Assembly: GCF_003334765.1 (NCBI RefSeq)
Contig: NZ_QOWT01000007.1
Reading direction: 5' to 3' (one strand)
From: Escherichia coli
GTDB taxonomy: Bacteria > Pseudomonadota > Gammaproteobacteria > Enterobacterales > Enterobacteriaceae
DNA: 64,000 bases
Shown here: in pieces, positions 1 through 64,000 of the stretch
Numbering within the stretch: the first letter of the stretch is position 1
Layout of the letters: the number at the start of each line of letters is the position of its first letter
The notes under the pieces: model-generated
Database searches by the model: none
Seen by the model: only the letters and a program-made list of their open reading frames with translations
What the model was told of the DNA's origin: nothing
Position numbers and translations under genes: made by a program

Positions 1-1429
<1,429 letters not shown>

Positions 1430-1527
1430 TATTGCTGACACGGTTTTCCCCTCACCCTAACCCTCTCCCCAGAGGGGCGAGGGGACCGACCGAGCGCCTT
1501 TTTGACTCTGTACACGGTTAACACTTT

Positions 1528-1563
1528 GCCGGATGCGGCGTGAACGCCTGATCCGGCCTACGG
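1528..1563. repeat. REP (repetitive extragenic palindromic) element in pstA-pstB spacer
   Basis: gccggatgcggcgtgaacgcctgatccggcctacgg matches the E. coli REP consensus; preceded by a GC-rich imperfect palindrome at about 1446-1485. Confidence 0.6.
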
Positions 1564-1572
1564 TAAGCCTGA

Positions 1573-2385
<813 letters not shown>

Positions 2386-2399
2386 TTCAGGAGTGCGTT

Positions 2400-3125
2400 A
2401 TGGACAGTCTCAATCTTAATAAACATATTTCCGGCCAGTTCAACGCCGAACTGGAAAGTATCCGCACGCAGGTGATGACCATGGGCGGCATGGTGGAGCA
2501 GCAGCTTTCTGATGCAATCACCGCGATGCATAACCAGGACAGCGATCTGGCGAAGCGCGTCATCGAAGGCGACAAGAACGTCAACATGATGGAAGTGGCG
2601 ATCGATGAAGCCTGCGTGCGCATTATCGCCAAACGTCAGCCGACGGCGAGCGACCTGCGACTGGTTATGGTGATCAGTAAAACCATTGCCGAGCTGGAGC
2701 GTATTGGCGACGTGGCGGACAAAATCTGCCGTACTGCGCTGGAGAAATTCTCCCAGCAGCATCAGCCGTTGCTGGTAAGTCTGGAGTCGCTGGGCCGTCA
2801 TACCATCCAGATGCTGCACGACGTGCTGGACGCGTTCGCGCGGATGGACATTGACGAAGCGGTACGTATTTATCGTGAAGATAAAAAAGTCGATCAGGAA
2901 TACGAAGGTATTGTTCGTCAACTGATGACCTACATGATGGAAGATTCGCGTACCATTCCGAGCGTACTTACTGCGCTGTTCTGCGCGCGTTCTATCGAAC
3001 GTATTGGCGACCGCTGCCAGAATATTTGTGAGTTTATCTTCTACTACGTGAAGGGGCAGGATTTCCGTCACGTCGGTGGCGATGAGCTGGATAAACTGCT
3101 GGCGGGGAAAGATAGCGACAAATAA
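2400..3125 (+). CDS. phoU: phosphate signalling regulator PhoU
   Basis: 241-aa product [14 protein letters not shown]... from ATG at 2400 (ORF track start 2382 is an upstream in-frame extension); follows pstB. Confidence 0.93.
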
Positions 3126-3133
3126 TTCACCAG

Positions 3134-3175
3134 ACAAATCCCAATAACTTAATTATTGGGATTTGTTATATATAA
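3134..3175 (+). terminator. Rho-independent terminator downstream of phoU
   Basis: Perfect 14-bp inverted repeat acaaatcccaataa / ttattgggatttgt (3134-3147 and 3153-3166) with 5-nt loop, followed by T-rich tract. Confidence 0.7.
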
Positions 3176-3320
3176 CTTTATAAATTCCTAAAATTACACA
3201 AAGTTAATAACTGCGAGCATGGTCATATTTTTATCAATAGCGCATTGCTATTTTCTCTGCACGCAATTAAATTAATTTCCGAACCTGGATGTTCGTTATA
3301 AAAACCATTAATAAATGACT
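3176..3320 (+). promoter_or_regulatory. bgl promoter / AT-rich silencer region with candidate CRP site
   Basis: Strongly AT-rich segment upstream of the bglG leader; CRP-like motif tgcgagcatggtcata at about 3212-3227; no IS insertion present. Confidence 0.5.
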
Positions 3321-3346
3321 GGATTGTTACTGCATTCGCAGGCAAA

Positions 3347-3349
<3 letters not shown>
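3321..3349 (+). promoter_or_regulatory. RAT1 (ribonucleic antiterminator) target of BglG in bgl leader
   Basis: ggattgttactgcattcgcaggcaaaacc; near-identical copy at 4267-4296; overlaps 5' arm of the following terminator. Confidence 0.8.
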
Positions 3350-12004
<8,655 letters not shown>

Positions 12005-12472
12005 TTAACTTAAAGAGTCTGTTTCAGGACATGAAATATCCAATCCGGGTAGACGGGTAATGATTCTGCTCATCACCACACCTGCCAGCAATGCAGGAAT
12101 GATGCGGACAACGAGACTGTCACCAGAAAGAATGTTTTCAAACAACTCCGAGGAAGCCATGCCCTTAATATGTACAATAACTGCACAATAGATCTCGGTG
12201 ATAACGACGCCACCTATGCCACCAGCCAGACAACGATAACGTTTCTGTGACCCGATCTTTTCCGGCAGACAGGCAACCATTACACCGGTTAACAACGCAG
12301 GAATAGCTCCCGTAGTTATCGACAATAAGAGAAAAATTGGATGTATTATCACCCAAAGAACCAGCGGTTCTTTTGCGAAGAATATGTAGAGGACAAGAAA
12401 CAGAACACCAATTAACGGTCCTAAAACTGCAAAATAAAGTCCGTGATGTATTACCCGACGTGAAACAGACAT
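12005..12472 (-). CDS. cbrB: inner membrane protein CbrB
   Basis: 155-aa hydrophobic ORF. Confidence 0.8.
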   Translation of the reverse strand: MSVSRRVIHHGLYFAVLGPLIGVLFLVLYIFFAKEPLVLWVIIHPIFLLLSITTGAIPALLTGVMVACLPEKIGSQKRYRCLAGGIGGVVITEIYCAVIVHIKGMASSELFENILSGDSLVVRIIPALLAGVVMSRIITRLPGLDISCPETDSLS

Positions 12473-12538
12473 ATCAAACTCCCTTTACTTACCTTTGAGC
12501 GCCAATTTAAGCGGGGTAAGTGAAGGGAGTGTGAAGAA

Positions 12539-13204
12539 CTATGCCGTAATATCCCAACCACGCGCTTTCCACAGTTCAGGTAACTGCGAAAGATGGGTAA
12601 AGGTGGTGACTTTCGGGTGAACGATCGGCTTATTGTGCGGGTCGGCGCAGAAGTAGAACACTTCCATACCTGCGTCGATACCAGATTGTGCACCGGCAAC
12701 TGAGTCATCAACCAGAATGCAGTTTTCTACATTTACATTCATCGCTTTTGCCGCATGGAACATTAACGCCGGGTCTGGCTTCCAGCGCTGAATATCGTAG
12801 CCGCTGAACAGTTTATCCGGGAAGTAGTGCAACATATTCAGCTTGCCCATAGAATGCTGCATTTTGTTATTTGGGCCGTTAGATACCACACACATTGGCG
12901 CAGTGATCGCTGACAGGAGCGCTCCAGCCCCTTCGATGGCTTCCAGTTCTGAATCGAACAGCCGAGCGACTTCTGCACGGTAAACGTGTTCAGCTTCTGT
13001 TTTCGCTAACGTAACACCATGTTCAAGGGAAACAATATCGATAATTTCGTACAGTTTTACACCTTTGAAACGTTTGAATACCTCTTCAGGATCGAGCGTA
13101 ATACCAAATTCCTGAAACATCGTTACATATGCGCGAGAGCAAATGACTTCACTGTCGACCAGCGTACCGTCGCAGTCGAAAAATACCGCTTCTATCCGGG
13201 ACAT
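12539..13204 (-). CDS. yieH: HAD-superfamily phosphatase YieH
   Basis: 221-aa ORF with HAD motif I FFDCDGTLVDSE near N-terminus. Confidence 0.87.
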   Translation of the reverse strand: MSRIEAVFFDCDGTLVDSEVICSRAYVTMFQEFGITLDPEEVFKRFKGVKLYEIIDIVSLEHGVTLAKTEAEHVYRAEVARLFDSELEAIEGAGALLSAITAPMCVVSNGPNNKMQHSMGKLNMLHYFPDKLFSGYDIQRWKPDPALMFHAAKAMNVNVENCILVDDSVAGAQSGIDAGMEVFYFCADPHNKPIVHPKVTTFTHLSQLPELWKARGWDITA

Positions 13205-13368
13205 GCCTTTCCTTTTTAATCAGTTTAACGTTTTCGTAGAGCCGATTTGCGCAACGCAATCGTTGCCGTATAAGTAAATCCAATAAAAAAGTCTCTCACA
13301 AACGCGCCTATTGTCGCATTTTGGTATACGATAGCGACGGATTTTCCCTCCTTGTTCGGAAATAGATA

Positions 13369-14706
13369 ATGAGTCATCAACATACCACCCAGACTTCTGG
13401 TCAGGGGATGCTGGAACGCGTGTTTAAACTGCGCGAACATGGCACGACGGCACGGACCGAAGTGATCGCCGGTTTTACCACCTTCCTGACGATGGTTTAC
13501 ATCGTTTTTGTTAACCCGCAAATTCTTGGCGTTGCTGGCATGGATACCAGCGCCGTCTTCGTCACTACCTGTCTGATCGCTGCATTCGGCAGTATTATGA
13601 TGGGACTGTTTGCTAACCTGCCAGTTGCACTGGCACCCGCTATGGGCCTGAATGCGTTCTTCGCTTTTGTCGTTGTACAGGCGATGGGCTTGCCGTGGCA
13701 GGTCGGGATGGGCGCAATCTTCTGGGGCGCGATAGGTCTGCTGTTACTGACGATTTTCCGCGTTCGCTACTGGATGATAGCCAACATTCCGGTGAGTCTG
13801 CGTGTGGGTATTACCAGCGGTATCGGTCTGTTCATTGGCATGATGGGGCTGAAAAACGCAGGTGTGATTGTCGCTAACCCGGAAACGCTGGTGAGCATCG
13901 GTAATCTGACTTCTCACAGCGTACTTCTGGGTATCCTCGGCTTCTTCATCATTGCTATTCTGGCCTCGCGCAACATTCACGCAGCGGTGCTGGTTTCTAT
14001 CGTGGTGACGACGCTGCTGGGCTGGATGCTGGGTGATGTGCACTACAATGGCATCGTTTCTGCGCCGCCGAGCGTAATGACAGTTGTGGGTCATGTAGAT
14101 TTAGCCGGGTCGTTTAACCTCGGGCTGGCAGGGGTGATTTTCTCTTTCATGTTGGTCAACTTGTTTGACTCCTCCGGTACGCTGATTGGCGTGACCGATA
14201 AAGCAGGTCTGGCGGATGAGAAGGGGAAATTCCCGCGCATGAAGCAGGCGCTGTATGTCGACAGTATCTCTTCCGTGACCGGTTCGTTTATCGGTACTTC
14301 TTCCGTTACGGCTTATATTGAGTCCTCTTCCGGCGTATCGGTTGGCGGTCGTACCGGTCTGACGGCAGTGGTTGTTGGTCTGCTGTTCCTGCTGGTTATC
14401 TTTCTGTCGCCGCTGGCGGGGATGGTGCCAGGCTACGCTGCAGCTGGTGCGCTGATTTACGTTGGCGTGCTGATGACTTCCAGTCTGGCACGCGTGAACT
14501 GGCAGGATCTTACTGAATCTGTTCCGGCGTTTATTACCGCCGTGATGATGCCGTTCAGCTTCTCGATTACCGAAGGTATCGCGCTGGGCTTTATCTCCTA
14601 CTGCGTGATGAAAATCGGTACCGGACGTCTGCGTGATCTAAGCCCGTGCGTAATCATCGTTGCGCTGCTGTTTATCCTGAAGATTGTCTTTATCGACGCT
14701 CACTAA
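13369..14706 (+). CDS. adeP: adenine permease AdeP (NCS2/AzgA family)
   Basis: 445-aa polytopic membrane ORF. Confidence 0.9.
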   Translation: MSHQHTTQTSGQGMLERVFKLREHGTTARTEVIAGFTTFLTMVYIVFVNPQILGVAGMDTSAVFVTTCLIAAFGSIMMGLFANLPVALAPAMGLNAFFAFVVVQAMGLPWQVGMGAIFWGAIGLLLLTIFRVRYWMIANIPVSLRVGITSGIGLFIGMMGLKNAGVIVANPETLVSIGNLTSHSVLLGILGFFIIAILASRNIHAAVLVSIVVTTLLGWMLGDVHYNGIVSAPPSVMTVVGHVDLAGSFNLGLAGVIFSFMLVNLFDSSGTLIGVTDKAGLADEKGKFPRMKQALYVDSISSVTGSFIGTSSVTAYIESSSGVSVGGRTGLTAVVVGLLFLLVIFLSPLAGMVPGYAAAGALIYVGVLMTSSLARVNWQDLTESVPAFITAVMMPFSFSITEGIALGFISYCVMKIGTGRLRDLSPCVIIVALLFILKIVFIDAH

Positions 14707-14721
14707 AATCGATAGCGCGTT

Positions 14722-14758
14722 AAAAACCCGCCATGCATGATTGCTGGCGGGTTTTTTA
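14722..14758. terminator. bidirectional Rho-independent terminator between adeP and chrR
   Basis: Arms cccgcca (14727-14733) / tggcggg (14745-14751), A-run before and T-run after. Confidence 0.7.
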
Positions 14759-14759
14759 T

Positions 14760-15326
14760 TTAGATCTTAACTCGCTGAATAAACTCACCAAATGCGGTCA
14801 ATTGCCCGGTCAGGTGGTCCAGCGTACCCTGATCAATCACTTCTCCGGTTTGCGGATCAACTTTGTTCTGAATCACGCCGCCCATAAATTCCGGCTTGTT
14901 CATCACCATTGCATCGAGGAAAACCAGAATCTGGCGCAGGTGATACTGACAGCGCGCGCCGCCAATCACGCCCATTGAGCTGGTCTGAATCAATACCGGT
15001 TTACCGGCCAGCGGTTGATCCGGCAGGCGGGAAAGCCAGTCGATGGCATTTTTCAGCCCACCCGGTACCGAGTAGTTATATTCCGGCGTGACGATCACCA
15101 CACCGTCAGCCTGACGGATCTGTTCCGCCAGAGCTTCAACCGTTGCTGGAAAACCTTCTTCCTGCTGTACGTCAGCGTCATACAAGGGAATGTCGGCAAT
15201 GGATGGTAACGCATTGACTTCCATGCTCGCCGGAGCAATTTTCGGCAGGGTACGTGCAACCATGCCATTAAATGAGCCTTTGCGCAGGCTCCCCAGTAAC
15301 GTAACCACCTGCAATTTTTCAGACAT
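14760..15326 (-). CDS. chrR: NAD(P)H-dependent FMN reductase / chromate reductase ChrR (YieF)
   Basis: 188-aa ORF with N-terminal flavodoxin-like fold signature (VVTLLGSLRKGSFN). Confidence 0.88.
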   Translation of the reverse strand: MSEKLQVVTLLGSLRKGSFNGMVARTLPKIAPASMEVNALPSIADIPLYDADVQQEEGFPATVEALAEQIRQADGVVIVTPEYNYSVPGGLKNAIDWLSRLPDQPLAGKPVLIQTSSMGVIGGARCQYHLRQILVFLDAMVMNKPEFMGGVIQNKVDPQTGEVIDQGTLDHLTGQLTAFGEFIQRVKI

Positions 15327-15347
15327 GATGACTCCTGTGGTTGTCTA

Positions 15348-16109
15348 TCAATTTGGCGAAAAAGCCTTCACGGTAGAGAGTTGGGCAAAACGCATCATCC
15401 GGCTGGTAGGATTGTTGGCGCGGCTGTGAATATCCGGCAGGCTTTTCCAGCCGTGTTTGCCATCTAACTCCCAGACACTGAGCTTTTCAATCGTGGGCGT
15501 GACCGCCACGGACCACACCAGCACGTCTTCCGCGTCGCATAACGCTTCTACATGATTTACATGAGCACATTTCAGGCGTCCGGCAATGGGCAGCAGCTGC
15601 AGATCGCGCGGATCGTCATTCAAAACATCACCGGTTAGTTTTAGCACGCTTCGGCGCAGCGTGATGAGCTGCGCCCGCGCTTCGTTAGGATCGTTTTGTT
15701 TACTGATCCATAGCGATTCATTGCTGGAAAAGGTGTGGTTATCGGGCGCGTGTGGGCTATGAAACCCGCGCGTCGCACGCTGTAGTTCCATATCGAGGCC
15801 ACATTCACCTTCGGTTGTTAACGCCACGCCAACCATATTCCCGGCATAGGAAATGGAAAACGAAGGCAAATTTTTATCACTGAAAACCGGTTTACCTTTC
15901 GGCAGGGTGACGATTTCCGGCAATTCGCCAATGCCATACAGCATGAACATCAGTTCTGCGAGTAAACCTCTGGACGCCAGAAAACGGCTTTGACGATGAG
16001 GGGGAATGTTTCGGGCTTCTTGATGACACTGGGAGGGGAGACGAACAGAAATCAGATGTCCTTCCGTTAAAATCCCTCGGGCAAAGTGAGTCGCCATTTT
16101 TCGCTCCAT
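15348..16109 (-). CDS. yieE: phosphopantetheinyl transferase-like protein YieE
   Basis: 253-aa ORF; exact start codon uncertain (MERKMATHF...). Confidence 0.78.
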   Translation of the reverse strand: MERKMATHFARGILTEGHLISVRLPSQCHQEARNIPPHRQSRFLASRGLLAELMFMLYGIGELPEIVTLPKGKPVFSDKNLPSFSISYAGNMVGVALTTEGECGLDMELQRATRGFHSPHAPDNHTFSSNESLWISKQNDPNEARAQLITLRRSVLKLTGDVLNDDPRDLQLLPIAGRLKCAHVNHVEALCDAEDVLVWSVAVTPTIEKLSVWELDGKHGWKSLPDIHSRANNPTSRMMRFAQLSTVKAFSPN

Positions 16110-16253
16110 GCTTAATGGTCCATTATGAATACAAGAGTAATCATTTACTGGAATGATGGACAGACTAAAGCGGCTAAAAGTTCGATTCAGACAAGCTTAT
16201 TACAACTTTTTTACATTTTATTGTGAAATTGGGTCGCGTTTCATACGATTCGG

Positions 16254-17213
16254 TTATGCCATCGACGCGTAAAGGTTTTTAATGGTTTCCCGTAACCAGA
16301 CGATCTTCGGATTATGGCTGTTCCGTTTATGCCACAGCAGGGTAAAAGGAACTTCCAGCTTTTTTTGCTGGCTTTCGTCAAACGGGAGAGGAAGAGCAAC
16401 CAACGGCAGTTGATGGAGTTGATTGTAGTACTGACAGTAGCGCGGCGCGGTCGCCAGTAGCAGATTGTCGGGTTGCGCTGCCATAAACAGTGACTGCTCG
16501 AATTCCGGCAGGCTCATAGCAATCGTGCGTTCGCGTCCCAGCTCCTGTAACACATTGTCCAGCGCCCAGGTATCGCTCTGTTCCCAGCAAATGCTGATAT
16601 GCGGATAACGTAAGAAGGTGTCCAGATTCCACGTTTGATGCAGTGCCGGATGATCTTTGCGTAACCAGACGCAGGGCACATCACTAAACAGCACTTCATA
16701 ATCAATGGCTAACGGTAGCGAGCTTAACAGCTCCCGCGAGCGAGGATGGCTTTCGCGACCGGAAAAACCGATATCCACTTCACCACGAGTAATGGCATCT
16801 AAGGAATCGTAATCCCAGTTACGTAATTTGATGGTCGCCTGCGGGTAACGTTGGTAGATCTGTTTCGACAGCGCATTAAGCATGATCATCATCAGCGGTG
16901 ATTCCGCCGCCAGCTCAAACTTCAGGCCGCGCGGTGTCTGGTGGTGCGGTTTATCCAGCAGCAGGTTGCTCATTTGCATCCACTCCGCCAGATTTTGCTC
17001 CATGCTGACCATCAGCGGTGTGGGCGACAGACCCAGCGGTGAGTTCACAAAGAGCGGGTCGTCAAACCACGCTCTTAACTTTGCCAGCGACTTACTCACC
17101 GCCGAAGGTGTCACGTTTATCCGCTTCGCCGCTTTGGTTACGCTGCGCTCCTGCATCAGCAGTTGCAGACAAAGCAGCAGATTGAGATCAAGCGTGGTGA
17201 TGGATTTCTTCAT
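16254..17213 (-). CDS. yidZ: LysR-family transcriptional regulator YidZ
   Basis: 319-aa product [16 protein letters not shown]... with N-terminal HTH; ORF track start 17222 is an extension; 5' end overlaps mdtL 3' end. Confidence 0.85.
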
Positions 17214-18363
17214 GAGCGGCAACGGGGCGTCCAGGCGCGACGAACATAATCAGCAACAGGCTCACTATGCTACAGGCAATCAGAATCCCGATCAGCATAT
17301 TCCATGCGCCGATACCAACCACCGCTGCCAGCCAAATCCACAGTGACGAACCGCAAACCTGCGCAATACCTAAGGTCGAGCTGGCTACGCCCGCGCGTAA
17401 TGAAAACGGCCCTAACGCCTGACTCATCGCCACACCAAAACCTACCGAGAAACCGGCGCAAATCAGCGTGATACCAAACAGAGAAACCGCATGGGAAGGT
17501 GAAACGGCAAGAGTGATCCCCGCCGCCAGGAATAACACCTGCGAGGTGATCATCAACGTACGTGGCTTAAAAATTCCCAGCGCAAATGGCGTGGAGAATG
17601 AAACGGTCATGCTGACGCCAGCGGTCAGCGCCATAATGGTGGCGTATTCACCGCGCTCAAACCCCATGATTTCCATCAGCAATACCGGTGACGTGTTGAC
17701 GAAAGTGAGGATCACCGAAACGCTGAGGGTGGTGATAACAACACGGCTGAGGAAAAAACGGTTAAGCAGCGACTCGCTATTTTCTCGTGGTTTATCCGAA
17801 GCTGCGGGGGCCGCTGGGCGCGTTTCTTTTAAAATAAACAAAGACAACATCAGTACCGCGATGCCCATCATTGCCATCGCCCAGAACAGACTCTGCCACG
17901 GGAATTTAAGCATAATCAGATGTCCGAGCACTGGCGCTAACACCGGAATGATGCAGGTAATACCGTTGAGTAATGACAGCACTTTAGCCCGACGTCGATC
18001 ATCCAGCGTGTCGCGCAAAATAGCGAACGCCACTACGTAACAACAGCCTGCGCCCAACCCCTGTAGAAATCGGCCTGCAAGAAATAACGTGCTGGTTTCA
18101 GCCAGTGAACAGAACACCGAGGCAATAATAAATAGCGCCGCGCCGGGTATGGCGACCGGCTTTCTCCCTGAACGATCGGCCACTTTACCGGCAAATAACA
18201 TCGCAGCTGCCATCCCCGCCAGATATACGGAGAACGCAATATGCAACTGCGCTTCGCTGGCATTGAGATCGGCGGCGATGCGCGGTAAACCAACGAGGTA
18301 CATATCAATCCCGGCGGGATAAAGTAAAACCAGGGCAAAACTACAAATCAAAAAGCGGGACAT
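17188..18363 (-). CDS. mdtL: MFS multidrug efflux transporter MdtL
   Basis: 391-aa 12-TM MFS ORF. Confidence 0.9.
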
Positions 18364-18450
18364 GGGCTAAAGCGTCCTGATAGTAAGGTGACGCAAAGCA
18401 TACGTGGTGAAGGAGGATCAGGCGAGTTGCCATTTGGACATAAGTGATTT

Positions 18451-18477
18451 CCTGAGAGGCAAGAAGCCAGCGAATGG
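18451..18477 (-). terminator. putative hairpin terminator downstream of tnaB
   Basis: aagaagccagc / gctggcttctt inverted repeat just past tnaB stop; weak U-tail. Confidence 0.4.
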
Positions 18478-18494
18478 CTGGCTTCTTGAAGGAT

Positions 18495-19742
18495 TTAGCC
18501 AAATTTAGGTAACACGTTAAAGACGTTGCCGAACCAGCACAAAATCACGGTTATACCAAAGAGAATGACAATCGCCGGAATAAGATTGCCGCCCCAGACC
18601 GTGAACATCTGATTGGGAAACTTCTTGCGAGCTTTGATTGCAAGCACTGCGGGAATAATGACCGCCCAGATGGTGGCGCACAGCCCGGCACCGCCGATCC
18701 CGTAAATAAAGCCGTTCGGGAAGATCAGATACAACAACGCAGGTGGCAGGAAGGTTAACAGCACGGTTTTGAAACGCCCGCCGTGGGAGTTATCAATCTT
18801 AAACAGGTCCGCCAGATAATCGAACAACCCCAGCGTGACACCAAAGAACGAACTGGCAACAGCTAAGTTAGAGAACACCAGCAGGCAAAACTCGATAATG
18901 CCGTGCTGTTTGGTGCCGAGGAACGATTTCACCAGCGAATCAACGTTGCCGCCTGAGGAGATAATCGCCTTAAAGCTTTCTCGCGGAATATTCCCCATGG
19001 TGCAATAGAGCCAGAAGAGATAAATCACCAGCGCCAGCAGCGAACCAAATACCACGCTTTTGATTAACTTATCTTTGCGTTTTCCATAGCAAATAATCAG
19101 GCTGGGAATATTGCCGTGGAAACCAAATGACGCCAGACACACCGGCAAAGCCATAAAGATATACGGGAAGTAAGACGTTCCCGCAGTGGAGCTGGTGGCG
19201 TCGCGCAGAATGGAGTAATCGACCTGGAAGAAAAAAGAACCAAACACGATCACAAAGGAGATAATCTTCAGCCCGAGGAACAATGAGGTAATACGACTGG
19301 CGGCTAACGAACTTAACCACAATACGCTGGCAACGAAAATGGCTGTGCAGATCCCGACAATACGTGGATTAGCGTGATAACCCAAATTCATTGATATCGT
19401 TTCACTAATGATCGCACCATTAGCAGAGATATAGGCATAAGTGAGGATATAGAGAACGAAGGCAACGGTAATACCGCTGATAATGTTCCAGGTGTTACCG
19501 ATTAAATCTTTGGTGATGGTGTTAAAACTGGAGCCGACGGGATAATTTAAATTTGCTTCTAATAACAATAACCCGGAATGAAGCATTGAAAACCAGGCAA
19601 TGATAAGGATAAAGGCACCCCAGAAAAACCAGGCACCGGCAAGATCAACAGGTAAAGCAAACATACCTCCACCAATTACTGTACCTGCTATAACCATAAC
19701 ACCCCAAAATGCAGAGTGCTTTTTTTCAGCTTGATCAGTCAT
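18495..19742 (-). CDS. tnaB: low-affinity tryptophan permease TnaB
   Basis: 415-aa membrane ORF downstream of tnaA. Confidence 0.93.
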   Translation of the reverse strand: MTDQAEKKHSAFWGVMVIAGTVIGGGMFALPVDLAGAWFFWGAFILIIAWFSMLHSGLLLLEANLNYPVGSSFNTITKDLIGNTWNIISGITVAFVLYILTYAYISANGAIISETISMNLGYHANPRIVGICTAIFVASVLWLSSLAASRITSLFLGLKIISFVIVFGSFFFQVDYSILRDATSSTAGTSYFPYIFMALPVCLASFGFHGNIPSLIICYGKRKDKLIKSVVFGSLLALVIYLFWLYCTMGNIPRESFKAIISSGGNVDSLVKSFLGTKQHGIIEFCLLVFSNLAVASSFFGVTLGLFDYLADLFKIDNSHGGRFKTVLLTFLPPALLYLIFPNGFIYGIGGAGLCATIWAVIIPAVLAIKARKKFPNQMFTVWGGNLIPAIVILFGITVILCWFGNVFNVLPKFG

Positions 19743-19832
19743 GATGCCACCTTTAGAGGAAGGCTATTTTTGTTATTGAGGATGTAGGGTAAGAGAGTGG
19801 CTAACATCCTTATAGCCACTCTGTAGTATTAA

Positions 19833-21248
19833 TTAAACTTCTTTAAGTTTTGCGGTGAAGTGACGCAATACTTTCGGTTCGTACGTAAAGGTTAATCCTT
19901 TAATATTCGCCGCGTTCTCTTTCACATGTTTAAAGGCTTCAATAATGAAGTCCATATGTGTTTGAGTATATGTTGCGCGCGGAATGGTTAAACGCAGCAG
20001 TTCAGCCGGGCATGGCAGTTGTTTACCGGTTTTCGGATCGCGGCCTAACAGGAAAGAGCCAATTTCTACCGCACGGATACCGGCGACTTTATACAGCTCG
20101 CAGGCCAGCGCCTGTGCCGGGAACTGGTCTGCCGGGATATGCGGCAACAGTTTACCGGCATCAACGAATGCCGCGTGACCGCCCGCCTGCTGGCAGACAA
20201 CGCCAATCTCTTCCAGACCATCGACCAGATACTGTACCTGCGCGATACGATAAGCCAGCCAGTCGAGATTCATGCCGTCATACAGACCTACCGCCAGACG
20301 CTCCATCGCGCCGCCTTCCAGGCCGCCATATGTCGGGAAGCCTTCCTGCACCACGCAAAGGGTTCTGCACTCGGTGTACACATCAAAGAAGCTGTCGTCT
20401 TTCATGCACAGCAGGCCGCCCATCGGCACCATCGCATCTTTCTTGGCGGACATCGCCAGCATATCGGCATATTTGTAGGTTTCGCGGGTGATCTGCTCGA
20501 TGGTCCAGTCTTTGTATTCTGCTTCACGCTGCTTGATGAAATAGGCGTTTTCAGCAAAGCGCGCGGAGTCCATTACCACCGGAATATCGTATTTCTTCGC
20601 GATGCTGTACATCGCTTTTAAGTTTGCCAGTGAAACCGGCTGACCACCTGCAGAGTTACTGGTGATGGTTGCAACGATATACGGCACGTTATTCGGACCA
20701 ACTTCTTCAATACCGCGTTCTAATCCCTCAAGGTCAAAGTTGCCTTTAAAGTCGTAACGCACGCCCGTATCGAAGGCTTCTTTGATATAGACGTTACGCA
20801 CGGTACAGCCGTTGATCTGGCTATGGCCCTGCGTGGTATCAAAGAAATAGTTAGAGAACGCCACCATTTTGCTGCGATCCAGGCCTTTTTCCTGCTCGCG
20901 TTTTTTAATCAGTACCGGAATATAGATTTGCTCTGCGCCACGGCCCTGGTGAGTCGGAATGGTGTATTGATAACCAAAGATATTTTTCACTGACTCGGCT
21001 AACGCATAGTAGCTACGACTGCCGCTGTAGGCTTCGTCGCCGCGCATCATCGCAGCCTGCATGCTCTGCGTCACCGCCCCGGTGCCGCTGTCGGTCAGTA
21101 AATCGATAAACACATCTTCGCTATCCAGCAGGAACGGGTTCATACCGGATTTAATAATTGCCTCTTCACGATAAGCGCGAGTGGTACGTTTTACTGGCTC
21201 AATAACACGAATGCGGAACGGTTCAGGGAGATGTTTAAAGTTTTCCAT
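19833..21248 (-). CDS. tnaA: tryptophanase TnaA
   Basis: 471-aa product [19 protein letters not shown]... (track start 21263 is an extension); PLP-enzyme sequence. Confidence 0.95.
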
Positions 21249-21468
21249 TACATAATCCTTCATTTATTTTAATTACAGTGATCCCTGTGAATATTACATC
21301 TGCTATACCGATTAATTCGCCAGATATATATGCAAGCACCATCATTTACTAAAACAAGTAAATAAACGAGAGATGACCTTTGCAAAAGGCAAAATTAAGA
21401 TATAGCAAACAAATAGATCACATTGAATCTAATCGGTTTGGCTCTGGTGATGGCTACAGAAGGGCAAA

Positions 21469-21543
21469 TCAAGGGCGGTGATCGACAATTTTGTTGTCAA
21501 TATTGAACCATTTTGAGGTCACACATATATGTAAGATATTCAT
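21469..21543 (-). CDS. tnaC: tna operon leader peptide TnaC (24 aa)
   Basis: Minus-strand ORF translating to MNILHICVTSKWFNIDNKIVDHRP with the single Trp codon and C-terminal Pro; about 220-nt spacer to tnaA. Confidence 0.9.
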   Translation of the reverse strand: MNILHICVTSKWFNIDNKIVDHRP

Positions 21544-21618
21544 AATGCACTTATCCTCGCAAGACACGAGGCTACATTATTACACTCAGAGTTTTTGTCT
21601 ATTCTGAAATTGTTTAAA

Positions 21619-21634
21619 TGTGAATCGAATCACA
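21619..21634. promoter_or_regulatory. CRP-binding site of the tna promoter
   Basis: tgtgaatcgaatcaca is a near-perfect TGTGA-N6-TCACA palindrome upstream of tnaC. Confidence 0.6.
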
Positions 21635-21785
21635 ATCGTTCGGGGAGCAATATTAAATGCTTTTTTTAAAGATTATAAATTACGTAAGAATTTTAATGTT
21701 TAAAAAAAGGGTTGAGGAATAACAGGAGTGGTAACAATGAAGCGAAGCCGCATCTGACAGTCAGAATGCGGCTTCGTAAGCGCGG

Positions 21786-23150
21786 TTACTTACCAATACA
21801 GAAGCTGGAGAAAATCCGCCCCAGCAGGTCGTCTGAAGTAAATTCCCCGGTGATTTCGCTTAAGTTCTGCTGTGCCAGACGCAACTCTTCCGCCAGCAGT
21901 TCACCTGCCCAGGCTCCCAACAGTTGCGCTTTGCCCTGTTGTAGATGTTCCGCTGCCTGTTCCAGCGCCTGTAGGTGGCGACGACGCGCCAGGAAGCCGC
22001 CTTCCATGTTGGTGTCAAAGCCCATGCTCTGTTTGAGATGGTTACGCAGCACGTCCACGCCTTCACCAGTCCTTGCCGAGAGACGAATTAACGCGTGACC
22101 GTTCACTTCACTCATTCCCAGCGTTTCGCCGGTGATATCGGCTTTATTGCGCACCACGGTGATCGGCAGTTTCGCTGGCAGACGGGCAATAAATTCCGGC
22201 CAGATCTCTGCCGGATCCACGGCGTCTGTTGTGGTGCCATCGACCATAAACAGCACGCGGTCGGCCTGTTCAATTTCCTGCCACGCGCGCTCGATACCAA
22301 TACGTTCTACTTCGTCACTGGCTTCACGTAGCCCGGCGGTATCGATGATATGCAGCGGCATTCCGTCAATGTGGATATGCTCACGCAGCACGTCACGCGT
22401 AGTTCCGGCGATATCGGTTACGATTGCCGCTTCACGCCCCGCCAGCGCGTTTAACAGGCTCGATTTACCGGCGTTAGGACGTCCGGCAATCACCACTTTC
22501 ATCCCTTCGCGCAACAAACTACCCTGACGTGCTTCAGCACGCACTGCATCAAGATCGGCAATAACGTCATTGAGCTGGGCTTCAATTTTTCCGTCGGAGA
22601 GGAAATCGATCTCTTCATCGGGGAAATCAATTGCCGCTTCGACGTAAATGCGCAAGTGGGTGAGGGCTTCTACCAGATGATTAACCCGTGCGGAGAATGC
22701 GCCTTGCAGCGAGTTAAGTGCCGAACGGGCCGCCTGTTCCGAACTGGCGTCGATAAGATCGGCAATCGCCTCGGCCTGGGCTAAGTCAAGTTTATCGTTA
22801 AGAAACGCGCGTTCGGAAAACTCACCAGGGCGAGCAATCCGCAGGCCGGGAATGGTCAGAATGCGTTTTAACAGCAGGTCGAGGATCACCGGACCGCCAT
22901 GACCTTGCAGTTCCAGCACATCTTCGCCGGTGAACGAGTTCGGGCCAGGGAACCATAGCGCAATCCCCTGATCGAGCACGCTGCCGTCGGCGTCTTTAAA
23001 CGGAAGATAATCGGCGTAGCGCGGCTTAGGCAGTTTACCCAGCACGGTTTCGGCAACTTCACGGGCTTTGAAGCCGGAGATGCGCAGGATGCCAACGCCG
23101 CCACGTCCCGGAGGCGTGGCCTGGGCTACGATAGTGTCATTATCGCTCAT
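21786..23150 (-). CDS. mnmE: tRNA modification GTPase MnmE (TrmE)
   Basis: 454-aa ORF with G-domain motifs [13 protein letters not shown] and C-terminal CIGK. Confidence 0.95.
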
Positions 23151-23171
23151 GATGTTCCTGTTGCTTTGTGT

Positions 23172-23199
23172 GGCGGATGCGCGGTGCTTATCCGCCCTA
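23172..23199. repeat. REP-like palindrome in mnmE-yidC spacer
   Basis: ggcggatgcgcggtgcttatccgccctac resembles one REP unit. Confidence 0.45.
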
Positions 23200-23232
23200 C
23201 GAAAAGAAAAAAGGCGGTCAACTGACCGCCCT
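23200..23232 (-). terminator. Rho-independent terminator downstream of yidC
   Basis: ggcggtca / tgaccgcc inverted repeat; on minus strand followed by a U-run (plus-strand A-run 23202-23212). Confidence 0.6.
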
Positions 23233-23255
23233 TATTTTAGCGAAAACTCACCGAA

Positions 23256-24902
23256 TCAGGATTTTTTCTTCTCGCGGCTATGCAGGCCACGTTTTTCCAG
23301 ACCACGGTAAATCAGCTGCTGCTGAATAATGGTTACCAGGTTGCTGACGATATAGTACAGCACCAGACCTGACGGGAACCACAGGAAGAACACGGTGAAG
23401 ATGACCGGCATAAAGGTCATGATCTTCTGCTGCATCGGGTCGGTCACTGTGGTCGGCGACATCTTCTGAATGAAGAACATCGTTACGCCCATCAGGATCG
23501 GCAGGATGTAGTACGGGTCCTGTGCCGACAGGTCGTGGATCCACAGTGCAAACGGTGCCTGACGCAGTTCAACGGAACCCATCAGCATGTAGTACAACGC
23601 CAGGAAGATTGGCATCTGGATCAGCAGCGGGAAGCAGCCGCCCAGCGGGTTAACCTTCTCAGCTTTGTACAGCGCCATCATTTCCTGGCTGATACGCTGT
23701 TTGTCATCGCCCAGACGCTCACGCATTGCCTGAATCTTCGGCTGCAACATACGCATCTTCGCCATGGAGGTGTACTGCGCTTTGGTCAGCGGGTACATGA
23801 TGCCACGAACGATAAAGGTGATGATGATAATGGAGAAGCCCCAGTTACCCACAAAGCTATGGATCCATTTCAGCAGTTTGAACAGCGGCTGAGAGATGAA
23901 CCACAACCAACCGTAATCAACGGTCAGATCCAGGTGCGGAGCAACAGCTGCCATTTTGTCCTGGATTTCCGGGCCAACCCACAGGGTGCTGTTCATCGCG
24001 CCAGTCTGACCAGGCTGAACCAGTACCGGCTGAGATTTATAGCCGATAGCGGCGATGCCGTTACCCAGATTAGCGGTATAGAAGTTGTTGGTACCGTCGT
24101 TATGCGGGATCCACGCCGTCGCGAAATACTGTTGCAGCATCGCCACCCAACCACCTTTCGAAGAGATGTTCAGGTTTTCGTTATCGGCAATGGTATCGAA
24201 CTTGTATTTCTCATACTTCTCGTCAGGCGTGGAGTACGCCGCGCCACGGAAGGTGTGCAGTGCGAAGTTGCTGCTTCCGGTATCGAGATGCGGTGGCAGA
24301 GTGATGGATTGCTTCAACTGACCAAACGAGGAGATTTCCAGCGGTTTCTCGCCAGCGTTCTGCACGTTGTAGTTGACGTTGACAGCGTAATCACCACGTT
24401 TCAGGACAAACGTTTTGGTAAACGTGTTGCCTGCCGCGTCGGTATACGTCATCGGCACCTGCAGTTCGTTTTGACCTTCAGCCAGCACATAAGCGTCTTT
24501 TTCAACGTTATACAGCGGACGCGGGCCGTTAGCCGGGTTATCCGGGCCATCACGACCGGTCAGACCGCTCTGTGCCTGATAAATAAACTGCGGTGAAGTT
24601 TCCAACAGCTGGAACGGCTGGGTAGAGTTCAGCTCTTTCGGGTAAGCAGGCAGCAGAGCTTGCTCAACATCACCACCACGGGTGTTGATGGTCAGATCAA
24701 GCACGTCGGTCTTAACCGAGATCAGTTTCCCCTGGCCACTGGCCGGTACGCCCTGGTCGGCGGCGCTACCCGCTGCGGTGGTCGTTGTCTGCGTGGTCTG
24801 TTGGGCCTGAGGTTGCGGGTTTTTATCCTGCTCCCAGGCTTGCCAGATCATGAAAGACACGAACAGCAAAGCGATGACTAAAAGATTGCGTTGCGAATCC
24901 AT
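23256..24902 (-). CDS. yidC: membrane protein insertase YidC
   Basis: 548-aa ORF. Confidence 0.95.
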
Positions 24903-24904
24903 CG

Positions 24905-25162
24905 TTAGTGTTCTCTGGTATCAAATGGTCCGGGCGGGACGGGATCGTCACCACCAGGGTGTAAAGGGTGGCATTTTAATACGCGTTTCACCGTCAACCA
25001 ACTGCCTTTTATCACTCCAAACCTGCGCAATGCCTCAATTCCGTAGCTTGAACAGGTTGGAGTGAAACGACAATGCGGCCCGAGTAGCGGACTAATCAGG
25101 CGTTGATAGACCCGAATGAGGGCTATCAGGACCCGCGAGCCAGGCGACAGTGGCGGCGCCAT
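24905..25162 (-). CDS. yidD: membrane protein insertion efficiency factor YidD
   Basis: 85-aa ORF between rnpA and yidC, overlaps rnpA 3' end. Confidence 0.85.
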
Positions 25163-25485
25163 AATTTTTCCAACGCTTCCGAGAGAGCACGGTTATCGAG
25201 GTCGGCAACCCCTTTTTTCGCCACCACCACGAAATCCATAGCCGGGAGTTCATGTTGGCGCAGACGGAAGCTTTCACGCGTCAGACGTTTAATCCGATTG
25301 CGTTCATGGGCGCGTCGAACGTTTTTCTTGGCGACTGTAAGACCGATACGGGGATGCCCCAGCGAATTCAGGCGGCCGAGAATGGTAATTTGCGGCGTGC
25401 CAGCCCGTTGTGGCTGCTGGAAGACGAATGTGAATTGACTGGGAGTTAACAAGCGTAACTCCCTGGGAAATGCGAGCTTAACCAC
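25126..25485 (-). CDS. rnpA: RNase P protein component RnpA
   Basis: 119-aa basic ORF immediately downstream of rpmH. Confidence 0.93.
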
Positions 25486-25501
25486 TCAGGGGTTAGCTTT
25501 A

Positions 25502-25654
<153 letters not shown>

Positions 25655-26030
25655 CTAAACTTGAATAAATTCAATGGCTTTATTGGATATCCGCCGAAAA
25701 ATGAAACGATGGACACCGAAGCCATGGGTGATTAAAGAGGCCGGATTGTAATAATTGTACACTCCGGAGTCAATTCTCTTTCCTTATTTACCGCGCTTTT
25801 CCGCACCTTTTCGCAGGGAAAATGTACGACCTCACACCAGTGGAAACCAGCATGGCGCGCCGGGTGGAGGATTATACGGGCTGATGGGTAAAGCGCAAGG
25901 ATCGTCCTGGATCTTTATTAGATCGATTAAGCCAATTTTTGTCTATGGTCATTAAATTTTCCAATATGCGGCGTAAATCGTGCCCGCCTCGCGGCAGGAT
26001 CGTTTACACTTAGCGAGTTCTGGAAAGTCC

Positions 26031-26125
26031 TGTGGATAAATCGGGAAAATCTGTGAGAAACAGAAGATCTCTTGCGCAGTTTAGGCTATGATCCGCGGTC
26101 CCGATCGTTTTGCAGGATCTTGATC
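26031..26125. promoter_or_regulatory. dnaA promoter region: DnaA box plus GATC cluster
   Basis: tgtggataa (DnaA box TTATCCACA on the opposite strand) at 26031-26039; five GATC sites between 26066 and 26125. Confidence 0.65.
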
Positions 26126-26248
26126 GGGCATATAACCGCAGACAGCGGTTCGTGCGTCACCCTCAAGCAGGGTCTTTTCGACGTACGTCAACAATCATGA
26201 ATGTTTCAGCCTTAGTCATTATCGACTTTTGTTCGAGTGGAGTCCGCC

Positions 26249-27652
26249 GTGTCACTTTCGCTTTGGCAGCAGTGTCTTGCCCGATTGCAGGATGAGTTAC
26301 CAGCCACAGAATTCAGTATGTGGATACGCCCATTGCAGGCGGAACTGAGCGATAACACGCTGGCCCTGTACGCGCCAAACCGTTTTGTCCTCGATTGGGT
26401 ACGGGACAAGTACCTTAATAATATCAATGGACTGCTAACCAGTTTCTGCGGAGCGGATGCCCCACAGCTGCGTTTTGAAGTCGGCACCAAACCGGTGACG
26501 CAAACGCCACAAGCGGCAGTGACGAGCAACGTCGCGGCCCCTGCACAGGTGGCGCAAACGCAGCCGCAACGTGCTGCGCCTTCTACGCGCTCAGGTTGGG
26601 ATAACGTCCCGGCCCCGGCAGAACCGACCTATCGTTCTAACGTAAACGTCAAACACACGTTTGATAACTTCGTTGAAGGTAAATCTAACCAACTGGCGCG
26701 CGCGGCGGCTCGCCAGGTGGCGGATAACCCTGGCGGTGCCTATAACCCGTTGTTCCTTTATGGCGGCACGGGTCTGGGTAAAACTCACCTGCTGCATGCG
26801 GTGGGTAACGGCATTATGGCGCGCAAGCCGAATGCCAAAGTGGTTTATATGCACTCCGAGCGCTTTGTTCAGGACATGGTTAAAGCCCTGCAAAACAACG
26901 CGATCGAAGAGTTTAAACGCTACTACCGTTCCGTAGATGCACTGCTGATCGACGATATTCAGTTTTTTGCTAATAAAGAACGATCTCAGGAAGAGTTTTT
27001 CCACACCTTCAACGCCCTGCTGGAAGGTAATCAACAGATCATTCTCACCTCGGATCGCTATCCGAAAGAGATCAACGGCGTTGAGGATCGTTTGAAATCC
27101 CGCTTCGGTTGGGGACTGACTGTGGCGATCGAACCGCCAGAGCTGGAAACCCGTGTGGCGATCCTGATGAAAAAGGCCGACGAAAACGACATTCGTTTGC
27201 CGGGCGAAGTGGCGTTCTTTATCGCCAAGCGTCTACGATCTAACGTACGTGAGCTGGAAGGGGCGCTGAACCGCGTCATTGCCAATGCCAACTTTACCGG
27301 ACGGGCGATCACCATCGACTTCGTGCGTGAGGCGCTGCGCGACTTGCTGGCATTGCAGGAAAAACTGGTCACCATCGACAATATTCAGAAGACGGTGGCG
27401 GAGTACTACAAGATCAAAGTCGCGGATCTCCTTTCCAAGCGTCGATCCCGCTCGGTGGCGCGTCCGCGCCAGATGGCGATGGCGCTGGCGAAAGAGCTGA
27501 CTAACCACAGTCTGCCGGAGATTGGCGATGCGTTTGGTGGCCGTGACCACACGACGGTGCTTCATGCCTGCCGTAAGATCGAGCAGTTGCGTGAAGAGAG
27601 CCACGATATCAAAGAAGATTTTTCAAATTTAATCAGAACATTGTCATCGTAA
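26249..27652 (+). CDS. dnaA: chromosomal replication initiator DnaA
   Basis: 467-aa product from GTG at 26249 ([14 protein letters not shown]...); AAA+ Walker [12 protein letters not shown]; track start 26237 is an upstream extension. Confidence 0.95.
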
Positions 27653-27656
27653 ACCT

Positions 27657-28756
27657 ATGAAATTTACCGTAGAACGTGAGCATTTATTAAAACCGCTACA
27701 ACAGGTGAGCGGTCCGTTAGGTGGTCGTCCTACGCTACCGATTCTCGGTAATCTGCTGTTACAGGTTGCTGACGGTACGTTGTCGCTGACCGGTACTGAT
27801 CTCGAGATGGAAATGGTGGCACGTGTTGCGCTGGTTCAGCCACACGAGCCAGGAGCGACGACCGTTCCGGCGCGCAAATTCTTTGATATCTGCCGTGGTC
27901 TGCCTGAAGGCGCGGAAATTGCCGTGCAGCTGGAAGGTGAACGGATGCTGGTACGCTCCGGGCGTAGCCGTTTTTCGCTGTCTACCCTGCCAGCGGCGGA
28001 TTTCCCGAACCTCGATGACTGGCAGAGTGAAGTCGAATTTACCCTGCCGCAGGCAACGATGAAGCGTCTGATTGAAGCGACCCAGTTTTCTATGGCGCAT
28101 CAGGACGTTCGCTATTACTTAAATGGTATGCTGTTTGAAACCGAAGGTGAAGAACTGCGCACCGTGGCAACCGACGGCCACCGTCTGGCGGTCTGTTCAA
28201 TGCCAATTGGTCAATCTTTGCCAAGCCATTCGGTGATCGTACCGCGTAAAGGCGTGATTGAACTGATGCGTATGCTCGACGGCGGCGACAATCCGCTGCG
28301 CGTACAGATTGGCAGCAACAACATTCGCGCCCACGTTGGCGACTTTATCTTCACCTCCAAACTGGTGGATGGTCGCTTCCCGGATTATCGCCGCGTTCTG
28401 CCGAAGAACCCGGACAAACATCTGGAAGCTGGCTGCGATCTGCTCAAGCAGGCGTTTGCTCGCGCGGCGATTCTCTCTAACGAGAAATTCCGCGGCGTAC
28501 GTCTTTATGTCAGCGAAAACCAGCTGAAAATCACCGCCAACAACCCGGAACAGGAAGAAGCGGAAGAGATCCTCGACGTTACCTATAGCGGTGCGGAGAT
28601 GGAAATCGGCTTCAACGTCAGTTATGTGCTGGATGTTCTGAACGCGCTGAAATGCGAAAACGTCCGCATGATGCTGACCGATTCGGTTTCCAGCGTGCAG
28701 ATTGAAGATGCGGCCAGCCAGAGCGCGGCTTATGTTGTCATGCCAATGAGACTGTA

Positions 28757-28757
<1 letters not shown>
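27657..28757 (+). CDS. dnaN: DNA polymerase III beta sliding clamp DnaN
   Basis: 366-aa [20 protein letters not shown]... Confidence 0.96.
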
Positions 28758-32273
<3,516 letters not shown>

Positions 32274-32293
32274 TGGCGCTAACCATGCGAGCG

Positions 32294-32393
32294 TGCCTGA
32301 TGCGCTACGCTTATCAGGCCTACGAAAATCTTGCAATGTATTGAATTTTCATGATTTTGTAGGCCGGATAAGGCGTTCACGCCGCATCCGGCA
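32294..32393. repeat. BIME: two inverted REP units flanking an AT-rich spacer
   Basis: tgcctgatgcgctacgcttatcaggcctac (32294-32323) and gtaggccggataaggcgttcacgccgcatccggca (32359-32393) in opposite orientation. Confidence 0.6.
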
Positions 32394-32405
32394 AGAAGCT
32401 ATAAG

Positions 32406-32439
32406 AAAAGGGCGGAGATCATCTCCGCCCTTTTTATTT
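32406..32439 (+). terminator. Rho-independent terminator downstream of gyrB
   Basis: Perfect palindrome gggcggagat c atctccgccc (32410-32430) followed by tttttattt. Confidence 0.75.
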
Positions 32440-32512
32440 CTGCAATCCGCAATTATCATCCCGCAAATCTATACTTTTTGGGTCAACACGTAACGCTTTA
32501 CAGGTGATTATC

Positions 32513-32911
32513 ATGGGGCTTTTTGATGAAGTTGTCGGTGCCTTTCTGAAAGGCGATGCGGGGAAATATCAGGCTATTTTAAGTTGGGTTGAGGAGCAGG
32601 GCGGCATTCAGGTGCTGCTGGAAAAACTGCAAAGTGGCGGCTTAGGGGCCATTCTCTCAACCTGGCTGAGTAATCAACAGGGCAATCAATCGGTTAGTGG
32701 CGAGCAACTGGAATCGGCGCTCGGCACAAATGCGGTGTCCGATCTCGGGCAAAAACTTGGCGTGGATACCAGTACAGCTTCCATTTTACTGGCAGAACAA
32801 TTGCCGAAGATTATTGATGCGCTCTCACCGCAAGGTGAAGTGTCACCACAAGCCAATAACGATCTGCTTTCCGCAGGCATGGAACTGCTGAAAGGGAAAC
32901 TCTTCCGCTAA
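32513..32911 (+). CDS. yidB: uncharacterized protein YidB
   Basis: 132-aa product MGLFDEVVGAFLKGD... (track start 32504 is an extension). Confidence 0.8.
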   Translation: MGLFDEVVGAFLKGDAGKYQAILSWVEEQGGIQVLLEKLQSGGLGAILSTWLSNQQGNQSVSGEQLESALGTNAVSDLGQKLGVDTSTASILLAEQLPKIIDALSPQGEVSPQANNDLLSAGMELLKGKLFR

Positions 32912-33025
32912 GCAAAAAGGGAGCACGCAACGCGCGTTGCATCCCCCTTTTCCCTCGGGTGTTGTACTGATTTTTGAGCGGAATCGCGTTAGCATGGGTC
33001 AGGAACCAATCTACCTGGGGAACTC

Positions 33026-33838
33026 ATGGCTATTAAACTCATTGCTATCGATATGGATGGCACCCTTCTGCTGCCCGATCACACCATTTCACCCGCCGTT
33101 AAAAATGCGATTGCCGCAGCTCGCGCCCGTGGCGTGAATGTCGTGCTAACGACGGGTCGCCCGTATGCAGGTGTGCACAACTACCTGAAAGAGCTGCATA
33201 TGGAACAGCCGGGCGACTACTGCATTACTTATAACGGCGCGCTGGTACAGAAGGCCGCTGATGGTAGCACCGTGGCGCAAACTGCTCTCAGCTATGACGA
33301 CTATCGTTTCCTGGAAAAACTCTCTCGCGAAGTCGGTTCTCATTTCCACGCCCTGGACCGCACCACGCTGTACACCGCCAACCGTGATATCAGCTACTAC
33401 ACGGTGCATGAATCCTTCGTTGCCACCATTCCGCTGGTGTTCTGCGAAGCGGAGAAAATGGACCCCAATACCCAGTTCCTGAAAGTGATGATGATTGATG
33501 AACCCGCCATCCTCGACCAGGCTATCGCGCGTATTCCGCAGGAAGTGAAAGAGAAATATACCGTGCTGAAAAGTGCGCCGTACTTCCTCGAAATCCTCGA
33601 TAAACGCGTTAACAAAGGTACGGGGGTGAAATCACTGGCCGACGTGTTAGGTATTAAACCGGAAGAAATCATGGCGATTGGCGATCAGGAAAACGATATC
33701 GCAATGATTGAATATGCAGGCGTCGGTGTGGCGATGGATAACGCTATTCCTTCAGTGAAAGAAGTGGCGAACTTTGTCACCAAATCTAACCTTGAAGATG
33801 GCGTGGCGTTTGCTATTGAGAAGTATGTGCTGAATTAA
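33026..33838 (+). CDS. yidA: HAD-superfamily (Cof-type) sugar phosphatase YidA
   Basis: 270-aa ORF with HAD motif I IAIDMDGTLL. Confidence 0.9.
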   Translation: MAIKLIAIDMDGTLLLPDHTISPAVKNAIAAARARGVNVVLTTGRPYAGVHNYLKELHMEQPGDYCITYNGALVQKAADGSTVAQTALSYDDYRFLEKLSREVGSHFHALDRTTLYTANRDISYYTVHESFVATIPLVFCEAEKMDPNTQFLKVMMIDEPAILDQAIARIPQEVKEKYTVLKSAPYFLEILDKRVNKGTGVKSLADVLGIKPEEIMAIGDQENDIAMIEYAGVGVAMDNAIPSVKEVANFVTKSNLEDGVAFAIEKYVLN

Positions 33839-33883
33839 TCTGTGGGCGGGCAAACAGCATAAACGCGTTTGCCCGCTTACTGA

Positions 33884-34540
33884 TTATTGGTTTACTGCAT
33901 ATACAACCAGAAATTGCAGCGGTGCAGTAATGATGTCCAGCGTAACAGTCACTGGCAGTAATGCTGCGGAAACACCATCCGGAATGCCTCTGGGTGAATA
34001 GTATTCATAAAATCGCACTTTAAATGGATGGTAGAACGCCATCACCTTTGAGTAATCCATGTTTTTATTTTTCTCATGGATTGTGCCTTTTAGGTTTTCC
34101 AGTGACCTGGTACAGTGTTGAACACCACAGGCAAAACCATAATGCGTTGCCAGTGCCTTTTCTTCTTCGTTATTCCAGTAGTAGTAAAGCGATATTGTGC
34201 CGGTAAATTTCTTTTTCCCCGCATTTAAAACAAATCTTGCGTCATCGGCAACCTGAATATTGTGCCGGTTAAGTGCTGGATCATTGAGCATCTTAACGAT
34301 GTCATCGGCACCATCAGTGATAAGGTAATCCAGCGATTCCCCTACAAAAACATAGCCTTTTGTTCCATTACTATCTTTTGCCTGCGATAGCCCAGTGATG
34401 GTGTCTGACTGCGATTGATACTTTCCTGAACTACCCTTTGCGGTATGGGAAACCAGAGCATACGAGATACAGCCTGAAAGCATCAGCGCCAGTGGGAATA
34501 AACCGGCAGCCTTAAAAAATCCCTTAAAATTCAACTTCAT
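33884..34540 (-). CDS. yidX: putative lipoprotein YidX
   Basis: 218-aa product [24 protein letters not shown]... with lipobox LSGC; track ORF extends further upstream to 34657. Confidence 0.78.
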
Positions 34541-34678
34541 GATTAATCCTTTAAACGAGTAGCTAAGCCGTTGAAAGCATACTCTTCTTTCCCTCCTGTT
34601 TAGCGCCTGATATCCCTTTTCAGATTTCTGCCCGACGCATGTCATTTTTTTATGCATTGTTCTTTTTGTGATCTAAAT

Positions 34679-34751
34679 TGTAGTACAACAATATAAGTTT
34701 GTACTACATTACACGCACGGCAAACGCGAACGTCATCACGCTGGTACTACA
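34679..34751. promoter_or_regulatory. candidate DgoR operator repeats in dgo promoter
   Basis: Three GTA-N-TAC palindromic motifs: tgtagtaca (34679-34687), tgtactaca (34700-34708), ggtactaca (34743-34751); first two 21 bp apart. Confidence 0.45.
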
Positions 34752-34817
34752 AAGTTGCCGCGTTATGCATCGATCGGGGTAAAGTAGAGAAGAACATACA
34801 GAGCACAAGGACTCTCC

Positions 34818-35507
34818 ATGACTCTCAATAAAACCGATCGCATTGTCATTACGCTGGGTAAACAGATCGTTCACGGCAAATACGTGCCAGGCTCGCCGCT
34901 TCCGGCTGAGGCGGAACTCTGTGAGGAGTTTGCAACCTCGCGCAACATCATCCGTGAGGTGTTCCGTTCGCTGATGGCGAAGCGGCTGATTGAAATGAAA
35001 CGTTATCGCGGGGCGTTTGTGGCACCGCGTAACCAGTGGAATTACCTCGACACTGACGTACTGCAATGGGTGCTGGAAAATGACTACGACCCACGGCTTA
35101 TCAGTGCCATGAGCGAAGTGCGAAATCTGGTGGAACCGGCGATTGCCCGTTGGGCAGCAGAGCGCGCGACTTCCAGCGATCTGGCGCAGATTGAATCGGC
35201 GCTGAACGAGATGATTGCCAACAATCAGGACCGCGAAGCGTTTAACGAAGCGGATATTCGCTACCACGAGGCGGTGCTGCAGTCGGTGCATAACCCGGTG
35301 TTACAGCAACTTAGCATTGCGATCAGTTCGCTGCAGCGGGCGGTTTTTGAACGAACCTGGATGGGCGATGAGGCCAACATGCCGCAAACGCTCCAGGAAC
35401 ATAAGGCGCTGTTCGATGCGATACGACATCAGGACGGCGATGCGGCAGAGCAGGCGGCGCTTACCATGATCGCCAGCTCGACACGAAGGTTAAAGGAAAT
35501 CACATGA
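34818..35507 (+). CDS. dgoR: GntR/FadR-family repressor DgoR
   Basis: 229-aa ORF with N-terminal winged HTH. Confidence 0.9.
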   Translation: MTLNKTDRIVITLGKQIVHGKYVPGSPLPAEAELCEEFATSRNIIREVFRSLMAKRLIEMKRYRGAFVAPRNQWNYLDTDVLQWVLENDYDPRLISAMSEVRNLVEPAIARWAAERATSSDLAQIESALNEMIANNQDREAFNEADIRYHEAVLQSVHNPVLQQLSIAISSLQRAVFERTWMGDEANMPQTLQEHKALFDAIRHQDGDAAEQAALTMIASSTRRLKEIT

Positions 35508-36382
35508 CAGCTCGCTACATCGCAATTGACTGGGGATCGACCAATCTGCGCGCCTGGCTTTATCAGGGCGACCACTGCCTGGAGAGCAGGCAATCAGAAG
35601 CAGGCGTCACGCGCCTGAACGGAAAATCTCCGGCTGCGGTGTTAGCAGAAGTCACGACCGACTGGCGTGAAGAGAAAACGCCAGTGGTAATGGCAGGAAT
35701 GGTTGGCAGCAACGTCGGCTGGAAAGTTGCACCGTATTTATCTGTTCCTGCCTGTTTTTCGTCTATTGGCGAACAATTAACGTCAGTTGGCGACAATATC
35801 TGGATTATTCCCGGATTATGTGTCTCTCATGACGATAACCACAATGTGATGCGCGGCGAAGAAACACAATTGATCGGCGCGCGAGCTCTGGCTCCTTCCT
35901 CTCTTTATGTCATGCCCGGAACCCATTGCAAATGGGTGCAGGCCGATAGCCAGCAAATCAACGATTTTCGCACCGTGATGACCGGTGAATTACATCATTT
36001 ACTGTTAAATCACTCATTGATTGGCGCAGGTTTGCCGCCGCAGGAAAACTCTGCCGATGCCTTCACAGCTGGCCTTGAGCGTGGTCTTAATACGCCCGCC
36101 ATATTGCCGCAGCTTTTTGAAGTTCGCGCCTCGCATGTGCTGGGAACACTTCCCCGCGAACAGGTCAGCGAATTTCTCTCTGGTTTGTTGATTGGCGCAG
36201 AGGTCGCCAGTATGCGCGACTATGTGGCCCATCAACACGCCATCACCCTTGTCGCCGGAACATCGCTGACCGCGCGCTACCAGCAAGCCTTTCAGGCGAT
36301 GGGTTGCGACGTGACGGCGGTGGCGGGCGACACGGCATTTCAGGCTGGTATAAGGAGCATCGCTCATGCAGTGGCAAACTAA
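35504..36382 (+). CDS. dgoK: 2-dehydro-3-deoxygalactonokinase DgoK
   Basis: 292-aa ORF, start overlaps dgoR stop. Confidence 0.9.
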   Translation: MTARYIAIDWGSTNLRAWLYQGDHCLESRQSEAGVTRLNGKSPAAVLAEVTTDWREEKTPVVMAGMVGSNVGWKVAPYLSVPACFSSIGEQLTSVGDNIWIIPGLCVSHDDNHNVMRGEETQLIGARALAPSSLYVMPGTHCKWVQADSQQINDFRTVMTGELHHLLLNHSLIGAGLPPQENSADAFTAGLERGLNTPAILPQLFEVRASHVLGTLPREQVSEFLSGLLIGAEVASMRDYVAHQHAITLVAGTSLTARYQQAFQAMGCDVTAVAGDTAFQAGIRSIAHAVAN

Positions 36383-36983
36383 ACTCCCGCTGATCGCCAT
36401 TTTGCGCGGTATTACGCCCGACGAGGCGCTGGCGCATGTTGGCGCGGTGATTGACGCCGGGTTCGACGCGGTTGAAATCCCGCTGAATTCCCCACAATGG
36501 GAGCAAAGCATTCCCGCCATCGTTGATGCGTACGGCGACAAGGCGTTGATTGGCGCAGGTACGGTACTGAAACCTGAACAGGTCGATGCGCTCGCCAGGA
36601 TGAGCTGTCAGCTCATCGTTACGCCCAATATCCATAGTGAAGTGATCCGCCGTGCGGTGGGCTACGGCATGACCGTCTGCCCCGGCTGCGCGACGGCGAC
36701 CGAAGCCTTTACCGCGCTCGAAGCGGGCGCGCAGGCGCTGAAAATATTTCCGTCATCGGCTTTTGGTCCGCAATACATCAAAGCGTTAAAAGCGGTATTG
36801 CCATCGGACATCGCAGTCTTTGCCGTTGGCGGCGTGACGCCAGAAAACCTGGCGCAGTGGATAGACGCAGGTTGTGCAGGGGCGGGCTTAGGCAGCGATC
36901 TCTATCGCGCCGGGCAATCCGTAGAGCGCACCGCGCAGCAGGCAGCAGCATTTGTTAAGGCGTATCGAGAGGCAGTGCAATGA
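36366..36983 (+). CDS. dgoA: 2-dehydro-3-deoxy-6-phosphogalactonate aldolase DgoA
   Basis: 205-aa ORF, KDPG-aldolase-like. Confidence 0.9.
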
Positions 36984-38128
36984 AAATCACCAAAATTACC
37001 ACGTATCGTTTACCTCCCCGCTGGATGTTCCTGAAAATTGAAACCGATGAAGGCGTGGTCGGTTGGGGCGAGCCCGTGATCGAAGGCCGCGCCCGTACGG
37101 TGGAAGCGGCAGTTCACGAGCTGGGTGACTATTTGATTGGTCAGGATCCATCGCGCATCAATGACTTATGGCAAGTGATGTATCGCGCCGGATTCTATCG
37201 CGGCGGTCCGATCCTGATGAGCGCCATCGCCGGGATTGACCAGGCGTTATGGGATATCAAAGGTAAAGTGCTGAATGCGCCGGTCTGGCAACTGATGGGC
37301 GGCCTGGTTCGCGACAAAATTAAAGCCTACAGTTGGGTTGGCGGCGATCGTCCGGCGGATGTTATCGACGGCATTAAAACGCTACGCGAAATCGGCTTCG
37401 ATACCTTCAAACTGAACGGTTGTGAAGAACTGGGGCTAATTGATAACTCCCGCGCGGTAGATGCGGCGGTTAACACCGTGGCACAAATTCGTGAAGCTTT
37501 TGGCAATCAGATTGAGTTTGGTCTTGATTTCCACGGTCGCGTCAGCGCGCCGATGGCGAAAGTGCTGATTAAAGAACTGGAGCCGTATCGCCCGCTGTTT
37601 ATTGAGGAGCCGGTGCTGGCGGAACAAGCCGAATACTACCCGAAACTGGCGGCACAAACGCATATTCCACTGGCGGCGGGTGAACGCATGTTCTCACGCT
37701 TCGATTTTAAACGCGTGCTGGAGGCAGGTGGTATTTCGATTCTGCAACCGGATCTCTCCCACGCGGGCGGTATTACCGAATGCTACAAAATCGCCGGAAT
37801 GGCAGAAGCCTATGACGTGACCCTTGCGCCGCACTGTCCGCTCGGACCGATTGCACTGGCGGCTTGCCTGCATATCGACTTTGTTTCCTATAACGCCGTA
37901 CTTCAGGAACAAAGTATGGGAATTCATTACAACAAAGGCGCGGAGTTACTCGACTTTGTGAAAAACAAAGAAGACTTCAGCATGGTCGGCGGCTTCTTTA
38001 AACCGTTAACGAAACCGGGCTTAGGCGTGGAAATCGACGAAGCTAAAGTGATTGAGTTCAGTAAAAATGCCCCGGACTGGCGTAATCCGCTCTGGCGTCA
38101 TGAAGATAACAGCGTAGCAGAGTGGTAA
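36980..38128 (+). CDS. dgoD: D-galactonate dehydratase DgoD (enolase superfamily)
   Basis: 382-aa ORF overlapping dgoA stop. Confidence 0.93.
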
Positions 38129-38247
38129 TTCCTGCCACGTAAGCCCCTCATCGGGCACTAAAACAGCAATACAAAAATATAACCCTCTGTAAATTACAGG
38201 GCATGGTGAGCGGCTTCGCTATGCCCAAAATCTGGAGAAAGCTCGCT

Positions 38248-39540
38248 ATGGATATTCCCGTTAATGCAGCAAAGCCGGGGCGTCGGCGTTATCTGACGCT
38301 GGTGATGATCTTTATTACGGTAGTCATTTGTTATGTCGACCGCGCCAACCTGGCCGTGGCTTCCGCCCATATTCAGGAAGAGTTCGGCATTACCAAAGCG
38401 GAAATGGGCTATGTATTTTCGGCCTTCGCCTGGCTTTATACGCTATGTCAGATCCCCGGCGGTTGGTTTTTAGATCGCGTAGGTTCTCGCGTGACTTATT
38501 TTATTGCGATATTTGGCTGGTCAGTGGCGACTTTATTCCAGGGCTTTGCCACGGGCTTAATGTCATTAATTGGTCTGCGCGCGATAACCGGTATTTTCGA
38601 AGCGCCTGCTTTCCCGACCAATAACCGGATGGTGACCAGCTGGTTCCCGGAACATGAACGCGCTTCTGCCGTTGGTTTTTATACGTCTGGTCAGTTTGTC
38701 GGTCTGGCGTTTCTGACGCCGCTGCTGATCTGGATTCAGGAGATGTTGAGCTGGCACTGGGTGTTCATTGTCACTGGTGGTATCGGCATTATCTGGTCGC
38801 TGATTTGGTTTAAGGTTTATCAGCCGCCGCGCCTGACCAAAGGTATCAGCAAAGCTGAACTGGATTACATTCGTGATGGCGGCGGTCTGGTGGATGGTGA
38901 TGCGCCGGTGAAGAAAGAGGCGCGTCAGCCGTTAACAGCCAAAGACTGGAAACTGGTGTTCCATCGTAAACTGATCGGCGTTTATCTTGGGCAATTTGCG
39001 GTGGCTTCTACACTGTGGTTTTTCTTAACCTGGTTCCCGAACTATTTAACCCAGGAAAAAGGAATCACGGCGCTGAAAGCAGGCTTTATGACCACGGTGC
39101 CATTCCTCGCGGCGTTTGTCGGCGTCCTGCTCTCTGGCTGGGTAGCGGATCTGCTGGTACGTAAGGGCTTTTCACTGGGCTTTGCGCGTAAAACGCCGAT
39201 TATCTGCGGCTTGCTGATCTCCACCTGCATTATGGGCGCTAACTACACTAACGATCCGATGATGATTATGTGCCTGATGGCGCTGGCATTCTTCGGTAAC
39301 GGTTTTGCTTCGATTACCTGGTCGCTGGTTTCTTCTCTGGCACCGATGCGCCTGATTGGTTTAACCGGCGGCGTGTTTAACTTCGCCGGTGGTCTGGGCG
39401 GCATCACCGTTCCGCTGGTGGTGGGGTACCTGGCGCAGGGTTACGGTTTCGCACCTGCACTGGTTTATATCTCCGCCGTCGCGTTGATTGGCGCGCTCTC
39501 TTATATCCTGCTGGTGGGCGATGTGAAGCGCGTTGGCTAA
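38248..39540 (+). CDS. dgoT: D-galactonate:H+ symporter DgoT (MFS)
   Basis: 430-aa product [18 protein letters not shown]... (track start 38203 is an extension). Confidence 0.88.
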
Positions 39541-40601
39541 TCCTTCAACTGTGGAATATGTGCCACACCACTGCGCATAATCCACTTTCTTAAAGCCGGT
39601 GCGGTCAGGCATCGGCTTTTTACTATCTTGCCGAAGAGTTTTAAACGCAGTTTGCGGGTGGCGCGCCAGTAAGCGGTATTGAGCTTCTCTGGCTGCTTCA
39701 GTAACACCGAACGCAGAATGTCTGTGCTATCCAGCGCATAGCTAATCCCCTCCAGCGAGCTGGCGCTGATAAATCCCGCCGCTTCACCAATCAGAAAGGC
39801 GTTGTCCTTACCGCAGACAAAATCCTGCCAGCGCGAGGGAAACAGCACCGTGCATTTTTCGCTTTTCACCGTCTTACCAAACTGGAACTGAAAGGCGCTC
39901 ATTTTCTCTTTCAGCGTCGTGAAACGCGTCTGACCGTCTTTCATTGGATAGGCACCGCCAAAGATAAAATAACCGTCTTTGCTGATACTCCATGAATAAC
40001 AGTTAGTTATCGAATTATCAAAGATGCAGGAGTAGAACGGCACCGGATGTTTCTCCGCGAACCACTGCTGGATAGCGACATATTTACGGATTTGATGATC
40101 CGGGTAGAGATGTCGCCGCACCATCGAGTTTGCGCCATCGGCACCGACCAGATAGCGGGCGGTAATATGTTGCTCCCAGCCGTCTGCACGAAAAATGACA
40201 TGCCATTTATCATCCTCACGCCAGATTTTTCGGCACAGGCTGTCGTGATAAACCTCAACGCTGGCGGGGATCAGCGATTTCATCCACAAGTCGAAAGCAT
40301 GGCGATTAATATTGATATAGCTTCGCTGGTAGTTACGCGTGAGCGATGCGGCGACGTCGACGGTTTTGACGCTGAAAATCTGCGGATTAGCGATCACATC
40401 GACAGGAAGCGTCAGCCCATCGCGAATAAAAGATCGCTGCGCGTCCGGTGCCAGCAGACCGCCGCAGGGTTTGCTGAAACCTTCAGTACCACACTGGTGC
40501 TTTTTATCCAGCGCGATCACCTGCATTTTGCCTGCTAACTTTCGTGCCAACGCCGATCCTGCCGGGCCGAGGCCAATAATCGCCACGTCGAAATGTTCCA
40601 T
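39537..40601 (-). CDS. cbrA: FAD-dependent oxidoreductase CbrA
   Basis: 354-aa product [19 protein letters not shown]... with dinucleotide-binding GxGxxG. Confidence 0.85.
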
Positions 40602-40665
40602 CTTTTCACTCACATTCATCACGATGGCAAAAGACTATTGTCTGAAAGTGAAGTCCTTGTGAAGT

Positions 40666-41916
40666 ATGATGGCGGGACCCGTTTTGTATCAGGACCGCGC
40701 CATGAAACAGATAACCTTTGCTCCCCGTAATCACCTGCTCACCAATACCAATACCTGGACGCCCGACAGCCAGTGGCTGGTATTTGACGTGCGTCCTTCT
40801 GGCGCGTCGTTTACCGGCGAGACCATTGAGCGTGTGAATATCCATACCGGCGAGGTCGAGGTTATCTATCGCGCGTCACAGGGCGCACACGTCGGCGTGG
40901 TGACCGTTCATCCGAAGTCAGAGAAATATGTTTTCATCCACGGCCCGGAAAATCCTGATGAAACATGGCATTACGACTTCCATCATCGGCGCGGAGTGAT
41001 TGTTGAAGGCGGCAAGATGAGTAACCTTGATGCGATGGATATTACCGCGCCGTATACGCCAGGAGTGCTGCGCGGCGGCAGCCATGTGCATGTCTTTAGC
41101 CCGAACGGTGAAAGGGTGAGCTTTACCTATAACGATCATGTAATGCATGAACTCGATCCGGCGCTGGATTTGCGAAACGTCGGTGTTGCTGCGCCGTTTG
41201 GCCCGGTCAACGTACAAAAGCAGCATCCGCGTGAATACAGCGGTAGCCACTGGTGCGTGCTGGTGAGCAAAACCACGCCCACGCCACAGCCTGGCAGTGA
41301 TGAAATCAATCGTGCTTATGAAGAAGGATGGGTAGGAAATCACGCGCTGGCATTTATTGGCGACACACTTTCGCCAAAGGGCGAGAAAGTGCCGGAGCTG
41401 TTTATCGTTGAGTTACCGCAAGATGAAGCTGGCTGGAAAGCGGCAGGTGATGCGCCGTTAAGCGGAACGGAAACAACCCTGCCCGCGCCACCGCGTGGCG
41501 TCGTGCAGCGACGTTTAACCTTTACCCACCATCGGGCTTATCCGGGGTTAGTCAACGTCCCGCGCCACTGGGTGCGCTGTAATCCGCAGGGTACACAAAT
41601 CGCGTTTTTAATGCGAGATGATAACGGCATTGTGCAACTGTGGCTTATCTCGCCACAGGGCGGCGAGCCGCGCCAGTTAACCCATAACAAAACGGATATT
41701 CAGTCTGCATTTAACTGGCATCCGTCAGGAGAATGGTTGGGCTTTGTGCTGGATAATCGAATTGCTTGTGCCCATGCGCAAAGCGGCGAGGTTGAGTATT
41801 TAACCGAACACCACGCCAATTCACCTTCTGCGGACGCCGTGGTCTTCTCGCCGGATGGTCAGTGGCTGGCGTGGATGGAAGGCGGCCAGCTGTGGATCAC
41901 CGAAACTGATCGCTAA
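40666..41916 (+). CDS. yidR: uncharacterized protein YidR
   Basis: About 415-aa ORF; start ambiguous between tandem ATG codons. Confidence 0.78.
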   Translation: MMAGPVLYQDRAMKQITFAPRNHLLTNTNTWTPDSQWLVFDVRPSGASFTGETIERVNIHTGEVEVIYRASQGAHVGVVTVHPKSEKYVFIHGPENPDETWHYDFHHRRGVIVEGGKMSNLDAMDITAPYTPGVLRGGSHVHVFSPNGERVSFTYNDHVMHELDPALDLRNVGVAAPFGPVNVQKQHPREYSGSHWCVLVSKTTPTPQPGSDEINRAYEEGWVGNHALAFIGDTLSPKGEKVPELFIVELPQDEAGWKAAGDAPLSGTETTLPAPPRGVVQRRLTFTHHRAYPGLVNVPRHWVRCNPQGTQIAFLMRDDNGIVQLWLISPQGGEPRQLTHNKTDIQSAFNWHPSGEWLGFVLDNRIACAHAQSGEVEYLTEHHANSPSADAVVFSPDGQWLAWMEGGQLWITETDR

Positions 41917-41917
41917 A

Positions 41918-42250
41918 TCAGTTATCAGGCATTCTGGCCGGTGGAATAACCGCATTGGTGGCTTGCGCGTTGGCTTCGCTTTTTTCAACGCGCGAGCGCA
42001 CCGAGCTGTCTTTGCGGAACACATCCCACGGCAGTAAAAGCGTGTCCATCACAGCGGTAAACGGCATATCGAGAATCGCCAGCGACTTAGTGCCCCAGTT
42101 GGTTTCATCGTCGCCAATCATGGTTGCGCTGGCGCGGGTGCCGGGATACGTTCCTTCTTTCCCTCCGGTATGGGACATCACGCTGGAGCATCCTCCGAGT
42201 AATGTCATTCCGCTGCATATCATGAACGCTAACAACACATTTCTTATCAT
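41918..42250 (-). CDS. yidQ: putative lipoprotein YidQ
   Basis: 110-aa product MIRNVLLAFMICSGMTLLGGCSS... with lipobox LGGC; track ORF extended upstream. Confidence 0.7.
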   Translation of the reverse strand: MIRNVLLAFMICSGMTLLGGCSSVMSHTGGKEGTYPGTRASATMIGDDETNWGTKSLAILDMPFTAVMDTLLLPWDVFRKDSSVRSRVEKSEANAQATNAVIPPARMPDN

Positions 42251-42424
42251 AATAAATTCATCTGTTGATCGTGGGTGTTGGCCTGATGAGTTATAGCGAT
42301 CCCTTGCTGAAAATAACATCATCATTACGTCGCACTGTGGCGGCTATCGCACTTTAACGTTTCGTGCTGCCCCCTCAGTCTATGCAATAGACCATAAACT
42401 GCAAAAAAAAGTCCGCTGATAAGG

Positions 42425-42455
42425 CTTGAAAAGTTCATTTCCAGACCCATTTTTA
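42425..42455 (+). promoter_or_regulatory. sigma32 heat-shock promoter of ibpA
   Basis: cttgaaa (42425-42431), 14-nt spacer, cccatttt (42446-42453), matching sigma32 -35/-10 consensus. Confidence 0.6.
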
Positions 42456-42555
42456 CATCGTAGCCGATGAGGACGCGCCTGATGGGTGTTCTGGCTACCT
42501 GACCTGTCCATTGTGGAAGGTCTTACATTCTCGCTGATTTCAGGAGCTATTGATT

Positions 42556-42969
42556 ATGCGTAACTTTGATTTATCCCCGCTTTACCGTTCTGCTATTGGA
42601 TTTGACCGTTTGTTTAACCACTTAGAAAACAACCAGAGCCAGAGTAATGGCGGCTACCCTCCGTATAACGTTGAACTGGTAGACGAAAACCATTACCGCA
42701 TTGCTATCGCTGTGGCTGGTTTTGCTGAGAGCGAACTGGAAATTACCGCCCAGGATAATCTGCTGGTGGTGAAAGGTGCTCACGCCGACGAACAAAAAGA
42801 GCGCACCTATCTGTACCAGGGCATCGCTGAACGCAACTTTGAACGCAAATTCCAGTTAGCTGAGAACATTCATGTTCGTGGTGCTAACCTGGTAAATGGT
42901 TTGCTGTATATCGATCTCGAACGCGTGATTCCGGAAGCGAAAAAACCGCGCCGTATCGAAATCAACTAA
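42556..42969 (+). CDS. ibpA: small heat-shock protein IbpA
   Basis: 137-aa product [19 protein letters not shown]..., alpha-crystallin domain. Confidence 0.94.
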
Positions 42970-43080
42970 TTCCCTAAGGCCGCCTGGCGCGGCCTGACAT
43001 CTCCATGCTCGCCGTCAGGGAGCATATGCGAATCTTCGGATTTGCAGGTACTTACTCGCTTCTTAGAAGGAGAAATGACT

Positions 43081-43509
43081 ATGCGTAACTTCGATTTATC
43101 CCCACTGATGCGTCAATGGATCGGTTTTGACAAACTGGCCAACGCACTGCAAAACGCCGGTGAAAGCCAGAGCTTCCCGCCGTACAACATTGAGAAAAGC
43201 GACGATAACCACTACCGCATTACCCTTGCGCTGGCAGGTTTCCGTCAGGAAGATTTAGAGATTCAACTGGAAGGTACGCGCCTGAGCGTAAAAGGCACGC
43301 CGGAGCAGCCAAAAGAAGAGAAAAAATGGCTGCATCAAGGGCTTATGAATCAGCCATTTAGCCTGAGCTTTACGCTGGCTGAAAATATGGAAGTCTCTGG
43401 CGCAACCTTCGTAAACGGTTTACTGCATATTGATTTAATTCGTAATGAGCCTGAACCCATCGCAGCGCAGCGTATCGCTATCAGCGAACGTCCCGCGTTA
43501 AATAGCTAA
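43081..43509 (+). CDS. ibpB: small heat-shock protein IbpB
   Basis: 142-aa product [19 protein letters not shown]..., paralog of ibpA. Confidence 0.94.
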
Positions 43510-43524
43510 CTAGCTATTCTCTTT

Positions 43525-43553
43525 GCCCCGCCATTCTGGTGGGGCTTTTTTTG
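43525..43553 (+). terminator. Rho-independent terminator downstream of ibpB
   Basis: gccccgcca / tggtggggc hairpin followed by TTTTTTT. Confidence 0.7.
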
Positions 43554-43704
43554 TCTTACTTACTCAACAATGCGTTAAATTTCGACTGTTTAAGATATTT
43601 CGGCACGTTCTTTCCCGTGATAATGTGCGCTATAAGGCAAATCTGCTTCACCGATTCAGCCATAATCCGTAGCAATTAAAATGTTATCTCAAGAGAAATG
43701 GACG

Positions 43705-45366
43705 ATGAGTGATATAGCATTAACGGTCAGTATTCTGGCTTTGGTGGCAGTCGTCGGTTTGTTTATCGGCAACGTCAAATTTCGCGGCATAGGATTAGGT
43801 ATTGGCGGCGTGCTGTTTGGTGGGATCATCGTCGGCCATTTTGTTTCTCAGGCGGGGATGACATTAAGTAGCGATATGCTGCATGTTATTCAGGAATTTG
43901 GCCTGATCCTGTTCGTTTATACTATCGGGATTCAGGTAGGGCCGGGCTTCTTTGCCTCATTGCGCGTCTCCGGATTACGCCTCAACCTGTTTGCTGTTCT
44001 GATCGTCATCATCGGTGGTCTGGTTACCGCCATCCTGCATAAACTGTTTGATATTCCACTGCCGGTAGTGCTGGGGATTTTCTCCGGTGCGGTTACCAAT
44101 ACGCCAGCGCTGGGGGCAGGGCAGCAGATTTTGCGCGACCTGGGTACACCAATGGAAATGGTCGATCAGATGGGGATGAGTTACGCGATGGCGTATCCAT
44201 TCGGCATTTGCGGGATTTTGTTCACCATGTGGATGTTGCGGGTTATTTTCCGCGTCAATGTCGAGACAGAAGCTCAGCAGCACGAGTCTTCACGCACCAA
44301 TGGCGGCGCGCTGATCAAGACTATCAATATTCGCGTTGAGAACCCTAACCTGCATGATTTAGCCATTAAAGATGTACCGATTCTCAACGGCGACAAAATT
44401 ATCTGCTCGCGTCTGAAACGCGAAGAAACCCTAAAAGTTCCTTCGCCAGATACCATTATCCAACTGGGCGATTTGCTGCATCTGGTGGGTCAGCCAGCGG
44501 ATTTACATAATGCGCAACTGGTGATTGGTCAGGAGGTCGATACTTCGCTGTCCACGAAAGGCACTGATTTGCGCGTCGAGCGTGTGGTGGTCACCAATGA
44601 AAACGTGCTCGGAAAACGTATTCGCGACCTGCACTTTAAAGAACGCTATGACGTTGTTATCTCGCGCCTGAACCGTGCCGGGGTCGAACTGGTCGCCAGT
44701 GGCGATATCAGCCTGCAGTTCGGCGATATCCTCAATCTGGTGGGGCGTCCGTCCGCAATTGATGCCGTTGCCAATGTGCTGGGGAATGCGCAGCAAAAAC
44801 TGCAACAGGTTCAGATGCTGCCAGTGTTTATTGGCATCGGGCTAGGCGTATTGTTAGGTTCTATTCCCGTCTTTGTGCCAGGATTCCCGGCCGCGTTGAA
44901 ACTGGGGCTGGCGGGCGGACCGCTGATTATGGCGTTGATCCTCGGGCGTATCGGCAGTATCGGCAAGCTGTACTGGTTTATGCCGCCAAGCGCCAACCTC
45001 GCGCTGCGGGAGCTGGGGATCGTGCTGTTCCTCTCGGTCGTTGGTCTGAAATCTGGTGGGGATTTTGTGAATACCCTGGTCAATGGCGAAGGGCTAAGCT
45101 GGATTGGTTATGGTGCCCTGATCACCGCCGTTCCGCTGATTACTGTTGGCATTCTGGCGCGGATGTTAGCCAAAATGAATTACCTGACCATGTGCGGGAT
45201 GCTGGCAGGTTCCATGACCGATCCTCCGGCGCTGGCGTTTGCTAATAATCTTCATCCAACCAGCGGTGCGGCGGCGCTCTCTTACGCCACTGTCTATCCG
45301 TTGGTAATGTTCCTGCGCATTATCACCCCCCAATTACTGGCGGTGCTCTTCTGGAGTATCGGTTAA
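43705..45366 (+). CDS. yidE: putative transport protein YidE (duplicated membrane domains with central TrkA-C-like region)
   Basis: 553-aa product [19 protein letters not shown]... Confidence 0.87.
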
Positions 45367-46079
45367 CTCTTTTCCGGGTGGAGTCGCCGTAAATGGTACT
45401 CCACCTGGTATTCGCTGGCATTTCTGAACATCACTGAATAATTCAAAAACTCCCCGCTCTCGCTATATGACAACGAGGTGATCCGCAGCAGTGGCGTGTG
45501 TTCCGCTACCTTCATTTGCCGCGCCAGCAGTCTATCGGCGAGCACTGGCGTCAGGCTTTCATAATTACCGCCAATCAAAATCCCGCACTCTTGTTCAATA
45601 TATTCAAACTTCGACCCTTCCAGATGTTGCAGCGAAAGATTACGGAACAGTTTTACCGGCATATAGCTGTCTTCCAGCATCAGCGGTTTCCCTTCCACAA
45701 AACGAACGCGACGGGAGAAGTAGATCTGCTCGTTGATTTGAATCCGTAACTGGCTGGCAATGGCCGGAGGCGCAGGCATGATTTCAAAAATCAGCACCTG
45801 GCTGGTGACCGTTTTTCCCTGCCGTTTTAACACCTCCACCAGCCCGGTCAGACTGGCGGTTTGATGCAGTACATCTTTGCGCACCAGGTAAGTGCCACTA
45901 CCGTGGCGGCGGACCACCAGCCCCCACGCTACCAGCAGGTCAATGGCTTTACGGATGGTCATCCGCGATACCGCAAACTCTTCCGCCAGCTTTTTTTCAC
46001 CGGGAAGAAGGCTGTTTAGCGTGAAATCTGCGGAGTTAAGTCGAATTCTTAACCGCTCCGCAATGCTTTTGTAGATCAT
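45363..46079 (-). CDS. yidP: GntR/HutC-family transcriptional regulator YidP
   Basis: 238-aa product [14 protein letters not shown]... with HTH; track ORF extended to 46238. Confidence 0.8.
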
Positions 46080-46374
46080 CTCTAGATCTCTTTTTTGCCT
46101 GCAAGCCCGGGTAATGCGCACACAAGTTCTGCTTAATCGATTGAAAAAACATCTTTTTTTTAAAGATGTGTTCGATGCTGTGTACCTGTGCTCACAGAGG
46201 TCTACTTTTTCGCGAAAACGTAGATCTCTACCGCCCAACGAAAAGCATGAAAGCGATCACGAATCCCATTGGGTCGTCATGTTCTGCCGATCGCATCTTC
46301 CTATCCTCGCTCCAGGCCTGCCGCATAACCAATCAGGCTTCCTACTTACAGAATTGAGAAAAGAGGATGTGGAA

Positions 46375-49695
<3,321 letters not shown>

Positions 49696-49861
49696 TTTAA
49701 TATCCCTCCGGCGAATTATGCTCACAACCTGAACTTAACAGAAAACAATCCGTTCAGGGATACGACGTTTGTATTTTAAGAATCTGACTGCCTGACCCGA
49801 CGCATTTTACCTCTCCCTATATTCATGCGTCCGGGACATAAACATAAATAAGGGCTATGAG

Positions 49862-51814
49862 ATGAATTCGTTACAAATCTTGAGTTTTGTCGGTTTTACG
49901 CTGCTGGTGGCGGTGATCACCTGGTGGAAGGTCCGCAAAACAGATACCGGATCGCAACAAGGCTATTTTCTTGCCGGACGTTCACTAAAAGCGCCGGTTA
50001 TTGCCGCTTCGTTAATGCTAACCAACCTTTCCACGGAACAACTGGTCGGCCTTTCCGGGCAGGCCTACAAAAGCGGCATGTCGGTGATGGGCTGGGAAGT
50101 GACTTCAGCGGTGACGCTGATCTTCCTCGCGCTAATCTTTTTACCGCGCTATCTGAAGCGCGGCATTGCCACCATCCCCGATTTTCTGGAGGAACGTTAT
50201 GATAAAACGACGCGTATTATCATCGACTTCTGCTTCCTAATTGCCACCGGCGTCTGCTTTCTGCCGATTGTTCTCTACTCCGGCGCGTTGGCGCTCAACA
50301 GCCTGTTTCACGTCGGGGAATCGCTACAGATTTCTCACGGTGCGGCTATCTGGCTACTGGTAATTTTGCTTGGTCTGGCGGGAATTTTGTATGCGGTGAT
50401 CGGCGGACTGCGCGCAATGGCAGTGGCGGACTCCATCAACGGTATTGGGCTGGTTATCGGCGGGTTGATGGTGCCGGTATTTGGCCTGATCGCGATGGGC
50501 AAGGGCAGCTTTATGCAGGGCATTGAGCAACTCACCACCGTTCACGCCGAGAAATTAAACTCAATCGGTGGCCCGACCGATCCCTTGCCGATTGGCGCGG
50601 CATTTACCGGTTTGATTCTGGTGAACACCTTTTACTGGTGTACAAATCAGGGCATCGTGCAACGCACGCTGGCGTCAAAAAGCCTGGCGGAAGGGCAAAA
50701 GGGGGCGCTGTTAACGGCGGTGCTGAAAATGCTCGACCCGCTGGTACTGGTGCTGCCAGGGTTGATTGCGTTTCATCTGTATCAGGATTTACCGAAAGCC
50801 GACATGGCCTACCCGACGCTGGTCAATAACGTTCTGCCAGTGCCAATGGTGGGTTTCTTCGGCGCGGTGTTATTTGGTGCGGTGATCAGTACCTTCAACG
50901 GCTTTCTGAATAGCGCCAGTACGTTATTCAGTATGGGTATTTACCGTCGCATCATTAACCAGAATGCCGAGCCGCAGCAGCTGGTCACCGTCGGGCGCAA
51001 ATTTGGTTTCTTTATCGCTATCGTTTCGGTGCTGGTCGCGCCGTGGATCGCCAACGCGCCGCAGGGGCTGTATAGCTGGATGAAACAGCTCAACGGCATT
51101 TACAACGTGCCGCTGGTTACCATCATCATTATGGGCTTTTTCTTCCCGCGCATCCCGGCGCTGGCGGCAAAAGTAGCGATGGGGATTGGCATAATCAGCT
51201 ACATCACCATCAACTATCTGGTGAAGTTCGACTTCCATTTCCTCTATGTGCTGGCCTGTACGTTCTGCATCAACGTGGTCGTGATGCTGGTGATCGGTTT
51301 TATCAAACCGCGCGCCACGCCGTTCACCTTCAAAGATGCGTTTGCGGTGGACATGAAACCGTGGAAAAACGTCAAGATCGCGTCAATTGGCATCCTGTTC
51401 GCGATGATTGGCGTCTATGCCGGGCTGGCTGAATTCGGCGGCTACGGTACGCGCTGGTTAGCGATGATCAGTTATTTCATTGCCGCCGTAGTGATTGTCT
51501 ACCTGATTTTTGACAGCTGGCGGCGGAAGGTATTCGCTTTAATTCCGCCTACACCTGTTCACCGGTTTGTACGCCTGCACGGGCCGGACTATTTACCGGT
51601 ATCTACGCTAACCAGTCCGGCCCGTGGACCAACAACGTCGCGCCAGGCAAAAACATCTCCACTATGGGGCGCTACTTTAAGGATGCCGGCTATCACACCT
51701 GTTACATCGGCAAATGGCATCTCGACGGTCATGACTATTTCGGCACTGGCGAGTGTCCGCCGGAGTGGGACGCTGATTACTGGTTCGATGGGGCGAACTA
51801 TCTTAGCGAACTGA
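49862..51814 (+). CDS. yidK: sodium:solute symporter (SSS family) YidK; 3' end aberrant, reads out of frame into yidJ
   Basis: First ~552 codons are a typical SSS transporter; the last ~100 codons are low-complexity out-of-frame translation of the sulfatase gene. Confidence 0.6.
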   Translation: MNSLQILSFVGFTLLVAVITWWKVRKTDTGSQQGYFLAGRSLKAPVIAASLMLTNLSTEQLVGLSGQAYKSGMSVMGWEVTSAVTLIFLALIFLPRYLKRGIATIPDFLEERYDKTTRIIIDFCFLIATGVCFLPIVLYSGALALNSLFHVGESLQISHGAAIWLLVILLGLAGILYAVIGGLRAMAVADSINGIGLVIGGLMVPVFGLIAMGKGSFMQGIEQLTTVHAEKLNSIGGPTDPLPIGAAFTGLILVNTFYWCTNQGIVQRTLASKSLAEGQKGALLTAVLKMLDPLVLVLPGLIAFHLYQDLPKADMAYPTLVNNVLPVPMVGFFGAVLFGAVISTFNGFLNSASTLFSMGIYRRIINQNAEPQQLVTVGRKFGFFIAIVSVLVAPWIANAPQGLYSWMKQLNGIYNVPLVTIIIMGFFFPRIPALAAKVAMGIGIISYITINYLVKFDFHFLYVLACTFCINVVVMLVIGFIKPRATPFTFKDAFAVDMKPWKNVKIASIGILFAMIGVYAGLAEFGGYGTRWLAMISYFIAAVVIVYLIFDSWRRKVFALIPPTPVHRFVRLHGPDYLPVSTLTSPARGPTTSRQAKTSPLWGATLRMPAITPVTSANGISTVMTISALASVRRSGTLITGSMGRTILAN

Positions 51815-52908
51815 CGGAAAAAGAGATTAGCCTGTGGCGCAATGGCCTAAACAGCGTCGAAGATTTACAGGCGAACCATATCGACGAAACCTTCACCTGG
51901 GCGCATCGTATCAGCAATCGGGCGGTGGATTTTCTGCAACAGCCTGCGCGCGCAGACGAGCCTTTCCTGATGGTGGTTTCGTATGATGAGCCGCATCACC
52001 CGTTCACCTGTCCGGTGGAGTATTTAGAGAAATACGCTGATTTTTACTACGAGCTGGGCGAGAAAGCACAGGATGACCTGGCTAACAAACCGGAACATCA
52101 CCGCTTATGGGCGCAGGCGATGCCATCGCCAGTCGGTGATGACGGGCTTTATCACCATCCGCTCTATTTTGCCTGTAATGACTTTGTTGATGACCAAATC
52201 GGACGGGTCATCAATGCCTTAACGCCAGAGCAACGTGAAAATACGTGGGTTATTTATACCTCCGATCACGGCGAAATGATGGGCGCACATAAGCTGATCA
52301 GTAAAGGGGCGGCGATGTATGACGACATCACCCGCATTCCGCTGATCATCCGTTCGCCGCAAGGGGAGCGGCGACAGGTCGATACGCCAGTCAGTCATAT
52401 CGATTTACTGCCGACAATGATGGCGCTGGCAGATATTGAAAAACCAGAGATTCTGCCGGGGGAAAATATCCTTGCCGTGAAAGAGCCACGCGGCGTGATG
52501 GTGGAATTTAACCGCTACGAGATTGAGCATGACAGCTTTGGCGGTTTTATTCCGGTGCGTTGCTGGGTGACGGATGACTTTAAACTGGTACTCAACCTCT
52601 TCACCAGTGATGAACTTTACGATCGCCGTAATGACCCAAATGAAATGCATAACCTGATCGATGATATCCGTTTTGCAGACGTTCGCAGCAAAATGCATGA
52701 CGCCTTATTGGATTACATGGACAAAATTCGCGATCCGTTCCGCAGTTACCAATGGAGTCTGCGTCCGTGGCGTAAAGATGCACGGCCGCGCTGGATGGGG
52801 GCGTTTCGTCCACGTCCACAAGATGGCTATTCGCCAGTTGTACGCGACTATGACACCGGCCTACCGACACAAGGGGTGAAGGTGGAGGAGAAAAAACAGA
52901 AGTTCTGA
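51514..52908 (+). pseudogene. yidJ: sulfatase YidJ, 5'-truncated
   Basis: Sulfatase signature CTPAR (Cys codon 51568-51570) within QLAAEGIRFNSAYTCSPVCTPARAGLFTG lies in frame upstream of the first ATG (51664); in-frame TGA at 51511 leaves no room for the conserved N-terminal domain. Confidence 0.55.
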
Positions 52909-52954
52909 CGATAATGCCCGCTGATGATCACCCGGCGGGCATTATTCAGGCTGC

Positions 52955-53404
52955 TTAAACCAGTGAACCGCCGGTCAGGAAGGAAAAGATAAGGAATATC
53001 AGCAAAATGCTGCACACGATGCCGATACCAAAAAGCAAGGTATGGAAAGCCAGCGTCCCGCCGCCAAAAACCAGCGCGCCGCGAATGCCCCAGCGATTTT
53101 CCTTACGCATACCGCCAATAAATGCGCAAAGTAGCGCAGCAATGGCCAGTGCGATACCGCTTTGATTGAGGATTTTATCGACATCTACGTCCTCTTTTTT
53201 CTCCACGGTGGTAATTTTTTCGCCTTTTATTCCGGCGAGAAGACCTCTTTTAATTTCAGCCGTTTTGTCCGCCACGATGCTTTCAAACGTTGGCGGTGGT
53301 GCGGAGAAAGGGCCGAATGAAAAGTGGATAATCCCCATCATTAAAGCGATGGCACCGAACAGCATGCCCAATGAACTGATTTTATTTTGAGCTATGATAC
53401 CCAT
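52955..53404 (-). CDS. yidI: inner membrane protein YidI
   Basis: 149-aa hydrophobic product MGIIAQNKISSLGMLFG...; track ORF extended to 53512. Confidence 0.75.
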   Translation of the reverse strand: MGIIAQNKISSLGMLFGAIALMMGIIHFSFGPFSAPPPTFESIVADKTAEIKRGLLAGIKGEKITTVEKKEDVDVDKILNQSGIALAIAALLCAFIGGMRKENRWGIRGALVFGGGTLAFHTLLFGIGIVCSILLIFLIFSFLTGGSLV

Positions 53405-53511
53405 CTGACCTCCTTGTAGCGGATGGCAAAAGCATATCAGGAAACGGGCGGACGAAATTCTTAAAAAAACCGCTAAAGGTAGAGCGTTAGTGAAATTGCA
53501 AAGGAGCAACA

Positions 53512-53859
53512 ATGAAAATTTCCCGCCTCGGAGAAGCGCCTGATTACCGCTTCTCGCTGGCTAATGAGCGTACTTTTCTGGCGTGGATCCGTACTGCACT
53601 AGGATTTCTGGCGGCGGGGGTTGGGCTTGATCAACTTGCGCCAGATTTCGCCACGCCCGTCATTCGCGAACTGCTGGCGTTGTTGTTGTGTCTGTTTTCC
53701 GGCGGGTTAGCGATGTATGGCTACTTGCGCTGGTTACGCAATGAAAAAGCGATGCGTCTGAAAGAGGACCTGCCCTACACCAACAGCTTATTAATCATTA
53801 GCTTAATATTGATGGTCGTGGCGGTGATCGTTATGGGACTGGTGTTGTATGCCGGATAG
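53512..53859 (+). CDS. yidH: inner membrane protein YidH (DUF202)
   Basis: 115-aa ORF. Confidence 0.8.
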   Translation: MKISRLGEAPDYRFSLANERTFLAWIRTALGFLAAGVGLDQLAPDFATPVIRELLALLLCLFSGGLAMYGYLRWLRNEKAMRLKEDLPYTNSLLIISLILMVVAVIVMGLVLYAG

Positions 53860-54211
53860 CCGCAAAGCCAGACGCATTGCCGACCCAGGACTGCAGCCGG
53901 AGCGCACATCACTGGCGTGGTTTCGTACCATGCTGGGCTACGGCGCGTTGATGGCGTTGGCTATCAAACACAACTGGCACCAGGCGGGCATGTTATTCTG
54001 GATTTCGATTGGCATTCTCGCCATCGTGGCGCTGATCCTCTGGCACTACACCCGTAATCGCAATTTAATGGATGTCACGAATAGCGATTTTTCCCAATTT
54101 CACGTAGTCCGTGACAAATTTTTGATCTCCCTCGCGGTGTTATCTCTCGCAATACTGTTTGCTGTAACGCATATACATCAACTTATCGTATTTATTGAGA
54201 GAGTCGCATGA
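53849..54211 (+). CDS. yidG: inner membrane protein YidG (DUF202)
   Basis: 120-aa ORF overlapping yidH 3' end by 11 nt. Confidence 0.8.
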   Translation: MPDSRKARRIADPGLQPERTSLAWFRTMLGYGALMALAIKHNWHQAGMLFWISIGILAIVALILWHYTRNRNLMDVTNSDFSQFHVVRDKFLISLAVLSLAILFAVTHIHQLIVFIERVA

Positions 54212-54705
54212 CAGGAAGTCAGGTCATTGATGCTGAAGAGGACAGGCATAAACTGGTTGTAGAGTACAAGGATGCTCTGCAACCTGCCGATTTTTATCAC
54301 AATTTCAAACAGCGGGGCATCCGCTCCGTACAGCTCATTCCCTATCTTGAATTTGATGACCGGGGCGATCTGACGGCCGCTTCGGTGACAGCAGAGCTGT
54401 GGGGGAAATTTTTAATTGCCCTGTTCGAGTGTTGGGTGCGGGCAGATATCAGTCGTATCTCGATTGAGCTTTTTGACGCCACCTTACAAAAATGGTGTGG
54501 CAGCGAAAACCCGCAACCGCGCTGTGACTGCCAGGCGTGCGACTGGCATCGCCTGTGCCCGCACGCTCGGCAGGAGACGCCAGACAGCGTGCTTTGTGCG
54601 GGCTATCAGGCGTTTTATTCTTACTCCGCACCGCATATGCGGGTGATGCGTGATCTGATAAAGCAGCATCGTTCTCCCATGGAGCTGATGACGATGCTGC
54701 GGTGA
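54208..54705 (+). CDS. yidF: truncated anaerobic sulfatase-maturase-like protein YidF (C-terminal Cys-rich domain only)
   Basis: 165-aa ORF with Cys cluster CDCQACDWHRLCP...C but no CxxxCxxC radical-SAM motif; overlaps yidG stop. Confidence 0.8.
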   Translation: MTGSQVIDAEEDRHKLVVEYKDALQPADFYHNFKQRGIRSVQLIPYLEFDDRGDLTAASVTAELWGKFLIALFECWVRADISRISIELFDATLQKWCGSENPQPRCDCQACDWHRLCPHARQETPDSVLCAGYQAFYSYSAPHMRVMRDLIKQHRSPMELMTMLR

Positions 54706-54712
54706 CGTGCGC

Positions 54713-55897
54713 TTAAACGGGCTGCCCCTGATGCGACATCCGCGTCGCCAGCGGCAGCCAGCACAGCACGATCAACAATCCCATTAAGGTCATCAACAAC
54801 CCCAGGCTGCCCTGACCGGTTTGCGGCAACATCGCAGAGAGCGACGCCAGCACGCCGGAACCAATGTTTTGCAGACCGCCGACCAGCGCGCCAGCCGTGC
54901 CCGCCAGGAAGGGGAACGGCTCCATCGCGCCGCTGGTCGCCAGCGGAAACAGCATCCCGGCACCGAAAAAGAACAGCGCGGCGGGAACGAGCAGCGTCCA
55001 GACATTCATCACGCCAAACCAGTCGGGGATCCACATCAGCAAGCCAGCCAGCAGGCAGCAGATAACCGACTGCCACATTAACGTGGAGAAGCGTTTATTG
55101 GGACGTCCGGCAAACCATGCGCCAAAAAACGCTGCCGGAATCGGCAGAATAAACAAAATACTGACCGTCATACTGCTCAGCCCTAACACCGCGCCCATCA
55201 GCACGCCGGAGCAGGCTTCAAAGGCGGCAATCCCGGCCAGACCGCCAATCAGCATCAGCAAATAACAGTTAAAACCGCTGTTACCGAAAAGCGTTTTATA
55301 ACTGGTAAGCAGGCGCGTGCGCGGTGCATCGACCGGACGCGTTTCCGGCATCCAGCGGGCCATACTGAAGGTCACACCAGCACAAAGAACCAACAAAAAG
55401 AGATAACAGGCGCGCCAGTTCCACATCGTATCCAGCAGACCGCCGATTAGCGGTGCGAGCAACGGACTGACGAGAATCCCCATGTTTAACAGGCTGTTAG
55501 CATGGCGCAACTGTGTCCGTTCATATAAGTCTCGCGGTAAAGTACGCGCCATTACGCCGCCAACGCCGGTGCCCATCCCCTGCATCGCGCTGGCGGCAAT
55601 CAACACCGTCAAACTGGAGGTCGTGACCGCGACCAGCGTTGCCAGCATAAAAATGGACATTCCGACGAGGATCACCGGTCGGCGGCCCACGCGGTCGGAA
55701 ATCGGGCCATAAAACAGCTGTGAGACACCGTAAGTCAGCAGATAAGCGCCCATTACGCTCTGCACCGCCCCTTCACGGACGTTGAGATCGCGCGCCATAT
55801 CGGCAATAGCTGGAATATAAATGGTTTGCGCCATCTGACCGACGGCCACGAGTAATACCAACATCAATAACAAATTGACGTTTCTTTGCCTTTTCAT
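54713..55897 (-). CDS. emrD: MFS multidrug efflux transporter EmrD
   Basis: 394-aa product MKRQRNVNLLLMLVLLV... Confidence 0.9.
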   Translation of the reverse strand: MKRQRNVNLLLMLVLLVAVGQMAQTIYIPAIADMARDLNVREGAVQSVMGAYLLTYGVSQLFYGPISDRVGRRPVILVGMSIFMLATLVAVTTSSLTVLIAASAMQGMGTGVGGVMARTLPRDLYERTQLRHANSLLNMGILVSPLLAPLIGGLLDTMWNWRACYLFLLVLCAGVTFSMARWMPETRPVDAPRTRLLTSYKTLFGNSGFNCYLLMLIGGLAGIAAFEACSGVLMGAVLGLSSMTVSILFILPIPAAFFGAWFAGRPNKRFSTLMWQSVICCLLAGLLMWIPDWFGVMNVWTLLVPAALFFFGAGMLFPLATSGAMEPFPFLAGTAGALVGGLQNIGSGVLASLSAMLPQTGQGSLGLLMTLMGLLIVLCWLPLATRMSHQGQPV

Positions 55898-56074
55898 TAT
55901 CACGGATGCTTTTATAAAAATAATTAGAATAAGTCACTACGCATTCCCATAAATGCGGGAGAGGAATCTATCACATTGATGAATGTTAGCCAGATATACG
56001 CCAGGAATGGGGAATTGTTTAGCGGCAGAATATGTAAACAAAAGCGGCAATAAATGTTGCCGGGAGAGATGGTA

Positions 56075-56110
56075 GGGCGGATAAGATGCGTCAGCATCGC
56101 ATCCGACACC
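56075..56110. repeat. REP-like palindrome upstream of emrD
   Basis: gcggataagatgcgtcagcatcgcatccgaca resembles a REP unit. Confidence 0.4.
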
Positions 56111-56121
56111 AACCCGCACGC

Positions 56122-56155
56122 TAAATATAAAAGGGGAGCGGTTTCCCGCTCCCCT
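56122..56155 (-). terminator. Rho-independent terminator of tisB
   Basis: ggggagcgg / ccgctcccc hairpin; on minus strand followed by UUUUAUAUUU. Confidence 0.65.
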
Positions 56156-56176
56156 TTGGTGCGACTTGAATCTGAA

Positions 56177-56266
56177 TTACTTCAGGTATTTCAGAACAGC
56201 ATCAAGCAGTTGCAGTGCTGCAACAATGAGTTTGAGGATAAGAATGGCGATATCCACCAGGTTCAT
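56177..56266 (-). CDS. tisB: type I toxin TisB (29-aa membrane peptide)
   Basis: Minus-strand ORF translating to MNLVDIAILILKLIVAALQLLDAVLKYLK, preceded by aggag Shine-Dalgarno; too short for the ORF track. Confidence 0.88.
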   Translation of the reverse strand: MNLVDIAILILKLIVAALQLLDAVLKYLK

Positions 56267-56502
56267 ACGCGTCTCCTGTGGTTCAGGAGCACTGCCAGCT
56301 GACGTACCTTTCCGCTGCCTGTTGCCAGCTGTTGTGCACGCGGTATCTCAAGGAGAAACGTTGTGCTTGTTGACATAACACAGTGTGCTCACGCGGGGTT
56401 AAGGCGCTGACGGCACCACCCGTTTCAGCCAGGACTTAGTGCGCCGGGTAACGATGCGGCCCCCGCATAACACATTGCGTACAGTGATATTATAGAAGTT
56501 TA

Positions 56503-56518
56503 CTGTATAAATAAACAG
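56503..56518. promoter_or_regulatory. LexA box (SOS operator) in divergent tisAB / istR-2 promoter region
   Basis: ctgtataaataaacag = CTGT-N8-ACAG; candidate tisAB -10 TATAAT on minus strand at 56489-56494. Confidence 0.75.
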
Positions 56519-56560
56519 TAATATTTGGACAAAACGCAAACTGTGATCGATACTCAACTA

Positions 56561-56701
56561 TGCACTAAATACGTCAAAATTCGTGCCGAAATTGCGCGTT
56601 CTGCGCGGAACACGTATACTTTCAGTGTTGACATAATACAGTGTGCTTTGCGGTTACCAGCCGCAGGCGACTGACGAAACCTCGCTCCGGCGGGGTTTTT
56701 T
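56561..56701 (+). ncRNA. istR: IstR antitoxin sRNA (IstR-2 about 140 nt; IstR-1 about 75 nt at roughly 56626-56701)
   Basis: Plus-strand terminator hairpin with T-run ending about 56701; candidate -10 tatact at 56615-56620 for the short form; 20-nt segment 56628-56647 complementary to tisAB mRNA region 56370-56389; ends estimated from published sizes. Confidence 0.55.
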
Positions 56702-56830
56702 GTTATCTGCAATTCAGTACAAAACGTGATCAACCCCTCAATTTTCCCTTGCTGAAAAATTTTCCATTGTCTCCCCTGTAAAGCTGTGCTTGTATAAATA
56801 TTGTTAAACACAAAACCAACAAGGTCCCCA

Positions 56831-56929
56831 ATGACTACTTCCATGCTCAACGCAAAACTACTACCAACTGCGCCATCCGCCGCAGTGGTCGTCGTGCGTG
56901 TGGTGGTGGTCGTCGGCAATGCGCCGTAG
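56831..56929 (+). CDS. ivbL: ilvB operon leader peptide IvbL
   Basis: 32-codon ORF MTTSMLNAKLLPTAPSAAVVVVRVVVVVGNAP rich in Val/Leu codons, followed by attenuator hairpin. Confidence 0.85.
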   Translation: MTTSMLNAKLLPTAPSAAVVVVRVVVVVGNAP

Positions 56930-56952
56930 GGACTGGAACAACACACGATTCC

Positions 56953-56987
56953 AAAACCCCGCCGGCGCAAACCGGGCGGGGTTTTTC
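56953..56987 (+). terminator. ilvB attenuator terminator
   Basis: aaccccgccgg ... ccgggcggggtt hairpin followed by TTTTT, between ivbL and ilvB. Confidence 0.7.
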
Positions 56988-57034
56988 GTTTAAGCACCTC
57001 CCGGAAAGTCGGCCCAGAAGAAAAGGACTGGAGC

Positions 57035-58723
57035 ATGGCAAGTTCGGGCACAACATCGACGCGTAAGCGCTTTACCGGCGCAGAATTTATCGTTCATTTC
57101 CTGGAACAGCAGGGCATTAAGATTGTGACAGGCATTCCGGGCGGTTCTATCCTGCCTGTTTACGATGCCTTAAGCCAAAGCACGCAAATCCGCCATATTC
57201 TGGCCCGTCATGAACAGGGCGCGGGCTTTATCGCTCAGGGAATGGCGCGCACCGACGGTAAACCGGCGGTCTGTATGGCCTGTAGCGGACCGGGTGCGAC
57301 TAACCTGGTGACCGCCATTGCCGATGCGCGGCTGGACTCCATCCCGCTGATTTGCATCACTGGTCAGGTTCCCGCCTCGATGATCGGCACCGACGCCTTC
57401 CAGGAAGTGGACACCTACGGCATCTCTATCCCCATCACCAAACACAACTATCTGGTCAGACATATCGAAGAACTCCCGCAGGTCATGAGCGATGCCTTCC
57501 GCATTGCGCAATCAGGCCGCCCAGGCCCGGTGTGGATAGACATTCCTAAGGATGTGCAAACGGCAGTTTTTGAGATTGAAACACAGCCCGCTATGGCAGA
57601 AAAAGCCGCCGCCCCCGCCTTTAGCGAAGAAAGCATTCGTGACGCAGCGGCGATGATTAACGCTGCCAAACGCCCGGTGCTTTATCTGGGCGGCGGTGTG
57701 ATCAATGCGCCCGCACGGGTGCGTGAACTGGCGGAGAAAGCGCAACTGCCTACCACCATGACTTTAATGGCGCTGGGCATGTTGCCAAAAGCGCATCCGT
57801 TGTCGCTGGGTATGCTGGGGATGCACGGCGTGCGCAGCACCAACTATATTTTGCAGGAGGCGGATTTGTTGATAGTGCTCGGTGCGCGTTTTGATGACCG
57901 GGCGATTGGCAAAACCGAGCAGTTCTGTCCGAATGCCAAAATCATTCATGTCGATATCGACCGTGCAGAGCTGGGTAAAATCAAGCAGCCGCACGTGGCG
58001 ATTCAGGCGGATGTTGATGACGTGCTGGCGCAGTTGATCCCGCTGGTGGAAGCGCAACCGCGTGCAGAGTGGCACCAGTTGGTAGCGGATTTGCAGCGTG
58101 AGTTTCCGTGTCCAATCCCGAAAGCGTGCGATCCGTTAAGCCATTACGGCCTGATCAACGCCGTTGCCGCCTGTGTCGATGACAATGCAATTATCACCAC
58201 CGACGTTGGTCAGCATCAGATGTGGACCGCGCAAGCTTATCCGCTCAATCGCCCACGCCAGTGGCTGACCTCCGGTGGGCTGGGCACGATGGGTTTTGGC
58301 CTGCCTGCGGCGATTGGCGCTGCGCTGGCGAACCCGGATCGCAAAGTGTTGTGTTTCTCCGGCGACGGCAGCCTGATGATGAATATTCAGGAGATGGCGA
58401 CCGCCAGTGAAAATCAGCTGGATGTCAAAATCATTCTGATGAACAACGAAGCGCTGGGGCTGGTGCATCAGCAACAGAGTCTGTTCTACGAGCAAGGCGT
58501 TTTTGCCGCCACCTATCCGGGCAAAATCAACTTTATGCAGATTGCCGCCGGATTCGGCCTCGAAACCTGTGATTTGAATAACGAAGCCGATCCGCAGGCT
58601 TCATTGCAGGAAATCATCAATCGCCCTGGCCCGGCGCTGATCCATGTGCGCATTGATGCCGAAGAAAAAGTTTACCCGATGGTGCCGCCAGGTGCGGCGA
58701 ATACTGAAATGGTGGGGGAATAA
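57035..58723 (+). CDS. ilvB: acetolactate synthase I large subunit IlvB
   Basis: 562-aa ThDP-enzyme ORF. Confidence 0.95.
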   Translation: MASSGTTSTRKRFTGAEFIVHFLEQQGIKIVTGIPGGSILPVYDALSQSTQIRHILARHEQGAGFIAQGMARTDGKPAVCMACSGPGATNLVTAIADARLDSIPLICITGQVPASMIGTDAFQEVDTYGISIPITKHNYLVRHIEELPQVMSDAFRIAQSGRPGPVWIDIPKDVQTAVFEIETQPAMAEKAAAPAFSEESIRDAAAMINAAKRPVLYLGGGVINAPARVRELAEKAQLPTTMTLMALGMLPKAHPLSLGMLGMHGVRSTNYILQEADLLIVLGARFDDRAIGKTEQFCPNAKIIHVDIDRAELGKIKQPHVAIQADVDDVLAQLIPLVEAQPRAEWHQLVADLQREFPCPIPKACDPLSHYGLINAVAACVDDNAIITTDVGQHQMWTAQAYPLNRPRQWLTSGGLGTMGFGLPAAIGAALANPDRKVLCFSGDGSLMMNIQEMATASENQLDVKIILMNNEALGLVHQQQSLFYEQGVFAATYPGKINFMQIAAGFGLETCDLNNEADPQASLQEIINRPGPALIHVRIDAEEKVYPMVPPGAANTEMVGE

Positions 58724-58726
58724 GCC

Positions 58727-59017
58727 ATGCAAAACACAACTCATGACAACGTAATTCTGGAGCTCACCGTTCGCAACCATCCGGGCGTAATGACCCACGT
58801 TTGTGGCCTTTTTGCCCGCCGCGCTTTTAACGTTGAAGGCATTCTTTGTCTGCCGATTCAGGACAGCGACAAAAGCCATATCTGGCTACTGGTCAATGAC
58901 GACCAGCGTCTGGAGCAGATGATAAGCCAAATCGATAAGCTGGAAGATGTCGTGAAAGTGCAGCGTAATCAGTCCGATCCGACGATGTTTAACAAGATCG
59001 CGGTGTTTTTTCAGTAA
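58727..59017 (+). CDS. ilvN: acetolactate synthase I small (regulatory) subunit IlvN
   Basis: 96-aa ORF, 4 bp after ilvB. Confidence 0.93.
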
Positions 59018-59037
59018 CCGCTCAAGGCTTGAACAAC

Positions 59038-59075
59038 ATCGCGCTTATCGTTAAGGTAAGCGCGTATTTTTTTTA
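59038..59075 (+). terminator. Rho-independent terminator downstream of ilvN
   Basis: cgcgctta / taagcgcg arms (59040-59047, 59057-59064) followed by a long T-run. Confidence 0.65.
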
Positions 59076-59092
59076 CCCGCCAGGACAAGACC

Positions 59093-59683
59093 ATGATCAC
59101 CGTTGCCCTTATAGACGATCACCTCATCGTCCGCTCCGGCTTTGCGCAGCTGCTGGGGCTGGAACCTGATTTGCAGGTAGTTGCCGAGTTTGGTTCGGGG
59201 CGCGAGGCGCTGGCGGGGCTGCCGGGGCGCGGTGTGCAGGTGTGTATTTGCGATATCTCCATGCCCGATATCTCCGGTCTGGAGCTGCTAAGCCAGCTGC
59301 CGAAAGGTATGGCGACGATTATGCTCTCCGTTCACGACAGTCCTGCGCTGGTTGAGCAGGCGCTTAACGCGGGGGCACGCGGCTTTCTTTCCAAACGCTG
59401 TAGCCCGGATGAACTCATTGCTGCGGTGCATACGGTTGCCACGGGCGGCTGTTATCTGACGCCGGATATTGCCATTAAACTGGCATCCGGTCGTCAGGAC
59501 CCGCTAACCAAACGTGAACGCCAGGTGGCGGAAAAACTGGCGCAAGGAATGGCGGTGAAAGAGATTGCCGCCGAACTGGGCTTGTCACCGAAAACGGTAC
59601 ACGTCCATCGCGCCAATCTGATGGAAAAACTGGGCGTCAGTAACGACGTAGAGCTGGCGCGCCGCATGTTTGATGGCTGGTGA
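59093..59683 (+). CDS. uhpA: response regulator UhpA (NarL/LuxR family)
   Basis: 196-aa ORF with receiver domain and C-terminal LuxR HTH. Confidence 0.93.
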
Positions 59684-61185
59684 TGAAGACGTTGTTCTCC
59701 CGCTTAATTACCGTTATTGCCTGCTTTTTTATCTTCTCTGCCGCATGGTTTTGCCTGTGGAGTATCAGCCTGCATCTGGTTGAGCGCCCTGATATGGCGG
59801 TGCTGTTATTTCCGTTTGGTCTGCGTCTGGGGCTAATGCTGCAATGCCCGCGCGGATACTGGCCCGTATTGCTGGGCGCGGAGTGGCTGCTGATTTACTG
59901 GCTAACGCAGGCGGTCGGTTTAACCCATTTTCCGTTATTGATGATCGGTAGTTTACTGACGTTACTGCCCGTAGCGCTGATCTCGCGCTATCGCCATCAG
60001 CGTGACTGGCGCACCTTGCTGTTACAGGGGGCGGCGTTAACGGCGGCGGCGTTGTTGCAGTCGCTGCCCTGGCTTTGGCACGGCAAAGAGTCGTGGAATG
60101 CGCTGTTGCTGACTTTAACTGGCGGCCTGACGCTGGCCCCGATATGTCTGGTGTTCTGGCACTATCTCGCCAATAACACCTGGCTGCCGCTCGGTCCGTC
60201 ACTGGTTTCTCAGCCAATCAACTGGCGCGGGCGACATCTGGTCTGGTACTTGCTGCTGTTTGTTATCAGTCTCTGGCTCCAGTTGGGATTGCCGGACGAA
60301 CTGTCGCGCTTTACGCCATTCTGTCTGGCGCTGCCGATTATCGCGCTGGCCTGGCACTATGGTTGGCAAGGGGCGCTGATTGCGACGTTGATGAACGCCA
60401 TCGCGCTGATCGCCAGTCAAACCTGGCGCGATCATCCGGTGGATTTATTGCTCTCGCTGCTGGTGCAAAGTCTGACAGGGTTGTTGCTTGGCGCTGGCAT
60501 CCAGCGGTTGCGTGAACTTAACCAGTCGCTGCAAAAGGAACTGGCGCGCAATCAGCATCTGGCTGAACGGTTGCTGGAAACCGAAGAGAGCGTGCGCCGT
60601 GATGTGGCGCGTGAGCTGCATGATGATATCGGTCAGACCATCACTGCTATTCGTACTCAGGCGGGCATTGTTCAGCGGCTGGCGGCAGATAACGCCAGCG
60701 TGAAGCAGAGCGGGCAGCTCATCGAACAACTATCGCTGGGCGTTTACGACGCGGTGCGCCGTTTGTTGGGTCGGTTACGTCCGCGCCAGTTGGATGATCT
60801 CACCCTGGAGCAGGCCATCCGCTCACTGATGCGGGAAATGGAGCTGGAAGGGCGCGGTATTGTCAGCCATCTCGAATGGCGAATCGATGAATCAGCGTTA
60901 AGCGAAAACCAGCGCGTGACGCTGTTTCGTGTCTGCCAGGAAGGGCTGAACAACATTGTGAAACATGCTGATGCCAGCGCGGTCACCCTGCAAGGCTGGC
61001 AGCAGGATGAACGGTTGATGCTGGTTATTGAAGACGATGGCAGCGGTTTGCCGCCGGGTTCCGGGCAACAAGGTTTTGGCCTCACCGGAATGCGCGAGCG
61101 CGTAACGGCGCTGGGTGGCACATTACACATTTCCTGTCTGCACGGCACGCGTGTCAGCGTTTCTCTACCTCAACGCTATGTCTAA
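59683..61185 (+). CDS. uhpB: sensor histidine kinase UhpB
   Basis: 500-aa product [11 protein letters not shown]...; ATG overlaps uhpA stop; membrane N-terminus and C-terminal kinase domain. Confidence 0.9.
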
Positions 61186-61194
61186 GGTTTGATG

Positions 61195-62514
61195 ATGTTG
61201 CCGTTTCTGAAAGCGCCTGCCGATGCGCCATTAATGACTGATAAATATGAAATTGATGCCCGCTATCGCTACTGGCGTCGGCATATTCTGCTGACCATCT
61301 GGCTGGGTTACGCGCTGTTTTACTTCACGCGGAAAAGTTTTAACGCCGCCGTACCAGAAATCCTTGCTAACGGCGTGCTCAGCCGTAGCGATATCGGCCT
61401 GTTAGCGACCCTGTTTTACATTACCTATGGCGTGTCGAAGTTTGTCTCCGGCATTGTCAGCGATCGCTCAAATGCCCGTTATTTTATGGGGATAGGGCTT
61501 ATCGCCACGGGCATTATCAACATTCTGTTTGGCTTCTCGACGTCGCTATGGGCGTTTGCCGTGCTCTGGGTGCTGAACGCCTTTTTCCAGGGCTGGGGTT
61601 CACCGGTGTGTGCGCGTCTGTTAACGGCCTGGTATTCACGTACCGAGCGCGGCGGTTGGTGGGCATTATGGAACACGGCGCATAACGTCGGCGGCGCACT
61701 CATTCCCATTGTGATGGCAGCGGCTGCGCTGCATTACGGCTGGCGTGCCGGGATGATGATTGCTGGTTGTATGGCGATAGTCGTGGGGATTTTTCTCTGC
61801 TGGCGGCTACGCGATCGCCCGCAGGCGTTAGGTTTACCGGCGGTCGGTGAATGGCGACACGACGCGCTGGAAATTGCTCAACAACAAGAAGGGGCAGGGT
61901 TGACGCGTAAAGAGATCCTCACCAAATATGTGTTGCTGAATCCGTATATCTGGCTGCTTTCGTTTTGCTATGTGCTGGTCTATGTGGTCCGGGCGGCGAT
62001 CAACGACTGGGGCAATTTGTATATGTCCGAGACACTGGGCGTCGATCTGGTCACGGCGAATACGGCAGTGACGATGTTTGAACTGGGCGGATTTATCGGT
62101 GCGCTGGTAGCCGGTTGGGGCTCGGACAAATTGTTTAACGGCAACCGAGGGCCGATGAATTTGATTTTCGCCGCCGGAATTTTGCTTTCAGTCGGCTCCC
62201 TGTGGCTGATGCCATTTGCCAGCTACGTGATGCAGGCAACCTGCTTCTTCACCATTGGTTTTTTTGTCTTTGGCCCACAGATGTTAATCGGTATGGCGGC
62301 GGCAGAGTGTTCCCACAAAGAGGCGGCAGGGGCGGCGACGGGGTTTGTCGGCTTGTTTGCTTATCTGGGGGCGTCGCTTGCTGGTTGGCCGCTGGCGAAA
62401 GTACTCGATACCTGGCACTGGAGCGGATTTTTTGTGGTTATCTCTATCGCCGCCGGGATTTCCGCACTGCTGTTACTGCCCTTTTTGAACGCCCAGACAC
62501 CGCGCGAAGCGTGA
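61195..62514 (+). CDS. uhpC: MFS-type glucose-6-phosphate sensor protein UhpC
   Basis: 439-aa product MLPFLKAPADAPLMTDKYEID...; paralogous to uhpT. Confidence 0.88.
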   Translation: MLPFLKAPADAPLMTDKYEIDARYRYWRRHILLTIWLGYALFYFTRKSFNAAVPEILANGVLSRSDIGLLATLFYITYGVSKFVSGIVSDRSNARYFMGIGLIATGIINILFGFSTSLWAFAVLWVLNAFFQGWGSPVCARLLTAWYSRTERGGWWALWNTAHNVGGALIPIVMAAAALHYGWRAGMMIAGCMAIVVGIFLCWRLRDRPQALGLPAVGEWRHDALEIAQQQEGAGLTRKEILTKYVLLNPYIWLLSFCYVLVYVVRAAINDWGNLYMSETLGVDLVTANTAVTMFELGGFIGALVAGWGSDKLFNGNRGPMNLIFAAGILLSVGSLWLMPFASYVMQATCFFTIGFFVFGPQMLIGMAAAECSHKEAAGAATGFVGLFAYLGASLAGWPLAKVLDTWHWSGFFVVISIAAGISALLLLPFLNAQTPREA

Positions 62515-62538
62515 TGCATCTCACCTTTTCACTTCATA

Positions 62539-62574
62539 TCCGGCAAAACTAAGAAATTTTCCAGGTTTTGCCTG
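62539..62574. promoter_or_regulatory. candidate UhpA-binding inverted repeat in uhpT promoter
   Basis: ggcaaaac (62541-62548) / gttttgcc (62564-71) inverted repeat about 35-70 bp upstream of candidate -10 tacaat at 62609-62614. Confidence 0.5.
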
Positions 62575-62651
62575 GACGCTATCTCAGGCCTGATTTGCTG
62601 CTGATTTTTACAATGCATGCCTCACGCAGGTATTCATTTCAGGAGTAACCC

Positions 62652-64000
62652 ATGCTGGCTTTCTTAAACCAGGTTCGCAAGCCGACCCTGGACCTTCCGC
62701 TCGAAGTGCGGCGCAAAATGTGGTTCAAACCGTTCATGCAATCCTACCTGGTGGTCTTTATCGGCTACCTGACGATGTACCTGATTCGCAAGAACTTTAA
62801 CATCGCGCAGAACGATATGATTTCGACCTACGGGTTGAGCATGACGCAGCTGGGGATGATCGGCCTGGGTTTCTCCATCACTTATGGCGTGGGTAAAACG
62901 CTGGTTTCCTACTACGCCGACGGCAAAAACACCAAACAATTCCTGCCGTTCATGCTGATCCTCTCTGCTATTTGTATGCTGGGCTTCAGTGCCAGTATGG
63001 GCAGCGGCTCGGTTAGCCTGTTCCTGATGATTGCCTTCTACGCCTTAAGCGGCTTTTTCCAGAGTACCGGCGGTTCGTGCAGTTACTCCACCATCACCAA
63101 ATGGACGCCGCGTCGTAAACGCGGGACATTCCTCGGTTTCTGGAATATTTCTCACAACCTTGGCGGTGCAGGCGCAGCAGGTGTGGCGCTGTTCGGGGCA
63201 AATTACCTGTTCGATGGCCATGTCATCGGCATGTTTATCTTCCCGTCGATTATCGCGCTGATTGTCGGTTTTATCGGCCTGCGTTACGGCAGCGACTCCC
63301 CGGAATCTTATGGCCTCGGCAAAGCTGAAGAACTGTTCGGCGAGGAGATCAGCGAAGAGGACAAAGAGACAGAATCTACCGATATGACCAAGTGGCAGAT
63401 CTTTGTTGAGTATGTGCTGAAAAACAAAGTGATCTGGCTGCTGTGCTTCGCCAACATTTTCCTCTATGTGGTACGTATTGGTATCGACCAGTGGTCAACC
63501 GTATACGCGTTCCAGGAACTGAAACTCTCTAAAGCGGTGGCGATTCAGGGCTTTACGCTGTTTGAAGCTGGTGCGCTGGTCGGTACGCTGCTGTGGGGCT
63601 GGCTCTCTGACCTGGCGAACGGTCGCCGTGGCCTGGTGGCCTGCATCGCGCTGGCGCTGATTATCGCCACGCTCGGTGTGTATCAACATGCCAGTAACGA
63701 ATATATCTATCTGGCTTCTCTCTTTGCGTTGGGTTTCCTGGTCTTTGGCCCGCAATTGTTGATTGGTGTGGCTGCTGTTGGCTTTGTACCTAAAAAAGCG
63801 ATTGGCGCTGCCGATGGTATTAAAGGCACCTTTGCTTACCTGATTGGTGACAGCTTTGCCAAGTTAGGTCTGGGAATGATTGCCGATGGGACGCCGGTAT
63901 TCGGCCTTACCGGCTGGGCAGGCACCTTCGCCGCGCTGGATATCGCCGCGATTGGTTGTATCTGCCTGATGGCGATAGTGGCGGTAATGGAAGAACGCAA
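62652..64000 (+). CDS. uhpT: hexose-6-phosphate:phosphate antiporter UhpT, N-terminal ~449 codons (3' end outside window)
   Basis: ATG at 62652 after RBS aggagt; open frame [25 protein letters not shown]... runs to window end; not in ORF track because no stop in window. Confidence 0.93.

What the first reader, a model, noticed from the sequence alone, without database searches (positions are those of the whole stretch)
62515..62651. uhpT promoter with inverted repeat at the expected UhpA-binding position
ggcaaaac / gttttgcc inverted repeat (62541-62571) lies about 35-70 bp upstream of a tacaat -10 (62609-62614), matching where the response regulator UhpA is expected to act on the uhpT promoter.
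Basis: partly seen in the sequence, partly recalled or inferred. Interest (0 to 1): 0.2.

Follow-up and report, generated by a model that had tools for sequence, protein, structure and literature searches.

The report
Known UhpA site in uhpT promoter
This is the long-studied control region of the E. coli sugar-phosphate transporter gene uhpT, and the inverted repeat is the main docking site already mapped for its activator UhpA, so the finding is correct but ordinary.

Summary
TACAAT is at 62609-62614. The stretch is the uhpC-uhpT intergenic region of E. coli, and a 60-nt piece of it is at least 99% identical in 5115 of 5417 complete genomes.

The repeat is the outer part of a 31-nt near-palindrome centred at 62557. 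With the start site inferred at 62621, that centre is -64, the published "strong" UhpA region.

In 79 orthologous promoters from about 25 genera, all elements sit at fixed spacing:
- the CRP site (centre 62517.5, about -103.5);
- the dyad at -64;
- a second dyad at 62579 (-42, the "weak" UhpA region);
- the -10 hexamer.

An RNA-hairpin or terminator reading is not supported. The verdict is already known, with low interest.

One side observation is unexplained. A hairpin overlapping the -10 hexamer and start site (62612-62638) is kept by compensatory changes across genera.

The parts
59093..59683 (+). uhpA, response regulator (activator that acts on the site)
   Evidence: ORF list. Pfam Response_reg 1.2e-24 + GerE 1.6e-22. 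Annotated uhpA in an identical E. coli record.
59680..61185 (+). uhpB, sensor kinase/phosphatase
   Evidence: ORF list; RefSeq annotation of the identical locus.
61189..62514 (+). uhpC, glucose-6-phosphate receptor. The ORF is as listed; the RefSeq start is a few codons further in. The stop codon TGA is at 62512-62514.
62507..62528 (.). CRP (CAP) site: cGTGA 62510-62514 / TCACc 62521-62525, centre 62517.5. It overlaps the uhpC stop codon.
   Evidence: Read directly. GTGA and TCAC have 1.1-1.7 bits per column across 78 distinct orthologous promoters, and the GTGA-to-core distance is 34 in 74 of 78. The literature places CRP at -103 upstream of the UhpA site (PMC5352689).
62542..62572 (.). Strong UhpA site: 31-nt near-palindrome GGCAAAACTAAGAAA-T-TTTCCAGGTTTTGCC with its dyad at 62557 (inferred -64).
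   Evidence: the repeat finder I1. Conservation of 62545-62568. Symmetric pairs k=1-4 and 8-11 are complementary in 73-100% of rows. Unique in the window.
62571..62589 (.). Weak UhpA site: CCTGGAcgctaTCTCAGGC with its dyad at 62579 (inferred -42). It reaches the -35 region.
   Evidence: Conserved at 1.1-2.0 bits at most columns. Same dyad geometry as the strong site: k=3 A-T 95%, k=4 G-C 100%, k=8 C-G 92%. Half-site table. The literature describes a downstream weak site (PMC4790336).
62601..62608 (+). Conserved spacer CTGATTTT just upstream of the -10 hexamer. There is no recognisable -35 hexamer.
   Evidence: 1.1-2.0 bits. The promoter scan finds no -35/-10 pair.
62609..62614 (+). -10 hexamer TACAAT
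   Evidence: Present in all 78 distinct rows, 64 nt after the core start in 77 and 65 nt in the one row with a 1-nt shift.
62621..62621 (+). Inferred transcription start (+/- 1). Not measured here.
   Evidence: Inference: it lies 7 nt after the hexamer, and it equals the CRP centre 62517.5 + 103.5. The CRP position is taken from PMC5352689 and from recollection of Merkel et al. 1995.
62641..62645 (+). Shine-Dalgarno AGGAG of uhpT
   Evidence: Read directly; conserved CAGGAG in orthologous leaders.
62652..64000 (+). uhpT coding sequence (runs off the window)

Best explanation
The repeat is the strong UhpA-binding site (the '-64 element') of the E. coli uhpT promoter.

Proposed mechanism:
- External glucose-6-phosphate, sensed through UhpC and UhpB, leads to phosphorylation of UhpA, a NarL/LuxR-type response regulator.
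- A UhpA dimer occupies the dyad at 62557. Its two inverted half-sites, CTAAGA and CCTGGA, fit C-Y-N-R-G-A.
- Phosphorylation-enhanced cooperative binding then fills a second dyad of the same geometry 22 bp (two helical turns) downstream, at 62579. That dyad abuts the missing -35 region.
- From there UhpA recruits RNA polymerase to the TACAAT -10 hexamer.
- CRP-cAMP bound at 62507-62528 boosts this but cannot act alone.

Shown here: the gene context, the anatomy, the fixed spacing, the conservation of each element and the shared half-site pattern.

Taken from the literature or inferred: UhpA occupancy, the order of filling, the polymerase contacts and the exact start site.
For: Context:
- The window is 100% identical to E. 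coli chromosomes, with uhpC and uhpT flanking the stretch. The gene order is ilvBN-uhpABCT.
- UhpA has a receiver + GerE HTH architecture.

Anatomy and chance:
- The repeat and its extension to a 31-nt palindrome are confirmed.
- The 12/15 palindrome arises in 0.18% of shuffles.
- The dyad pattern is unique in the 64 kb.

Comparison with 79 orthologous uhpT upstream regions, from Escherichia to Dickeya and Aeromonas, which stack without gaps:
- The columns 62545-62568, 62571-62589 and 62601-62615, and the CRP half-sites, are the conserved blocks. 62590-62600 and 62531-62544 are variable.
- The core-to-TACAAT distance is identical in 77 of 78 rows. The CRP-to-core distance is identical in 74 of 78.
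- Both dyads share invariant G (k4), A (k3) and C (k8). Pooled over the four half-sites the frequencies are C 0.96, Y 1.00, R 0.99, G 1.00, A 0.98.
- Distant genera exchange the CTARG and CCGGG forms between the left and right half-sites. Aeromonas has a perfect GAACTAGGAA-AAA-TTCCTAGTTC.

Within E. coli, the 60-nt stretch holding both dyads is at least 99% identical in 5115 of 5417 genomes.

Literature:
- UhpA binds an upstream strong and a downstream weak region, and phosphorylation stimulates binding (PMC4790336).
- CRP is centred at -103, upstream of the UhpA site, and UhpA is essential (PMC5352689).
- With CRP at -103.5, the start site, the -10 hexamer (-12 to -7), the dyad (-64) and the second dyad (-42) all fall into register.
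Against: - No binding experiment can be done here.
- The primary footprinting and mutational papers could not be read. The exact footprint limits (-80/-50/-32) and the published half-site consensus therefore rest on my recollection.
- The start site is inferred, not measured.
The perfect 8/8 repeat occurs in only 6 of 80 rows, all Escherichia or Salmonella.
Confidence: 0.93

Rival explanations
1. The repeat works as an RNA hairpin in transcripts reading out of uhpC. It would act as a terminator or 3'-end stabiliser of uhpABC mRNA rather than, or in addition to, a protein-binding site.
For: If transcribed, 62536-62580 folds to -16 kcal/mol, with z = -3.75 against shuffles. It lies 28 nt after the uhpC stop codon. 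One pair (62544/62570) alternates C-G and U-A among genera.
Against: - No U-run follows the stem, and the scan finds no + strand terminator here.
- On 72 distinct orthologues, 70.6% of cells are paired against 69.8% in shuffles.
- The covariation score of 0.034 lies within the range of the slid controls, 0.017-0.062.
- The would-be loop (62550-62564) is more conserved than the outer stem, the opposite of what an RNA hairpin shows.
- No Rfam family matches.
Confidence: 0.04
2. The repeat is the site of a different regulator, for example FNR or another LuxR-type protein, and UhpA acts elsewhere.
For: PMC5352689 reports a gel shift of the uhpT upstream fragment by FNR, and a modest effect of fnr on expression.
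Against: - The same paper saw no specific FNR footprint.
- The half-sites do not resemble TTGAT-N4-ATCAA (read directly).
- The site co-occurs with uhpT in every genus sampled, at fixed spacing.
- The literature assigns this position to UhpA.
Confidence: 0.02
3. It is a chance palindrome with no function.
For: A perfect 8-nt inverted repeat with a spacer of up to 30 arises in 4.8% of shuffles of this 137-nt stretch.
Against: The core is nearly invariant and sits at fixed spacing across about 25 genera, while the neighbouring intergenic columns vary. The extended palindrome arises in only 0.18% of shuffles.
Confidence: 0.01

Closest known systems
E. coli K-12 uhpT promoter: the UhpA strong (-80 to -50, '-64 element') and weak (-50 to -32) regions, with the CAP site at -103.5. 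Source: the Kadner laboratory, 1992-2002; paper titles seen.
   Same: It is the same locus. The flanking genes are uhpC and uhpT. The order is CRP site, strong site, weak site, -10 hexamer. All published positions fall into register with a start site at 62621.
   Different: Nothing of substance differs. The cross-genus comparison adds three points. The perfect outer 8-mer symmetry is confined to Escherichia and Salmonella. Both regions are dyads of the same geometry, 22 bp apart. The four half-sites share C-Y-N-R-G-A.
NarL/NarP '7-2-7' heptamer sites and other GerE/LuxR-type response-regulator operators (established knowledge)
   Same: The regulator has the same architecture, receiver + GerE HTH. 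Dimers sit on inverted repeats, and several sites of graded affinity are filled on phosphorylation.
   Different: The half-site sequence is C-Y-N-R-G-A rather than TACYYMT. The conserved hexamers are separated by 5 bp (G-to-C distance 8 bp) rather than arranged as 7-2-7.
CRP-dependent promoters that need a second, regulon-specific activator ('class III' type)
   Same: There is a distal CRP site more than 90 bp upstream that cannot activate alone, with the specific activator bound between CRP and RNA polymerase (PMC5352689).
   Different: Here the CRP site overlaps the stop codon of the upstream gene uhpC.

Membership tests
uhpT promoter, strong UhpA site (-64 element) | Lies in the uhpC-uhpT intergenic region, upstream of uhpT on the same strand. 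| tested here: met
   (RefSeq annotation of identical E. coli DNA); ORFs.
uhpT promoter, strong UhpA site (-64 element) | Dyad centred about 64 bp upstream of the transcription start (52 bp upstream of the -10 hexamer). | tested here: met
   The dyad at 62557 and TACAAT at 62609 establish the 52-bp distance. The -64 figure depends on the start site at 62621, which is inferred from the CRP position and from the hexamer. The start site was not measured.
uhpT promoter, strong UhpA site (-64 element) | Flanked by a CRP site about 40 bp upstream and a second, weaker UhpA region immediately downstream that reaches the -35 region. | tested here: met
   The CRP half-sites are centred at 62517.5 and the second dyad at 62579, both conserved at fixed spacing. 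The arrangement is described in PMC4790336 and PMC5352689.
uhpT promoter, strong UhpA site (-64 element) | The cognate regulator UhpA (receiver + LuxR/GerE HTH) is encoded in the locus. | tested here: met
uhpT promoter, strong UhpA site (-64 element) | Conserved in orthologous uhpT promoters. | tested here: met
   79 loci from about 25 genera: the core 62545-62568 has 0.8-2.0 bits per column. At least 99% identical in 5115 of 5417 E. coli genomes.
uhpT promoter, strong UhpA site (-64 element) | Protected by (phospho-)UhpA in footprints and required for glucose-6-phosphate induction. | not testable with these tools
   Experimental. The primary papers are not held. Secondary statements appear.
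Intrinsic (Rho-independent) terminator | A G+C-rich stem-loop followed directly by a U-run on the transcribed strand. | tested here: not met
   A stem can form, but it is followed by CUGGACGC. No + strand terminator-like site was found at this place.
Structured RNA element | Base pairs maintained by compensatory changes across orthologues. | tested here: not met
   70.6% of cells paired against 69.8% in shuffles; the covariation score lies within the range of the slid controls. No Rfam match.
NarL-type 7-2-7 heptamer site | Inverted TACYYMT heptamers separated by 2 bp. | tested here: not met
   The half-sites are CTAAGA / CCTGGA with 5 bp between the hexamers. The comparison with the NarL consensus is from established knowledge.

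The most novel reading that the evidence does not exclude

It is a hairpin-forming palindrome overlapping the -10 hexamer and the start site. In the window the arms are 62612-62622 and 62628-62638. In most other genera it reads G-CCTGC-CATTC-GCAGG-T directly after TACAAT.

Pairing is kept by different sequences in different genera: Pantoea CAGC/GCTG, a Cedecea-like group GTCGAC/GTCGAT, Enterobacter GCTG/CAGC, and Escherichia with a relocated left arm. One position is commonly a G-U pair.

The inferred start site lies inside the hairpin. Only RNA reading through from uhpC would contain both arms. The structure could mark or stabilise the 3' end of uhpABC transcripts, or insulate uhpT from read-through.
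Probability: 0.25. Interest if true: 0.35.

Novelty: already known. Interest (0 to 1): 0.08.

Why it matters
uhpT is the inducible hexose-phosphate importer. It is also one of the two entry routes of fosfomycin, so its promoter matters for resistance and for glucose-6-phosphate reporters. This site has been dissected experimentally since the 1990s, and the finding adds no new biology.

The cross-genus comparison made here has modest practical value:
- It gives a clean map of which promoter bases are constrained: C-Y-N-R-G-A half-sites at two dyads 22 bp apart, with fixed spacing to the CRP site and the -10 hexamer.
- That map could help interpret promoter mutations in fosfomycin-resistant isolates.

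Tried and rejected
- **Primary papers.** The footprint and mutagenesis papers (PubMed 11976297 and 1569008; PMC135017, PMC94613, PMC176797) are not held. Exact footprint limits could not be checked against text.
- **Secondary literature.** Searches for papers quoting positions gave only general statements (papers read).
- **Promoter scan.** The sigma-70 scan finds nothing at this place, because there is no -35 hexamer. This fits an activator-dependent promoter and is not evidence against one.
- **Minus-strand terminator-like hit.** The hit at 62576-62560 was rejected. No gene is transcribed on that strand, and the stem is simply the CCAGG/CCTGG pair of two adjacent UhpA half-sites.
- **RNA-hairpin reading of the repeat.** Tested and rejected.
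- **W-site symmetry.** Dyad centres at 62579.5 and 62580 were tried. Centre 62579 reproduces the geometry of the strong site.
- **RNAalifold on the start-site hairpin.** It returned no structure because of gappy columns. The pairs were counted by hand-given structure instead.

Full report
**What is in the sequence**

The stretch 62515-62651 lies between the stop codon of a 441-codon ORF (61189-62514) and an ATG at 62652. A 501-nt query across it is 100% identical to many E. coli chromosomes. It matches 5417 of 5426 complete genomes, and the flanking genes are annotated uhpC and uhpT. The wider order is ilvB-ilvN-uhpA-uhpB-uhpC-uhpT-adeD.

GGCAAAAC lies at 62542-62549 and GTTTTGCC at 62565-62572, one base to the right of the coordinates given. 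TACAAT is exactly at 62609-62614. The repeat finder extends the repeat inward to a 31-nt near-palindrome, GGCAAAACTAAGAAA-T-TTTCCAGGTTTTGCC. It has 12 of 15 pairs complementary and its centre at 62557.

**Chance**

- A perfect 8-nt inverted repeat with a spacer of up to 30 nt appears in 4.8% of dinucleotide shuffles of the 137-nt stretch. That alone is weak evidence.
- The 12/15 palindrome appears in only 0.18% of shuffles.
- The conserved dyad pattern occurs once in the 64-kb window even with up to 2 mismatches allowed, where 0.03 is expected.

**Comparison with orthologues**

A scan of one genome per species with the UhpT protein returned 80 loci, from Escherichia, Salmonella, Citrobacter, Klebsiella, Enterobacter, Kluyvera, Raoultella, Buttiauxella, Cedecea, Lelliottia, Leclercia, Pantoea, Rouxiella, Brenneria, Dickeya and one Aeromonas. 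Anchored on the core, 79 upstream regions stack without a single gap from the CRP site to the -10 hexamer.

Four blocks are conserved:
- GTGA / TCAC with its T-run (62511-62530);
- 62545-62568;
- 62571-62589;
- CTGATTTTTACAATG (62601-62615).

The columns between the blocks vary. The distance from the core to TACAAT is the same in 77 of 78 distinct rows. The distance from GTGA to the core is the same in 74 of 78. Within E. coli, a 60-nt piece holding both UhpA regions is at least 99% identical in 5115 of 5417 genomes.

**Anatomy of the UhpA region**

About the centre 62557, symmetric pairs 1-4 and 8-11 are complementary in 73-100% of rows. Pairs 5-7 are asymmetric. The perfect 8/8 repeat is found in 6 of 80 rows, all Escherichia or Salmonella.

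A second dyad with the same geometry is centred at 62579. There, k=3 is A-T in 95% of rows, k=4 is G-C in 100% and k=8 is C-G in 92%.

Read towards their dyads, the four half-sites are CTAAGA, CCTGGA, CCTGGA and CTGAGA in the window. Pooled over all rows they give C 0.96, Y 1.00, N, R 0.99, G 1.00, A 0.98. The two dyads are 22 bp apart, about two helical turns. In distant genera the left and right half-sites swap between the CTARG and CCGGG forms, and Aeromonas carries a perfect palindrome. That is what one protein recognising a degenerate half-site would produce.

**Register with the literature**

Two papers held here bear on the layout:
- PMC5352689 states that CRP binds an inverted repeat centred at -103, upstream of the UhpA site, and that UhpA is indispensable.
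- PMC4790336 states that UhpA binds an upstream strong and a downstream weak region, that phosphorylation stimulates binding, and that CRP has a single site upstream of them.

The CRP half-sites here are centred at 62517.5. Placing that at -103.5 (the value I recall from Merkel et al. 1995) puts +1 at 62621. This gives:
- TACAAT at -12 to -7;
- the first dyad at -64;
- the 31-nt palindrome at -79 to -49;
- the second dyad at -42, with its conserved block at -50 to -32.

These coincide with the limits I recall for the strong (-80 to -50) and weak (-50 to -32) regions. I could not read those primary papers, so this last step is marked as recollection.

UhpA itself (59093-59683) has a receiver domain and a GerE/LuxR HTH. 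That is the family that binds inverted repeats as dimers. No -35 hexamer is detectable, as expected for a promoter that depends wholly on an activator bound next to -35.

**Mechanism**

1. Glucose-6-phosphate outside the cell acts through UhpC and UhpB to phosphorylate UhpA.
2. A UhpA dimer sits on the -64 dyad.
3. Phosphorylation-dependent cooperative binding extends to the -42 dyad.
4. UhpA at -42 contacts RNA polymerase in place of a -35 element.
5. CRP at -103.5 enhances the process.

The anatomy, spacing and conservation are shown here. Occupancy, cooperativity and polymerase contacts come from the literature or are inferred.

**Rivals**

As RNA, the repeat would fold well: -16 kcal/mol, z = -3.75. 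Four results argue against an RNA role:
- No U-run follows the stem.
- Across 72 distinct orthologues the pairs are no better kept than in shuffles, 70.6% against 69.8%, and covariation is within the slid controls.
- The "loop" is more conserved than the outer stem.
- Rfam has no match.

A role for another regulator such as FNR has only a gel shift without a footprint behind it. Chance is excluded by the conservation.

**Side observations**

- *Hairpin at the start site.* A palindrome overlaps the -10 hexamer and the inferred start site, at 62612-62638 in the window. In other genera it reads G-CCTGC-CATTC-GCAGG-T directly after TACAAT. Pairing is kept by different sequences. On 33 distinct rows, 86.8% of cells are paired against 81.4% in shuffles (0 of 500 shuffles reach it). 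The covariation score is 0.225 against 0.138 in shuffles and at most 0.062 in slid controls. Eleven cells are changed on both sides, and one position is commonly G-U. The inferred start lies inside it, so uhpT mRNA would lack the left arm. Its role is unexplained. The structure was also derived from these same sequences, which flatters the counts.
- *Repeat element in the leader.* In four species the uhpT leader carries a 65-77 nt insertion of a dispersed repeat, ERIC-like by my recollection. It gives sub-threshold Rfam matches to Ysr49 and V_AS5.
- *CRP site and stop codon.* The CRP site overlaps the uhpC stop codon.

**Verdict**

This is the textbook uhpT promoter, already known, and of low interest.

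Noticed in passing
window 62612-62638 (arms 62612-62622 / 62628-62638); same place in L004-L079: A hairpin-forming palindrome overlaps the -10 hexamer and the inferred start site. Pairing is kept across genera by different sequences, with compensatory changes and G-U pairs (86.8% paired; covariation 0.225 against 0.138 in shuffles). E. albertii has a perfect 11-bp version. The inferred start site lies inside it, so only read-through RNA from uhpC would hold both arms. Its function is unexplained.
   Followed up: partly
L001 and L002 (Escherichia sp. E1V33, E. whittamii), L037 (Raoultella terrigena), L042 (Enterobacter sp. 10-1): between TACAAT and the uhpT ATG, e.g. L042 2403-2514: A 65-77 nt insertion in the uhpT leader (...AAGTTGCAGGAAGGCGGCAA...CTTGAAGTATGA...). 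By my recollection it looks like a short ERIC/IRU-type dispersed repeat. It gives sub-threshold Rfam matches to Ysr49 (39.9 bits) and V_AS5. It is absent from the window.
   Followed up: partly
window 62510-62525: The CRP site of the uhpT promoter overlaps the uhpC stop codon: TGA at 62512-62514 is part of the GTGA half-site. The last codons of uhpC are therefore constrained by a downstream promoter. The arrangement is conserved in nearly all 79 orthologues.
   Followed up: partly
window 62601-62608: The spacer CTGATTTT directly upstream of the -10 hexamer is about as conserved as the hexamer itself (1.1-2.0 bits). It is not a TG-type extended -10, and the reason for the constraint was not examined.
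   Followed up: no
window 62509-62519 and 62617-62627: An 11-nt inverted repeat, 10 of 11 complementary, links the left half of the CRP site (GCGTGATGCAT) with the start-site region (ATGCCTCACGC), 97 nt apart (I4). The start-site sequence differs in other genera, so it is probably chance.
   Followed up: no
window 59680-59683: The uhpB GTG start overlaps the uhpA stop codon by 4 nt. This fits translational coupling within uhpABC.
   Followed up: no
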